DNA from: Flaccisagitta enflata
Lineage: Eukaryota
Assembly: GCA_965153355.1 (NCBI GenBank)
Contig: OZ231126.1
Location: 18,910,001-18,974,000, forward strand
Length of the DNA: 64,000 bases
Direction of reading: 5' to 3'
Both the position numbers and the translations under genes were made by a program. Under the pieces are notes generated by a model that worked only from the letters and a program-made list of their open reading frames with translations, had not been told where the DNA came from and made no database searches. Shown here piece by piece: positions 1 to 64,000 of the stretch (positions within the stretch are counted from its first letter, which is position 1; every line of letters starts with the position of its first letter).

Positions 1-1449
1 GGGTCAACCGACATATAACAATAACAGCCTATTCATAAACATAAAACAAGCCAAGTGCAAAAAAACAGTGGAGGACATTTGGGCAGGGGCTATACTAAAA
101 GGAATGATCATACCTGAAACACACTCATGATTGTCTTTATAAGCAATAGGCTAATGACCTGACCACACTGTGTTGCCTAGCTGTGATAGGTAGGAAAAAA
201 TGCCACAGTATAGCGACCTATTTTGGGGTGTTATATACATCTAAGTGGATGTCACCATACATGAAACAAAAAATTCTGTTGGGATTTTTTCTAGAAAACG
301 CCGTAAAAAGCCGTAAAATGCCGTAAAAATGACATTTTTTCAGTTATATGAACTCAAAATCAGTGAGTCTGGTCAGAAAATGGTCTAACAATGTTGATTT
401 AGCACTGAGAGATATTTTTTCAAAAATTCAAGTCAAGCACACATCATTTTGTAGTATTCAAATGCCGTAAAAAGTCATAAAATGCTGTAAAAATGACGTT
501 TTTCACTGTATAGTGTATTTTGTAGGCTCAAAAACATTGAGTTTAGTCAGAATATGGTCAAGCAATGTTTGTTTGGCACTGAGACACAAACCTTCAAAAA
601 TTCAAGTCAAGCAGCCATCATTCAGTATCATTTTTTGCCGTAAATTGCCGTTAAAATTGCATTTTTAAGCATTTCTTGGGTGTCACTCCCTCGTAGCCCG
701 AAATTCACTTGAAAATTGACAGAAAACAATCTTTGGGCCAAAGAGAAATATATATCAATATTTTTTAGCCTGAGGTGGTAATTTAGTTTACTATTATCCC
801 GTAAAAGGCGGTAAAGTGCCGTAAAGATAACGTTTTAGGCAGCTTTTTTAGATATTTTTTTGCTGTAATAACTGCTCCACTTGTCATAAATTATCAAAAC
901 AATGATGATTTAACACAGAGTTACATTCAAGCACATATTCAAGTCATTTTGGTGTCATTCAGTGTCACTTTCTGCCGTAAAATTGCCATTAAAACAGCAT
1001 TTTTGAGTGTTTTTTTAGGTCTTACTCTTTCAAATAGCACCTCATTTGCACAATAACTGCCTGAAAATGGATATGGGGGCTTGGGACATACTTATTTTAA
1101 AGTTTAAAGATAAAGTGTCATGATTAAGTCATGTTTGAAAGCAGAAAAGAGCTGTAAAATTCTGCGAAAATCGCAATTATGGTAGTTTTTAGGCTAATAT
1201 TTGCAATCATTAGCCTAATTCTATCAGGTTTACCTAGTTATGTTCTGGGTATCTATGTGTGCATGTGTACATGTGTGAACATGTGTGTGGGCACCTTTCC
1301 ATAAAGTAATATATCATACTGTTGCACCATCTTGCTGACAAAATAAAGAAAAGAATGTATTATGTAATAAGCTTTCAAGGTAAAAAAACATATACAAACA
1401 CACACATACACACACAAATATACATACACATGCACACACATATAGACAC

Positions 1450-1756
1450 TAGGGTGGTCACTAAATAGGGTCAAATTTCAAAAAATGATATACTCTAGTT
1501 TTTTGCATAAATGCACCAAAAAAGAAGGTTTTCCCACAAGTAGAGGTCTGAATTTGAAGATTAAATCATGGCGGCAAAACTATAGGCTTCCTATGGCAAT
1601 AAAAAAATCCCCATAGCAACCCTATAGTTTTGCCGACAAGGTTTCTTGTTTGATTTCACACCCCAGCTTGTGAGAAATCCTTCTTTTATTGGACATTTGT
1701 GCAAAGGGCTCAAGTATATCAATATATGAACTTTGACCCAATTCCGGACCACCCTA
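1450..1756. mobile_element. hAT-type MITE nested in the foldback spacer
   Basis: TIRs TAGGGTGGTC...GACCACCCTA and a perfect 8-bp TSD ATAGACAC (1442-1449, 1757-1764). Confidence 0.85.
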
Positions 1757-1776
1757 ATAGACACACACATACATAC

Positions 1777-1822
<46 letters not shown>

Positions 1823-2825
1823 TCACACACACATACACATGCACAAGCACATGTACACATGCAAAAAACATAATCAAGTTAACTATATGGTTGTAAATAA
1901 TACCCCAAGAACAGCCAAAATGCATGGTATAGTGTGGTATTCTAAGCATTTTACTGCTATTCCATCATGACACTTTACTTTAAAACTTTGAAAAAAGTAT
2001 GTCACAAGCCCCACTACTCATTTTCGGGCAGTTGTTCAGTGAATGTTGTGCCATTTGAAAAAGTAAGACCCAAAAAACACTCAAAAAGGCTGTTTTAACA
2101 GCAATTTTACAGCATAAAGTGACACTGAATTACAACAAATTGACTTGAATTTGTGCTTGAATGTAACTCTGTATCAAATCATTATTGTTTTGATGATTTA
2201 TGAAAAGTGTAGCTGTGTTAAAGCAAAAAATACCTAAAAAATCTGCCTAAAATGCTTTTTTATGGCACTTTATGGCTTTTTTACGGCACTTTATGGCCTT
2301 TTATGGGATAATAGTAGACCAAATTACCACCTAAGGCTAAAAAATATTGATATATATTTCTCTTTGGCCTGAAGATTGTTTTCTGCCAATTTTTAAGTGA
2401 AGTTCGGGATACGAGAGAGTGACACCCAAGAAATGCTTAAAAATGCAATTTTAACGGCAATTTATAGCAAAAAATGATACTGAATTGAAGGCTGCTTGAC
2501 ATGAATTTTTGAAGGTGTGTATTTTAGTGCCAAATAAACATTACTTGACCATTTTCTGACTAAACTCAATGTTTTTGAGTCTATGAAATACACTAAACAG
2601 TGAAAAAGCCATTTTTACGGCATTTTATGACTTTTTACGGCATTCAAATACTACAAAATGATGTCTGCTCGACTTGAATTTTTGCAGGAATGTCTCTTAG
2701 TGCTAAATCAACATTGTTTGACCATTTTCTGACCAGACTCACTGATTTTGAGTGCATATAACTAAAAAAAATGCCATTTTTACGGCATTTTACGGCTTTT
2801 TACAGCGTAAATCCCAACGGAATTT

Positions 2826-2984
2826 TTAGTTGCGGACACGCAACTCTATAAGAGGCTTCGTCCGTCCGTCCGTCGGTCCGTCCGTCGGTCCGTCCGTGGT
2901 GATCGAGTTGGATAGTGTGAAAACGTGCATTTCTGCCCCTGCCCACCCGTCCGCAACTGGTATTGGCCGTGTATCCGGCCTTGT
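2826..2984 (+). mobile_element. HINE/DINE-1-like element (family A) in the right foldback arm
   Basis: 5' hairpin AGTTGCGGACACGCAACT, (GTCC/GGTC)n tract, 3' subterminal repeat GTCCGCAACT, stem-loop GGCCGTGTATCCGGCC, then TTGTT. Absent from the homologous site in the left arm. Confidence 0.8.
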
Positions 2985-3667
2985 TTGTTTCATGTATGGT
3001 GCCACCCGTATAGATGTATATAACACCCCAGAATAGGTCGCTATACTGTGGCATTTTTTCCTACCTATCACAGCTAGGCAACACGGTGACCAATCAACAA
3101 ACTGACAAATGGTCCAACCAAAAGACCAATGTATACAATCACATGCACACATTTAGATACAATTCACGCGTACAAGTGAACGTACCCTGCGACTCGTGCA
3201 ATAAAGGTACTTTCAACCTGTTTGGAAATTCCCTTTTTCCACATTCGTCCAGAATGCAATGTTCAGCCTCGTGTGAGTGACCTCAGAGCGAAAATGACAA
3301 CTGAGACAAATTTCAGCGCTGGTCTTATCTACTCTCTCTCCCCTATCGTGTTCTATGAGTTGGCCAATTTCATCCTTGTCATCCTCGTCTTGCGGCCACA
3401 CCCTAGAGTTCCGGTTCCGTTCCCCTCCCCCCCTTTCTCTCCGTCTATTTCTCGAGTTTTGGTGTTAATACCATTTGCACGTCGTTTTATCCCAAACGCC
3501 TACCCGGCTACCCCCGCCCAAAGGCCCCTCTTCCATCTGTGTCTCAACTATTCTAAGAATTCTATTCTTAGAATCTAACGATCTCTCTTCGATCTCTGTT
3601 CTATGCTTTTTCCCCCTCTCTCTTTTTGTCTTTGTCTGTTTGTTCTTCTGTCTTTCCATCCCTCCTC

Positions 3668-3816
<149 letters not shown>

Positions 3817-4466
3817 GATGTATTTCTCATCGGTAAATTTGTCAACGTTGGGGTTAAATTTGTATAGTCTTATCTTTCACCCCTAAATTCTTCACCCTTC
3901 GCCCTTCGCACTCGCACCTCGTGAAAGAACAACGGTGATTACACGATAACTAAGTTATTCACGCCAAAAGATTACTGGATATCGAGGTGAATCTTTTTCT
4001 CTTATTTACGGCTCCGTAATACTCGATTTACTGAGATTGATCAAGGTTGAATGATTCTCAGATTAAATGGGATTCAAGGACAGCAACACCTTCATTTTTA
4101 GTTGCGGAGACGCAACTATATAAGAGGCTTGGTCCGTCCATCCGTTTGAGTGTGGGGGGACTGGGGGTGTGGACGGGGGTTGGACGCCCCGTCCCAACCG
4201 TCCGCGACATAATTGTGACCCTGCGTCACTTATTTTCTTTATATCTTTTTTGCATTCCAAAGAATACCCTACTTCTACGATAACGACGATAATGCATTGG
4301 GCAAAATGACAAGAGAAATCTGATCTTGTTTGGAAGTCACCTTCTAAAAAGCTCGCGCTCTAAACGGGCAAGATCAGAACTGCGCGATAGGTCACCAGCC
4401 AAGGCACGAGGGCCAACCAATTTCTGACCACTCGCACAAACACGCAATAAAAAAATCGAATTTATT

Positions 4467-4954
<488 letters not shown>

Positions 4955-4961
4955 GTTGTCG

Positions 4962-5102
<141 letters not shown>

Positions 5103-5641
5103 TTTTGTTGTTGTTTTGGTTGTTGTTTTGCCTGAGGGAATGACAAGTTCCGCAAGAAAATGAACCTTATGTTCAATTACAAGGAAAATTCGAATATCGA
5201 ACAAATTATTCACCAAGTGACGTGTCACTCTGCGAGTCTTTCATCTCTCGAAACTGATGAGAACTTTATTTATATCTATCTAATCCGATTGACAATTCAG
5301 GTCACATTCGCTTCCTTATTGTTTCCCGAAATCTATCTATTATTAATTCTCATCTGCATATTTTCCCATATTCACTCTTTTCATTCCTCCATTGTTTTCT
5401 TTTCATTCACTTCATGTATTCCTCCCCGGGTGTGCTGTTAGATAACATTTTGTTGTCAGTTTACCGATTTATCTCCTACCCGATGGGCCACCCTCTTCAC
5501 ACACTCGACACTCTACCAACCAAGTCAGGCAGGCCTCCAAGTTTTTGAGATAACCAAATGTCATAAATCATCACAATTTTCCAATTTTTTATCGCATCAC
5601 AATTCGATTTGTCAATGACGAAGATAACAACAGAGACAGAG

Positions 5642-5734
<93 letters not shown>

Positions 5735-6386
5735 CTCCTGTGTATTAAAAGAAATTTTTCATTGTTATTCGAGTCCTGCTGTGATATTACACACCGCCGC
5801 TCCCAACTGACTTGCTATCTTTTCCTTCATTTTTTTTTATTTTTTTTCTTTTGCCATTTGAATTCTACTTTTTTCTTTATTTTTGTTGATTCCGCTCCCG
5901 TTTCTTATTTTCCGCTCCTTAACACTCCTTATGAAGCCCCACAATTTCCCTGCTCTATCATATATTCATAATCTATATTCTTTAAGTTTTACCAAATATA
6001 AGCTATTCTCAATTTCATTACAATAATGTCCTTGCTTCAACAGTCAATGATGACTTTCAGCGACAGCCGTAGAAGTTATTCAGTTAGCTAGGACTCTAAA
6101 GAGCGAGAATGGCAACAAGCTTCTTTGACGAGAAATAGCGGATATGTCATTATCGCTTCATATCATTTCACTCCTGCTTCATCATCATCTCAGGAATTTT
6201 CTGTTTTCCACCCCATGGGTCGCTGCAATTTGCATTTTTGCAAGTTTGTCTGTTTTTCTGTCGGTCTGTCTGTCGGTCTGTCGGCATGTCCGTTGAGAAA
6301 TGAAATCACCGTCCATTCTCTCTTACTGATGCTGATTGTCTATCTACGTGACAATCCTTTTGTCGGTTTCTCTCTCTGTCTGTCGC

Positions 6387-6421
<35 letters not shown>

Positions 6422-6422
6422 C

Positions 6423-6458
<36 letters not shown>

Positions 6459-6462
6459 TCGT

Positions 6463-6501
<39 letters not shown>

Positions 6502-7421
6502 CTTTTTCTTTTTCTTTTTCTTTTTCTTTTTCTTTCTCTATCTCTTTCTCTTTCTCTCTCTCTCTCTCCGAAGAAAAATAAGAAGATAGAGAAACGAAAT
6601 TATTCATTCTTCTTTACAGAACGTGAATTGAATTTGAAAAGGAGGTTGAATCTCCTCCCACTCGCAGAGATGGCGGAAGCCGGCCACTGGATGCCGGAAG
6701 ACGCTCTGGAGTTTGGACCCTTCTATTCCCTGTGCACGCGTGTTTGAAGGTTTCTAGGTCGGTCTGTCAGTAAATCGGTCCGTCTGCCAGTCGCTTACTA
6801 TGTGGTCGCGGGCTTGCGACTCAGTAGCATGTAGTCCGTCCGTCCGTAAACTCATCCGTGACGCCCAAGCGGAAGAGAGTAAAAAACGCACAAAGCCCCT
6901 CCCCCGGACCCCACGGTCCGCGACGATATTGCAATCTTGAGCTGGGTAACTTAATCAGTTGGGACTTTTAATCTGTCAGTCCCATCGGTATGTCCATCGA
7001 TCGGTCCGTCAGTTAGTCTAGTATGCGATTTTTTAAATAGTCGTCTAATTGCCCGTTAACGCGACTGAATATGTTTCCAGTTCGACCTCCGAAGAAAACC
7101 GCAGGATCAATAATTGGTTGAATTTGGGTCTAAAGTGACTCTAAACTAGGACAATAGAGATACACAAGGTGCTCGGATACTCTAGTACATAAGAGAGGTT
7201 GCGTGCCCCCCCCCCTCTTCCATTCATTCTTACCGAGGAAATTGCAGTCTTATCGATTGTTGTATTTTATAATCTTATTTCAATGTAAATGACATTTCAT
7301 ATTGAGCGTTTCATATTCGGCATACACAACATCTGTTTTCATCTGTACTCCAAATAATGAGATGCATCCCCCCTTTTCCGCACCATAAAACAACAATCGA
7401 TTTCGTCGAAGAAGCTGCCCA

Positions 7422-9234
7422 CTAGAAGTGAGACCGTTGAATTTTTTCACCGTTTCGGACCATTCTTGCGACAAACTTGTCATTTCCTCGCAGCTTTTTG
7501 GCGATTTGGGGATCCATCGCTTCGTCGGCATCTCGAGCAGTTCGACGGACCGACGCCGCCGCTGCTTCCTCTCGACCCTTGAATCCGATCGCTTCGAAAA
7601 AGAGCGCAATCGCTAAACCGATCAAATCCTGGAGACAAATTGTACGTATTATAGTGTGGCGGCTAATGGCAAGACTTCTTCCTCACCGTTAGTCCGTCTA
7701 TCGACTAATCCGTCCGTCGGTCACGCACACTCCTCATTGCATTGTCGCCACCGAGCAGTTTATGCCAAATTGACTCCTTAGGTTCCTGTGGCTAGCAAGT
7801 GAGCAAACTCGCGAGCTCGCCTAAAACATGATTGTGCTTGCACGCAAAAGCAATGTACTTGTCGTGTTTAATGTGTACCCATAAAATCGACAAAATATTT
7901 CTGAGTGCGAGTGGAAGCCAAGAGGAAAGAAAAGTGGTCAAACATGAAACAAATCTTACTTGTCGATGATTTCGATGAGGTTTTGCCGTGCTGTTGTTAG
8001 AAACGACTGTAACATTTACCGTACCCTTTGTCGTGTTGCCTTCATTCAATGGAGATCTATAAAAAAAATGAGTCTATTGAAATTTTGTTCAAATTCGCAA
8101 AGCCGGCTAGATATTTCTGCAAAGAGCACGTGAGTAAAAGAGTGAAACTTCTCATTTTCAACATCTTCGCTCAGTGTTATCAAAATGATTCCATATAAAG
8201 ATCGCGACCCTAGTAGAAAGTTTTTTGTTTTTTGTTCGATTAAAGAATAATTCCCCAAAGTTCACTTTAAATTCCATGATTACCCCGTGATCATCGCCAC
8301 CATTGGTAGACACGCGACCATGAAGAAAGCGGTTCCTTTTGACAGCAACATGGCTCAGTTTAAAACCTGATTTTATTCGCTACGAGTTGAAAGTGATAAA
8401 AAAATTCTCTCCGAACTCTGCTGAAGATCCTTACGCTGGAATTGTTTGAGCTAAATGTACTGAGGTGCTTGTGTTTATTTACACGGGTCTTTCAGTTTCA
8501 TTTTTTTTTCTAGAAGTCGACAGTGAGTAGTGTTGGATAACCCTACAACGTATTAACTAACTGTTGTCGATGTATGACTATGAGAATCTTTCTATTTCGA
8601 AGACAAACTGGCAGGCACAGACAATCAGATAGACAGACAGAAAAACAAACCGACAGACTTTTCAGATATTCTCTGTCTTACCTTGATCTCCAACGTGGCC
8701 AATTCGCGTACCGAATTAGAAAAGGATGAGCTAGAATGCAAATTTAAGGCAAGTTTGGTCAGACCGGGATTGAATCGGGAATCTCGCGATCACCAACAGA
8801 GAATAATCATCGTTTCATTCATTGTCAATATTGGATGAGGGATCGCAGATTTCCTAATTTGAACTGATTTTTCTGACACGAATTTTTACTCCCATGCAGG
8901 AGACACTTAAAGCCGCTTTTCAGTCCGTCGGTCGTAACGTCGTTTTATTGGTCACACGTGTCGAATTCACCGGTTTTGTATTAACGCTCCTGAATCCTGA
9001 TCCTGCTCAATTACCTGCAACCATCAAAAAGTCAAACAACTACGGATGAAGTCACGAAGTCGCGAAAAATGATTTTAATCTAACTACATCCACGAACCAT
9101 CCAAACTCCAACCCAACCCAACCGATCACCATCTAATTCTTCATCACGATTCGATTTTACGCACTGACCAGTGACCAACTGAAAGAAGCGGATTTGCTCG
9201 GGTGAGGCTTACTAACCGGATTTAATGAATTCAT
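7422..9234 (-). CDS. Tentative 3' part of an unknown spliced gene (exons 9234-9213, 8730-8682, 7628-7422)
   Basis: AG/GTAAG-bounded exons join in phase into ...EFIKSGYSSFSNSVRELATLEIKDLIGLAIALFFEAIGFKGREEAAAASVRRTARDADEAMDPQIAKKLRGNDKFVARMVRNGEKIQRSHF*. No 5' exon located and no homolog recognised. Confidence 0.35.
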
Positions 9235-9301
9235 CTGTGAAGCATTGCACACCGGGATGCTGACCACTGCGCAGCGAGGGAGCGCCATAGAAATGAGATG
9301 A

Positions 9302-9400
<99 letters not shown>

Positions 9401-9467
9401 GGGCTATCATCTAGTATCCGGGATTGAGAAATTGACATCTACCATGATTCAAAACAACAAACTCTCG

Positions 9468-9771
9468 CCCCCCCTAACCCTAACACCACCTCTAACCCTA
9501 ACCCCACCTCTTACCCTAACCCCACCCTTATCCCTAAACCTACCCCTAACCCCATCCCTAAGCCCACCCCTAACCCTACTTCTAACCCTAACCCAACTCC
9601 TAACCCTAACCCCACTCTTAAGCCTAACCCCACTCCTTACCCCTAACCCCAACCGCACCCTTAACCCTAACCCCACTCTTAACCCTAACCCCACCCTTAA
9701 CCCTAACCCCACCCATAACCCTAACCCCACCCCTACCCCTAACCCCATCCCTAACCCTAACCCCACCCCTA
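9468..9771. repeat. Degenerate interstitial telomere-like array (CCCTAA-derived, ~18-bp higher-order unit)
   Basis: Repeated CCCTAACCCCACCCTTAA-like units between two (GTT)n tracts. Confidence 0.8.
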
Positions 9772-9879
9772 GGCAAAAGGAACGTTGTCAATCAGCCTCT
9801 AAAAATCTCAATCCCGGACTCTGGATGATTGCCGTTGTTGTTGTTGTTGTTGTTGTTGTTGTTATTGTTGTTGTTGCGG

Positions 9880-9965
<86 letters not shown>

Positions 9966-10016
9966 GCAGTTGTTGTTGTTGTTGTTGTGGTTGTGGATGT
10001 TGCTGTTGTTGTTGTC

Positions 10017-10105
<89 letters not shown>

Positions 10106-10127
10106 CGTTGTCTTTGTTGTTCGTTCG

Positions 10128-10240
<113 letters not shown>

Positions 10241-10313
10241 GCTGTTGTGGTTGTGGATGTTGTTGTTGTCGTTGTTGCTGTTTTTGTTGTTGTTGTTGTT
10301 TTTGTTGTTGTTT

Positions 10314-10348
<35 letters not shown>

Positions 10349-10612
10349 GATATTCCTGTTGTTGCCGCCGATTTTTTTGTGTTTTCTGATTCAGGATATT
10401 CGTCAAAATGACTGTTTATTATTTGTCTTTTGATTTTTTCAGAGGGAAAAACCAAGCAGATGTGGTTAGGGTTTGGACTTTGGACAAGAGCAGCTGCGCG
10501 TTTCCTGCAACTTTGTCAGCATTTGGTCTAACACTCTACCAATAATCGTGATGAAAACAAATTTGAATTGATGCCGTCAGCAGGGAGCTTCCCTTTGCCC
10601 CTATTTCCTCGC

Positions 10613-10685
<73 letters not shown>

Positions 10686-12080
10686 CCTGCGGTTTTCCTC
10701 CGAAATCCAATCAAATTCCGACTGGAAAGTGAAAGTCGGTGCCATTGTCTTAGTCTTTGCCTTTGCCTTTGTCTTTGCCTCTGCTATCAGCATTGCATTG
10801 TTGCAATGTTTGTCGGAAGACAGAAGTGAAGGATGAAATGAGATGTTCAAATAGGTTCAGATTATATCCTTTCAAGTTACTCCTTCTCAAACATTGCACA
10901 TCGACCTCCTTTTTGCATCGATGACGAAGGCATTAAGTTGGAACTATCGTTTGAGTCTCCGGCAGACCTACGAACATGTTAACTTTCTTCTTTTTTTTGG
11001 GGGGGGGGTGTGCTCGTCAAAAATCTTCACATGCTACGCACATATTGTCTATTTATTACTCGATACGTCTGACTCAGACATCCGCATCACCTCGTCGCGC
11101 CGTCGGTGTCAATTCTCAAGAGCAAGGGCGCAAAGGTGCCAATTATGGTGAAGCGCGCAGTGCCGCATCTCGGATGGGATTTGGTTGTTGTGGAACAATA
11201 AGTTAATTAATGATGATTATTATCATAATTTAAAAGAGTAAAGTGAAAAATGCTAGTGTGAAGAAGTGAATAGGGAAAAACATATGGCGTGTGCGAAAAA
11301 AAACCTGATTTGCATAATGTGGTCTACAAACTGCCACTGCTTTTAATCGCGAAAAAATCTGAGAACATTCAGTCGTAACTGTACCAAGAAATAAGTAGAA
11401 AACTTCTAAAAAACAAAGAAAAAGTAAAAGCATAGAAGTTTGTTTGAAATTAATCAACGCAATTACAAATGCTGTTTCGGTTTGAACTAACTCTTTGTAT
11501 TTTAACTATCATCACAAAAACAAACAATAGAGTGGAATACGTAGACCTCTATAACCACAATCCACTCGTGAGTCATAGAATCTCCGATCTTGAGACATCA
11601 CGACGATTGACGAGCTTGCCTATTGTTAAAACCGGTGACCCGCCGGAGGCCTGTCAGCTTTTAAGGAGCTCAAACGAAGTTGGAATCACCTGATAAACGT
11701 TCACGGTCACGACTCACGAGGTTGTTCAAACTGGGAAAATCCACGTCCTCACCCGCAATATCGCAAAAACCGATCGCTTATAAAAGTTGTCGATATAGTA
11801 CCGATACTAACCGAACGGATGGACAGACGGACCTACTGACGCAGCACCGCATAGAGTTGTGAGTATGAGAGTAAAATTCTCCCCAGTTTTCCAATTTATC
11901 ACACAGGAGTGGTTTTATTTTGTGTCAGTTATCAACGAAGCTCAACAAAATTTCAGTTGATCATGACAAATCTTCAATTCATTTCCTTAAAAAGCTGCCA
12001 CTTGAGTGATTCGTCAATTTTCTTATCCACGTGTAAATTGAATATGCAAATCAAACCCAATTCCAGGGGGAATATTCTCG

Positions 12081-12129
<49 letters not shown>

Positions 12130-12361
12130 ATTTCACTCGCGTGGAATTTCCGGCATTCGACCGAAACTTCACGCCTCGTGGCCTGGCCTCACAGACGGAG
12201 GATCTTTCATGAGTGAGTCTCAAAGACAAGATGAGAATAGGACGTCTCACCTAGCTAGAAAAAAAGAAAAAAGACATTTTTGAACATTAGACACTTTTGA
12301 TTGCTTCAAAAGGTAATACTGGATTACTATAAGACAATCCAACACTATTCAAACCTATAAT

Positions 12362-13750
12362 CAGGCCTGAGCTATACAGCATTTTTGTCAACTATACAAT
12401 ACGAATACAATACTTTCAAGTATTGGGACAATACAATACAATACAAACATGATATAATATTCATTACAATTGTATATAATACATTATTTTTTTAAACAAT
12501 ACAATATAATTCAAACATAACTATGTATAGTTCTAATAATTAGTATTAAGTTTGAAGTAGTGATTTGTATCAAAAATGATTATTGATAATTGGCGTACCA
12601 ATAATTTCTAAAAAGACATAATAATTTTGATTATTACATATATATTTTGTTAGATAGCGAGAACTATGAAATTACCCTATTTTCTGGTTTTCATAAAAAT
12701 TTTAGTTTATTCTTTGTTATTCTGTCTTTATCTTTGGTGTTTTTTTTTTTTTTTTTTTTTTTGCTACATTTATCTATTTGTTTCTTTTTCTGTCTATCTG
12801 ATTCACTTTTTTGGTTTTTCTTTTGTTTGTTTTTTTCTTTCTTTATTATCTCTTCTTGTCTGTCTGTCTGTTTATCTGTCTGTGTGTGTGTCTCTCTCTC
12901 TCTCTCTTTTTGGGCAGCGGCCCCGAAGGGGACGAAGTCCTGTAGAACACAGGGGGAATCTGGCCGTCCGTACGGCCGTCCGTACGTCCCCCCCCCGCCC
13001 CATCTTCAGGGCTTTGTCTCCTTTGGGGCCTATTCTGACCCAAATTCTGCCAAATAGCCCAAACCAAGCAATATGGCCCAAATCTAAGCAAAATGGCCCT
13101 AATCCAAGTATAATGGCCCAGATCCAAGCAAAATAGCACAAATCTGGCCAAAAAACCCCAATTCTAGCCTGAGGTCCATCATTTCGGCCCCTTAGACCTA
13201 TAATGTGAATTTGGATTTGGGCTATTTGGCAGAATTTGGGTCAGAATAGGCCCCAAAGGAGCTGAAGCCCTGAGGATGGGGCGGGGGGGATGTACGGACG
13301 GATGGACGTACGGACGTACGGATGTACGGACGTACGGACGTATGGACGGACAGATTCCCCCTGTGTTCTACAGGACTTCGTCCCCTTCGAGGCCGCTGCC
13401 CTGCTCCCCCTCAAATTAAATCACAACTGCTCAAGCAGGGCACGGGTACCGCTGACCACTTACTGCCTTTGGGCTGCTATTCTTTCTCTCTTTTTCTTTC
13501 TTTTGTAGATTTTTAATCTTCTTCCTTTTCCTCCTCATGATCATATCAGCTTCTAGCCGCTTAATGTTACTCTCATCGATACTTATTCTCTTTCTTCCTC
13601 TAACTCTCCTCAGATCAATTTTTTTGTAATATTGTATAGTATTGTATTGTATTGGAAAAATTACAAAATAAACTACATGTAGTGGGAAAACTCAATACAC
13701 AAGAATATTGTAAACCCAATACCAATACACAATACAATCGCTCAGGCCTG
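12362..13750. mobile_element. hAT-type MITE with AATAC-rich subterminal repeats
   Basis: TIRs CAGGCCTGAGC...GCTCAGGCCTG and a perfect 8-bp TSD CCTATAAT (12354-12361, 13751-13758). Confidence 0.88.
12906..13480 (+). mobile_element. HINE-like family B element with long asymmetric inverted repeats, nested in the hAT MITE
   Basis: Begins TTTTTGGGCAGCGGCCCCGAAGGGGACGAAGTCCTGTAGAACACAGGGGG; the inverse copy is at ~13357-13401, followed by an unpaired 3' tail. Related copies lie at ~19475-21411 and 50801-51420. Confidence 0.75.
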
Positions 13751-14106
13751 CCTATAATATACTGTTTTATTGCTTTTTGGGTAAGAAAACAGAGAGTTTG
13801 TAACGCGACGGGATGCATCGCGGGGAAGAAAATCAAAGTCAGGGAAGGGGGGGGAATAAAATCAAAAGCCACTCAATTATATACACCCCTGCTGAAAACT
13901 CGACGGACCAGAAGTGGTATAGGAATTCAATGAGGCAAACGTAAAAAAATTATCAAAATGCATCCAAACTGCACTGATATAGATATTCAACTTTCCTCCT
14001 TTATTGCAATAATTTCAACTGTAATGTAATTCGCAGTTCCAAATAATAACAAGTCATCATCAAAAACATAGCTAATTCCTCGGGAGATATAAAGGAAATG
14101 GCCACG

Positions 14107-14592
14107 TTTTTGGTCGCGTGCACGCGACTCTACAACCCGCTTTGTCCGTCGGTTGGTCGGTTGGTCGTTCGGTCGGTTGGTCACGTTTTTCTTTTTTTTT
14201 TATGATTTTTTTCTTTTTGACCCCACAGCTTCTGCCCAAATGGTCTAGTGACTACAAATATTGGGTCATTTTGTAAATGACTTAGCGCACTTGAGTTTCC
14301 CGAAAATTCCGCCAGAGCAAACTTTCAATCGGCGAGTAGATATTAAGCTCTAAAACACCCCTAACCCTAACACTAGCCCTAACCTTAACCCTAACCTGAT
14401 CCCCAAGACTATCCCTGACCTTATCCCTAACCCTAACACTAACCCTACCCCTAACCCTAACTCGTTACCCGCATTCGAGTGATTTACCGCTAAAGACAAA
14501 AGACAAAAGGACGCTAACCCTCCTACTACGTAACCAAATATGGCCCCTGCCCACCCGCATGCGACTTCGGTAGCCGCGTATCCGGCCTTGTT
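14107..14592 (+). mobile_element. HINE family A copy interrupted by a 273-bp insertion (14262-14534) carrying telomere-like repeats
   Basis: Collinear with the intact copy at 48951-49153. The extra segment is flanked by the direct repeat CAAATAT and contains (CCCTAA)-like units. Confidence 0.75.
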
Positions 14593-14630
14593 AATGATGA
14601 CCCGTTATCTAATGATAATGCACTCAGTTA

Positions 14631-14861
14631 CTATCTTCGCCGAAAGAAACGCAGCAGTTTTAAAAATAGCATCATTTTTGGAAGAGTATCGCTCCTAAAC
14701 GAGTAAAGCTACAGACCCCAGATTGGTCCCATTTTAAAGCCCTCCTTTAAATCTTTGAAATGGGACCAATCTGGGAAGTGTACCTTCATTCGTTAAAGAG
14801 CAGCATTCTTCCAAAGTTGATGCTATTTCTATGACTGCTGCGTTTCTTTTGGCGAAGATAG
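14631..14861. mobile_element. Palindromic MITE with TA TSD
   Basis: TA-CTATCTTCGCC...GGCGAAGATAG-TA; the arms pair imperfectly almost to the centre (CAGATTGGTCCCATTT / AAATGGGACCAATCTG). Confidence 0.8.
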
Positions 14862-16115
14862 TAGTTGGGCAGCAAGGCTTTATATTGGTGCGATGATACA
14901 AAGATACTTCGTCACAGCCGTCATAATATGATGGAGTTTTCCTGAGCTCGATGGGTCTCATTTCATTGGTCATATTTGCCTTTCTAAAAACTCCAGACGG
15001 CTAAACAAAGACAGGAATCTTTTTTTGCTTCCTTCATGCAGCCATCATTTTTGTTTTTTTCTCTCTCTCTCGTTTTTTTCGGTTCCTCCTTAAAAAAAAA
15101 AAAAAAACTTTCTCTTTGAAGAAAAAACAGTCAAGGCAGGTGGATGAACTTCCTTAATGAGGTTCTTTCGTGCCGTGGGCTTCGCCCGCAGCACTTCTAT
15201 TCCATTGCTCCATGGAGCCTACATTGACTTATTGCGCAATAGAAAAAAATGATGGAGAGGAATCGATTTCATAATCTCGGGAAAAAAAACAAAATGAAAA
15301 AAAAGTGTTTGACTAGAGGCAGAGTTGAGGCGGAAACTCTGTAATCTCAGTCGCGTGATGGCGGGATTGGGCCATGGTAGCCAAGTAGAAACCATTTCCT
15401 AAAAATGGGTTGGGAAAATCAGAAATGTGTAGACTGACGAGCAGGCCATCTGACCAGTCATCCGATCCGTCGATCGAATTGTTTTGCGTGACTAATGGTT
15501 ATATGTTGTTTTTTTTTTTTCAATCTCTTATTTACACTCGAGTCTTAATAACGAACGCAGAATAATGATCTGATTTTTTTTTTCGGGATAGGTCGTTAAA
15601 TATAATCAAGAGCTGTGACAGATGAATGTGTTTTTTTAGTGCTGAATTTACAATGTACGATAGGAGCTTATTAAAAAACAACGATAGGAGCTTATTAAAA
15701 AACAATCCCGGCCTGATATTGATTTGCCCGCAAAAAATGTAAAAGCCTGTAAGGTTATAGAAGTCGTTATTTAAGTTTATCAAATTATGAAATGTGCAAC
15801 GAAAAGATTTGAAACAAAAAGATGTGCTACACAAAGATTATTTTCGAGAGAGTTTGCGAGATAAGCGACGATAATGCAGTTTTAAAAAAATTGCCTTTGT
15901 TCACGGAAACACTCAGATCTTTAGATTCTTACTCTTTCCCTGTGCATTGTATAAAAAAAGATAAATCTTGTATCGTCACTTTTGTAGTTGTGACATGGGA
16001 CATTGGACAATCGGTTGTATCTTTGCGAAACAATGCCAGCTACATGGCATTTCAAAAATCCGCCTCTGGCTCTCATTCTCTTTTTCCGCATGTTTCCAAT
16101 TTTCTGTCTGTTTCC

Positions 16116-16148
<33 letters not shown>

Positions 16149-16149
<1 letters not shown>

Positions 16150-18401
16150 CAAAGAAGCAGACACTTTCTCAAAACATCGGAAAAGTAACACAACGCCATC
16201 AACAGGCCATCGAACGCAACCAACAACTCGAATATGAATTTGGCCGTCAGATTTCGCGTGAAATAAAAGATGACGCCGAAAATCCACTGCAGACTCTGAA
16301 ACACGATCAACTTCATCAAGAATTTGATGAGATAGAAAAACGCGTCTTTGTCCATGGGCTTGTCCCATAATTTGACAAAGTGGAACAGACTGAAACCCAG
16401 ACTGCCGAGGCAGAGAGTGACCGAGATCGTCGCCGGCAGTGCGATGAAATACAACGTCCCTATTTTCGTAGAGAGCATGCAAAATTCGTCGTCTCCGTAT
16501 TGGATCAGGGAATTGTCGTGAAACTTTCCAACGCACCACAAAGTGAAAACCAAAACGGCGGAACCGATCCAAATGACCAAAGACAGAGCCCTTTCCCATC
16601 GACTGGCGCCATTTTGTCGATTCTCCACCGTCAACGCGGCCATGTTGTGATTCAACTGCCTCATAAGACGCGCCACTTGGATCCCGAACCAAGCCATGTG
16701 ACCAAAAGTCGTCAACATGGAGTAATGAATGGCGATGGCGAAAACTTCGCACGCGATCGAGAAGCGTCTGAACGCGGTGGCGCCGCAAAGAGACGCGAAA
16801 AACAGCGACTTGCCGACGGCGATTCCCAACTGACGGCGTTTGGCCTTGGAAGCGGTTCCCTCGACGCAAATAATATGACATATAATCAAGATGAGAAAGC
16901 CGATCGAAGTGACGCTGCCGGTCAAGGAAACCACCAATAAACCAAAAAGTCGTTTTTCTTCCGACTCTTCTTCTTTTTCTTCTTCTTCTTCTTTTTCTTC
17001 TTCAATTGTCGTTGCTGTTGGTCTTTCAGCATCTTCATCCTTTGATGGACCCCATATTTCATTGATAAAACCCGAAATCTCGATAAAGTTACGATCGGCT
17101 AAAAACCTAAAGTCTGACATGATTAGACGCAAAACCGCGTTCATGTCGTGAGTGACGAAAGGCGATAGAATCTGGCTGCAATAACGGCAGAAACAATTTG
17201 ATCGGATCGTTTCTAAACGGTTATCGTGCATTATCACGTAATTTATAGCCGGTCGGTCTTTGATTTCATCATCGTCATCGTCGTAAGTAACATTATCGTC
17301 GTCATCATTGTCATTGTCATTTTCCGATTCGAACAAACATAGTTTCCCAAGTCTAGTGCGTCCTTGTAGTCCGTCGGAAATTGGGTAAAAAATGGAATTT
17401 TTGTCGCAAAAAAAGTTTTCCAACATATTCACGTCGTAAATGGGACCATTTTTGAATTTTTCCATATCGTGCCCACAGTTGTAAGTTCCCCTCTGCTGAA
17501 GAGGCCAAAAATGCTCTTTCGCGGCCTGTTCAAAGTTGCAGAGCGCGCAGTAGACATTTCGATAAGCGCGACCGTGGATTTCAACGGGCATAAGCAGCGC
17601 CAATTTACCGCTTTTTCCCGTCTTTGCCGAAAGACAGTTACGTCTAATCTCATCATCCCCGTCAAATTCATTCCGGCAGGACGTTATCAGATAAAAACCA
17701 ATCCCTTTAAACTGCGATGTGTTACGATATCTGTGAGTAGAGACGCATTCGATAACTGCACCATGTAAGACATTATCAATTCGATCATCAACAACATGTG
17801 TGAGGGGATTTTCTACTTGATCACCATTTCTATCACTGTTCCCGCTATCATTCCGATTTCCATCACTGTTCCCACTATCATTTCGATGTCCACGCCCAAT
17901 TTCAAGACCATGTCCATACCCATTTCCAAGTCCATGTCCAAGCCCATTATCAAGTCCATGTCCAGAACCATTTCCAAGTCCGTGTCCAAAACCATTTCCA
18001 CGTTCATTTAAATCAAAATCATTCTCCTGTCTCAGCTCTTCAAAATCATCGCAGCAGTCGTCAAAACGCACACACAGATCATCACATTGGCAGGTGACGT
18101 CACTTCGACGAAAGTCATAGAGACGCTGTTGTGGTTCCTCTTCACCCCCTCGTCTCTCGGCGCATGAAAAGCTAGTCCTCTGAAACGGGCACAGAGAAGC
18201 GGCTTGCCATTTCTTCTGACCTCCTTTCCAATCTTTCGTGATATCTTTGACTTGCTCCAACATGGCCAAATGCTTGCCTTTCAATCCGCCTACAGCAATG
18301 ACGTCCCCGATGTTCATTTCAGATATGGCCAATTTCATTCGTTTTATGCCCATTTTCTCGCTTATTTTCATCCGAAGCGACCTCGGCGTTGAAATCGTCA
18401 T
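16149..18401 (-). CDS. Somatomedin-B-domain 7TM receptor (family B/adhesion/Methuselah-like GPCR), 750-aa intronless ORF; true N-terminus uncertain
   Basis: SMB motif CQCDDLCVRFDDCCDDF, a Cys-rich ectodomain (YRNVYCALCN) and seven hydrophobic helices. The conserved TM3 Cys (CEVFAIAIHY) and ECL2 Cys (YGDDEFCML) are present. No signal peptide at the ORF start. Confidence 0.85.
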
Positions 18402-18509
18402 TATCGGGGTGAGGGGCCTCCATTTTGATTTGTTGAAGCTCGACTGAACTTGTCCAAAAAATTGAAACTTTGTCGGAAAATACTTGTCCCGGACAGGTAA
18501 GCCTTAAGT

Positions 18510-19103
18510 AATATGGAGGAGCAAAAATCATGAAGATGACCATTTTCTTTCTTAAAAAATTCCTTCATCTTCCGTTTGTTGTCTTCCGTCCCCGGTCGGT
18601 GAGCACGAGTCGAAAAGTGTGGAAACGTGCATTTCCGCTCCTGCCCACCCGTCCGCAACTGGTGGCCGTGTATCCGGCCTTGTTTCAAAATTCATCTTCC
18701 GTTTTTGTTTTGACCTTGAAGTTACCACAGAAATGCCAGAAATCAGCAAAATCCTGGTAGGTTTTGTTACTAATAGGACAATTATTTGTTTTATAAAATC
18801 ATAGTATTTGTGAGAATTGACTAAAATATCAGAACATAAACTGTAAAAGAGCTTACTAAAATAGCAGATTAACAATCATATAAACAGAAGAAATCAGTAA
18901 TAGCTAATAAAAAGACTGTCAGCCTATTCATTTATCCCACTGCATTATGCAAATCAGGTCCTCAATTGAATGAAATCGACAAAAGATGGAAGATGAATGA
19001 TTTTTGATAAACGAAAAATGGTAGGAGTCCTAAAATTGGCCACTCCATATTGGGTAAAGAGGGTGAAAAGAAATAACCAGCTTTTGCCACGTGAAGCACT
19101 CAA
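18510..19103 (+). mobile_element. 5'-truncated MULE-type MITE with a nested HINE (~18577-18684)
   Basis: Collinear with the intact copies at 42682 and 54165 (AAAAATCATGAAGATGACC...GTGAAGCACTCAA). Confidence 0.7.
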
Positions 19104-19185
19104 TTGAGACATTCAAGAAAGAGTTCAAAATGGGGTTTGGCGCATATATGCAATATCTACTGATGTAATGAAATCTTTGTAATGT

Positions 19186-22108
19186 TCATTCACATCTCCA
19201 ACCCCAAAGAAGAGGGGTATACGAAATATAGGGGTAAAATTCTATTGCAAAAGATTATTTTGTCATGCTCAGTTATGCAACATAGTTCAGTTGAGAAGAC
19301 TTTGAGAACATACCGATTTCGTCGTCATACGAAAATGTGGAAAGAGGTTTCATTTCCAGTTCCGTGAATAAGGTTGGAATACTTTCCAGATCCCAAATAA
19401 CCGATTGAGGCACTTTGTGTTTGAAAAACCATGGAAATTTTACCCTGAAGCATTCGTAAGAGAGATCAAGTGGTTTTTGGGCAGCGGCCCTGAAGGAGCC
19501 GATGACTTATTCTTTCACACAAAAGGGAAATTTCTCCTCCACCTCCGTCCGTCCACCCCCTTCGAGACTCACATTCCAGCCTCCAGGCTTTGATCCTAAC
19601 CTAAATGCCGCAAGGCTTAAATCCCTGCCTTGAGGCCTAAATCCCAGCCTTGAGGCTCTAACTAATCCCAACCTTGAAGCTCCTATCGCAGCACTGAGGC
19701 CTAGATAATAGTCTGGAGTCCTAAATCCCAGTCTTTGGGCACAAATCCCAACTATGGGGCTCCAACCCTGACCATGTGGGCAAGATAGTCCTTCAGCGAA
19801 GTATGGGATGTTCATGAACGAGAAATGAACGCATGTTTATAAACAGTGTAATGAGAATGTTCATGAATTTTATAGAATAGAATATATAGAATACATAGAA
19901 TGGGTATTTGTTGAACAATTTTGTTTATCAAGGGTCAAAAAGATTTTCCCATGAACAAGCAACAAAACTCTTGCATGAACAGCTAAAGATTTATCAGATT
20001 ATGCCATTTTTTGCCCAAAAACCATACATCAAGTAGGTTTTTTTTATTTGTTCATGAAGAGCTTGTTGAAAATTGTTGAACATATGAAAATGGTGTGTGG
20101 GCAACACTTTTCTTTAAACAATGTGCATGGAAGGGGCTCAAAATCTAATTTTTTTCTTAGTTTATTTTTGACAAGATTTTTTTAAAGATTTTTTGTTGAA
20201 CCCTGACAGACTGGAAGCCCGTATCCGCCATCTTGTTTTTTTGCTGTTTTACCCGACCTATGTTATCGCCCTCTATCTGATTCCCTTTTATTTCCACAGG
20301 TGGCGCTACTAGTCCTCTTCCTCTTCCCCAACATTTGCCCCCTACAATCCCTTACCTTTTGACCATGTCAATTCTCATTCAGTCTTGTTGCTGCCCTGCT
20401 ACAAATAACATCTCAAGTCTTCATCCTGATTTTTATGCCATTTTTCCTGCCCAGATCAGTGGAGATATTTTGCCTAAAAGAGGCCCAAAGAGAAAGTTAC
20501 AAAACTGCCTCAAGAGTTTCAAACTACAAACATTACACAGCTTTTGCTTGGGAGGTTGATGTTTGTGGGTGACCTTCCCGCATTTTCGTCATTTGGGTTG
20601 CAGTGGACGTCCCTGCCCATTGGCAGACCTTGGAGAGAGCCGTATCCTCAGAGACGGAGACAGCATTACTGCCCTGGACATTTTCACCGTTGCCTTGCCC
20701 TGTTTTGGGTTTGTTCGTCTGTTTGTCAGGTTTCTATATTTTTTATTAATATTTTGATATTTTCAAATATGATAATATTATCTTTATGTTTTTCTAAATA
20801 GTTTTTTTTTTCGACGTGTTGATTTTTTATCATAAAAATTTTCCAAGGATGAATTTTAGTATCTCATAAGTTGTCTTTTTTTTGATAGATTTTTTTTCTT
20901 ATGAAAAATTGTTATCATAAAATTCTTAACTTGAAAATGATTTTTTTTTCCCGACAAATTCTTTATGATTAAATTGGCCTGTATATTGTTACATATTCAT
21001 AAAATCAAAGGAAATGGGGAAGGAAATAAATGGGTAGAGAAACCAAAAGGGGGTAAAGGAATTAAAGGTCATGCAACTATATACACTCTTGTAATTAAAC
21101 TTTTCTCCATACCATAGTGAAATTCTGTTTGATCAATTTGTATATTGTCTCGCAAACAGGCTTATGAAGCATTAAACACAGGAAGAATCATCGTTCACAA
21201 ACATATGAAAAAAAAAAACAAAAAAATTATTGTTGATGGACAGCAAAATAAAGCCATTTCATGAATTGTTTCTCGTGAAAAACGTTTTATGTGTTCACGA
21301 ATAGTCAAAAAGACATTGCTCATGAATAGGAATTCATTCCCCGTTCATAAACGCCCCTAATTGTAAATTTGCTGACGGACTACCTGGCGAAAGCCTCTTT
21401 TGGGCCGCTGCCCCTCTCGCTATCTCATCCCTAACAACATCATTTGTGATTAAATATATCTTGCATAAAAGGTAAGCTGGTAAATGATTTTCAGAAAGAA
21501 TTCAATTCTTCTCCATGCGTAATTCGAAAAAATTGTGTAAAATAAATATGTAAGGTCTATGTTGCCAGACGATTTGTATTGAAAAAAATTGATTTTCGAA
21601 TTCTTTTGATGTTTAAAGTCTCATCTTTCATTACATCTTATGAAAAGTTATATCTTTTACCTTGAAGAGGTTAAACTGCCGTTATCATCCCCTTCCAGCA
21701 CACCACCTATTCGAAACAGAAATGAAAGAAATGACTATAAAACAAGCTTAGTCGACAAACGCACATCATTAGAAGTGGCAAACATGATTCCAACGGTTGT
21801 AAAACATGAACAAGTGCAATGGACCAAACAAGAAAAAAAAAGCTATACATCAACTTGTAAACAAGTGATTTTTACTGCTGATATTGTCAATATTGATAAT
21901 GTCAATTGGCTTAGAAGCAATGGACCATTGCCCAATGTGTATTGTGCAATATACTCGTTTACGTACCAACAAATTCATAATCGAAGCTTTTTCCCACGTC
22001 TATTTTATTGATGAAATGTTCTTTGCATCTTGTCCGGCATTTGGCCTCCGAAACAGAAGAGATGAAGAAAATAAACGCCAAACATAACAATGGCAACATG
22101 GTTGCCAT
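19186..22108 (-). CDS. Small secreted protein of unknown family, 124 aa (exons 22108-21967, 21706-21661, 19444-19314, 19241-19186)
   Basis: Signal-peptide-like start MATMLPLLCLAFIFFISSVSEA. Three GT-AG introns with matching phases (1, 2, 1) give 375 nt of open frame ending LLWGWRCE*. A TATA box and Inr lie upstream. Confidence 0.7.
19475..21411 (+). mobile_element. HINE-like family B copy split by a ~1.6-kb TIR element (19784-21384), inside intron 2 of the secreted-protein gene
   Basis: Outer ends TTTTTGGGCAGCGGCCC...TTTTGGGCCGCTGCCC. Inner imperfect TIRs GATAGTCCTTCAGC / GCTGACGGACTACC. No clean TSD seen for the inner element. Confidence 0.6.
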
Positions 22109-22162
22109 GGATAAGTGAAGGCTGTGCAGAGCGTGTACAACTTTTTGGCGCTGTTTCAGCCA

Positions 22163-22198
22163 AAATGAACGACTTATTGGACGCAACTCTCTTTTATA
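22163..22198 (-). promoter_or_regulatory. TATA box plus initiator of the secreted-protein gene
   Basis: Minus-strand TATAAAAG at 22198-22191 and a TCATTT Inr whose A (22166) is 32 nt downstream of the first T and 58 nt upstream of the ATG. Confidence 0.6.
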
Positions 22199-22834
22199 CA
22201 TCACAAAACCATCAAATCGAATGAAATTGGATGGCGTACATCGTAATTGGATCTATTCTCTCGGGAGATTAGGTGAAAGAAAATTATTAGCCTGGATGTA
22301 CATATACTCTTGGCACCTTTTCTAGAATTTACTTTCGATGGAATGAAGGACTTTTTAAAGTCTATATCGATTATACCTGCATTACAAGTCGTTCTACATC
22401 AATCTTTCATGACAGGGTGTGCAAAATCATCCGGACTTGCTCCTAAGAAAGAAATCCATATTTAAAAGTGACCCAGCACTATGAAATTTGAGCCAGAGTA
22501 TCCCAGCTAGTTATACTAGAAGCTAGAATTGATTGCAGGTCTTTTCTAAATCCATTGTCACTGTGGGAGTTAAATAATTTGAAGCAAAGAATTGATTTTG
22601 AGGGTTACAAAATCATAGATTCTTGTATTTGTACCTACTCCATAGTGTCTTTTTTGGCTAGACACACACTTTGCTGAGGGAGGTAAGTTAAATCAACATC
22701 AATGGAGCTAACATAAGCAAATAAACTAAGCCTAAAGGAAAAAAAAACTAACAACCAAATTTCATCTTTTTTAATGAAACTTTTTAAGGAGTGTTTTATC
22801 TGAGTCAAATTTACCTGAAAAGGTTTATTTCTGA

Positions 22835-23053
22835 TTTTTAGTCGCGTGCTACGCGACTCTACAACCCGCTTTGTCGGTCCATCGGTCCGTCCGTCGGTCC
22901 GTCCGTCGGTCCGTCCGTCCGTCCGTCACACTTTACTTTTTTTGGGTTTTTGCGGTCTTTGGCCTTACTGCTCCTGCCCAAATGATGGAGTGGCCTTAAA
23001 TATGGCTCCTGCCCACCCGCACGCGACTTCGGTAGCTGTGTATCCGGCCTTGT
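22835..23053 (+). mobile_element. HINE family A, complete copy
   Basis: TTTTTAGTCGCGTGCTACGCGACT...(GTCC)n...GCACGCGACT...GTGTATCCGGCCTTGTT. Confidence 0.8.
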
Positions 23054-23153
23054 TTTATTCTTTGTGAATGTTGGTTTTGAATGCTAAGAATGATATTTTC
23101 TTCATATCTACCCCTCATACTTTCAAAAATTATTTTTTTGTTTTATTTTTAAG

Positions 23154-23476
23154 AACAAGGCCAAGTGAAGGCCAATAAGTGCGCCTCGCTTGATTAAGAT
23201 TTTGTGAATGACCGTTTTTGATGAATGAATGAATGAATGAATGAATGTATGAATGAATGAATGAATGATTGAATGAATGAATGAATGAATGAATGAATGT
23301 GAATGCGGTGAGGCATGAAAGGTGATAGGAATGAAGAAATACGTCAGAATCAGCCGTTTTGAGCATTTCAAACGTTTGCGTGACCGACCAACCGACCAAC
23401 CAACCGACCGACCGACCGACCAACCGACCGACCGACGGACATGACCTCTTATAGAAGTGCGAGGACGCACTTAAAA
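23154..23476 (-). mobile_element. HINE-like element, variant subfamily with (TTCA)n cargo
   Basis: Same architecture on the minus strand: terminal hairpin, (GGTC)n tract and GGCC...GGCCTTGTT end. Confidence 0.65.
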
Positions 23477-24322
23477 ATAATTGCCAAGTCCGGATAATTT
23501 TGCACACCCGGCTACGTCGCAGGTTCGCGACAATTGGAAATTCTCAGACTTTTTTTACGACTTCCTATGCTCCTCTCAGTGCCATTTGCTTTTGTTTTCC
23601 CAGCATACATACAGATATGATACGATTTGATATGTAGATATGAATAATTAAGTCGTCCAATTTTAGAGTATCTTCTTAGTCCCTGCTTAAACTGATTATG
23701 TATAGATAGATAATTATTCTGAGATGATATGTTATGAAATGATACGTAGATATGAATCATTCTGTTTTTTTAATTCCAATTTTAGAACGTCATCGTCCCT
23801 GCCTAAACGCATGTCGAACAATAAGGCGAAGAAATGACAAAACCATGAACAGAACATGCTTTTTATGCTTAATTGATTTTTCCGCCTAAATGTTCTACTT
23901 AAATTTAAAGGCCACGCGACGGGTGCGTCATACCCTGCCAACTGATGTTCCATTAAACCAACTGTTGTTCCATTAAACCAACTGTTGTTCCATTCAACCA
24001 ACTGTTGTTCCATTCAACGAGTTTCTTTCACTCACACGAAAATCATGGATCCATCTTGTTTGGAGCTGTCTTTTGAACTACCAGAGAAATTGTGGAGGAG
24101 ATTCTTGAGAAACTCGAGAAAGATGAAGAGAAAAAGAAATAATAAATGGAAACAAAAAAATGGGGAGAAATGGAAAATGTCACGTGAAAGAAATCCAGCC
24201 ATCTATCATGACAACCCAGACAAGCCTAAGCAAGAAGATTCCAGAAAGAGAATTTCCAGCAAACGCTTTGTGTGTTCGTGTATCAAATGTGCGATGGGGA
24301 ATATGAAAGAGAATGAGGGGAG

Positions 24323-24414
<92 letters not shown>

Positions 24415-25150
24415 AAAAAAACTCGTAAAGAGACAGTGCCACTGAGCGAAAGGGAGACAGAGAGGTAGAGCAAACAAATTGATAGACCCTAGATAGCCAG
24501 AGATTAAAAGCGGTGTACAAACACATACGGTAGAAGAAGAAGAAGAAGAAGAAGAAGAAGAAGAAGAAGAAGAAGAAGAAGAAGAAGAAGAAGAAGAAGA
24601 AGAAGAAGCAAATATCTGCATTTCGCTCATTAAGAATGTAGAGTAAACACATACATGAATGAATGTATCCACGACTGAATGAATGAATGAAAAAATGACT
24701 GAATGAATAAATGATGTGTGGTGGCGCATGAGAGATGAAAGAAAAGAGAAGCATTTGGCAATAAGCTGTATTGAGTGGTTATAAAGTTTGCGTAAGGGAC
24801 CATCCGACCAACCAACCAACGGACAGACGGACAGACATCACCTCTAGCCTCTTTTAAGGGACAGAATATTCAGTGGCTGGTACTGCGCTGTATTGATCAA
24901 TCATTTTGCTATTAATTCCAACGGAATGTCCTACTGCCTTAATTCGTCGCATCTTTTGATGACAGACAAGCGGATTACCACGCTCCTCTTTCTTTTCCTC
25001 CAACACCTTTATCATTTGTCAAATTCAAATGTTCGTTATTTCCTCTTTAATCCACGATGATTCCAGGATAAAGGAACAAAAATATGAGATCAGGAGACTG
25101 GCAAATATTCTGGGTCATCCTAGGATGAAAGGAGAGAAGTACGTAGTTAT

Positions 25151-25188
<38 letters not shown>

Positions 25189-25815
25189 CCTAAGACAGAT
25201 AGCTGAATGGATTATTTACAAGGTGAAGATGAAATAGGCAGAGATTGATCTCAACTTTAGGCTAAATCGATTCAGTGATTGAAGTCAAGATTTTCACAGT
25301 CATCATTGAGTTGTAAGAGATCATTCTCTAGACCGTTATTGTACCAATTTACATACAAACGAGTTCTTGATCAAGACAGTTTCAGGATTGGATTTGACGT
25401 GTTATATAGACAGAAATAGCGTGCGCTTGAATTGAGTCATTGGAAACGCACGCAAATGCGAAACGGAGTAAAAGATAGTGCTTCTTTCATATGCGGTATC
25501 AAATCAGGAATAGGTATCACCGGGATTATACAGTTGTTGGGAGGGACAAATGAAGTAACCTACGACTGTGCTGAAGTCGCGGACGGTTGAGCAGGGGCAG
25601 CCTTACAGTACTACAAAAATATAGAACAACCATTTCATACTTACAAAGTATTCAAAAATCCATTACACCAAAGAAAAGAGCAAAAAAGATTATAATTCAA
25701 CATTATTTTGGACGGGCCGACAGACGGGCCGACCAATCAACCGATCGACGGACCGACACAGCAACGTGTAGACTGTAGAGTCGCGCAAAGCATTGTTCCA
25801 CACATCAGACTATCA

Positions 25816-25912
<97 letters not shown>

Positions 25913-26554
25913 CAAAGAAAGTGGAAAAGCTGACATGCCAATTTTAAGAATTATTTTCAAAGGTCGAAAAAGAGGATTAACCCTTGATAGTCATAGCGTT
26001 TTGTAATTTATGTTCAGTTTTTATTTGAATCATCCTCTAACCCTGTTTTGAATACTAATTTTGCTCTTCTTCTGAAGTAAAAACATTGTTATCTAATTAC
26101 GCAAGACACTCTTGCGAAGCTGCGCCCCGAAAATGTCATGAATTAGTTGTATACTCTATAAATCTACCATCTATTCTTTAAAAAAAACCAACGCTTATTT
26201 TCTCTGTGTTTCTCTGATTCTTTGATTCTTTGATCACTTTCTTGTTTCATAGTTGTAAGTTTTTTTTGTTTCTGCCTTACCTTTTTTCTTGTTTTTACTT
26301 TTTGTTTTCTTTTTGGTTTCTGAGTTACTCCCAATTTGTTTTGTCTGTTTATGAGGCTGCTTTTGTATCTGTTCCTTTAAATTTATCCCATCTTCTATCT
26401 GCCTTTCTGTGTTCCTCTTTATCTATCCATTCGACGAGAGACATTCAACCTTTGGCAATCTGTCTGTCTGTCACTATCTGCCTCTGTCTATTTCTCTGTC
26501 TCTTTCTATCTGTCTGTCTGTCTGTCTGACTCTGTCTCTGTCTGTCTGTCTCTC

Positions 26555-26636
<82 letters not shown>

Positions 26637-27012
26637 AATTTCTTTGTTTTCATACTGAGGATGTCGTGTTATTTTTTCAGATGAGGGAAATGTCCAACGG
26701 CTTTAAAGAGGAGAAAGAATGAAACCTAAATTTTCCCCGTAAGAATTAAACAAGGCCCATCGAGAAAAAGGTCATTGCAATGGTAACAAAAACTATCGCG
26801 TGCGCGTGCACGTGTACGTGCTTACGACATGGTAGTGAACTAATGATACGAGTGTAGACTGGCGTGATGATCGGACAGATCGACCAACAGACGGACTGGG
26901 CATTTGATAGACGGATGACCAATTGACCATACGTCGATTCTCAAAAGGGATGTTATCACGTAGAGTAGACTGACATAGAAGGGTAAACAGGCATGCGCTT
27001 CTATTGAATAGT

Positions 27013-27197
27013 AACAAGGCCGGATACACGGCACCCTGGTCGCGGACAGCAAAAAAACGCTCACATTTCAAAAAAGTTACAGACGGACGGACAGACGGAC
27101 GGACGGACAGACGGACGGACGGATGGACGGACGGACGGATGGACGGACGGACGGAACGGCACGATAAATTCTAGAGTTGTGTGCAGGCGACTAAAAA
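27013..27197 (-). mobile_element. HINE family A copy
   Basis: AACAAGGCCGGATACACGGC...(GGAC)n...GCGACTAAAA on the plus strand. Confidence 0.75.
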
Positions 27198-28072
27198 TAC
27201 AGCCTACATGCGTGCAGGTTAAATAGCAGTAGGCAAAACAAAGAAGAAAACAGTGACGCACCAACAGACTGATCTAAAAAGTCCCTTATGGACATAGTCA
27301 CGCCGAATGAGCCTACGAGGGCTCGATAGGGCGCGTTCAAAAATATCAAAGAAATACGAGTACATGAAATATTTGTGTAAAAAACTCAACCTAACGCCGA
27401 AAAAATAAGAGGACGGAAGGGGGCCGCATGTACGGCAATTAATCACATGTGGTTAAAAAGAGAAAAAGAGAAATTCAATCCTTTTTTTTTCTTTTTTTTT
27501 TTTTCCTTTTTCCATGTTGCAACCCTCCCCCGCCCCCTCTCACAAGAGCAAAAAAATTAAAAAAGAAAAACAGCCACTTCTACTGCTAAACAGGACGCTC
27601 AGCAGTCCGCACATTGCACGTTGAGTTTTGAAGTGATTTACCGGTAAATCGCCCTGATGGGCGGACCACTGAACCAGCAAGTCAAAAGGACCTTACCAGC
27701 TTGAGAGTATCCGCTATCTTATCACCTTCATGATGTGATCTACACGCAGAGTCCTGCAGCAGGACCATGGTCAATTGGTCATAAAGATAGTCCATGTAGT
27801 AGCTGCAGTCACCTCGAGTAACCAAAAACGGCTTCAAAGCCCTCACAAATTTTGTGTGCCCTTTGTGCATAGAAAAAAGACAGATAATAAGACTGGAAGT
27901 TTGTGTAGGGCGGTATTATTGAAAAAAAAAAAGTTATGTAAAAAAGAAAAAAGAAAAAAGAAAAGGAAAACGGATTCCGCTGATTGTCTCGGCTTTCCCG
28001 ACTACTTATTCGATATTTTCTTGCAAATTCCCCTTTTTTGTCAGTTTCCGACACTGACAGGTGGACTACCAG

Positions 28073-28203
<131 letters not shown>

Positions 28204-29050
28204 CAAGAAAGAAAGAAAGAAAGATTAGAGACCACCCTCAAAGTTTATAAAACCTTGCTTTATATGCTTTTCAGCTAATCCCAGTAAGTACATTCGCGGG
28301 GTTTTGCCCGACAAAACTGAAAAAAAAGAAATATGAGAAATGAGATAAAAAAACTGAGTAACTTGAAAAAGAAGCAACTTTCTTTGAAACTATTGATGAG
28401 GAAAATCTTTTAACATGACAAACGTTTTACATGCAAAAATGGGAATTAGAAGAATAAAGCTCTTAAAAGATTTTTGATCTTAATATTCATGTATCGCATT
28501 ATAGTTTTTTTCTTAATAATCATTTTGGTAATCGAGTGTAAATCGACTACGATGCACCACAATTTTGGCAATAAGCTGAACGCTCCTGAAACCCCCAGCC
28601 TAACCCGCGAGCCCCGACCTCAAATTTCGCCAAAAGAGAACAGAAATGGATAGATGTTTTTGAAAGGTTTTCTAGTTAATCGTCTATTTTTTCTTAAAAT
28701 ATCACCTTTGAAAAAAATGAGTGAAATTTGATCTTGAATGAGCCCTTTTCCCCGGGTTTGAGGGGTATTTGCGTTTTTAATAGGGTATTTCTCATCTTTT
28801 CGTTTTCGTTTTATGTTTTTTTTTTTCATTTAAAAACTGTGAACATAGCATAGGGGTAACATTTGGGAGAACTTGATCATCACGGACGGACCAACGGACG
28901 GAGGGACGGACGGACGGACTAACTGACGGACGGACGGATAAAGCCTCCTGTAGAATTGCGGGTCCGCAACTAAAAAGATATCTATCGTTCAAATACAACC
29001 TCGATTGGGCAAACTATCACAACAAACAATAACACTGGTACAAAAAGCAA

Positions 29051-29142
<92 letters not shown>

Positions 29143-29772
29143 GCTGTATTGCACATATAATCCAACGAACGATACGAGGTAAGAAACTTGTGAAGCCTAA
29201 TTCAATTTGAAATCGACAAGTCCTAACTTTTTTCCCTCCAAAGCCTGCAAATAATATGCGACCAAGGGTGGAAATGCGCGTGAGAAACAGGACATAACAT
29301 TCACCGTAGCGATGACGAGAGAGAGAGAGAGAGAGACTGACTAAGACACAGACGCAGACGAAAAGTCACAGACACGGACACGGCGCAACCAAGACAGAGA
29401 CAGACAGAGAGTGAGACAAGATGATGGTGAGACAGGATGATGGTGAGACATGATTTTCCAATCAACAGGAAGGTAAACAGACATACAGGACAGACGAGAC
29501 AGACGAGCCGACCGATGAAAATACTGTGAAAAAGACAGATCAAAACAGACAGACAGACAGTCCAAAGTAACGGACAGAAAAAAAAAAGATGTACAGACGA
29601 AATAGAGTAAAAGATAAACAGAACGACTCAAAAGGGACGCGGACAGAAAGGATCTGAGACCAGACCGAAGCTGAGCAAATATCCAGCTCATGACCTGGGG
29701 TCGATAGGAGGTCACGAGAATTCCATGCGACACGGCTTAGCTGTAACGAAATTCCACAACGCATTACTGTTA

Positions 29773-29866
<94 letters not shown>

Positions 29867-29894
29867 GCATTAAATCAAACGAGAGAAAAGCGAA

Positions 29895-29929
<35 letters not shown>

Positions 29930-31027
29930 CTTGGAGTTTGGGCGAAGGAAAGGAAAAGGCTTTGCCACCATATCTTTATTGTAGATCGTCTGTTGATGAA
30001 ATAGCGAGTGGGAATGGGGAAATGAGGGAATGAAGGAATGGGATGTGAAACAGAACAGAGGAAGCAAGATTTTGGGACAGATCTACACAGCTCAGACCGA
30101 GTACGAAGACAAAAGAATTTTAAGGGCATGTATTATCACAATCAGCTGGTGTGTTTACTAAACATAGTTTATCATTTAGAAGTACAGATCACACATAAAG
30201 GAGAAAGATGAAACATATAATTGGCGTGAATGTCTACTAAACACTGAATGAGAGATCGGCCTCATTAAAAGTCATTATGAATTCTTATGTAGATAACGCG
30301 CGTTTTGTTATTTCATATCGATGAAAAGGCATTCACCTCGAAAGAAAAAAAAAAGTTTCACCAAAAAAGAATATTCTTTTAATTCTTATCACAGAACAAA
30401 AGCTCATTTTTTCTTTCTTCTCCTTTTTTTTTCGTTCTTTTTTCTTTGCCAGACGAGACGAATAATTCAAATCGCGCTAATGAGTCTGCAAATGACTTTT
30501 ATCTTTACTACAGCATCGCCTCGGAAAACAGCGCAAAAAGGTGTCCAACAGATGCGACCTCATGAGAAAAGATATACAGTTGAGCTTCACTAGAGCGCAA
30601 TTCATTGGACTGAACAAAACTTTGCCTGTAAGTGAAGCTGCCTTATTGCCAATATAGAATTAAATACAAAATCACTGAAGCTCCACTGAACTTACTTATA
30701 TTCTACAAAAAAAAAACAGCACATTTTACTTTTTGTTGCTCATTGAGTGAAACCATTAAAGTCGCTTCTAGATAAACAAATAAGGCGGGGTTGCAATATC
30801 GTTGTAGATGGGTGGGCAGGGGCGTACGGCCCTTCTCCACACTCACAAACACACGCACAATCCCAATTTCGCGTGTTTTTAACACTTTTCAACTTGTAGG
30901 TTATGAACGGATGGACTGACGGACGGACGGACGGATGGATGGGCGGACGGATGAATGAATGTATCACTTGCCTGATGACGGACCTACGGGCTTGGCACAC
31001 CTTCTTGGGGAGATGCAAAGAAGCATA

Positions 31028-31236
31028 AAACAAGGCCGGATACACGGCTACCCCAGTCGCGTGCTGGTGGGCTGGGGCCATATTTGAGGTTAGAGGAGCA
31101 TATGGGCAGGAGCGGTATAGCCAAAAACCTCATAAACGCCGAAAAAGTAAAGTGTGACGGACCGACGGACCGACGGACGGACAGACCGACGGACGGACAA
31201 AGCGGGGTGTAGAGTCGCGTAGCACGCGACTAAAAA
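31028..31236 (-). mobile_element. HINE family A, complete copy (a related partial copy lies at ~30775-30960)
   Basis: AACAAGGCCGGATACACGGC...AGTCGCGTAGCACGCGACTAAAAA on the plus strand. Confidence 0.8.
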
Positions 31237-31796
31237 GTCAAGTTGTTCGCAAAGAGCCCGATTTCAATGGAGCCGATAAGAATGCAAGATCATTGACATT
31301 TATTTGCTTTTGCATGATTTTGAAAGTGACTCCCTTGTACAGTTATATGCAGTAACTGGAAACGTCGATTCTAAGATTTATTCTTTCAAAAAAAAAATGC
31401 GTATGGGTCGTGATCTAACCACAACTGGGTCATGGACAGGTTATTTCGTCAATTAGTTATCGTAAATCGCCGCCATTTCCAATGCACGGGGTTATTACGA
31501 GTCACGATCAGGTCACGATAGGGGCATGATTAGGTCACATCATGGATCTTATGAATTAGCGATAGATTCGCTGATAAGAGAGCCAAAGCCACAGCGTGAC
31601 TCGACAGAACGCAGTTCACTTTGACTTTCCTCAGCTCAGTAATCATTGAAAAAAAAATAAAGAGCTCATAGGCTTGTACATATAATCAGTCCATGTATAA
31701 GATAGTTTTGTTAGTTATATTTTTCAACTTTTATATCATAACAACAACAACAAGAACTACTACTTGAACAAGAACAAGAGCTACAACAAAATCCTC

Positions 31797-31890
<94 letters not shown>

Positions 31891-31974
31891 CACCCATTTT
31901 GCAGAACAAAACTATTCCGAAACGTTGAAAATCCACGTCCATATTGATCATGAAAAAGCCGACAAAAAACTTTT

Positions 31975-32058
<84 letters not shown>

Positions 32059-32376
32059 TCCTCTCTTTTGCAGATCATTTTCTGTCATTCTTTCTAATTC
32101 TCTATGCTGCTCTGGTTTCTCTTGGCCTCCTTCTTTCCTTTTTCTTAGCAATGGTTTTCGCCTTCATCCTCGTGGAAAAAGTCGTCGTCGTCGCCGTCGT
32201 CGTCTCCATAGGCGCTGGGAACTTTTCTTCGTCATCTTTATCGTCGTCGTCGTCCACGTCGTCATCCACGTCGTCGTCGTCGTCATCCTGCCTTTTACCC
32301 AATGTTTTCTTACCAAGTCCCGACGACGTCGCGATCCCGTTTTACTTTTAGGGTTACTCTCTGGCTCCTCTGCGAG

Positions 32377-32480
<104 letters not shown>

Positions 32481-33410
32481 ACTTTGTCTCCGTTCCGTAT
32501 GTCGTTATCATTGATGTCGTCGTCGTCGCCATCGTCATCGTCGTCGTCGTCATCATCGTCATCGTGGTCGTCGTCATCATCGTCATCGCCTCCATCGACG
32601 GCTCAATTCCATTTCTGTTCTCCTTTTTTTCAACAAGTTGCTTTTTTTTTTTTTTGGAGTTAAGAGTTTCGTTATTTACTCATGGCAGAAAAAAAGAATT
32701 ATCTTTCAAAATTTGTCATTCTCACCGTTACCTCTTTATCATATCTTGTATCATTTTGTTTTTATGAATGGACGTCGTACAAAAAAAACATTTTTGCCTT
32801 CTGATCAAACACATTAACATTGAATAAGTGGAGCGACATTAAAAACCTCTCCCAGCAAAGTGATCGACGCGTATCAATGGATTGATATGTAACCCGATAA
32901 TAACCAGTGAGATAACACATCTAAACAAGGAACTATTCTCATTTCGTAGAATCAACACGGAAAACAGAAATAATTCTCACTCCTTAATTTAGATAACAAT
33001 TTTAGTCTCTACTTCTCACGAGGATTTAAGTGTTTTTGAAAGGGAGTGTCATTTTGTAAGGAGTGGTGATAAACATCACGTGGCAAATCGTGAGCAATTT
33101 CTAAATCTTTAATATGTATATCATTGTTAACATCATTTACGCGTTACGTAATCATCGCCACGAGACCGTTGGCGTTGTGCACGAAAAAGACCGAGTAGAA
33201 ACGGCGGCCCGTCGGTCCGGTACGCGCCTGCGTTGGTCAATCATTCGATTGGTAACCATCTTACTAAAAGGTGCCCTATCCACTCGCTACCGATATCATC
33301 CACCATTTATCCTACTTTTAGTTAAATGTATATGTTCACTTGATTATTTGCCTTTATTTACTACTCAGCTAGCTGAAATGCTAAAATGCTATATCATCTA
33401 TATCAAGAGT

Positions 33411-33628
33411 CAACAAGGCCAACACCTATAAGTCGCGTGCGAGACTCACAGAATAACTTAGCATGACTAGGAATGACTTAAAATGACTTTGTATACTCTA
33501 AAATGACTTAAAAACACTTAAGGGAATAAAATCAATAAAAAAAGTAAAAATGTGACGGACCGACAGACAGACCAACGGAAGGACGGACGGACATAGCGGG
33601 GTGTAGAGTCGCGTGCACGCGACTAAAA
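33411..33628 (-). mobile_element. HINE-like copy
   Basis: AACAAGGCC...AGTCGCGTGCG...(GGAC)n...AGTCGCGTGCACGCGACTAAAAA on the plus strand. Confidence 0.7.
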
Positions 33629-34589
33629 ATATGCTCTCTTCCATTCTGTCGTTTCTCTTTCGCGTCGCTGAAACTCTTTCAGTTTCTTCCTTTTGTTGGC
33701 CGTTTTGTTTTTGCGTACAATTAGCAACAATTATTTGCATTTGTCTATTATTCTTTCTTTCATTATTGGTCTTCCTTTTGTTGTCTTTTTGGCTTCCTCG
33801 CGCGCAAACGAATTCATTGCGATTCTTTAAATCGTTATTTTTGAGGCCGCTTTTCACTTCGTGTTGTATTTATTATTTTATGTTTTCTTGGATCGTTGTG
33901 TGTGGCGGTTGTTGTAACTATTGGTAAAGATTTATTAGCTGTATAAACGTTTTCTCAGTGAGCTGCGTTACTAACGGGATAGAATCGACAGGTCTATGTA
34001 CAACGATGTTCAACAAAGATGTTAAGGCACATTTTTCATTAAAAGGAAATGGTTGATTGGGATTTATTGGACATACTAAACATTTTTAGCGTTATTAAAC
34101 TTATTGTCAAGAGTTAAGTTGAGTCCATCCGTCGGTCACCACGCTGCTTTGTCATTCCCGAAAATCACGTTGACTTAACATGTGATTTTATTCTTTCAAG
34201 TTGCCATTGGGTTTTGCTGATTTTCAAACTTTTTATCGTGAATACAAGTCGCACATGAATGCGTATTCCCATTGCAGGTTTACTGCAGTAACTGCACGTA
34301 TAATCCAGAGTTGATGTTCCAAGGAACCATTAATCTCAGATTAAGGTTTTCCTCAGTTTTCGGTTTTCGTCGCGCTCCAAAAACCAAAAGGGGAGTTTCT
34401 TGGGTCTTTCATCTTACTTCTTTTTCTCTCAATTTCACTCTTTCTTCCTCTCTCTCCCATTCTTTCTCATTCTTATTTCTTCTCCCCATCTTTATTCTTT
34501 CTTTCTTTCATTTTTAGTTTCTCTGTTTGTTCGTTTTCTGTCTTTTTTTTTCTTCTCTTTCTTTCTTTCTCTCTTGTTTTCTTTCTTTC

Positions 34590-34657
<68 letters not shown>

Positions 34658-34760
34658 TTCTTTCTTTTCTTTCTTTTCTTTCTTTCTTTCTTTCTTTCTT
34701 TCTGTCTTTCTTTCCTTCTTGCTTACTTTCTTGCTTGCTCTCCCCTGCCGTGTGTGTGTG

Positions 34761-34934
<174 letters not shown>

Positions 34935-35055
34935 TCTCCCTTTTATTTTCAAAAAAAATTGATCGTATCGTCAAAGGTTTGAGTGTTTCAAAAGGAAGGA
35001 CGGCAATTGAACTCAACCATAAAACTTTTTTTCCCCTTTCTCTGTTTCCATTTCG

Positions 35056-35149
<94 letters not shown>

Positions 35150-35394
35150 CTCTCTTTATCCCTCCTCATCTTTTTCTTTGTTTTGGTCTCATCAGTTTTC
35201 GTTCTTCCTGTATTTGCTCAATTATTGAAATGGCCCTCAGTTTCTTGCTCAGCCTTTTGAAGCGATATTTTATTCAGACTCATTCTTCCTTAGGCTGTGT
35301 CTGTTTATCGCTTAAGTTCCCATATTCCTCCTTCTTCTTATGTCTGTCTGCCTGTCTGTCTGTCTGTCTGTCTGTCTGATTGTCTCTATGCCTC

Positions 35395-35537
<143 letters not shown>

Positions 35538-35593
35538 CTCGCTCTCGCTCTCGCTCTCGCTCTCGCTCTCGCTCTTTCTCTTTCTCTTTCTCT

Positions 35594-35683
<90 letters not shown>

Positions 35684-35744
35684 CTGTTCTCAATATTATG
35701 AAACATATCGTATGTAAACACATTTACGAACAATATCGGTTTCC

Positions 35745-35810
<66 letters not shown>

Positions 35811-36088
35811 ATCTTTCTTTCTTTCTTTCTTACATTTTAATTGGAAGAAGGAGTGACTCGGGGATCATCGCCAAGTGAGAACGACTAAAAAGAGGCTGCC
35901 GACGAAATTTGTTTGTTTACATAAGTCGTCAATTAACATCCGGCAAACGATAATGTGAACGTTTATTTATAAGAAGATTCTATGAAACAACAAAGACACC
36001 GAAATACACGATTTGACAACGAAGATGCGTCCGCCGGACATAAAACTTTAAAAAAACATAAAATTAATATTCTTTTACTTACAGTTAT

Positions 36089-36224
36089 TAGGGATGTGGT
36101 AGCGGTCGATTTTAATGCCGCTTCCACAGCTTCCGCTTCCGCTTCCGCTTCCATTTTGCAGTTCAAATACTAGTAGCTATTCCACCCACCAAATTGGAAG
36201 CGGTCAATCGCTTCCACATCCCTA
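36089..36224. mobile_element. Short hAT-like MITE
   Basis: TIRs TAGGGATGTGG...CCACATCCCTA with internal GCTTCC repeats. Flanks share only AGTTAT, so the TSD is imperfect. Confidence 0.6.
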
Positions 36225-37019
36225 ATTAGTTATACAACGCGACGACATCAGGCAATCACGCTCGTAAAGATTTTTCTCGCTGTTGATTTGTATCTGTTGA
36301 GCCGCTCTGTGGTAAGGTTTGAGGTGGATTTTGATAATTTTAAGTATAGTTGTGAGGGGTCCGGATGAAACACCAGTAAAAGCTCCCAAGGCTCTTGTCC
36401 TTTTTCTGGAATTTTTGTAATAAAGTAAAGTTGTCCAACTCATGCTCATGCACATGCATTCATACTCAATACTATTTTTTTTATCCCCCATGAATTCTAT
36501 CAATTTTAATTCATATGGCTTTGCCAAAGTCTTCTGAGGGCCAACCATGTTTTTGCTCCTATGCTATCCGAATACGCGAGGACCGCAATTTGTAAAAAGG
36601 CCATTGCCGTAATTGTTTCATTATTTAGCCGCTAGAAGTAAAACTTAACCTTGCCCGCGGAAAGCGATTGAAGGCGAAAATGTATCATTCAGATTATTTT
36701 TTTTTCCTACTTTAAAAGCAGTTCTTTGGCGTTCTCATCCTTTAGACGCTTAAGAGATATGGAAAAAAGATCTAATTGAAAGGAACGTGTGTTCCTTGCA
36801 AAACCTAACGACAAGGGAAACTTCAAAGGAAAATTCGAAAAGCCGATTGAAATACGGAGAGAGAGAGAGAGAGAGAGATTGAGAGTTATTGTCATAAGCT
36901 AATGGATGCGGCATCTTCATTTGTCAGCAAGGCGTTTGAGGGCTACATCGCTAAATAAAAGATTAGGTGACGTACATTCATAAGTGACTCAAAGCATTTC
37001 CCCCAAATCCCATCACGTC

Positions 37020-37082
<63 letters not shown>

Positions 37083-37716
37083 AGAATCAAAAAGAGACTT
37101 AAGGAAAAAAAGAAACAGATTAAATCAGACAAGTGGAAAAGGATTAACTACTCATCATCAGCGTTATCATCATCGTCATGGTCGAAGGCAAGGCTGTAGC
37201 CCTTATCCCTTTCCTGATTTGGTCTCGTGCACGTATGAATTCATATCTTCCAACAGGTCGTTCCTTTCAGCTTCCCCTTACGATTACATGCCTTTGTTTT
37301 GACTTCCGGGAAGTGGTTCTGTTAACTAGGGTGGCCCCCGAAAAGTCGATTATCAGTCGCCTTTGTCATCGACCTTGAAAGCTTTATCATTCAGCCTTTG
37401 TCAGTCACCACGGGAATCATCATCAACATTGACTTCCTTCTCCGGAACATCATCAACATCGATAGACCAACGTCAATAAAATAGTCCCTGACGTCGTAGT
37501 CATCATCGATATCATCATCGCTTGTAAGTGTATCGTTTTCAGCAAATACAATTGGTGGTAATTAGGTGGACATTATCGTTACCATTGCCAGTGATAAATC
37601 TTATCATTGTCATGTTGATAATCATCTATGCCGTCATCGTTCTCTTCTTTAATGATCGTCATCGATATCATCATCGCTAAACGCAAATTATCTTAGCTAT
37701 TTGCCATTCTGCCATC

Positions 37717-37928
37717 GTTTTTAGTCGCGTGCACGCGACACTACAACCCGCTCTGTCCGTCTGTCGGTCCATGGGTCGGTCGGTCCGTCTGTCCATAACA
37801 CTTTGCTTTTTCGGCGTTTACTGGTGGTTTCGGGGTTACTGCTCCTGCCCTACTGCTTGGTTGATTTATTTCATCACTGCCCCTGCCCACCCGCACGCGA
37901 CCAGGGTAGCCGTGTATCCGGCCTTGTT
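37717..37928 (+). mobile_element. HINE family A, complete copy
   Basis: TTTTTAGTCGCGTGCACGCGAC...GCACGCGAC...GCCGTGTATCCGGCCTTGTT. Confidence 0.8.
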
Positions 37929-38662
37929 CCTCAGTAAAAGCAATCAATGAAATTTTCATCTACATTATTGTGAATGATGGACCAAAAATGAGCCGCCTAT
38001 AACAAATACAGATATACAGATAATAATACAAATAATACAAGTAATACAAATAAAATACAGATAACAAATACATTGCACGTGACACTGGTATTTTACAGCG
38101 ATAACATATCATGTAGTCTTTTTTACATGCCATCGGCGAATTTTTGACCCGGGTATTCTTTTTTTTTTTATCATTTTTTTCTTGTTATTTTGTTCTCCCC
38201 TAAAAAATCAGTAATAGGCGCAGATGTCGTTAATTTATTAATTAGATCCGTCCTAAGATTTATGACTAAAAATTCACTAAGTACTTATTAAGGGGGACGA
38301 ATGTATCTGTCTTTCCTGGGCTTTTTAGGGGTCCGTGGTTGAGCTCGAATCGAGAGAGACAGAGAAAAGTATATATTGAAAAAAAACTTTTTCTCTCAAG
38401 TCGTGTTCGTATATATATTCAGGCATGTTGACTTTAGGACAAAAGTGTGATATGTCAACCCTGCGCAGGCTTTGGACGGAACGCAGGAATGCCCAGGAAG
38501 AAAAAAGAAGAAGAAGAAGAAGAAGAAGAAGAAGAAGAAGAAGAAGAAGAAGAAAGAAGAAGAAAAAGAAAAAGAAAAAGAAGAAGAAGAAGAAGAAGAA
38601 GAAGAAGAAGAAGAAGAAGAAGAAGAAGAAGAAGAAGAAAAGAAAAAGAAATAGAAAAAAAA

Positions 38663-39010
38663 AACAAGGCCAAGTAGGCCAATAAGGTGCGACGTGTGGA
38701 TTGTCGCACGAATGCGTTACCCCACAGACCGACCGACCGGCCGACGGACACAGCCAGTTATAGAGGTGCTTTGTCGCACCTAAAAAGAACAAATGACGCA
38801 GGGTCACAATATCGTTGCGGACGGGTGGGCAGGGGCATCCAACCCTAATTCATACCCAAAGTCCCCCACTCACATGCACAAAATGCATCTTAAACACTTG
38901 TTTCCTCACTTTTTGACTCATATCCACGGATGGACCGACGGACCGACGGACCGACGGACCGACCGACGGACGGACAAAGCCTCTTACAGAGTTGCGTGTC
39001 CACAACTAAA
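38663..39010 (-). mobile_element. Two adjacent HINE-like copies of different subfamilies
   Basis: 38663-38785 resembles 49361-49476, and 38787-39010 resembles the copies at ~4096-4236 and 2826-2984. Confidence 0.65.
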
Positions 39011-39264
39011 AAGAAAAAGAAAGAGAAAGAGAAAAAGAAAAGGAAGAAGAAGAAGAAGAAGAAGAAGAAGAAGAAGAAGAAGAAGAAGAAGAAGAAGAAG
39101 AAGAAGAAGAAGAAGCAGAAAACGAATATTTGAGAAGTTCATCTCGTGTCATCAATATTATTATCATTATCGCACAGAGGAAAGAAACAACAAATAATCT
39201 AAGTTAAAACTTTTTAAAAACATTTAATTAGTTGGGTCGATAATAATGTCGTTGATTCTCTTTT

Positions 39265-39346
<82 letters not shown>

Positions 39347-40627
39347 TCTCTCTCTCTCTCTCTCTTTCTCTTTCCTTCTTTCCTTCGTTCCTTCTTTCCC
39401 AATTTCCTGACACAAAGAATGAGACAAACGAGAAAATGAGAAGCAGTCTTATTACTTTTTTTAAGTCTACCACCATTTGTCGTTCTTGTCTATCTGGTTT
39501 GTCTAAGAGGAAGAAAAAATTGGTTGCATTTTTCTGAAAAGCTATTTTTTGGGTTCATTTCCGTTTGTTTTTCTTCAATCATTCTCTGCCTTCTCATATT
39601 TCCCTTTAATTCAATTATCACAAAACACTATTTAAAAAGAAAAAAAATGCTGAAGAGTTTTTAACACATACACCCCCCCCCCTCAAAAAAAAGGAGAATT
39701 TACTTTGAATATTTTTTGTCTCTCTTTGAAGATAATGACCTACTATTTCTCTCTATCAGTAAAACTGTCCCATGTGACAACTTTTATTCGCAACTCGAGG
39801 TACAGTAAAGTCCCACAATGAAACATAGATATCATGTTTATTACTATTTCCGGATGTAAACTTATGCCCTTTGCACATTTATCGAATTTTCAACTTGTAG
39901 TTATCTGGTCCTGCCTTATCTTCCTATGCTTTACATTTCTACTAGATATTTCTGCCCTGTTTTCTTCTCTTTATCTCTCTTTCTTTTTCTACTCGACCAT
40001 TCCTTCGCTGATCCCACTTTATCCTTTCGTCCATTCACGATGCACAGAATCATTTGGTAATCTTTTTCCCTCAAACCCTGTCGGTGTAAACCCACCGGAG
40101 AAGAGGGCCTTTTTCCACCTCCTCCCCCTCCTCTTCCTCCCTCTTCCCCCTCCTCTTCCTCCTCTTAAATGGATTAGTGGCTGCGGGGAAGGAATGCGAC
40201 CAAGTTCTTCTACCACTCCTTCCATTTTTATCCTGGAGCGACAAAAATGTTTGTTGATAAGATCTCCTCTTTATTTCTTTATCCCTCTCCTTAGCTACAT
40301 TGTTGAAAAATAAGGAACGAAAATGATTCACCGTCAATGAAGTTACATATCGATGCGTTGACTAGGCCGTAAGCAACCTTTGGATAAGTAATGTACGATT
40401 AAATTTGACGGTGACAATTTGTTTTGTCAACTGCTTTGACCTGCGTCCAACCTCTTATTTTTTTTAATTGAAAGGATTCTCCATCTCCGAAATACCCTTC
40501 ACACATTTTAAATTTCGCTTTCATGTTCCTTCTGATGCCAAACGAAAAAAATGACGAAAATATTCAAATTAGTTTGGGGACCGCATAGCTTGCATCCCTT
40601 TGATAAGGAATGTCATCTCATTTTGAG

Positions 40628-40663
<36 letters not shown>

Positions 40664-41709
40664 CCGGGGGCAAGGATGTCTCCGGTCTTGACATCCCGCT
40701 GATGATTGTATGTCGCGATTCAAAGTTATCATCAGGAAGTCTGTTTTTAAACCCGGGTGCACTTGTCATCTTCATCCTCAAAGGTTCGCCATCTCTCGAA
40801 AAATTTCAATGACTTTTGAATTATTTCGTTTTTCTTCTGTCTATCTGTCGGTCTGCTCGTCATTGCGTTGCATGTAAAATCATTCTTTTTGGTAAGATAG
40901 ACTAAAATAAAGTCTAATGTGACCGTTGTACGAACATATGTGTCACTTCAACAACGTGCGTGCACGCGTGATTGCGCGTGTTTGCGCACCTAAATCAACC
41001 ACTTTGTGTTCTCGGGGCGCATCAAACCGTAACGGTCCTTAAGAAGCGTTTCAATTATTCTTTTGTACAATCACTGCGCCAAAGAACAAGATTGTAATGG
41101 TATAGTAAGCAGCGTTTTTCTGGGGTCGGCCGAGGTATCAAACATATGTTCTCCACATGAAGAAAGGAGATCAAGCAGATTTAACAAGTCATGACGTGGT
41201 GTGTAAAAATTTGTCTTTGTGTCTTTTTTCATGAGGTTATGGAGGTAGACAAAAACATCGTCTTCTTAAATGATATCAACCCTAAATTATTTAACATATA
41301 AAAAAAATCAATGAAAAAAATAGTTTCTGTCTTTTCGACACAGAAGGAAACACTTTTTCCGCAAACCTTGAAAGTCAATGGGAATCGGTCCACTTCAAAT
41401 TCCCAAATTTTGACGGGAAAATCTAGTTAAAGGGGTTATAATTCATCATATTATATCCAATATAGCCTGAGAGGCGGATACCTCTTGCTGAGACATAGTT
41501 TTTCGTTCCCTATCGATATCGTTTCTCCTAGTCTCTCCGTCTCTTTTTCTTTCTGTCTCTTTCTCATTCTGACTTTTTCCTTTATCTGGTTGATTGATTG
41601 TCTGACGGACTGATTACCTTTCTGTTTGCCTGTCTCTCTCTATTTATCTATGTCTGTCTGTATGCCTCTGTCTTTCTCTGTCTGCCTGTCTTTCTCTGTC
41701 TGTCTGTCG

Positions 41710-41777
<68 letters not shown>

Positions 41778-41803
41778 GTCTGTCGGGTTTCTCTCTGTGT
41801 CTG

Positions 41804-41870
<67 letters not shown>

Positions 41871-42245
41871 TTATTTTCCTTTTCCATTCATGCAGATCAC
41901 GCTTGGGTCCAAACTTATCTCATTCGGGTTCACATTCAAATTGAATTTTTATCAAATTCAATTTGAATAGGATTTTTTTTCTTTTTTCAATATTTATCCT
42001 TTCCTTTTTTTCTCGTGATCAAAAATCGTTAATTCTTTTGAGAGACACGACGGAGGAAGAAAAAGTTTCAGGTTATCGGAGATTGTACAGTGCCCTTGCC
42101 CGGCTGCACACCAATGTCCATTGAAACGAAAATCATATATGATCATATTTATACCTTTTCCATGACATATACCAGTCAGCGTGGCGAAACTGGGAAGAGG
42201 AGCAAAAAACAAAGAAAAGAAAGAAAGAAATAAAGAAAGAAAGAC

Positions 42246-42308
<63 letters not shown>

Positions 42309-42317
42309 AAAAAGAAA

Positions 42318-42369
<52 letters not shown>

Positions 42370-42460
42370 AGAAAGAACGAAAGAAAAAGAAAGAAAGAAA
42401 GAAAGAAGGAAAGAAAGAAAGAAAGAAAGAAAGAGAAAGAAAGAAGGAAAAAAAGAAAGA

Positions 42461-42552
<92 letters not shown>

Positions 42553-42681
42553 ACGAAAGAACGAAAGAATATAAGCACGCGAGAAAGAAAGAAACAAAGG
42601 AAGAAAGATGCACCTTTCTACTCGGTGTAATGACCAAGTTGAAACTGAAAGAGGTCCGTTGAACTGTGAATGTTGAAGCAG

Positions 42682-43196
42682 TTACGTGCTTCGCATAGCA
42701 AAAAATTTGATTTTCTTCTCGTCCCGCTAACCCAATATGGAGTGAAAAAAATCATGAAGATGACCGTTTTCCTTTTCTCAAAATTCCTTTATCTTCCGTT
42801 TTTGTTTTGGCCTTAAAGTTTACTCAGATTTCCCAGAATTCAGCAAAATCCTGTGTAGTCTTGTTACAAAAGGAACAATTGTTAGTTATAGAAAACCGTG
42901 ATTTTTGTAAAAATAAATCAAAATATCACAGCATAAGTTACGTAAGAGCTTGTGAAAAAGCAGGTTAACAATTCTCTAAAGAGCAGAAGTTTTTAAAAGC
43001 TAATTCAGAAAACATCTGCACATTTTTTTCTCCCACTGCAATATACAAATTAGGCTCTCAAAAACAATTTTCTAAAAAACGGAAGATGAACAATTTTTGA
43101 AAAAAGAAAAATGGCAAGGGTCCTAAAATTGCCCACTCCACGTTAGGTACAGAGGATGAAAAGAAATAAGCAACTTTTGCTATGTGAAGCACCCAA
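42682..43196. mobile_element. MULE/Mutator-type MITE
   Basis: Imperfect TIRs (GTGCTTCGCATAGCAAAA / TTTTGCTATGTGAAGCAC) and a perfect 9-bp TSD TTGAAGCAG (42673-42681, 43197-43205). Confidence 0.85.
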
Positions 43197-43456
43197 TTGA
43201 AGCAGTGAACTCATCAAAGAGGTTGATTAGTAATTGACCTGAGAGATTCCTTCATGGCAAATCGAATTCAGTTCACTGTCAAGTTCAAAATCTCGTTTCG
43301 TACTTACGTTATATGTCTACAGAAAGGAAACTTTACAATTACCAAAATGAGTAAAATTCCTATTTCAAGCAAAAGTCAAAACATCATTTTGTCTGTAGTT
43401 GCCTCTACCCGTGTATCTGTCTGTTCGTCTACCTAACCGTTTTGTCTGTCTGTCTG

Positions 43457-43500
<44 letters not shown>

Positions 43501-43666
43501 CCCTCCCATTACGCACCTTTTCCTTATCAACTATTTTTTCCTTCGAAGATAGAAGACCCGGGTGTCCGGCTTCATAGCGGCGTGTACCTTCTTTCGACTC
43601 TTGTATCACAATTTACATTATTATCTTTGTTTTCGCCGTATGCCGCACCTCTCTCTCTCGCTCTCG

Positions 43667-43778
<112 letters not shown>

Positions 43779-44358
43779 ACGATTTGATTTCAAAATCACT
43801 CTCCTCCTTTTTTTGTCATTTTTTTATCACGACTTTTCGAGTTCTTTCCTCCTTACTTCCTCTCTCATATTCGATTTTGCATAAAAAGAGTTGCAGATTC
43901 CGTCACCTAAGTATACACTCCTGTCACTCGCGTGTGTCAAATATTTATTGCGCAGTTTCCCTCTTTTTAGATTTGCTTTTTTGATAATCGTGTGAAAATA
44001 TAAAGGTGGATAAAAGTTGAAGAGAGAGAGAGAGAGAGGGAAATCAATCATTGATTAAAATCTTTGTCCCTCCTCTATCTCTTCAGATCCTTCATCGTTA
44101 TTAACGACATTAAATGACAGAAGAAAACAAAAGCCAACTTTGCCTTCGACGCAGTTTTCCCGACGTTTTTGGATATATGCCGATGATTTCGTAACAAATG
44201 ACGAAATAAAATGAACTAAATGTTGTCTATAATAACCAAAAATTGAATACAACAAAAAGGGTTTCCATCGCTTTTCTCTCCTCTTGTGAACGAACACCGT
44301 TTCTTTTAACAAAGCATTCCAAAAAAACTTCCGCACCTCCTCCTCCTCATCCTCCAAA

Positions 44359-44716
44359 ATGTGGTCATCCATGAGTCCCCTCCTCCTCTTGGTGCTGCTG
44401 GTGGTGTCGATGGCACCGGCTACGTTGACGGCGATGATGACGGTGAAACGAGCGGCCGTTAAAGGCGAAACCGTTACGCTGAGTTGCCCGCGAAAAATGG
44501 ACAAAACGGATGATCAAGTGATGCAATGGATCAAAGGCAGAGACGTCATCTTCGAAGACGACGGCATGATCATGAGCGAAAAGTGGAACAGCGACAAATT
44601 CGAGTAAGTCATTAGAACCATTGTCATCGATTTTCCATGAGCTGAGTGTCCTGTGTGGGTTTGAAGCGCGAGCGTTGTATGTGTGCGCGCACACGGAAGT
44701 GGGTGAGGGGGCATAA

Positions 44717-44807
<91 letters not shown>

Positions 44808-46362
44808 CGTGTGTGCGTGCGTGCGTGCGTACTAACGTGTGCATATTAGTGCGAGTCTCTATGTGCGCGAAAAGTCAGGAAAAAAGAAAGAGAAGAAGAA
44901 AAAAAAACAAATAGAAAAAAAGAAAGAAAAAAAGAAGAAAAAAAAAAGAAAACGAAAATAAGAGAGAAAAAAAAAGGACAAAAAAGAAAAAAGAATCAAT
45001 AAAAAAAAGATAGAAGAAAATCGTCCAAAGACCATTAACCTAAATATCCACTTTTTCTTCGCTTCAACAGTCTCAGCGCGGAAAACCCATCTCACTACAA
45101 TTTGACGATCAATTCGGTGACAAAGGAGGACAAAGACTCGTATTTCTGTCGTCTTTACGACATGGACACGGACGAAGTGACGAAATTTTACGAATACGAG
45201 TTGCTCGTTTTGGAGAAGCCGACGTGCGAAGACGGCAGCAACAAGCTCGTCAGGGGACAATCCTACGACTTTAACTGCAAGACGGACATCAATGACGCGC
45301 AGCTGTTATGGCGCGATGGCACCGCGGAAGGCACCGTCGGCAAGAACCTCGTCAAACCGGAAGTCGACACGACGTTGACTTATAGGACGACAAAGACGCT
45401 AATTGGCGAAGCGAAATATCAAGGCAAATCCGTCGAGTGCGAGCTGCAACACCCCGACTGGAGCGCGGACAAAGAACGTCTCGCTTGCAGGTATGCAAAA
45501 AGTGAAAGCCAACGATGGAAACGAGTTTTTTCTTTTTCGAGGGATTAGCAAGATCTTGTAATTATTTGCATTAGTTACAAATACTATACAAATACTTTTT
45601 ACAAATTCTTTCAACCAATTCCTTACTCAATATTGTTCCGCTCACAGCTTCGGCGTGATGAGCGTTGAAAACGCCGTCCTGATCACGTGCGACGAGGACA
45701 AGCAGAAAGGCGAGTCGGTCGTGTGCCAAGTCAAGAAGCGCGACGAACAGGCCGACTCCATCGACGCCGCCGACATCAAATTCGTCCTCGAGGGTCAGCC
45801 TCTCGCCGACGCCAAACCCGTCGCCACCAACATGATCGAACCCCTCGCCGACGGATCTGGATTCCAAGTCAGTTTGACTTCCAGCGCGACGGGACAGAAT
45901 CACGCCATCGTCGTCGGCGAAGACGTCGGGCCATGGCAGAAGATGCCGCTTAAGCCCAAGATCGACCATCCTGATGAAGAGAAAAAGTCGAGCATGACGG
46001 GCGTCATCGTCGTCATCGTCATCATCGCTCTTTTGCTCGTCGCCATCGTCGTTCTCGTCGTTTTGTGGAAACGTAAAATCATCTTTTCGGCTTCGAAATC
46101 GAAAGAAGCCGACGCGGAAAAGGGAGCGCCGAAACTGAACGGCGTGACTTACAACAACGGCGGCGTCAACGGCACGGCGACGAATGGCGTCAACGCGGAC
46201 GAAAAGACTCTTTTGGACAACAAATGCGATTCCCAAGTGGACGCTGAAAACAAGAAGAACAACGACGAAAGGAGGAGCAGCAACGCCTCCTCGGAAGACG
46301 ATAAGAAACTCATCATCGATTCAGACTCGGGAAAAACCAAAAACAGCGACGACGGCATCTAA
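44359..46362 (+). CDS. Ig-superfamily type I membrane protein, 459 aa, nectin/CADM/fasciclin-3-like architecture (exons 44359-44603, 45071-45490, 45648-46362)
   Basis: Signal peptide, then a V-set domain (VTLSC...QW...YNLTINSVTKEDKDSYFC) and a second Ig domain (FNC...LLW...VECELQHP). A possible third divergent domain precedes the TM helix (GVIVVIVIIALLLVAIVVLVVLW-KRK) and an acidic tail. Two phase-2 GT-AG introns give 1380 nt of open frame. Confidence 0.88.
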
Positions 46363-47910
46363 ATTGAGAGATTGAGTGATTACAGCGGAGGAAATAGAGA
46401 GAGAAAAAAAGTTATATTCCATTCAAGTGGTGGAAGAGGAGCCCCCGGCTTTCGCACGACGATAATCATCAACGCACGACAAAGACGCAAAATTGTGCGC
46501 TTGAAATGCATCGCACGGCAACCAACCCCCCTTCCCCCCAAATCCCCCCCCCTCAAAAAAAAACAACACACACACAAACATTCCCTGTCAGTCCCTAAAG
46601 CGCCACCTTACCCCCCATTACACGCGTCCCGGATCCCCCTCGCGCACGCTAGACAGGAAGCTGCGTGCAAACATGTCGATATCTTCGCCTCATCATCAAT
46701 CTCGTCATTTTAGCCCCATTTGGTCCGGAAAAAAAGAGGCCCTGCGTAGAAATACTTGGGTCGACGCGACGCTCATTCGAGTGACTCTATGATCGCTCAC
46801 TTAATTTTCATCGCTTTCAATTGCAATTGACTGTTTGACATTTCTCTTCTTTTCTTTTTTGTTTCTCAACGTCTCGCCGCATTTGCATTTCGTTACTCAC
46901 CTTTTTGATTACTTGGCTGTTGGGGTGCATTTTTTTTTACAGAAAAAAAACAAAACATTGTAACTGATTTTTTTTTACGAACGAAAGAAAATAATCTACA
47001 ATAGTTTCAAAGCATTTAAGCATTCATTGGAAGGGGAGTTTCAAAACATATTGTAAATGCGTTCTTATCCTAAACTTGCCACCCCTTTCCCGCTCCAACC
47101 CCCCCCCCCGGGCCTGGCCCCCTCCCAACCCTCATCTCCACCTCCTCCATGCCCGTGTCCGTCTAGTATTTAGTTAGTCTTACTTTACTTTCAATATATG
47201 AACAAAAAACATGTCCCTCAAAAAACTGTCCGATCTTTTTGTACATACAATTTTCAGTTCATAAAAAAATGCATTATCAACGTACAGATTTATATTTGAA
47301 TTTCGCTTCTTTTTTTTTGTTCCTTGTGTCATCATTTTTACGTTTGGCAAATTCATTTCCTCAGATTTTTGCATTAAATCAGGGTCGAGTCTCGTCATCT
47401 CTTTTTATTTTCGTTTTTTTTTTTTCTGTCGTTGATCTGCATTTTAATCGATTGAAATGAGATGAATAAAAAAATGAAACACCTTATACCTCAGTCTAAT
47501 TGAAAACATAAGGCTACACTTCTTAGTCTTAGAGGTATTAGATATTAGGTCATGAATGTCGTGCGAGTAAAAAAGGGGCATGCACAACAAAATCCTTCGA
47601 TTACTTTATAATCAACACCGGCTGATAACGAAATTCGCTTAGCTAGGAACTGAGCCGATATCCCCGGCCATGGTAGCGTAGCTAGGCACTGGGCAGGGGC
47701 AGTTTATTTGAGTTCTTGAAAATTGTGCTAATGGGTAGTCCATCAAACGCTCAAAAACGGGAGTTTCTCTTCAGCAACTCGCCAATTTATCCAGTTGTAC
47801 GCACGAACGAATCTTTCTCCCTTTCAAAAATGTTTACTTCAACGAGCCGCAGCAGAGATTGGTCACGCACTTCCTTCAGGAAAAACATTGTTCAAGGCTT
47901 TTTCTGCAAT

Positions 47911-48072
47911 AAACAAGGCCGGATACACGGCCAAAACCAGTCGCGGACGGGTGGGCAGGGGCGGAAAATGCGTGTTTTTGCACTTTCGAACTCGATCATT
48001 ACCGACGGACGGACGGACGGACCAACGGACGGACAAAGCATCTTATAGAGTCGCTAGTCCGCGACTAAAAAA
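47911..48072 (-). mobile_element. HINE family A copy
   Basis: AACAAGGCCGGATACACGGCC...AGTCGCGGAC...AGTCGCTAGTCCGCGACTAAAAAA on the plus strand. Confidence 0.8.
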
Positions 48073-48623
48073 GGCCGGTAGAAATATGCGCGCCCGAATG
48101 TTTCACATCATTTTTTCACTGTCAAAAATGACATATTCAAGAATTTCTTTTTTTCCTCATGTAGTCCAGACGCAAACCTATTTGCAGGGCAAATTTCATG
48201 TAATTTCTAGCCTGAAATATTACAAAATTATTCGATTTATTGAGATTAAAAGTGCGACATAAAAATGTACAAGATAATCTTGTTATATCTATATCTCAGG
48301 CTAAAATAGACATAGTGCAATGCTAAAATAGACATAATGCTTTGAAAATTAACACGTAATCCAGTTTACTATAGCGGACTACGTTCAAAAATATAGCACC
48401 GAGAATCAGTATTTCCTTGTTTCTTGTTTCACATTTCATTCAAGCCCAACACAGGGGCGTAGGGGAAGATGCTGCCACAGTGCCATATCTGCCATGGCAG
48501 TACCTTTTGTTGGGACACCATAGTTGTTGGACACTAATCTCCTTGGGGGAGGGGGGGGAGAAAGAGAAGGAAGAAGAAAAAAAAAGAGAAAAAATCTAAA
48601 AAGAGTATGGGTCCGCGACTGAG

Positions 48624-48830
48624 GTCAAACGGCGTTGTCAAATGGCGTTGTCAAACGGCGTTGTCAAACGGCGTTGTCGAATGGCGTTGTCAAACGGCGT
48701 TGTCGAATTGCGTTGTCAAACGGCGTTGTCAAATGGCGTTGTCAAATGGCGTCGTCAAACGGCATTGTCAAATGGCATTGTCGCACAGCATTGTCAAATG
48801 GCATTGTCAAACGGCATTGTCAAACGGCAT
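48624..48830. repeat. 13-bp minisatellite (GTCAAAYGGCRTT)n
   Basis: About 16 tandem copies; left copies have GGCGTT and right copies GGCATT. Confidence 0.92.
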
Positions 48831-48950
48831 TTTTCTTTTATCAAATATCGTTCATCTTCAGTTTTCGGGCAATTGTTTTTGAGGACCTAATTTGCATAAT
48901 GCAGTGGGACAAAACAATATGCTGACATTCTTTGAATTAACTTTTATAAA

Positions 48951-49153
48951 TTTTTAGTCGCGTGCACGCGACTCTACAACCCGCTTTGTCCGTCGGTTGG
49001 TCGGTCGGTTGGTCGGTCGGTCTGTCACACTTTACTTTTTTTTTATGATTTTATTTCTTGGACCTCACTGTCCCTGCCTAAATGATCTGGTGACCTCGAA
49101 TATGGCCCCTGCCCACCCGCACGCGACTTCAGTAGCCGTGTATCCGGCCTTGT
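48951..49153 (+). mobile_element. HINE family A, complete copy
   Basis: TTTTTAGTCGCGTGCACGCGACT...GCACGCGACT...GCCGTGTATCCGGCCTTGTT. Confidence 0.8.
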
Positions 49154-50183
49154 TACTCTTCATAGAAATGTTAATCTGCCTTTTTATGAGACCTTTCATA
49201 GCTTATATTCTTAGATCTGAGTTTATTTTAACAAATATCATGATTTTCTAAAACAAATAATTGTCCTTTTTGTAACAAAACTACACAGGATTTTGCTGAA
49301 TTTAGGGAAATCTGTGGAAACTTTAGAGCCAAAACAAAAACAGAAGATGAAGAAATTTTGAACAAGGCCAAGTAGGCCAGTAGGTGCGACGTGTGGATCG
49401 TCGAACGAATGCGTTACAGACCAACCAACCGACAGACCAACCAACCGACGGACACAGCCAGTTATAGAGGTGCTTTGGAAAATGGAAAATGAAAAGAAAA
49501 TGAAAATGAAAGGAAAATGGTCATCTTCATGATTTTTGCTTCTCCACATCCAAGTAGGGTGAAGGGATACTCCCAACTTTTGCTGTGTGATGTGTGCAAC
49601 AATTCATCCTATATAAAACTCATACAATTATCCAAATAAGAAACATTAAACTTTAAAGAAAATCTGATGTCAAGCACCCAACGACGTTATTCATTTAGAA
49701 ACAATAACAGTAATCACTTTTTTAGTTTAAAGACAAAAGCAATTGATAATTTATGTTAGGACACTAACTTTGTCGGGCACAGATTGGAGGGTGGCAGTGG
49801 TAAAAAGTCTTACTCCCCTACGCCCGCGACCCTTGCCGGCAACAGGTTGGATAGGGGCAGTACTACAAACAAGGCCGGATACATGGCAATCCAGTCGCGG
49901 ATGGTTAGGCTTGAGCGGTAATGGCAAAACCCCTCGGAATTCAAAAATGTGACCGACCGACAGACATAGCGACCGACACAGCAAGGTTTGGAGTCGCATG
50001 CCCGCGACTAAAAATACACATACATGACGCACACATACCTAGGAATGACATATGTATCACCAAATACTAAGGCAACAAGCCCAACCGGGCCACGATGCGT
50101 CCAGACTGTGTCTCTATGTGTATTGAACATGTGACATATATGGAGAGACAGATAGTCGAATAGACAGATGCAATGACAGAGTA

Positions 50184-53100
50184 CACACGGAAGCAAAATA
50201 CAAGGTGTGGAGGCGCAAAAGTTTTAGCATACCCCCCTACAGCCAATTCAGCTGCATTAATTATCAACTTTTAAGTTGTTTTGAAACCCTAAAGGCCCTA
50301 AATGAAATGATCAGATTATCTATTTTTTGATAGGTTTTGCTTGTTATTTGCTTGTCCGGACAAAATCTGGACATGCCAATGTGGCCATTTTGACCTTATT
50401 TTTAGGTCCCCTAGGGGTAGGGGTGGTCACAAAAAATGGTTTGGCAAGGTAATCCAGGTAGTTAGGTAGGTCATCAAACTATAAAAACTTGTCACAATGC
50501 AATAGACATTGCGGTAACAGTGTTAACGTGGTGGTAAGTCGGGTTCTCGCTTCGAAAAGAGATTGTGACATTTACCTTTAAAATTAAAAAAATTATTTAT
50601 TAGGCAAATCATGCCAATTTTTTTCACTGGTTCATACAGTTGTAAGTTCTAGAATTGACCCAAAAATGACCAAAGAGACCTAAAAATGCATTTTTTTACA
50701 CATTTTCAAAATCAAATAAAAAATAATGAAATTTTTTCCTACCAATGGCAATCTTTCCACTCATAGAGGCTCAATGGAGTGCAAGGGGCTGATAACTACA
50801 AACCAGTCGCCCAAGGGCGATTTGTGGTCAGCGATACCCGTTGCCCTGCTATGTATGTCGGTGAATGTAAGTGCTGGGTAGCAGAGCAGCGGCCCCGAAG
50901 GGGACGATGTCCTGTAGAACACAGGGGGACTTTCGTTTGTTCGTTTGTCCGTTTGTGAGTGCAGATTTGAGCCTTAGGGCTGGGATTTGAGCCTCAATGC
51001 TGGGATTTGAGCCTTGAGGCTGGGATTTGAGCCTTGAGGCTGGGATTTGAGCCTTGAGGCTGGGATTTGAGCCCTGAGGCTGGGATTTGAGCCTTGAGGC
51101 TGGGATTTGAGCCTTGAGGCTGGGATTTGAGCCTTGAGGCTGGGATTTGAGCCTTGAGGCTAAGATTTGAGCCTGGAGGCTGAGATTTGAGCCTTGAGGC
51201 TGGGATTTGAGCCTTGAGGCTAGAATTTGAGCCTCAAGGCTGGGATTTGAGCCTTGAGGCTGGAGTTAGAGCCCAGAGGCTGGGATTTGAGCCTCAAGGC
51301 TGGGGTTTGAGCCTCAGGGGGGGACGCACGCACGCACGCACACATGTATGAATGAACGAACAAACGAAAGTCCCCCTGTGTTCTACAGGACATCGTCCCC
51401 TTTGAGGCCGCTGCCTAAAAATGCAACCCTGGAATTCAAAACAGGCCCTGTAAAGGTTGAAATAATGACCGAAAATGACCAAAAAAGACAAAAACACTTT
51501 CAAACTGAATCAAATTTATTGATTAAGCTAATCGGGCCAATGTTTTTCACTGGTTCATACAGTTGTAAGTTCTAGAATTGATCTAGACCAATAAATGGCC
51601 AGTGGGAGCGTTTGGGAGCCGAAAAGAACCCAAAAATGACTAAAAAAGACCTAAAAATGCATTGTTTTACACATTTTCAAAATCCAAATAAAAAAGATAA
51701 AATTGTTTCCTCCTTTTGGCAATTTTCCCACTTATATAGGCTAAATGAAGTTCAAGGGGCATTTTTCGACCTCTACGGGGCCTGTTTTTAATACCAGGGT
51801 TGAATTTTTGCAGTTATCAGCCCCTTGCACTCCATTGAGCTTACATGAGTGGAAAAATTGTCATTGGGAGGAAAAAAATTCATTATTTTTCATTTGATTT
51901 TGAAATGTGTAAAAAAATGCATTTTTAGGTCTTTTTGGCCATTTTTGGGTTCTATTTGGCCCCGAAATGCCTTGAGTCTAGACCAGAGAAAAATTGGCTC
52001 AATTTGCTTAATCAATTTTTTTTTAATTTTGAAGCGTTTTGTCATTTTTGGTCATTATTTCAAATTCTACAGGGCCTGTTTTGAATTCCAGGGTTGAACT
52101 TTTTGCAGTTATCAGCCCCTTGCACTCCATTGAGCCTACATGATTGGAAAAATTGCCATTAGGAGGAAAAAAGTTCATTATTTTTCGTTGGATATTGAAA
52201 ATGTGTGAAAAAATGCATTTTGAGGTCTTTTTTGGCCATTTTTGGGTTCTTATTGGCCCCCAAACGCTCCCACTGGCCATCTATTGGTCTAGATCACTTC
52301 TAGAACTCACAACTGTATGAACCAGTAAAAAAAAATTGGGTTGATTTGCATAATTAATCAATTTTTTTTTCAATTTTGATGCGTTTTTCGTCATTTTTGG
52401 TCATTTTTGGTCATTATTTCGACCTCTATGGAGCTTGTTTTAAATTCCAGGGGTCAATTTTTTGCAGTCATCAGCCTCTTGCACTCCATTGAGCCTATAT
52501 GATTGGAAAAATTGCCATTAGGAGGAAAAATTTCATTACTTTTCATTGGATTTTGAAAATGTGTTAAAAAAATGCATTTTTAGTTTGGTTTTTTTTGCCA
52601 TTTTTGGGTTTTTATTGGCCCCCAAACGCTCCAACTGTCCATTTATTGGTCTAGATCACTTCTAGAACTTACAACTGCATGAACCAGTATGAAAAATTGG
52701 GTTGATTTGCCTAATTATTCAATTTTTTTGAATTTTGAAGCGTTTTTTGTCATTTTTGGTAATTTTTGGTCATTATTTCGACCTCTACGGGGCCTGCTTT
52801 AATTCCAGGGTTGATTTTTTCTGCAGTTATCAGCCCCTTGCACTCCATTGAGCCTATATGATTGGAAAAATTGCCCTTAGGAGGAAAAAATTTCACTATT
52901 TTTTATTGGATATTGAAAATATGTAAAAAATGCATATTTAGGTCTTTTTTGGCCATTTCTGGCTTTTAATTGGCCCCCAAACCCTCCCACTGGCCATTTA
53001 TTGGTCTAGATCACTCCTAGAACTTACATCTGTATGAACCAGTAAAAAAATTGGGTTGATTTGCCTATTTAATCATTTTTTTTAAATTTTGAAGCGTTTT

Positions 53101-53928
53101 TGTTCATTTTTGGTCATTTTTGGTCATTATTTCGATCTATAAGGGGCCTTTTTTTAATTTCAGGGTTGAATTTTTTGCCGTTATCAGCCCCTTGCACTCC
53201 ACTGAGCCTATATGAGTGGAAAAATTGCCCTAAGGAGGAAAAATTTTCATTATTTTTCATTAATTTTTGAGTATGCTTAAAACAGTTCATTTTTAGGGTC
53301 TTTTTTTGGCTATTTTTGAGTTCTTGACAGCCCCCTATCGCATCTGCTGGCCATTTCTCAGCCTAGACCACTTCCATAAGTTACAACTGTGTGAACCAGT
53401 AAAAGAAATTGGATTAATTTGCCAAATTAATCAATTTTTTGGAATTTTAAAGTGATTTTGTCATTTTTGGTCATTATTGGTCGTTTTTTCAACCTTCGCA
53501 GAGTTGGTGTTACTCGTGGGGGCCTCTGGGTGCCCAACTATGGTGCTTGGGGCCTTCCCCTAACTATACCACAACTCCAATTTTACAGCCAGCCCCATCA
53601 GAGACCATAGCCCTGATCTGAAACACCCCACCTAAAGGGTATATAAATGGCGTCATCAGAGCGAATGTTGAAATTCTGTTTTAAACCCTCAAATTTACCC
53701 ATTTTGCCTCTAAAATAGCTGCTCCGCAAAAAGTTGAAAAAAGGGAAGAAAAAGGCTAATTTTGGGGGTTTTAGATAAAAATTCAAAAATCGCTCTGATG
53801 ATGCCATTTATTTTCCTCTTAGGTACTCAAAACAAATTTAAATAAAAGATTTGAACAAGCTGAATTGTCTGTAGGGGGGTATGCTATAACTTTTGGCGCC
53901 TCCACACCTTGTATTTTGCGTCCATGTG
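50184..53928. mobile_element. 3.7-kb non-autonomous TIR element with ~359-bp internal tandem repeats, inserted in a HINE-like element
   Basis: ~70-bp TIRs (CACACGGAAGCAAAATACAAGGTGTGGAGGCGC... / ...GCGCCTCCACACCTTGTATTTTGCGTCCATGTG) flanked by TA. The motif TCAGCCCCTTGCACTCCA recurs near 51815, 52110, 52470, 52830 and 53185, with inverted copies at ~50570-51760. Confidence 0.8.
50801..51420 (-). mobile_element. HINE-like family B copy carrying a 20-bp minisatellite (GCTGGGATTTGAGCCTTGAG)n
   Basis: Same inverted repeats and 3' tail as 12906-13480. It interrupts an A-run of the host repeat unit with no TSD. Confidence 0.8.
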
Positions 53929-54164
53929 TAGTGAAGAAGGCTCTCAAAATATGTTTGTCGATCATTAGATTTAGTACAGGATCTCACCATGGCCAAAAAA
54001 AGCCAAGAAACGCGGTTTTTGCACAAGCGTAACTGACGGACATACGGACGGATCGGACGGACGGACCGACGGACGGACAGACAAACCCTCTTATAGAGAT
54101 GCGTTCCTGACGGACGCATCTAAAAAAGGCCAACGTAATCGTGTAATGGACATACGCGTCGCAT

Positions 54165-54720
54165 TTGGATGCTTCGCATACGAAAAATTTTGAATTTCTT
54201 CTCGTTTTGCTAATCCAGTACGGAGTGGAAAAAATCATGACGATGACCGTTTTCCTTATCTCAAAATACAATTGTCTGCCGTTTTTTTTAGCATTCAGAG
54301 TATCCAACAGAATTCAATGGGAAAGCAAACTTCCCCATAAAGAGACTAACAATTGCCTTAGAAAACCGTCTATTAAACAAAAATCATCTTCAAAACAAGA
54401 ACGAAAATGTTGTGGACATTTTGTGTGACACAGATGCGCGGTCTAAATGATACATGAAGAAGTTCGTAGTGTCTTGTACAAACTGAAACCTGACAGAAAC
54501 TCTGACTGCAAATTAGGATATAAAATAGAGCTGCTTAAAAACTGAAGATGACCAATTTTTGGGGGAAAAAATGGTGAGGGCCTTGAAATTAGTCCCTCCG
54601 CATTGGGTTAAGCCTTAAGGGGACGAGAAGAAAAATAGTGAGGGCCTTAAAATTAATCCCTCCGCATTGGGTTAAGAGGACGAGAAGAAATTCAAAATTT
54701 TTGGTATGCGAAGCACCCAA
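54165..54720. mobile_element. MULE/Mutator-type MITE upstream of RPB5
   Basis: TIRs TTGGATGCTTCGCATAC / GTATGCGAAGCACCCAA and a perfect 9-bp TSD GCGTCGCAT (54156-54164, 54721-54729). Confidence 0.88.
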
Positions 54721-55155
54721 GCGTCGCATAAGCGTTTATACTGCCAGAACCGTGGGCCTTTCCAGTGGGGTGTCTTTTGTTTTTCTAACGACTAATTCTG
54801 AACTGGAAAGCAGTGTCGCGCACTCTAGCGAAATTCTTGATTCATCATTTTGTCAAATTTTACGCTTGCACTCGTCCCGGGGTATTTCTTTTAAAATTAG
54901 CGTCACTCGCCCTTATTTCCTTGATTTCCAGTCGTTTTAGTTTTGCGGTTCCGTTCAATCTCCAGCGGTTGGTTACTCGGCTTTAGGCGTGCCGTTGCTA
55001 GTGTTGTGGTTGCTGTTTATTTGCAGTTTTGCTGCGGTTATCGTTTTCCGTTGCATTGGCAGCGGCATTATTGTATTTATGGGCAAACGCTTTCGTGTAA
55101 CACTACCGACTTGCCCATTGCCCATTTACTCAGGTATCCTCCAAGCGGTTTCAGA

Positions 55156-57931
55156 ATGGATGACGAAATGGAAACCTACAAGTTGTGGCGTATACGAAAA
55201 ACCATCATGCAGCTCTGTCATGACCGAGGGTACCTCGTCACTCAGGATGAGCTCGATCAAACTCTTGATCAATTTAAGGTGCCATTTATCTTTCATACTG
55301 CTTTGATATATCTCCGGTCGCTTGGTCGCTTGCACGCGCTTTCATATCCCGCTTTGACTGTCGGCCCTGTTGTCTCTGCTTTGGTCAGTAGGTCAATCCA
55401 AATAAATCGCATTTTCAATCATTTTAAATCTTATTCCAGTCTTTTCCAGTCTTTTCCAGTCTTTTCCAGTCTATCCCAGTCTTTCCACGTCTTTCCACGT
55501 CTTTCCACGTCTTTCCCCGTCTTTCCCCGTCTTTCTGTAGAACATGAACAAACCACCCAAGAAGGGCAGGGGCATCGGGTCAATGGAGAAAAGCAAAAGA
55601 CCTACCCCGAATCCAGGAACACAGAAGATCTCCAAGAAGGCCTCTGGGCCAAGGCATGCACTGATGACCACAAAAGCGATGGATGGATGGATAACCCACA
55701 AAATATATCCCCCAAGGCGAAAGCTGATATGTCTCTGTAGTATTTACCCCTCAGGGTACAAATGATCCACTTGTTTATGCAGTTCTTATATTCTTATCAT
55801 TAGGCCCCTTTCGGGCAGTATGTATCTCCATCAAATCTGGGCATAAAATGGCACAAAACAGGAGAAAAACCCATGAGATGTTATCACTTTCAGGGCAGAG
55901 AGAAGACTGAATATAAACGAAACATTTGTAAAAGTAAGCAATAAAATAGGCTTTTGTCAGACTACAGACGTGACTAGAAGCGCCCCCTAGCGGAGCCAAA
56001 ACGAGGCTAAAAAGTAAAGACTCGTTGATAAAGTCACCTCTGATAGAGCTCCATACCTTTATATTGAAATTCATCCAAGCGGTAATTCTGTCACTTTTTC
56101 TCACTTGCGCAGCAAACAAACCCTTCTCTGAATAATGTTTACCACCCATGATGTGGATAGCAATAAATGTTTCAAAATTAAAATTCGTCTCATTCCACTC
56201 CGACTATTTGGTCAAACAAAACGTTAGACATATGTCAAATTCGTGTGATCTCATTCTTAATTTCAAAGAGGTGGGTGGGTGAAGTGCAAATGCCGGAAGA
56301 AGACCAACCATACCCTGGGCAGGACCCCTCAATTCATAAGTTGCCCTGATTGGTGGGTCCTGCTCCCCGCTGAAGGTCTTTAGGTGGATGCAATGTAAAA
56401 GTGGGTACAATACTTATTACAGACTGTTTCTCACTTTGCTTTACCAACCAAACATTCGCTGGTCCATCCGTCCTTTAGTTAAGTCATGATGAACGGAAAT
56501 GTTAGTCAAGTAATAGTTAGAGATAGAGATAGGATAGGACTTATGGACCTTGTCGTCTTGAAACAAACTTTTTTCTTACGTGTCATTGCCAAGGGATGTC
56601 GGCATTGATGGAAATCCGCGTGTGCAAATTGTTTTTGTGAATGGACTGAAATGCGGCTGTCTTCGCTTTTTCTCCGTCGAGACAGAAGCCTGGATGCTGT
56701 CGTAACTCCCACGCGGTGTCACGTGACGTCGTCGCGTCGAGAAGGATTGTCGTAGATGAACAGTGAAATACACAGGTTTTAGACCGGACGCAGATGAATG
56801 TAGGAAGAGGGCATCGGCCCTAGATCTAGAGATCCGTGCGCGATCCTTGGACGATTGACCCCAAATTGCTTGGGGATAGAAGAATAAGGCCCTTTGCAAA
56901 CAGGATATTGGCGTATGGATGAGGGCCGCGTATGAAAGATGGAACATATTCGCTACTGGTTCTCGTCTAAGTGGTGGATGAATGGTCAACTTTTCAATTG
57001 TGTGGGTTGCCTTTGACTTACAGAACTGTTTTATCGGCGGTCGGCCTCTGGCTATTCACCCCTGTTCAACCGCTGACAGTAGCCACTTTATCGTTAAAGC
57101 CAATCTCTAATTTTTTTCGTATTTTTCCCCAAATTTGATCCGGATCAAAAAGAAGTCTCAATATACAATTTTTTTTTAAATTTTTTTGGCTAAAGTCAGT
57201 AACCCTGACAGGTGAGAACTGCGCTACTATCCGACCGCCATGACAAACAAATGGACTTATATTTTTCAACAACATGCGTTGACGTGCTGACATTCGACGT
57301 TACTGTGTGCCATACCTTAATGTAATTTGTGTGGGATTGAGAAATACTGACCGATACTTTTCCTCCCCTTGCCACCAAAGATGCGTCCTCGCGTCTTGAA
57401 ACTTTTTTTTTTGTTTTGTTTATGGAAGAAATCGAATTTGTGTTCTTCGTTCGACGACGACACATAGTGAGGTTGTCGTTTCAGGTGGGGATTGAACTGG
57501 CGTGGTAGTAATGTAGTATAGTAGCCCGTTGGCAGCAACAATTTGTGTGATCGCTTTCTGGTCATTACTGTCGATGTGGATTTGTAACTTGATACTTTGT
57601 TTCGTTTTGTGCCATAAATTTACTGCTTAACTTTTTGCCCATTTATCTCAAATGTGCGTGTAAAATCCCGCTTGATATCTCGGCACCAATGCCGATTGAA
57701 CGATGATTATAACTGGATTGTACTCGTTCATACTGGAAGTCAATATTTACACTTTTACCGAATATACCTCTATTGGATCGCTATGTTTTCCGCCCGTACT
57801 TTCGCGTTAGTCGAACTACAGTGGGTCCCATATATTTTTTCTTTTAGACTCTAAAACTGATGTTGAAATTTAAATTAAAACGTAATTTACAAACGATCGC
57901 TTTCTATTTACAGAACCACAGTAGTGGAATT

Positions 57932-57972
<41 letters not shown>

Positions 57973-60900
57973 AACAACGCGGCAAAGCTGAGGCTGCATA
58001 CGACTGTCGATGTACTGCCGCGGTTGCATCCTTTAAGGACGTGTTCGAGTCGGAGTTGGTATTGGCCTTGGCAATGATGAGAGACTCGATATGCTGAAAA
58101 CCGGCCTTCATGTCGCTGTGAAGTCGTGTAACACGGTCGTCGAGAAGAGCTTGACCAATTTGTAATTCTTCGATGTCGCGACGATTGGCTTCAATTTCGG
58201 GATCGATGTCATAGAAAGCGAGCGAGGACGACGCAGCAATCGGCGCCGTGGAGGCGGCAGCAGCGGCGAGATGAGGTTCTCCATTGGTGACTAACTGTCT
58301 TCCTTTTTCTTCAAATTCAGACGCTTCGAAGTCGACCGCAAATTGGAAGGCTTCGTCGATGTTAATTTTATCGCGTTTGCAGTGGCGACGAAGCTTCTTT
58401 TGTAATTTGACGTTCTCTAAACCTCCGATGAAGCGTTCCACGAGTTGACGCTGATATTCGGTGCTGACATCTTTTAGTTTGGGTTGATAGCGATTGACGC
58501 GTCGTTCAAGCTCGCTTTTGTAAGCTATGAGCGTACGGTTTTCCCTTTTAAAGCTACTGGGGTTAGAAAGGAAGAGCTGCTTTTCTTCCTCGTTTACAAA
58601 AAGCTTCGCTAACTCTTCCTCGAGGTCGTCCCAGTCATCCTTGATATCGTCGCTCAAACTCTGGTAGGCTGACATCGTCGCTCCTGGCTCAAGTTTGCTG
58701 CCAATGAACTTACAACAGGCCTCATCAAGTTCGTCAGCGTCATCGTCCCCATGAGTCAGACCGTGGGCTGCTCTCACATTCTCCCTGAAGTAGTCTCTAA
58801 ATGTTTCCCACACTTGACCGATGCAAAACGTCTTACAGTATATGGCTCTGACTGTTGGTCTCGGCGGCGTTGACGGCGCTGCCTGTGCGTCTGTCAAAAC
58901 TGTCAGTCGGGCTAAAATGTCTGCGAGACTGTCCGGCATTTTGAGAAGGAAGAAAAAAAAACTTGATCAATATATTCTGGCGTTAAAATTTTCGATTTTG
59001 AACTTTTACTTTTTGATTTTTGGGACCCAAGCTGCACTTAACGCTGTCGACGAACACGAATAGTAAGAAGGAACGGAAAAACTACTTCGCTGTTGCGACC
59101 CAATATAAGCATAGGTAAAATACTCGTAGTTTAAAATGGCAAATATACACTACTCTGAAGTGTACTGTACAACTTTACAGTGTTGAATAGACTTCAACGC
59201 GAGATGCGATGAGGCTGATGCCAATAAAGAACAGAGAGGAATTTCGGAAATGATGATCGAAGAAGATAAGAATGGATGATTACAGATGATTAGAAATGGT
59301 GATGAAGTATGATTACAGATGAAATAATGATGACGACTTACTGCCCTGTGCTCAGATGTGGAGTAAAATAAATGGACGCTCTCGCCTTTTTACGAACTCG
59401 GAGAATCAACTTTTTCTTCCTCAAGTGGAATCTGAATTCTGACTCGCATATGGATAAATGAAAACAAACGACGCTTCAATGTGACCTTTCTGAGATGAGC
59501 CTACGTCTCGGTGGGCGGTACCTGACACCTATGTGTCTTGCTTCCTAGAGGTTTAAACCGCCCCTATGCATCATAATCTTAGAGCGGGTTTTGGGGCTGC
59601 TTCCCGGACCTAATCCCGACGAAAGCTCCTTTGCTCAGCTTGCGCTGGCCCCACGACTACGGCTGCTCTCACCGCAAAACTGAAACTTAGAAGGTCGATG
59701 AACTAATGGCAGATAAACTGAAGAAAGGTATTCCTTGACTCGGTTGCGGGATTTTGGCCTAGATACGCGCGAAAAAGTGCAGATTGACTTTTTTCCCGGG
59801 CTTGAGGCACCAGGTGTAGAACATGAACAAACCACCCAAGAAGGGCAGGGGCATCGGGTCAATGGAGAAAAGCAAAAGACCTACCCCGAATCCAGGAACA
59901 CAGAAGATCTCCAAGAAGGCCTCTGGGCCAAGGCATGCACTGATGACCACAAAAGCGATGGATGGATGGATAACCCACAAAATATATCCCCCAAGGCGAA
60001 AGCTGATATGTCTCTGTAGTATTTACCCCTCAGGGTACAAATGATCCACTTGTTTATGCAGTTCTTATATTCTTATCATTAGGCCCCTTTCGGGCAGTAT
60101 GTATCTCCATCAAATCTGGGCATAAAATGGCACAAAACAGGAGAAAAACCCATGAGATGTTATCACTTTCAGGGCAGAGAGAAGACTGAATATAAACGAA
60201 ACATTTGTAAAAGTAAGCAATAAAATAGGCTTTTGTCAGACTACAGACGTGACTAGAAGCGCCCCCTAGCGGAGCCAAAACGAGGCTAAAAATGATACAC
60301 GGTCGAGGCTAAACAAAATAGCAACAGAAAAATGGCGCGGGCGTGGATGCTCATTGGGTCAGGGTTCAACATTTCCCCAGTCTTTCCCCAGTCTTTCCCC
60401 AGTCTTTCCCCAGTCTTTCCCCAGTCTTTCCCCAGTCTTTCCCCAGTCTTTCCCCATTCTATCCCCATTCTATCCCCAGTCTTTCCCCAGTCTTTCCCCA
60501 GTCTTTCCCCAGTCTTTCCCCAGTCTTTCCCCAGTCTTTCCCCAGTCTTTCCCCAGTCTTTCCCCAGTCTTTCCCCAGTCTTTCCCCAGTCTTTCCCCAG
60601 TCTTTCCCCAGTCTTTCCCCAGTCTTTCCCCAGTCTTTCCCCAGTCTTTCCCCAGTCTTTCCCCAGTCTTTCCCCAGTCTTTCCCCAGTTGACAATGACG
60701 CCAAGAAAAGTGTAAGCAGAAATGGTTACTGCTAGATATTTGACCCCCCTCCTATCGATATTTTCACCACGTCTGTACAACTCACGTACATTTACAGGCG
60801 CAGTTCGGTGACAAGCCGTCGGAGCGACGCCCGTCTCGGAACGATCTCATCATTTTGGTGGCCCACAATGACGATCCGACGGACCAGATGTTCATCTTTT

Positions 60901-63199
60901 TCCCCGAGGAACCAAAGGTATCGAGTTCACATCTTAAGCGAGTGGGGCCAACTGAGTGCGCCTTGTGGCTCATCAGTGCAGTCGTCACCCTCGACCGGGT
61001 TAGATGGATGGACACAAGTCTGATGTCGTATAGGGACGGGTGGGTCTGTCAAAACTTAAGTCTTTTTCTCGTAAAACAGAAAAAAGATATTTAGCCCGAT
61101 TTCGACCTGGGGTAGATTGAAATGGGTAACTCATTTTACCTTATACAGTACTTTCCGAGCAAACCCTGCTAAAACTGGAGGATTAATTTTTGTTACTTTA
61201 ATTTCAATTCCCAAGCTTATTTTTTGTATCTAACTTAATTAAAAAATACTTAATTCCTTGAACATATTTGGCTGTGAAAAAAAATAACTCGTGAAATCAA
61301 AGTGCATGAAGACATCAGAATTGAGTGTTCTAACCCAGACCATTGGATTTGGCAGAAAATTTTACCTATCCTAGACTACAAGAACAGCTCAGTCAGACAA
61401 CTATTTAAGATTTTATGGCCATTTAAAGTTTTTAAGGACAATTGTCCTAAATTATTTTGAGACAATTGTCCTTAAAAATTTGAAATGGCTATAAAATCTG
61501 AAATAATTATCTGACTTGAGCTGTTCTTGTAGTCTAAGATAGGTAAAATTTTCTGCCGAATGATGTCTTCATGCACTATGATTTCACGAGTTATTTTTTT
61601 TGACAGCCAAATATATTCAAGGAATTAAGTATCTTTTAATTAAGTTAGATACAAAAAATTTAGTTTGGGAAATGAAATTAAAGTAACAAAAATTAATCCT
61701 CCAGTTTTAGCCGGGTTTGCTCGGAAGGTACCGTCACACGGGGCTAATCGGGACACTTTTTGGAAATACTTCTCTGTATCTTTGGTGTGCCCAGAGTTAC
61801 ATATCTGCAACTTACCCTCTCAGTTACCATTGATGAAGGGCTTTTTGCACACCACTAACCAAAATCCAAAATTAACCCCTTGGGGGAGTTTTAATTACAG
61901 AAAGGTGCTGTCCCTATTAGCCCCGTAGTGGGGCTAATAGGGACAGATATTCTCCTTTAGTTATACATCGCACAAAGGTCACATAATTGATGACTTTTTT
62001 ATGGAATGCTGTTAATTGAGTCTATTTAGGGACAATAGTACCAAAATTGCAATAATAATCATATCGAATTCAGATTTTTCAGTATTTGTTTATTTTGTCC
62101 CTATTAGCCCCAAAAACACAAAAAAAGCGGGGCTAATAGGGACAGAACATATAAATATTGAAAATTTCTAAACCCGGTCTGACTATTAATGTAATTCTGG
62201 TACTATTGTCCTTAAATAGACTCTTTCAACAGTATTGCATGAAAAATTATTGATCATATGACCCTTAGCATAGCTTAACATAGTGTCCCGATTAGCCCCG
62301 TGTTTTTCAAAAAAATTGATTATTTACATAATTTTAGTTTGTAAACAAACTAGTTCTTTCAAAAAATCCTCATGCATGGACCTCAGAGTTACTAACTTCT
62401 TTAAGTTGAAGATACCAAGAGATCACACTGATTATTTCTTCCAGTGATGAGTCAGAGCGGCAATTTTTAGGCTATGTCAATTTTTGATTTTTTCCATATT
62501 GTTTGCATTTCAAGTTTAAAGCGATTTAAAACGGTTATAAAACAACATAGACTGCTGTATGTCACCTTGAATTAACTAAATATTGGACAAATGATGATAG
62601 AAACAAAAAAAAGTTGACCGGGTTTAAATTATCACATTGAGAACCATTTTTTAGATTGCTGTCCCGATTAGCCCCGTGTGACGGTACTGTACGTACACCT
62701 CCAATTCATGATAACAAAATTTAAAAAAGAAAGATCAAATTGTAGAACTAGGAAGAAGATAAATAAAAAACGACTTGCGAGACTCATTTCCAATTGACTT
62801 TTTATTTAGGTTGGCATTAAAACCATCAAGGCGTATTGTCAGCGTATGCAAGAGGAGAACATCACCCGCGCGATTATCATCGTTCAAAACGGCATGACTC
62901 CATCGGCCAAGCAGTCCCTCACCGACATGCAACCCAAGTATTTGCTCGAACAGTTTCTAGAGGCGGAACTGCTGGTCAACATCACGGAACACGAATTGGT
63001 GCCGGAGCACGTGGTGCTCACCGCCGACGAAAAGACCGAACTGTTGTCCCGCTACAAACTCAAAGATGTTCAACTGCCCAAGATCCAGATGGGTGACCCG
63101 GTAGCGCGTTATTTGGGACTGAAAAGAGGTCAGGTTGTCAAAATCGTTAGACCCAGCGAAACGGCCGGGAGGTACGTCTCGTATCGTCTCGTTTGTTGA
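55156..63199 (+). CDS. POLR2E: DNA-directed RNA polymerases I, II and III subunit RPABC1 (RPB5), 210 aa (exons 55156-55278, 60798-60917, 62810-63199)
   Basis: [28 protein letters not shown]...[27 protein letters not shown]...[21 protein letters not shown] matches RPB5. Two phase-0 GT-AG introns give 633 nt, the canonical 210-aa length. Confidence 0.97.
57971..58939 (-). CDS. gag: Retrotransposon Gag (capsid) protein, 322 aa
   Basis: Ty3/gypsy capsid-like pattern (WETFRDYF...AYQSL...[12 protein letters not shown]...LVERFIGGL...IDEAFQFA), placed downstream of the PBS between the LTRs. Confidence 0.85.
59795..59812 (-). promoter_or_regulatory. Primer-binding site TGGTGCCTCAAGCCCGGG
   Basis: Starts 2 nt after the LTR end with TGG, complementary to tRNA CCA. 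It resembles the tRNA-Phe-type PBS TGGTGCCGAAACCCGGG, but the tRNA identity is unconfirmed. Confidence 0.75.
60372..60689. repeat. 11-bp minisatellite (CCCCAGTCTTT)n; its other half is at ~55435-55535
   Basis: Tandem array on both sides of the LTR element. Confidence 0.95.
61146..62689. mobile_element. TA-flanked MITE (Tc1/mariner/pogo-like) whose left TIR is split by a 578-bp palindromic MITE (61151-61728)
   Basis: Outer: TA-CAGTA[insert]CCGTCACACGGGGCTAATCGGGACA...TGTCCCGATTAGCCCCGTGTGACGGTACTG-TA. Inner: TA-CTTTCCGAGCAAACC...GGTTTGCTCGGAAGG-TA. Confidence 0.85.
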
Positions 63200-63527
63200 T
63201 TGATAGTTTATGGCTGTGTAGACGTCGATGTTCCAATCTGTTCATTCTTGTTACTGATTTTTCAATATTGTAGTAGTTCGTGAACAGTCTAGCGATGTAT
63301 GTTTTGTTTTGGAAACATACAGGGATGTTTTGTTTTCGAGTTTCGTTCCATTGAGATTCCTCACGTTGCTGTTGATATACAAAGGCTTTTCAGATCTGGA
63401 AGAGCCCTTTCTATTCTCTCAATTTTTTGTTCTTTTTGCCGTGTTTACAAGAAGCTTTGGTCATAGACTTAGTGTATATTCGAGCGAGAAAAAAAGACGA
63501 ACCTAGAAGAAGAAACTAACTGTAACA

Positions 63528-64000
63528 ATGCGTTTCCGCTTTTGCGGGGACTTGGATTGTCCCGATTGGGTCCTCGCCGAGATTCAGACTCTTTCTAAAT
63601 TGACCTCCGTGAAATTCCGACTTTTGTGTTCGCAAGTGACCAAATCTATCGTCGATACCTCCGCCAGCGCCGACGTCGACTCGTCCTCGTTGGACGTCGC
63701 CAAACTGGAGAAGCTCTGCGCCGACGCCAAATTCGAATGGAACGACGTCAAAGCCGCCGTCGCGGCGCTTCATTTCATCGTCACCAACGCCGCTAAATAC
63801 GGCGTCACTGTCGAGGAACTTTCCGACGAAATTCAGCAGTTGGGCTTGCCAAAAGAGCACGCGACTGGTTTAGGCAAAGTCTACTCCGATCACTCGTCCG
63901 CGGTTCAAAGCCGGCTGAAAGAGAAAAGCCTCAAGCTCAATTCTTTGGAGAAAGTCGACTGGCGAGTGGATTACGTGTTGGGATCGAGCGTCGAACCGGA
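63528..64000 (+). CDS. COMMD4: COMM domain-containing protein 4 (5' part, runs off the window)
   Basis: [37 protein letters not shown]...QQLGLPKEH...VDWRVDYVL matches the COMMD4 N-terminus. The frame is open and intronless to the window end. Confidence 0.95.

Follow-up and report, generated by a model that had tools for sequence, protein, structure and literature searches.

The kind of element described here is already known, its representatives being TR-GAG, Quinta/Cereba, and ETn/MusD. TR-GAG elements, described in plants, are elements of <4 kb with a PPT beside the 3′ LTR, and the Gag of TR-GAG1 has a zinc finger (Chaparro et al. 2015, PMC4350172). The RLG_Quinta/RLG_Cereba pair of wheat centromeres is mobilized by the mechanism that is proposed below for the present element, whereas it belongs to a plant centromeric chromovirus lineage in which Quinta adds a domain of unknown function (PMC11302176). 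Mammals carry ETn/MusD, VL30/MLV, IAP 1-delta-1, and MaLR, which are non-autonomous, frequently surpass their partners in activity, and often lie in introns. ETn/MusD, VL30, IAP 1-delta-1, and MaLR transpose with proteins supplied in trans, but ETn, VL30, and MaLR code for little or nothing and IAP 1-delta-1 is a gag-pol fusion (PMC6466679). Mosquitoes harbor non-autonomous LTR elements without any ORF that have a PBS, a TSD, and internal tandem repeats and no identifiable master copy (PMC3286476).

How does the locus studied here compare? The window, 64,000 nucleotides of Flaccisagitta enflata DNA, contains an LTR retroelement of 4,836 bp on the minus strand, running from 60371 to 55536. As in TR-GAG, a lone Gag-similar ORF is accompanied by LTRs, a PBS-like site, and a TSD but by no recognizable AP, IN, RT, or RNase H in the ORFs scanned, and mobilization is presumed to occur in trans. 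Unlike TR-GAG, it resides in an animal genome, lacks a zinc knuckle, has a 1.96-kb non-coding tail, and at 4.8 kb exceeds the ≤4-kb limit; where the definition lists LTR, PBS, and PPT, this copy shows LTRs and a PBS-like site with no PPT adjoining the repeat, and where it lists at least two copies of the same structure, the parts are multi-copy but gag and the 3′ region do not occur together on any listed contig (PMC4350172). With the mammalian elements it shares the animal LTR type, while differing from ETn, VL30, MaLR, and IAP 1-delta-1 by its intact, conserved, capsid-only Gag (PMC6466679). The mosquito elements are likewise of invertebrates and share the internal tandem repeats, but gag is kept in the window element (PMC3286476).

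An insertion in intron 1 of RPB5

The LTR retroelement at 55536-60371 is real (Table 1). A minisatellite with a 10- to 11-bp unit surrounds it on both sides, its ends are 55536 and 60371, and excision of the element plus one TTTC puts this minisatellite back in phase. The 4-bp TSD is TTTC (+ strand) on either side; taken alone it is weak evidence, expected ~1 time in 10 by phase with both flanks being one minisatellite. It is TTTC at both ends together with the restored phase that bears out the TSD of the original prediction. The termini of the 5′ LTR, TGTTGAAC and GTTCTACA, form an inverted repeat at 7 of 8 positions.

Table 1. Features of the element and its host gene (positions in the window)
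Feature	Position	Strand	Details
RPB5 exon 1	55156..55278	+	
RPB5 intron 1	55279-60797		holds element, antisense
Host minisatellite, left flank	55439..55535		10-bp unit, 9.7 copies
Target-site duplication, left copy	55532..55535		TTTC on + strand
3′ LTR body	55536..56013	minus	478 bp, ends ...GTTCTACA
Low-copy segment replacing PPT and LTR head	56014..56284	minus	low contig depth in bin 56022-56183
“Head b”	56093-56014	minus	begins with TG at 56093, the start expected for an equal-length LTR
Non-coding 3′ region	56285..57934	minus	multi-copy in the organism's contigs, no coding signal
(CT)18 microsatellite	57935..57970	minus	directly after gag TAA stop
gag ORF	57971..58939	minus	322 aa + TAA
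Leader	58940..59814	minus	875 nt, depleted of upstream ATG
PBS-like sequence	59812-59795	minus	TGGTGCCTCAAGCCCGGG, 18 nt, TGG..., 2 nt past 5′ LTR
5′ LTR	59815..60371	minus	557 bp, TGTTGAAC...GTTCTACA
Target-site duplication, right copy	60372..60375		TTTC on + strand
Host minisatellite, right flank	60372..60689		11-bp unit, 28.9 copies, 98% matches
RPB5 exon 2	60798..60917	+	
RPB5 last exon	62810..63199	+	Rpb5 C-terminal domain

The predicted PBS is a candidate: a PBS-like 18-mer stands 2 nt past the 5′ LTR, and ARAGORN found no tRNA gene in the window. The same 18-mer matched five loci in metagenome contigs, all of 53-60% GC; as relatives these were dismissed as chance matches, their common letters being the pattern and at most 13 neighboring bases. 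An Rfam search gave only a sub-threshold snoU54 hit (24.1 bits versus 35), with no ribozyme and no other RNA family.

The insertion had been described as lying inside an essential polymerase gene. The host gene is indeed RPB5, but its coding sequence is untouched, the element being antisense in intron 1. An antisense position within an intron is the usual tolerated one for insertions, and the element should be spliced out. For genome annotation, the RPB5 copy is an ordinary tolerated antisense intron insertion.

The 3′ LTR and the region downstream of gag

Are the LTRs identical, as was claimed? The direct repeat 55536-56013 versus 59815-60292 has 100% identity over 478 bp, and zero substitutions over this length fit the young LTR element originally envisaged. 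Identity does not extend to the whole LTR, as the first 79 bp of the 5′ LTR (“head a,” 60371-60293) are missing from the 3′ LTR, and the 80 bp in their place resemble head a no better than shuffles do (312 of 500 reach the score). A diverged solo LTR (20194-20738) opens with the same 14-mer as the 5′ LTR, TGTTGAACCCTGAC, which confirms the head of the 5′ LTR as the authentic start. The summed contig depth of bin 60234-60371 is at least that of the LTR body. No PPT stands immediately upstream of the 3′ LTR, the sequence abutting 56013 not being purine-rich; the purine run nearest to the 478-bp repeat, GAGAAAAAG at 56102-56094, directly precedes the TG of head b, yet lies 80 nt upstream. A DIRS/Ngaro-type split-repeat architecture was considered for the unequal LTR heads and rejected in view of the TSD, the TG...CA ends, and the lack of a tyrosine recombinase.

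The segment that occupies this position resembles neither head a nor any other part of the window. Contigs from two runs of the same organism (X1 and X2) and from a metagenome (X3) were compared with the element. In bin 56022-56183, the summed contig depth is 187 and 120, versus 600-3000 in adjoining bins. A 397-nt contig of X2 matches 56010-56324 at ~95% before 83 unaligned letters, and a joint in X1 connects 56091 to 56267. Since the 3′ LTR is without the authentic 79-bp 5′ terminus and has unrelated low-copy sequence there, the copy was rearranged: its 3′ LTR head and PPT have been swapped for that sequence. Daughter copies take their U3 from the 3′ LTR as template; hence the window copy likely still yields RNA and Gag but probably cannot template integration-competent progeny. 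A lesson for annotation is that “100% identical LTR segments” may conceal a defective LTR.

What lies between gag and the damaged end? The (CT)n noted after the gag stop is (CT)18; the window abounds in (AG)n/(CT)n arrays. The span from 57970 to 56014 measures 1,957 bp, in keeping with the ~1.9 kb without a long ORF of the original prediction, and its longest sense-strand open frame has 159 codons and no homologue. As predicted, no PR, RT, RNase H, or IN was matched by any of the 25 scanned ORFs of this span (stop-to-stop, ≥40 aa; 31 in total), and a search of 55536-58100 with tails taken from 55 long-form Gag proteins found nothing (best E, 0.17). Decayed pol, named beforehand as the counter-case, was thus not detectable by domain scan, homologue search, or long-form Gag tails. 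Judging from its sequence, the window copy appears to encode Gag and nothing else recognizable. A pol-bearing partner was also sought within the window, with no RT or IN match in 17 scanned ORFs of the 42 that are ≥150 aa.

All parts of the element recur many times in the organism's DNA. Over the 4.8 kb there are 711 contig pieces in X1 and 908 in X2 (in classes of ≥99, 95-99, 90-95, and <90% identity), all 30 element bins are covered in each run, and every part, the 3′ region included, is multi-copy at 88-100% identity in both. The summed contig depth of the 3′ region (~600-3000) is similar to that of gag (~270-3300), although summed contig depth is not copy number and this equal abundance would also fit full-length relatives with pol between the two. 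The 3′ region contigs hold many small indel variants. None of those listed runs from gag into the 3′ region, since they end at (CT)n. Summed depth across the LTR and the leader's first ~400 nt is 2 to 6 times that of gag, so other internal types carry the same LTRs. In ~6% of the one RNA run from the same study, no read matched the element, which is no measure of its transcription.

The Gag protein and its relatives

Upstream of gag, the leader is close to the ~850 bp first estimated. It holds 4 ATGs where 14.1 ± 3.5 are expected, a number as low as this occurring in 2 of 2,000 shuffles, while its opposite strand has 25; by this depletion, Gag looks translated. A 23-bp tandem repeat lies within the leader at 59247-59315.

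The gag gene is intact, as had been stated, being an uninterrupted ORF whose product matches Pfam Retrotrans_gag (PF03732), marginally, at E 2.2e-5 (25.1 bits versus a cutoff of 24.1). No CCHC motif or zinc knuckle is present. The AF2 model (pLDDT, 73.7) has two capsid lobes (residues ~30-116 and 117-219), after which a linker modeled at low confidence leads to a long helix (247-297). When compared by VIA-align with 48,161 PDB representative chains, the best 30 of 50 listed matches are retroviral or retrotransposon capsids, among them the MOAP1 CTD (Z, 9.4), dArc1 (8.9), Copia (8.7), and MLV (8.5), at 6-17% identity between Gag and solved capsids. Foldseek against PDB returned nothing at E ≤ 1e-3, its top rows nonetheless being capsids, and the ESM Atlas gave look-alike leads only, to PNMA and Retrotrans_gag clusters at 0.90-0.91. 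By its Pfam match and modeled structure, Gag is a real capsid protein of the retroviral/retrotransposon two-lobe fold. It shares this all-helical CA fold with Arc, PNMA2/MOAP1, PEG10, Copia, and gammaretroviral CA; unlike them, it has no nucleocapsid zinc knuckle and ends in a C-terminal helix of ~50 residues after CA. Gag is also the sole basis on which the element might be placed in Ty3/gypsy, through a marginal PF03732 match and a fold common to Ty3-derived, Copia, and retroviral CA.

Homologues of Gag number 38 at E ≤ 1e-3, and a profile search recovered 245 representatives (50%-identity level) at the same threshold. Each of the best 150 of these 245 is ≤550 aa, and none of 7,998 longer candidates checked scored. 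Gag is thus one of a large family whose members stand alone (≤550 aa). None of the members from the first search carries a precomputed Pfam domain, and the core is conserved, with 28 invariant columns in 19 sequences. Pattern searches for relatives gave 8 matches in viral contigs and 225 in metagenome contigs, none confirmed. Within the window there is no second gag copy, the only three tblastn matches outside gag coming from the low-complexity end of P0092. The family looks like an uncharted capsid lineage.

Did the (CT)n array truncate gag? The short forms, comprising the window Gag and P0001-P0003 (~58-76% identical to it), stop within a few residues of one another, and the four form one clade with an SH-aLRT of 99. 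As the short forms end alike and form a clade, the Gag stop is ancestral rather than produced by (CT)n. Tail-less short forms occupy at least three separate places on a quick tree.

Origin of a copy with gag and no pol

On balance, a gag-only, pol-dependent LTR family is the best reading of the locus, somewhat probable rather than secure. The copy in RPB5 would be a very recent integration from a multi-copy LTR retroelement family whose internal region consists of a long leader, a single capsid-type Gag gene, and ~1.7-1.9 kb of non-coding sequence. The 5′ LTR would drive transcription and Gag would be translated by scanning, while a related autonomous element that recognizes the same LTR ends and PBS may supply Pol in trans for packaging, reverse transcription, and cDNA integration. 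The authentic 79-bp 3′ LTR head and the adjacent PPT would have been lost after integration, or by rare recombination beforehand.

Could the copy instead be a one-off deletion derivative of an ordinary autonomous Ty3/gypsy-like family? It, perhaps with a few near-identical kin, would then have lost pol after insertion and never been mobilized as a gag-only unit. This is a serious if doubtful account. The copy is a rearranged one, with low-copy sequence for a 3′ LTR head and PPT, and one proven rearrangement makes further post-insertion loss possible; pol loss could in principle belong to the same history. That the LTR and proximal leader exceed gag in summed depth also counts against a gag-only family, as does an X3 relative that departs from the window sequence at 57874, 97 nt past the gag stop, with 255 unmatched letters. 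A simple deletion, however, would leave no residue, whereas gag is set apart from the damaged end by 1.65 kb of non-coding sequence that is multi-copy and shows no pol remnant. Within the short clade, moreover, the stop that closes Gag is ancestral, and with no LTR substitution over 478 bp there was little time to rearrange twice independently. Making the unequal LTR heads, or the join of gag to the 3′ region, an artifact of assembly between repeat copies is highly improbable. The family is highly repeated, sampled words of the element are present at only 0.59 and 0.39 in the organism's two runs, and no listed contig spans the whole stretch, but exact-match X1 contigs lie inside the low-copy segment (56143-56284, 0 other letters), X2 has a 95% variant of that segment contiguous with the shared 3′ region, and the TSD and minisatellite phase fit one clean insertion.

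Dominant-negative or competing capsids are exemplified by Ty1 p22/Drt2, Fv1, and enJS56A1. That Gag is likewise kept for its effect on other elements or the host, in such a role or in early domestication like that of Arc/PNMA, is improbable, even though its fold is nearest, among listed rows, to domesticated CA (MOAP1/PNMA and Arc) and the Ty1-derived restriction factor Drt2, and its family is large, always stand-alone, conserved at its core, and repeatedly tail-less on the quick tree. The LTR flanks, TSD, and multi-copy 88-100% variants mark out a mobile element rather than a fixed host gene. A fully domesticated gag gene of the Arc/PNMA type, single-copy and free of LTRs, was rejected given the LTRs, the TSD, and the hundreds of contig pieces at 88-100%.

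A broader speculation, rather unlikely as a whole, is that capsid-only LTR elements, parasites of other retroelements, may be widespread in marine animals. Their Gag, without a nucleocapsid and ending in a coiled-coil helix, would have repeatedly shed pol and a long tail rich in Q and P (in three or more short-form clades of the quick tree), and their own shell would be selected to out-compete or poison the Pol-lending partner, making them an animal counterpart of plant TR-GAG and Quinta/Cereba with a side effect like that of a restriction factor.

The literature searched yielded no animal LTR family with gag alone, which is weak evidence, comprising open-access text only; there, accounts of the retained-Gag non-autonomous design come mainly from plants (TR-GAG, Quinta/Cereba). 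Should the present family indeed spread with gag alone, it would exemplify in an animal a non-autonomous LTR element that retains an intact capsid gene. It would also offer a system in which to test why Gag is kept, whether for cis preference or in order to compete or interfere with the partner.

Structure and insertion site

The element is an LTR retroelement of 4,836 bp (G+C, 44%) that runs on the minus strand from 60371 to 55536, with a 322-codon open reading frame (ORF) bracketed by a 478-bp direct repeat. Zero differences between the two copies of this repeat give a 95% upper bound on the age of the insertion of about 0.6 to 3 million years, given an assumed neutral rate of 1-5 x 10^-9 per site per year.

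Both flanks belong to one host minisatellite. Its two halves, split by the element, differ in unit length, copy number, and percentage of matches, and the right half appears to have undergone its own expansion or homogenization. GAAA (TTTC on the plus strand) borders the element on either side, and the minisatellite phase is regained once the element and one GAAA copy are removed, a combination that, the flanks being minisatellite, amounts to only a roughly 1-in-10 coincidence. Weak alone, the duplication agrees with the inverted termini, TGTTGAAC and GTTCTACA, which match at 7 of 8 positions.

Features of the element and of the surrounding window
Feature	Position	Strand	Detail
5' LTR	59815-60371	-	557 bp
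Head a, start of 5' LTR	60293-60371	-	79 bp
Direct repeat, 5' copy	59815-60292	-	478 bp, 100% identity to 3' copy
Direct repeat, 3' copy	55536-56013	-	478 bp
Gag ORF	57971-58939	-	322 codons
3' region	56014-57970	-	between gag stop and 3' repeat
Nearest purine tract	56094-56102	-	GAGAAAAAG
Head b	56014-56093	-	80 bp
Host minisatellite, right flank	60372-60689		11-bp unit, 28.9 copies, 98% matches
Host minisatellite, left flank	55439-55535		10-bp unit, 9.7 copies, 93% matches
RPB5 GT/AG borders	55278/55279, 60797/60798, 60917/60918, 62809/62810	+
Palindrome, RPB5 intron 2	61145-61734		about 590 bp; arms 45-99 nt, 87-96% complementary
Repeated motif, RPB5 intron 2	61728-62687	both	TGTCCCGATTAGCCCCGTGT and complement, 20-28 nt, about 190-bp spacing
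Solo LTR	20194-20738	+	545 bp
Somatomedin-B open frame	16149-18503	-	784 codons
COMMD HN-domain ORF	63507-63998	+	E 1.5e-33; downstream of RPB5
(AG)n/(CT)n examples	4560-4870, 26540-26640, 34810-34930, 43450-43775

The original prediction placed the element inside an essential polymerase gene. It does lie within RPB5, a host RNA polymerase subunit gene, but antisense in intron 1, as follows from the GT/AG borders and from three plus-strand ORF pieces that match the N- and C-terminal domains of Rpb5 (E of 7e-15, 1e-8, and 8e-35). The intron measures 5,519 bp, or 679 bp minus the element and one copy of the target site duplication (TSD). Neither AATAAA nor ATTAAA occurs on the element's sense strand, even in the LTRs; on the other strand, the sense strand of RPB5, they occur five times and twice, respectively. 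Intron 2 contains a near-perfect palindrome of nested inverted repeats resembling a foldback or MITE-like element, as well as a short motif recurring in both orientations. Other ORFs in the window bear COMMD, Ig V-set, and somatomedin-B domains, which marks the genome as that of an animal.

The Gag protein and its relatives

The 322-codon product scores just over the cut-off for Pfam Retrotrans_gag (25.1 bits against 24.1; E 2.2e-5). Its AlphaFold2 model, built with 19 aligned relatives (mean pLDDT, 73.7), predicts two helical lobes, one at about residues 30-116 and the other at about 117-219, then a linker of low confidence and a long helix (247-297). When this model was compared with 48,161 PDB representatives, the best 30 of the 50 matches listed were retroviral or retrotransposon capsid domains, including the MOAP1 C-terminal domain (Z 9.4; rmsd 2.9 over 98 aligned residues), dArc1 (8.9), Copia (8.7), and MLV (8.5). 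Each of these Z values is middling on the search's own scale, and the case for Gag as a capsid protein depends on how uniform the list is, together with the Pfam match. Foldseek returned nothing at E <= 1e-3, with the same capsid families in its top rows. Gag is acidic (pI 5.1) and has no CCHC motif. Its 875-nt leader contains 4 ATGs where 14.1 +/- 3.5 are expected, a count as low in only 2 of 2,000 shuffles, while 25 lie on the opposite strand. Depletion of this kind is absent from the 3' region (25 against 32.7 expected; 163 of 2,000 shuffles as low). Judged from sequence, the ATG-poor leader is a signature of putative ribosome scanning to the gag AUG.

How widespread is this Gag? The 38 relatives from a first search all came from ENA assemblies, and a precomputed Pfam domain was recorded for none of them; 0 of 7,998 longer candidates scored. 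When 1.84 billion representatives were searched with a profile, 245 were found at E <= 1e-3, 159 of them at E <= 1e-10, and the best 150 are all at most 550 residues long. Among 38 of the profile-search relatives scanned against Pfam, 6 carried Retrotrans_gag (3 over the cut-off) and none any other family. The family comes in two kinds, a short form of about 320-330 residues and a long form of 440-550, the latter with a Q/P-rich tail of 150-220 residues closed by a conserved aromatic motif (...W..HL.YE..P.GY....G.YSYYP..FQ; in P0004, P0007-P0009, P0013, P0020, and others). On record, contigs bearing long forms reach 7-9 kb, and those bearing short forms at most 2.3 kb.

In a quick tree with midpoint rooting, built from the first 340 residues of 65 rows, tail-less short forms occupy at least three separate positions. 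The Gag of the window forms a clade (SH-aLRT, 99) with three relatives at about 58-76% identity (P0001-P0003), and the sister of this clade is the long form P0004. The C termini of the four members coincide within a few residues, so the stop before (CT)18 is ancestral, and its creation by the microsatellite as a truncation is ruled out. (AG)n/(CT)n tracts are very frequent across the window, which makes the (CT)18 behind gag an ordinary kind of sequence for this genome.

The 3' region and the repeated family

What occupies the space where pol would be expected? The longest sense-strand open frame of the 3' region has 159 codons, and no homologue of it was found. The original prediction of no recognizable protease, reverse transcriptase (RT), or integrase agrees with a domain scan of 25 of its 31 stop-to-stop ORFs (at least 40 residues, both strands), none of which carried protease, RT, RNase H, or integrase. 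That scan's three weak rows, to ComGG, a TetR domain, and zf-CCHC_4 (14 bits against 27), can be dismissed as noise. Nor did the tails of 55 long-form Gags match the region (best E, 0.17), and a search of Rfam gave no RNA family. With no domain, homologue, or long-form tail match, the idea that the region is decayed pol is unsupported.

The element's sampled words occur at fractions of 0.59 and 0.39 in two public DNA runs of the same organism (X1 and X2) and of 0.07-0.13 in several marine metagenomes. Contig pieces at >= 88% identity number 711 in X1 and 908 in X2, those of X1 dividing into 177 at >= 99%, 188 at 95-99%, 259 at 90-95%, and 87 below 90%. Coverage extends to 30 of 30 bins of the element in each run and, in X3, one of the metagenomes, to 28 of 30, and many small indel variants occur among pieces from the 3' region. 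Summed contig depth, which is not copy number, is alike for the 3' region (about 600-3000) and gag (about 270-3300), and 2-6 times higher for the LTR together with the ~400 nt that open the leader. The whole element, non-coding tail included, is thus made of repeated DNA in which some variants are old and others young.

Unequal LTR heads and the nature of this copy

The observation behind the original prediction is largely borne out: its identical LTR segments hold over the 478-bp repeat but fail over head a, the first 79 bp of the 5' LTR, which has no match upstream of the 3' repeat. Head b, the corresponding 80 bp at the 3' end, aligns with it no better than shuffles do (score -16; shuffled, -15.0 +/- 4.6; 312 of 500 as high). 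Two observations identify head a as the authentic end of the LTR: a solo LTR in the window has an identical start, and summed contig depth in the head-a bin equals or exceeds that in the LTR body. This diverged solo LTR is 64% identical to 60053-60371 across 335 aligned columns (E 8e-20); the 14-mer TGTTGAACCCTGAC opens both, and TGTTGAACCC occurs on either strand of the window only at these two starts. The solo LTR, of a related family, ends in ...GGTTTCTATA, has T-runs on its flanks that make its TSD ambiguous (TTTT or TTTTT), and has no adjoining primer-binding site or gag.

The 478-bp repeat has no purine tract directly next to it. After the nearest such tract comes TG at 56093, precisely where a 3' LTR matching the other in length (558 bp) would begin. 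The 3' LTR may be truncated or have had its head swapped. Positions 56014-56284 are low-copy in public contigs (depths of 187 and 120 in bin 56022-56183, against 600-3000 in its neighbours). A 397-nt contig of X2 follows 56010-56324 at ~95% and then has 83 letters matching nowhere on the stretch, and a contig of X1 joins 56091 to 56267.

On balance, we favour a gag-only, Pol-dependent LTR family of which the element is a young copy with a defective 3' end. The main rival, a one-off deletion derivative, appears rather unlikely. Contigs break at (CT)n, so that gag and tail, each repeated, are read separately, and one X3 contig departs from the element 97 nt past the gag stop, with 255 unmatched letters. 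Neither a second gag nor a pol-bearing element was found in the window (RT or integrase in 0 of 17 ORFs scanned, from 42 of at least 150 residues). Elements of this kind are already known, among them TR-GAG elements of plants (PMC4350172), Quinta/Cereba (PMC11302176), non-autonomous ERVs of mouse (PMC6466679), and mosquito LTR elements without coding capacity (PMC3286476); a search of the open-access literature found no animal gag-only LTR family.

How could a copy of such a family acquire two different heads? In retroviral reverse transcription one template serves both U3 regions, so a single normal cycle cannot yield unequal heads. Their presence suggests that the integrated copy was rearranged or underwent conversion, or that cDNAs recombined before integration. 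By either route, new copies made from this template would have no U3 attachment end.
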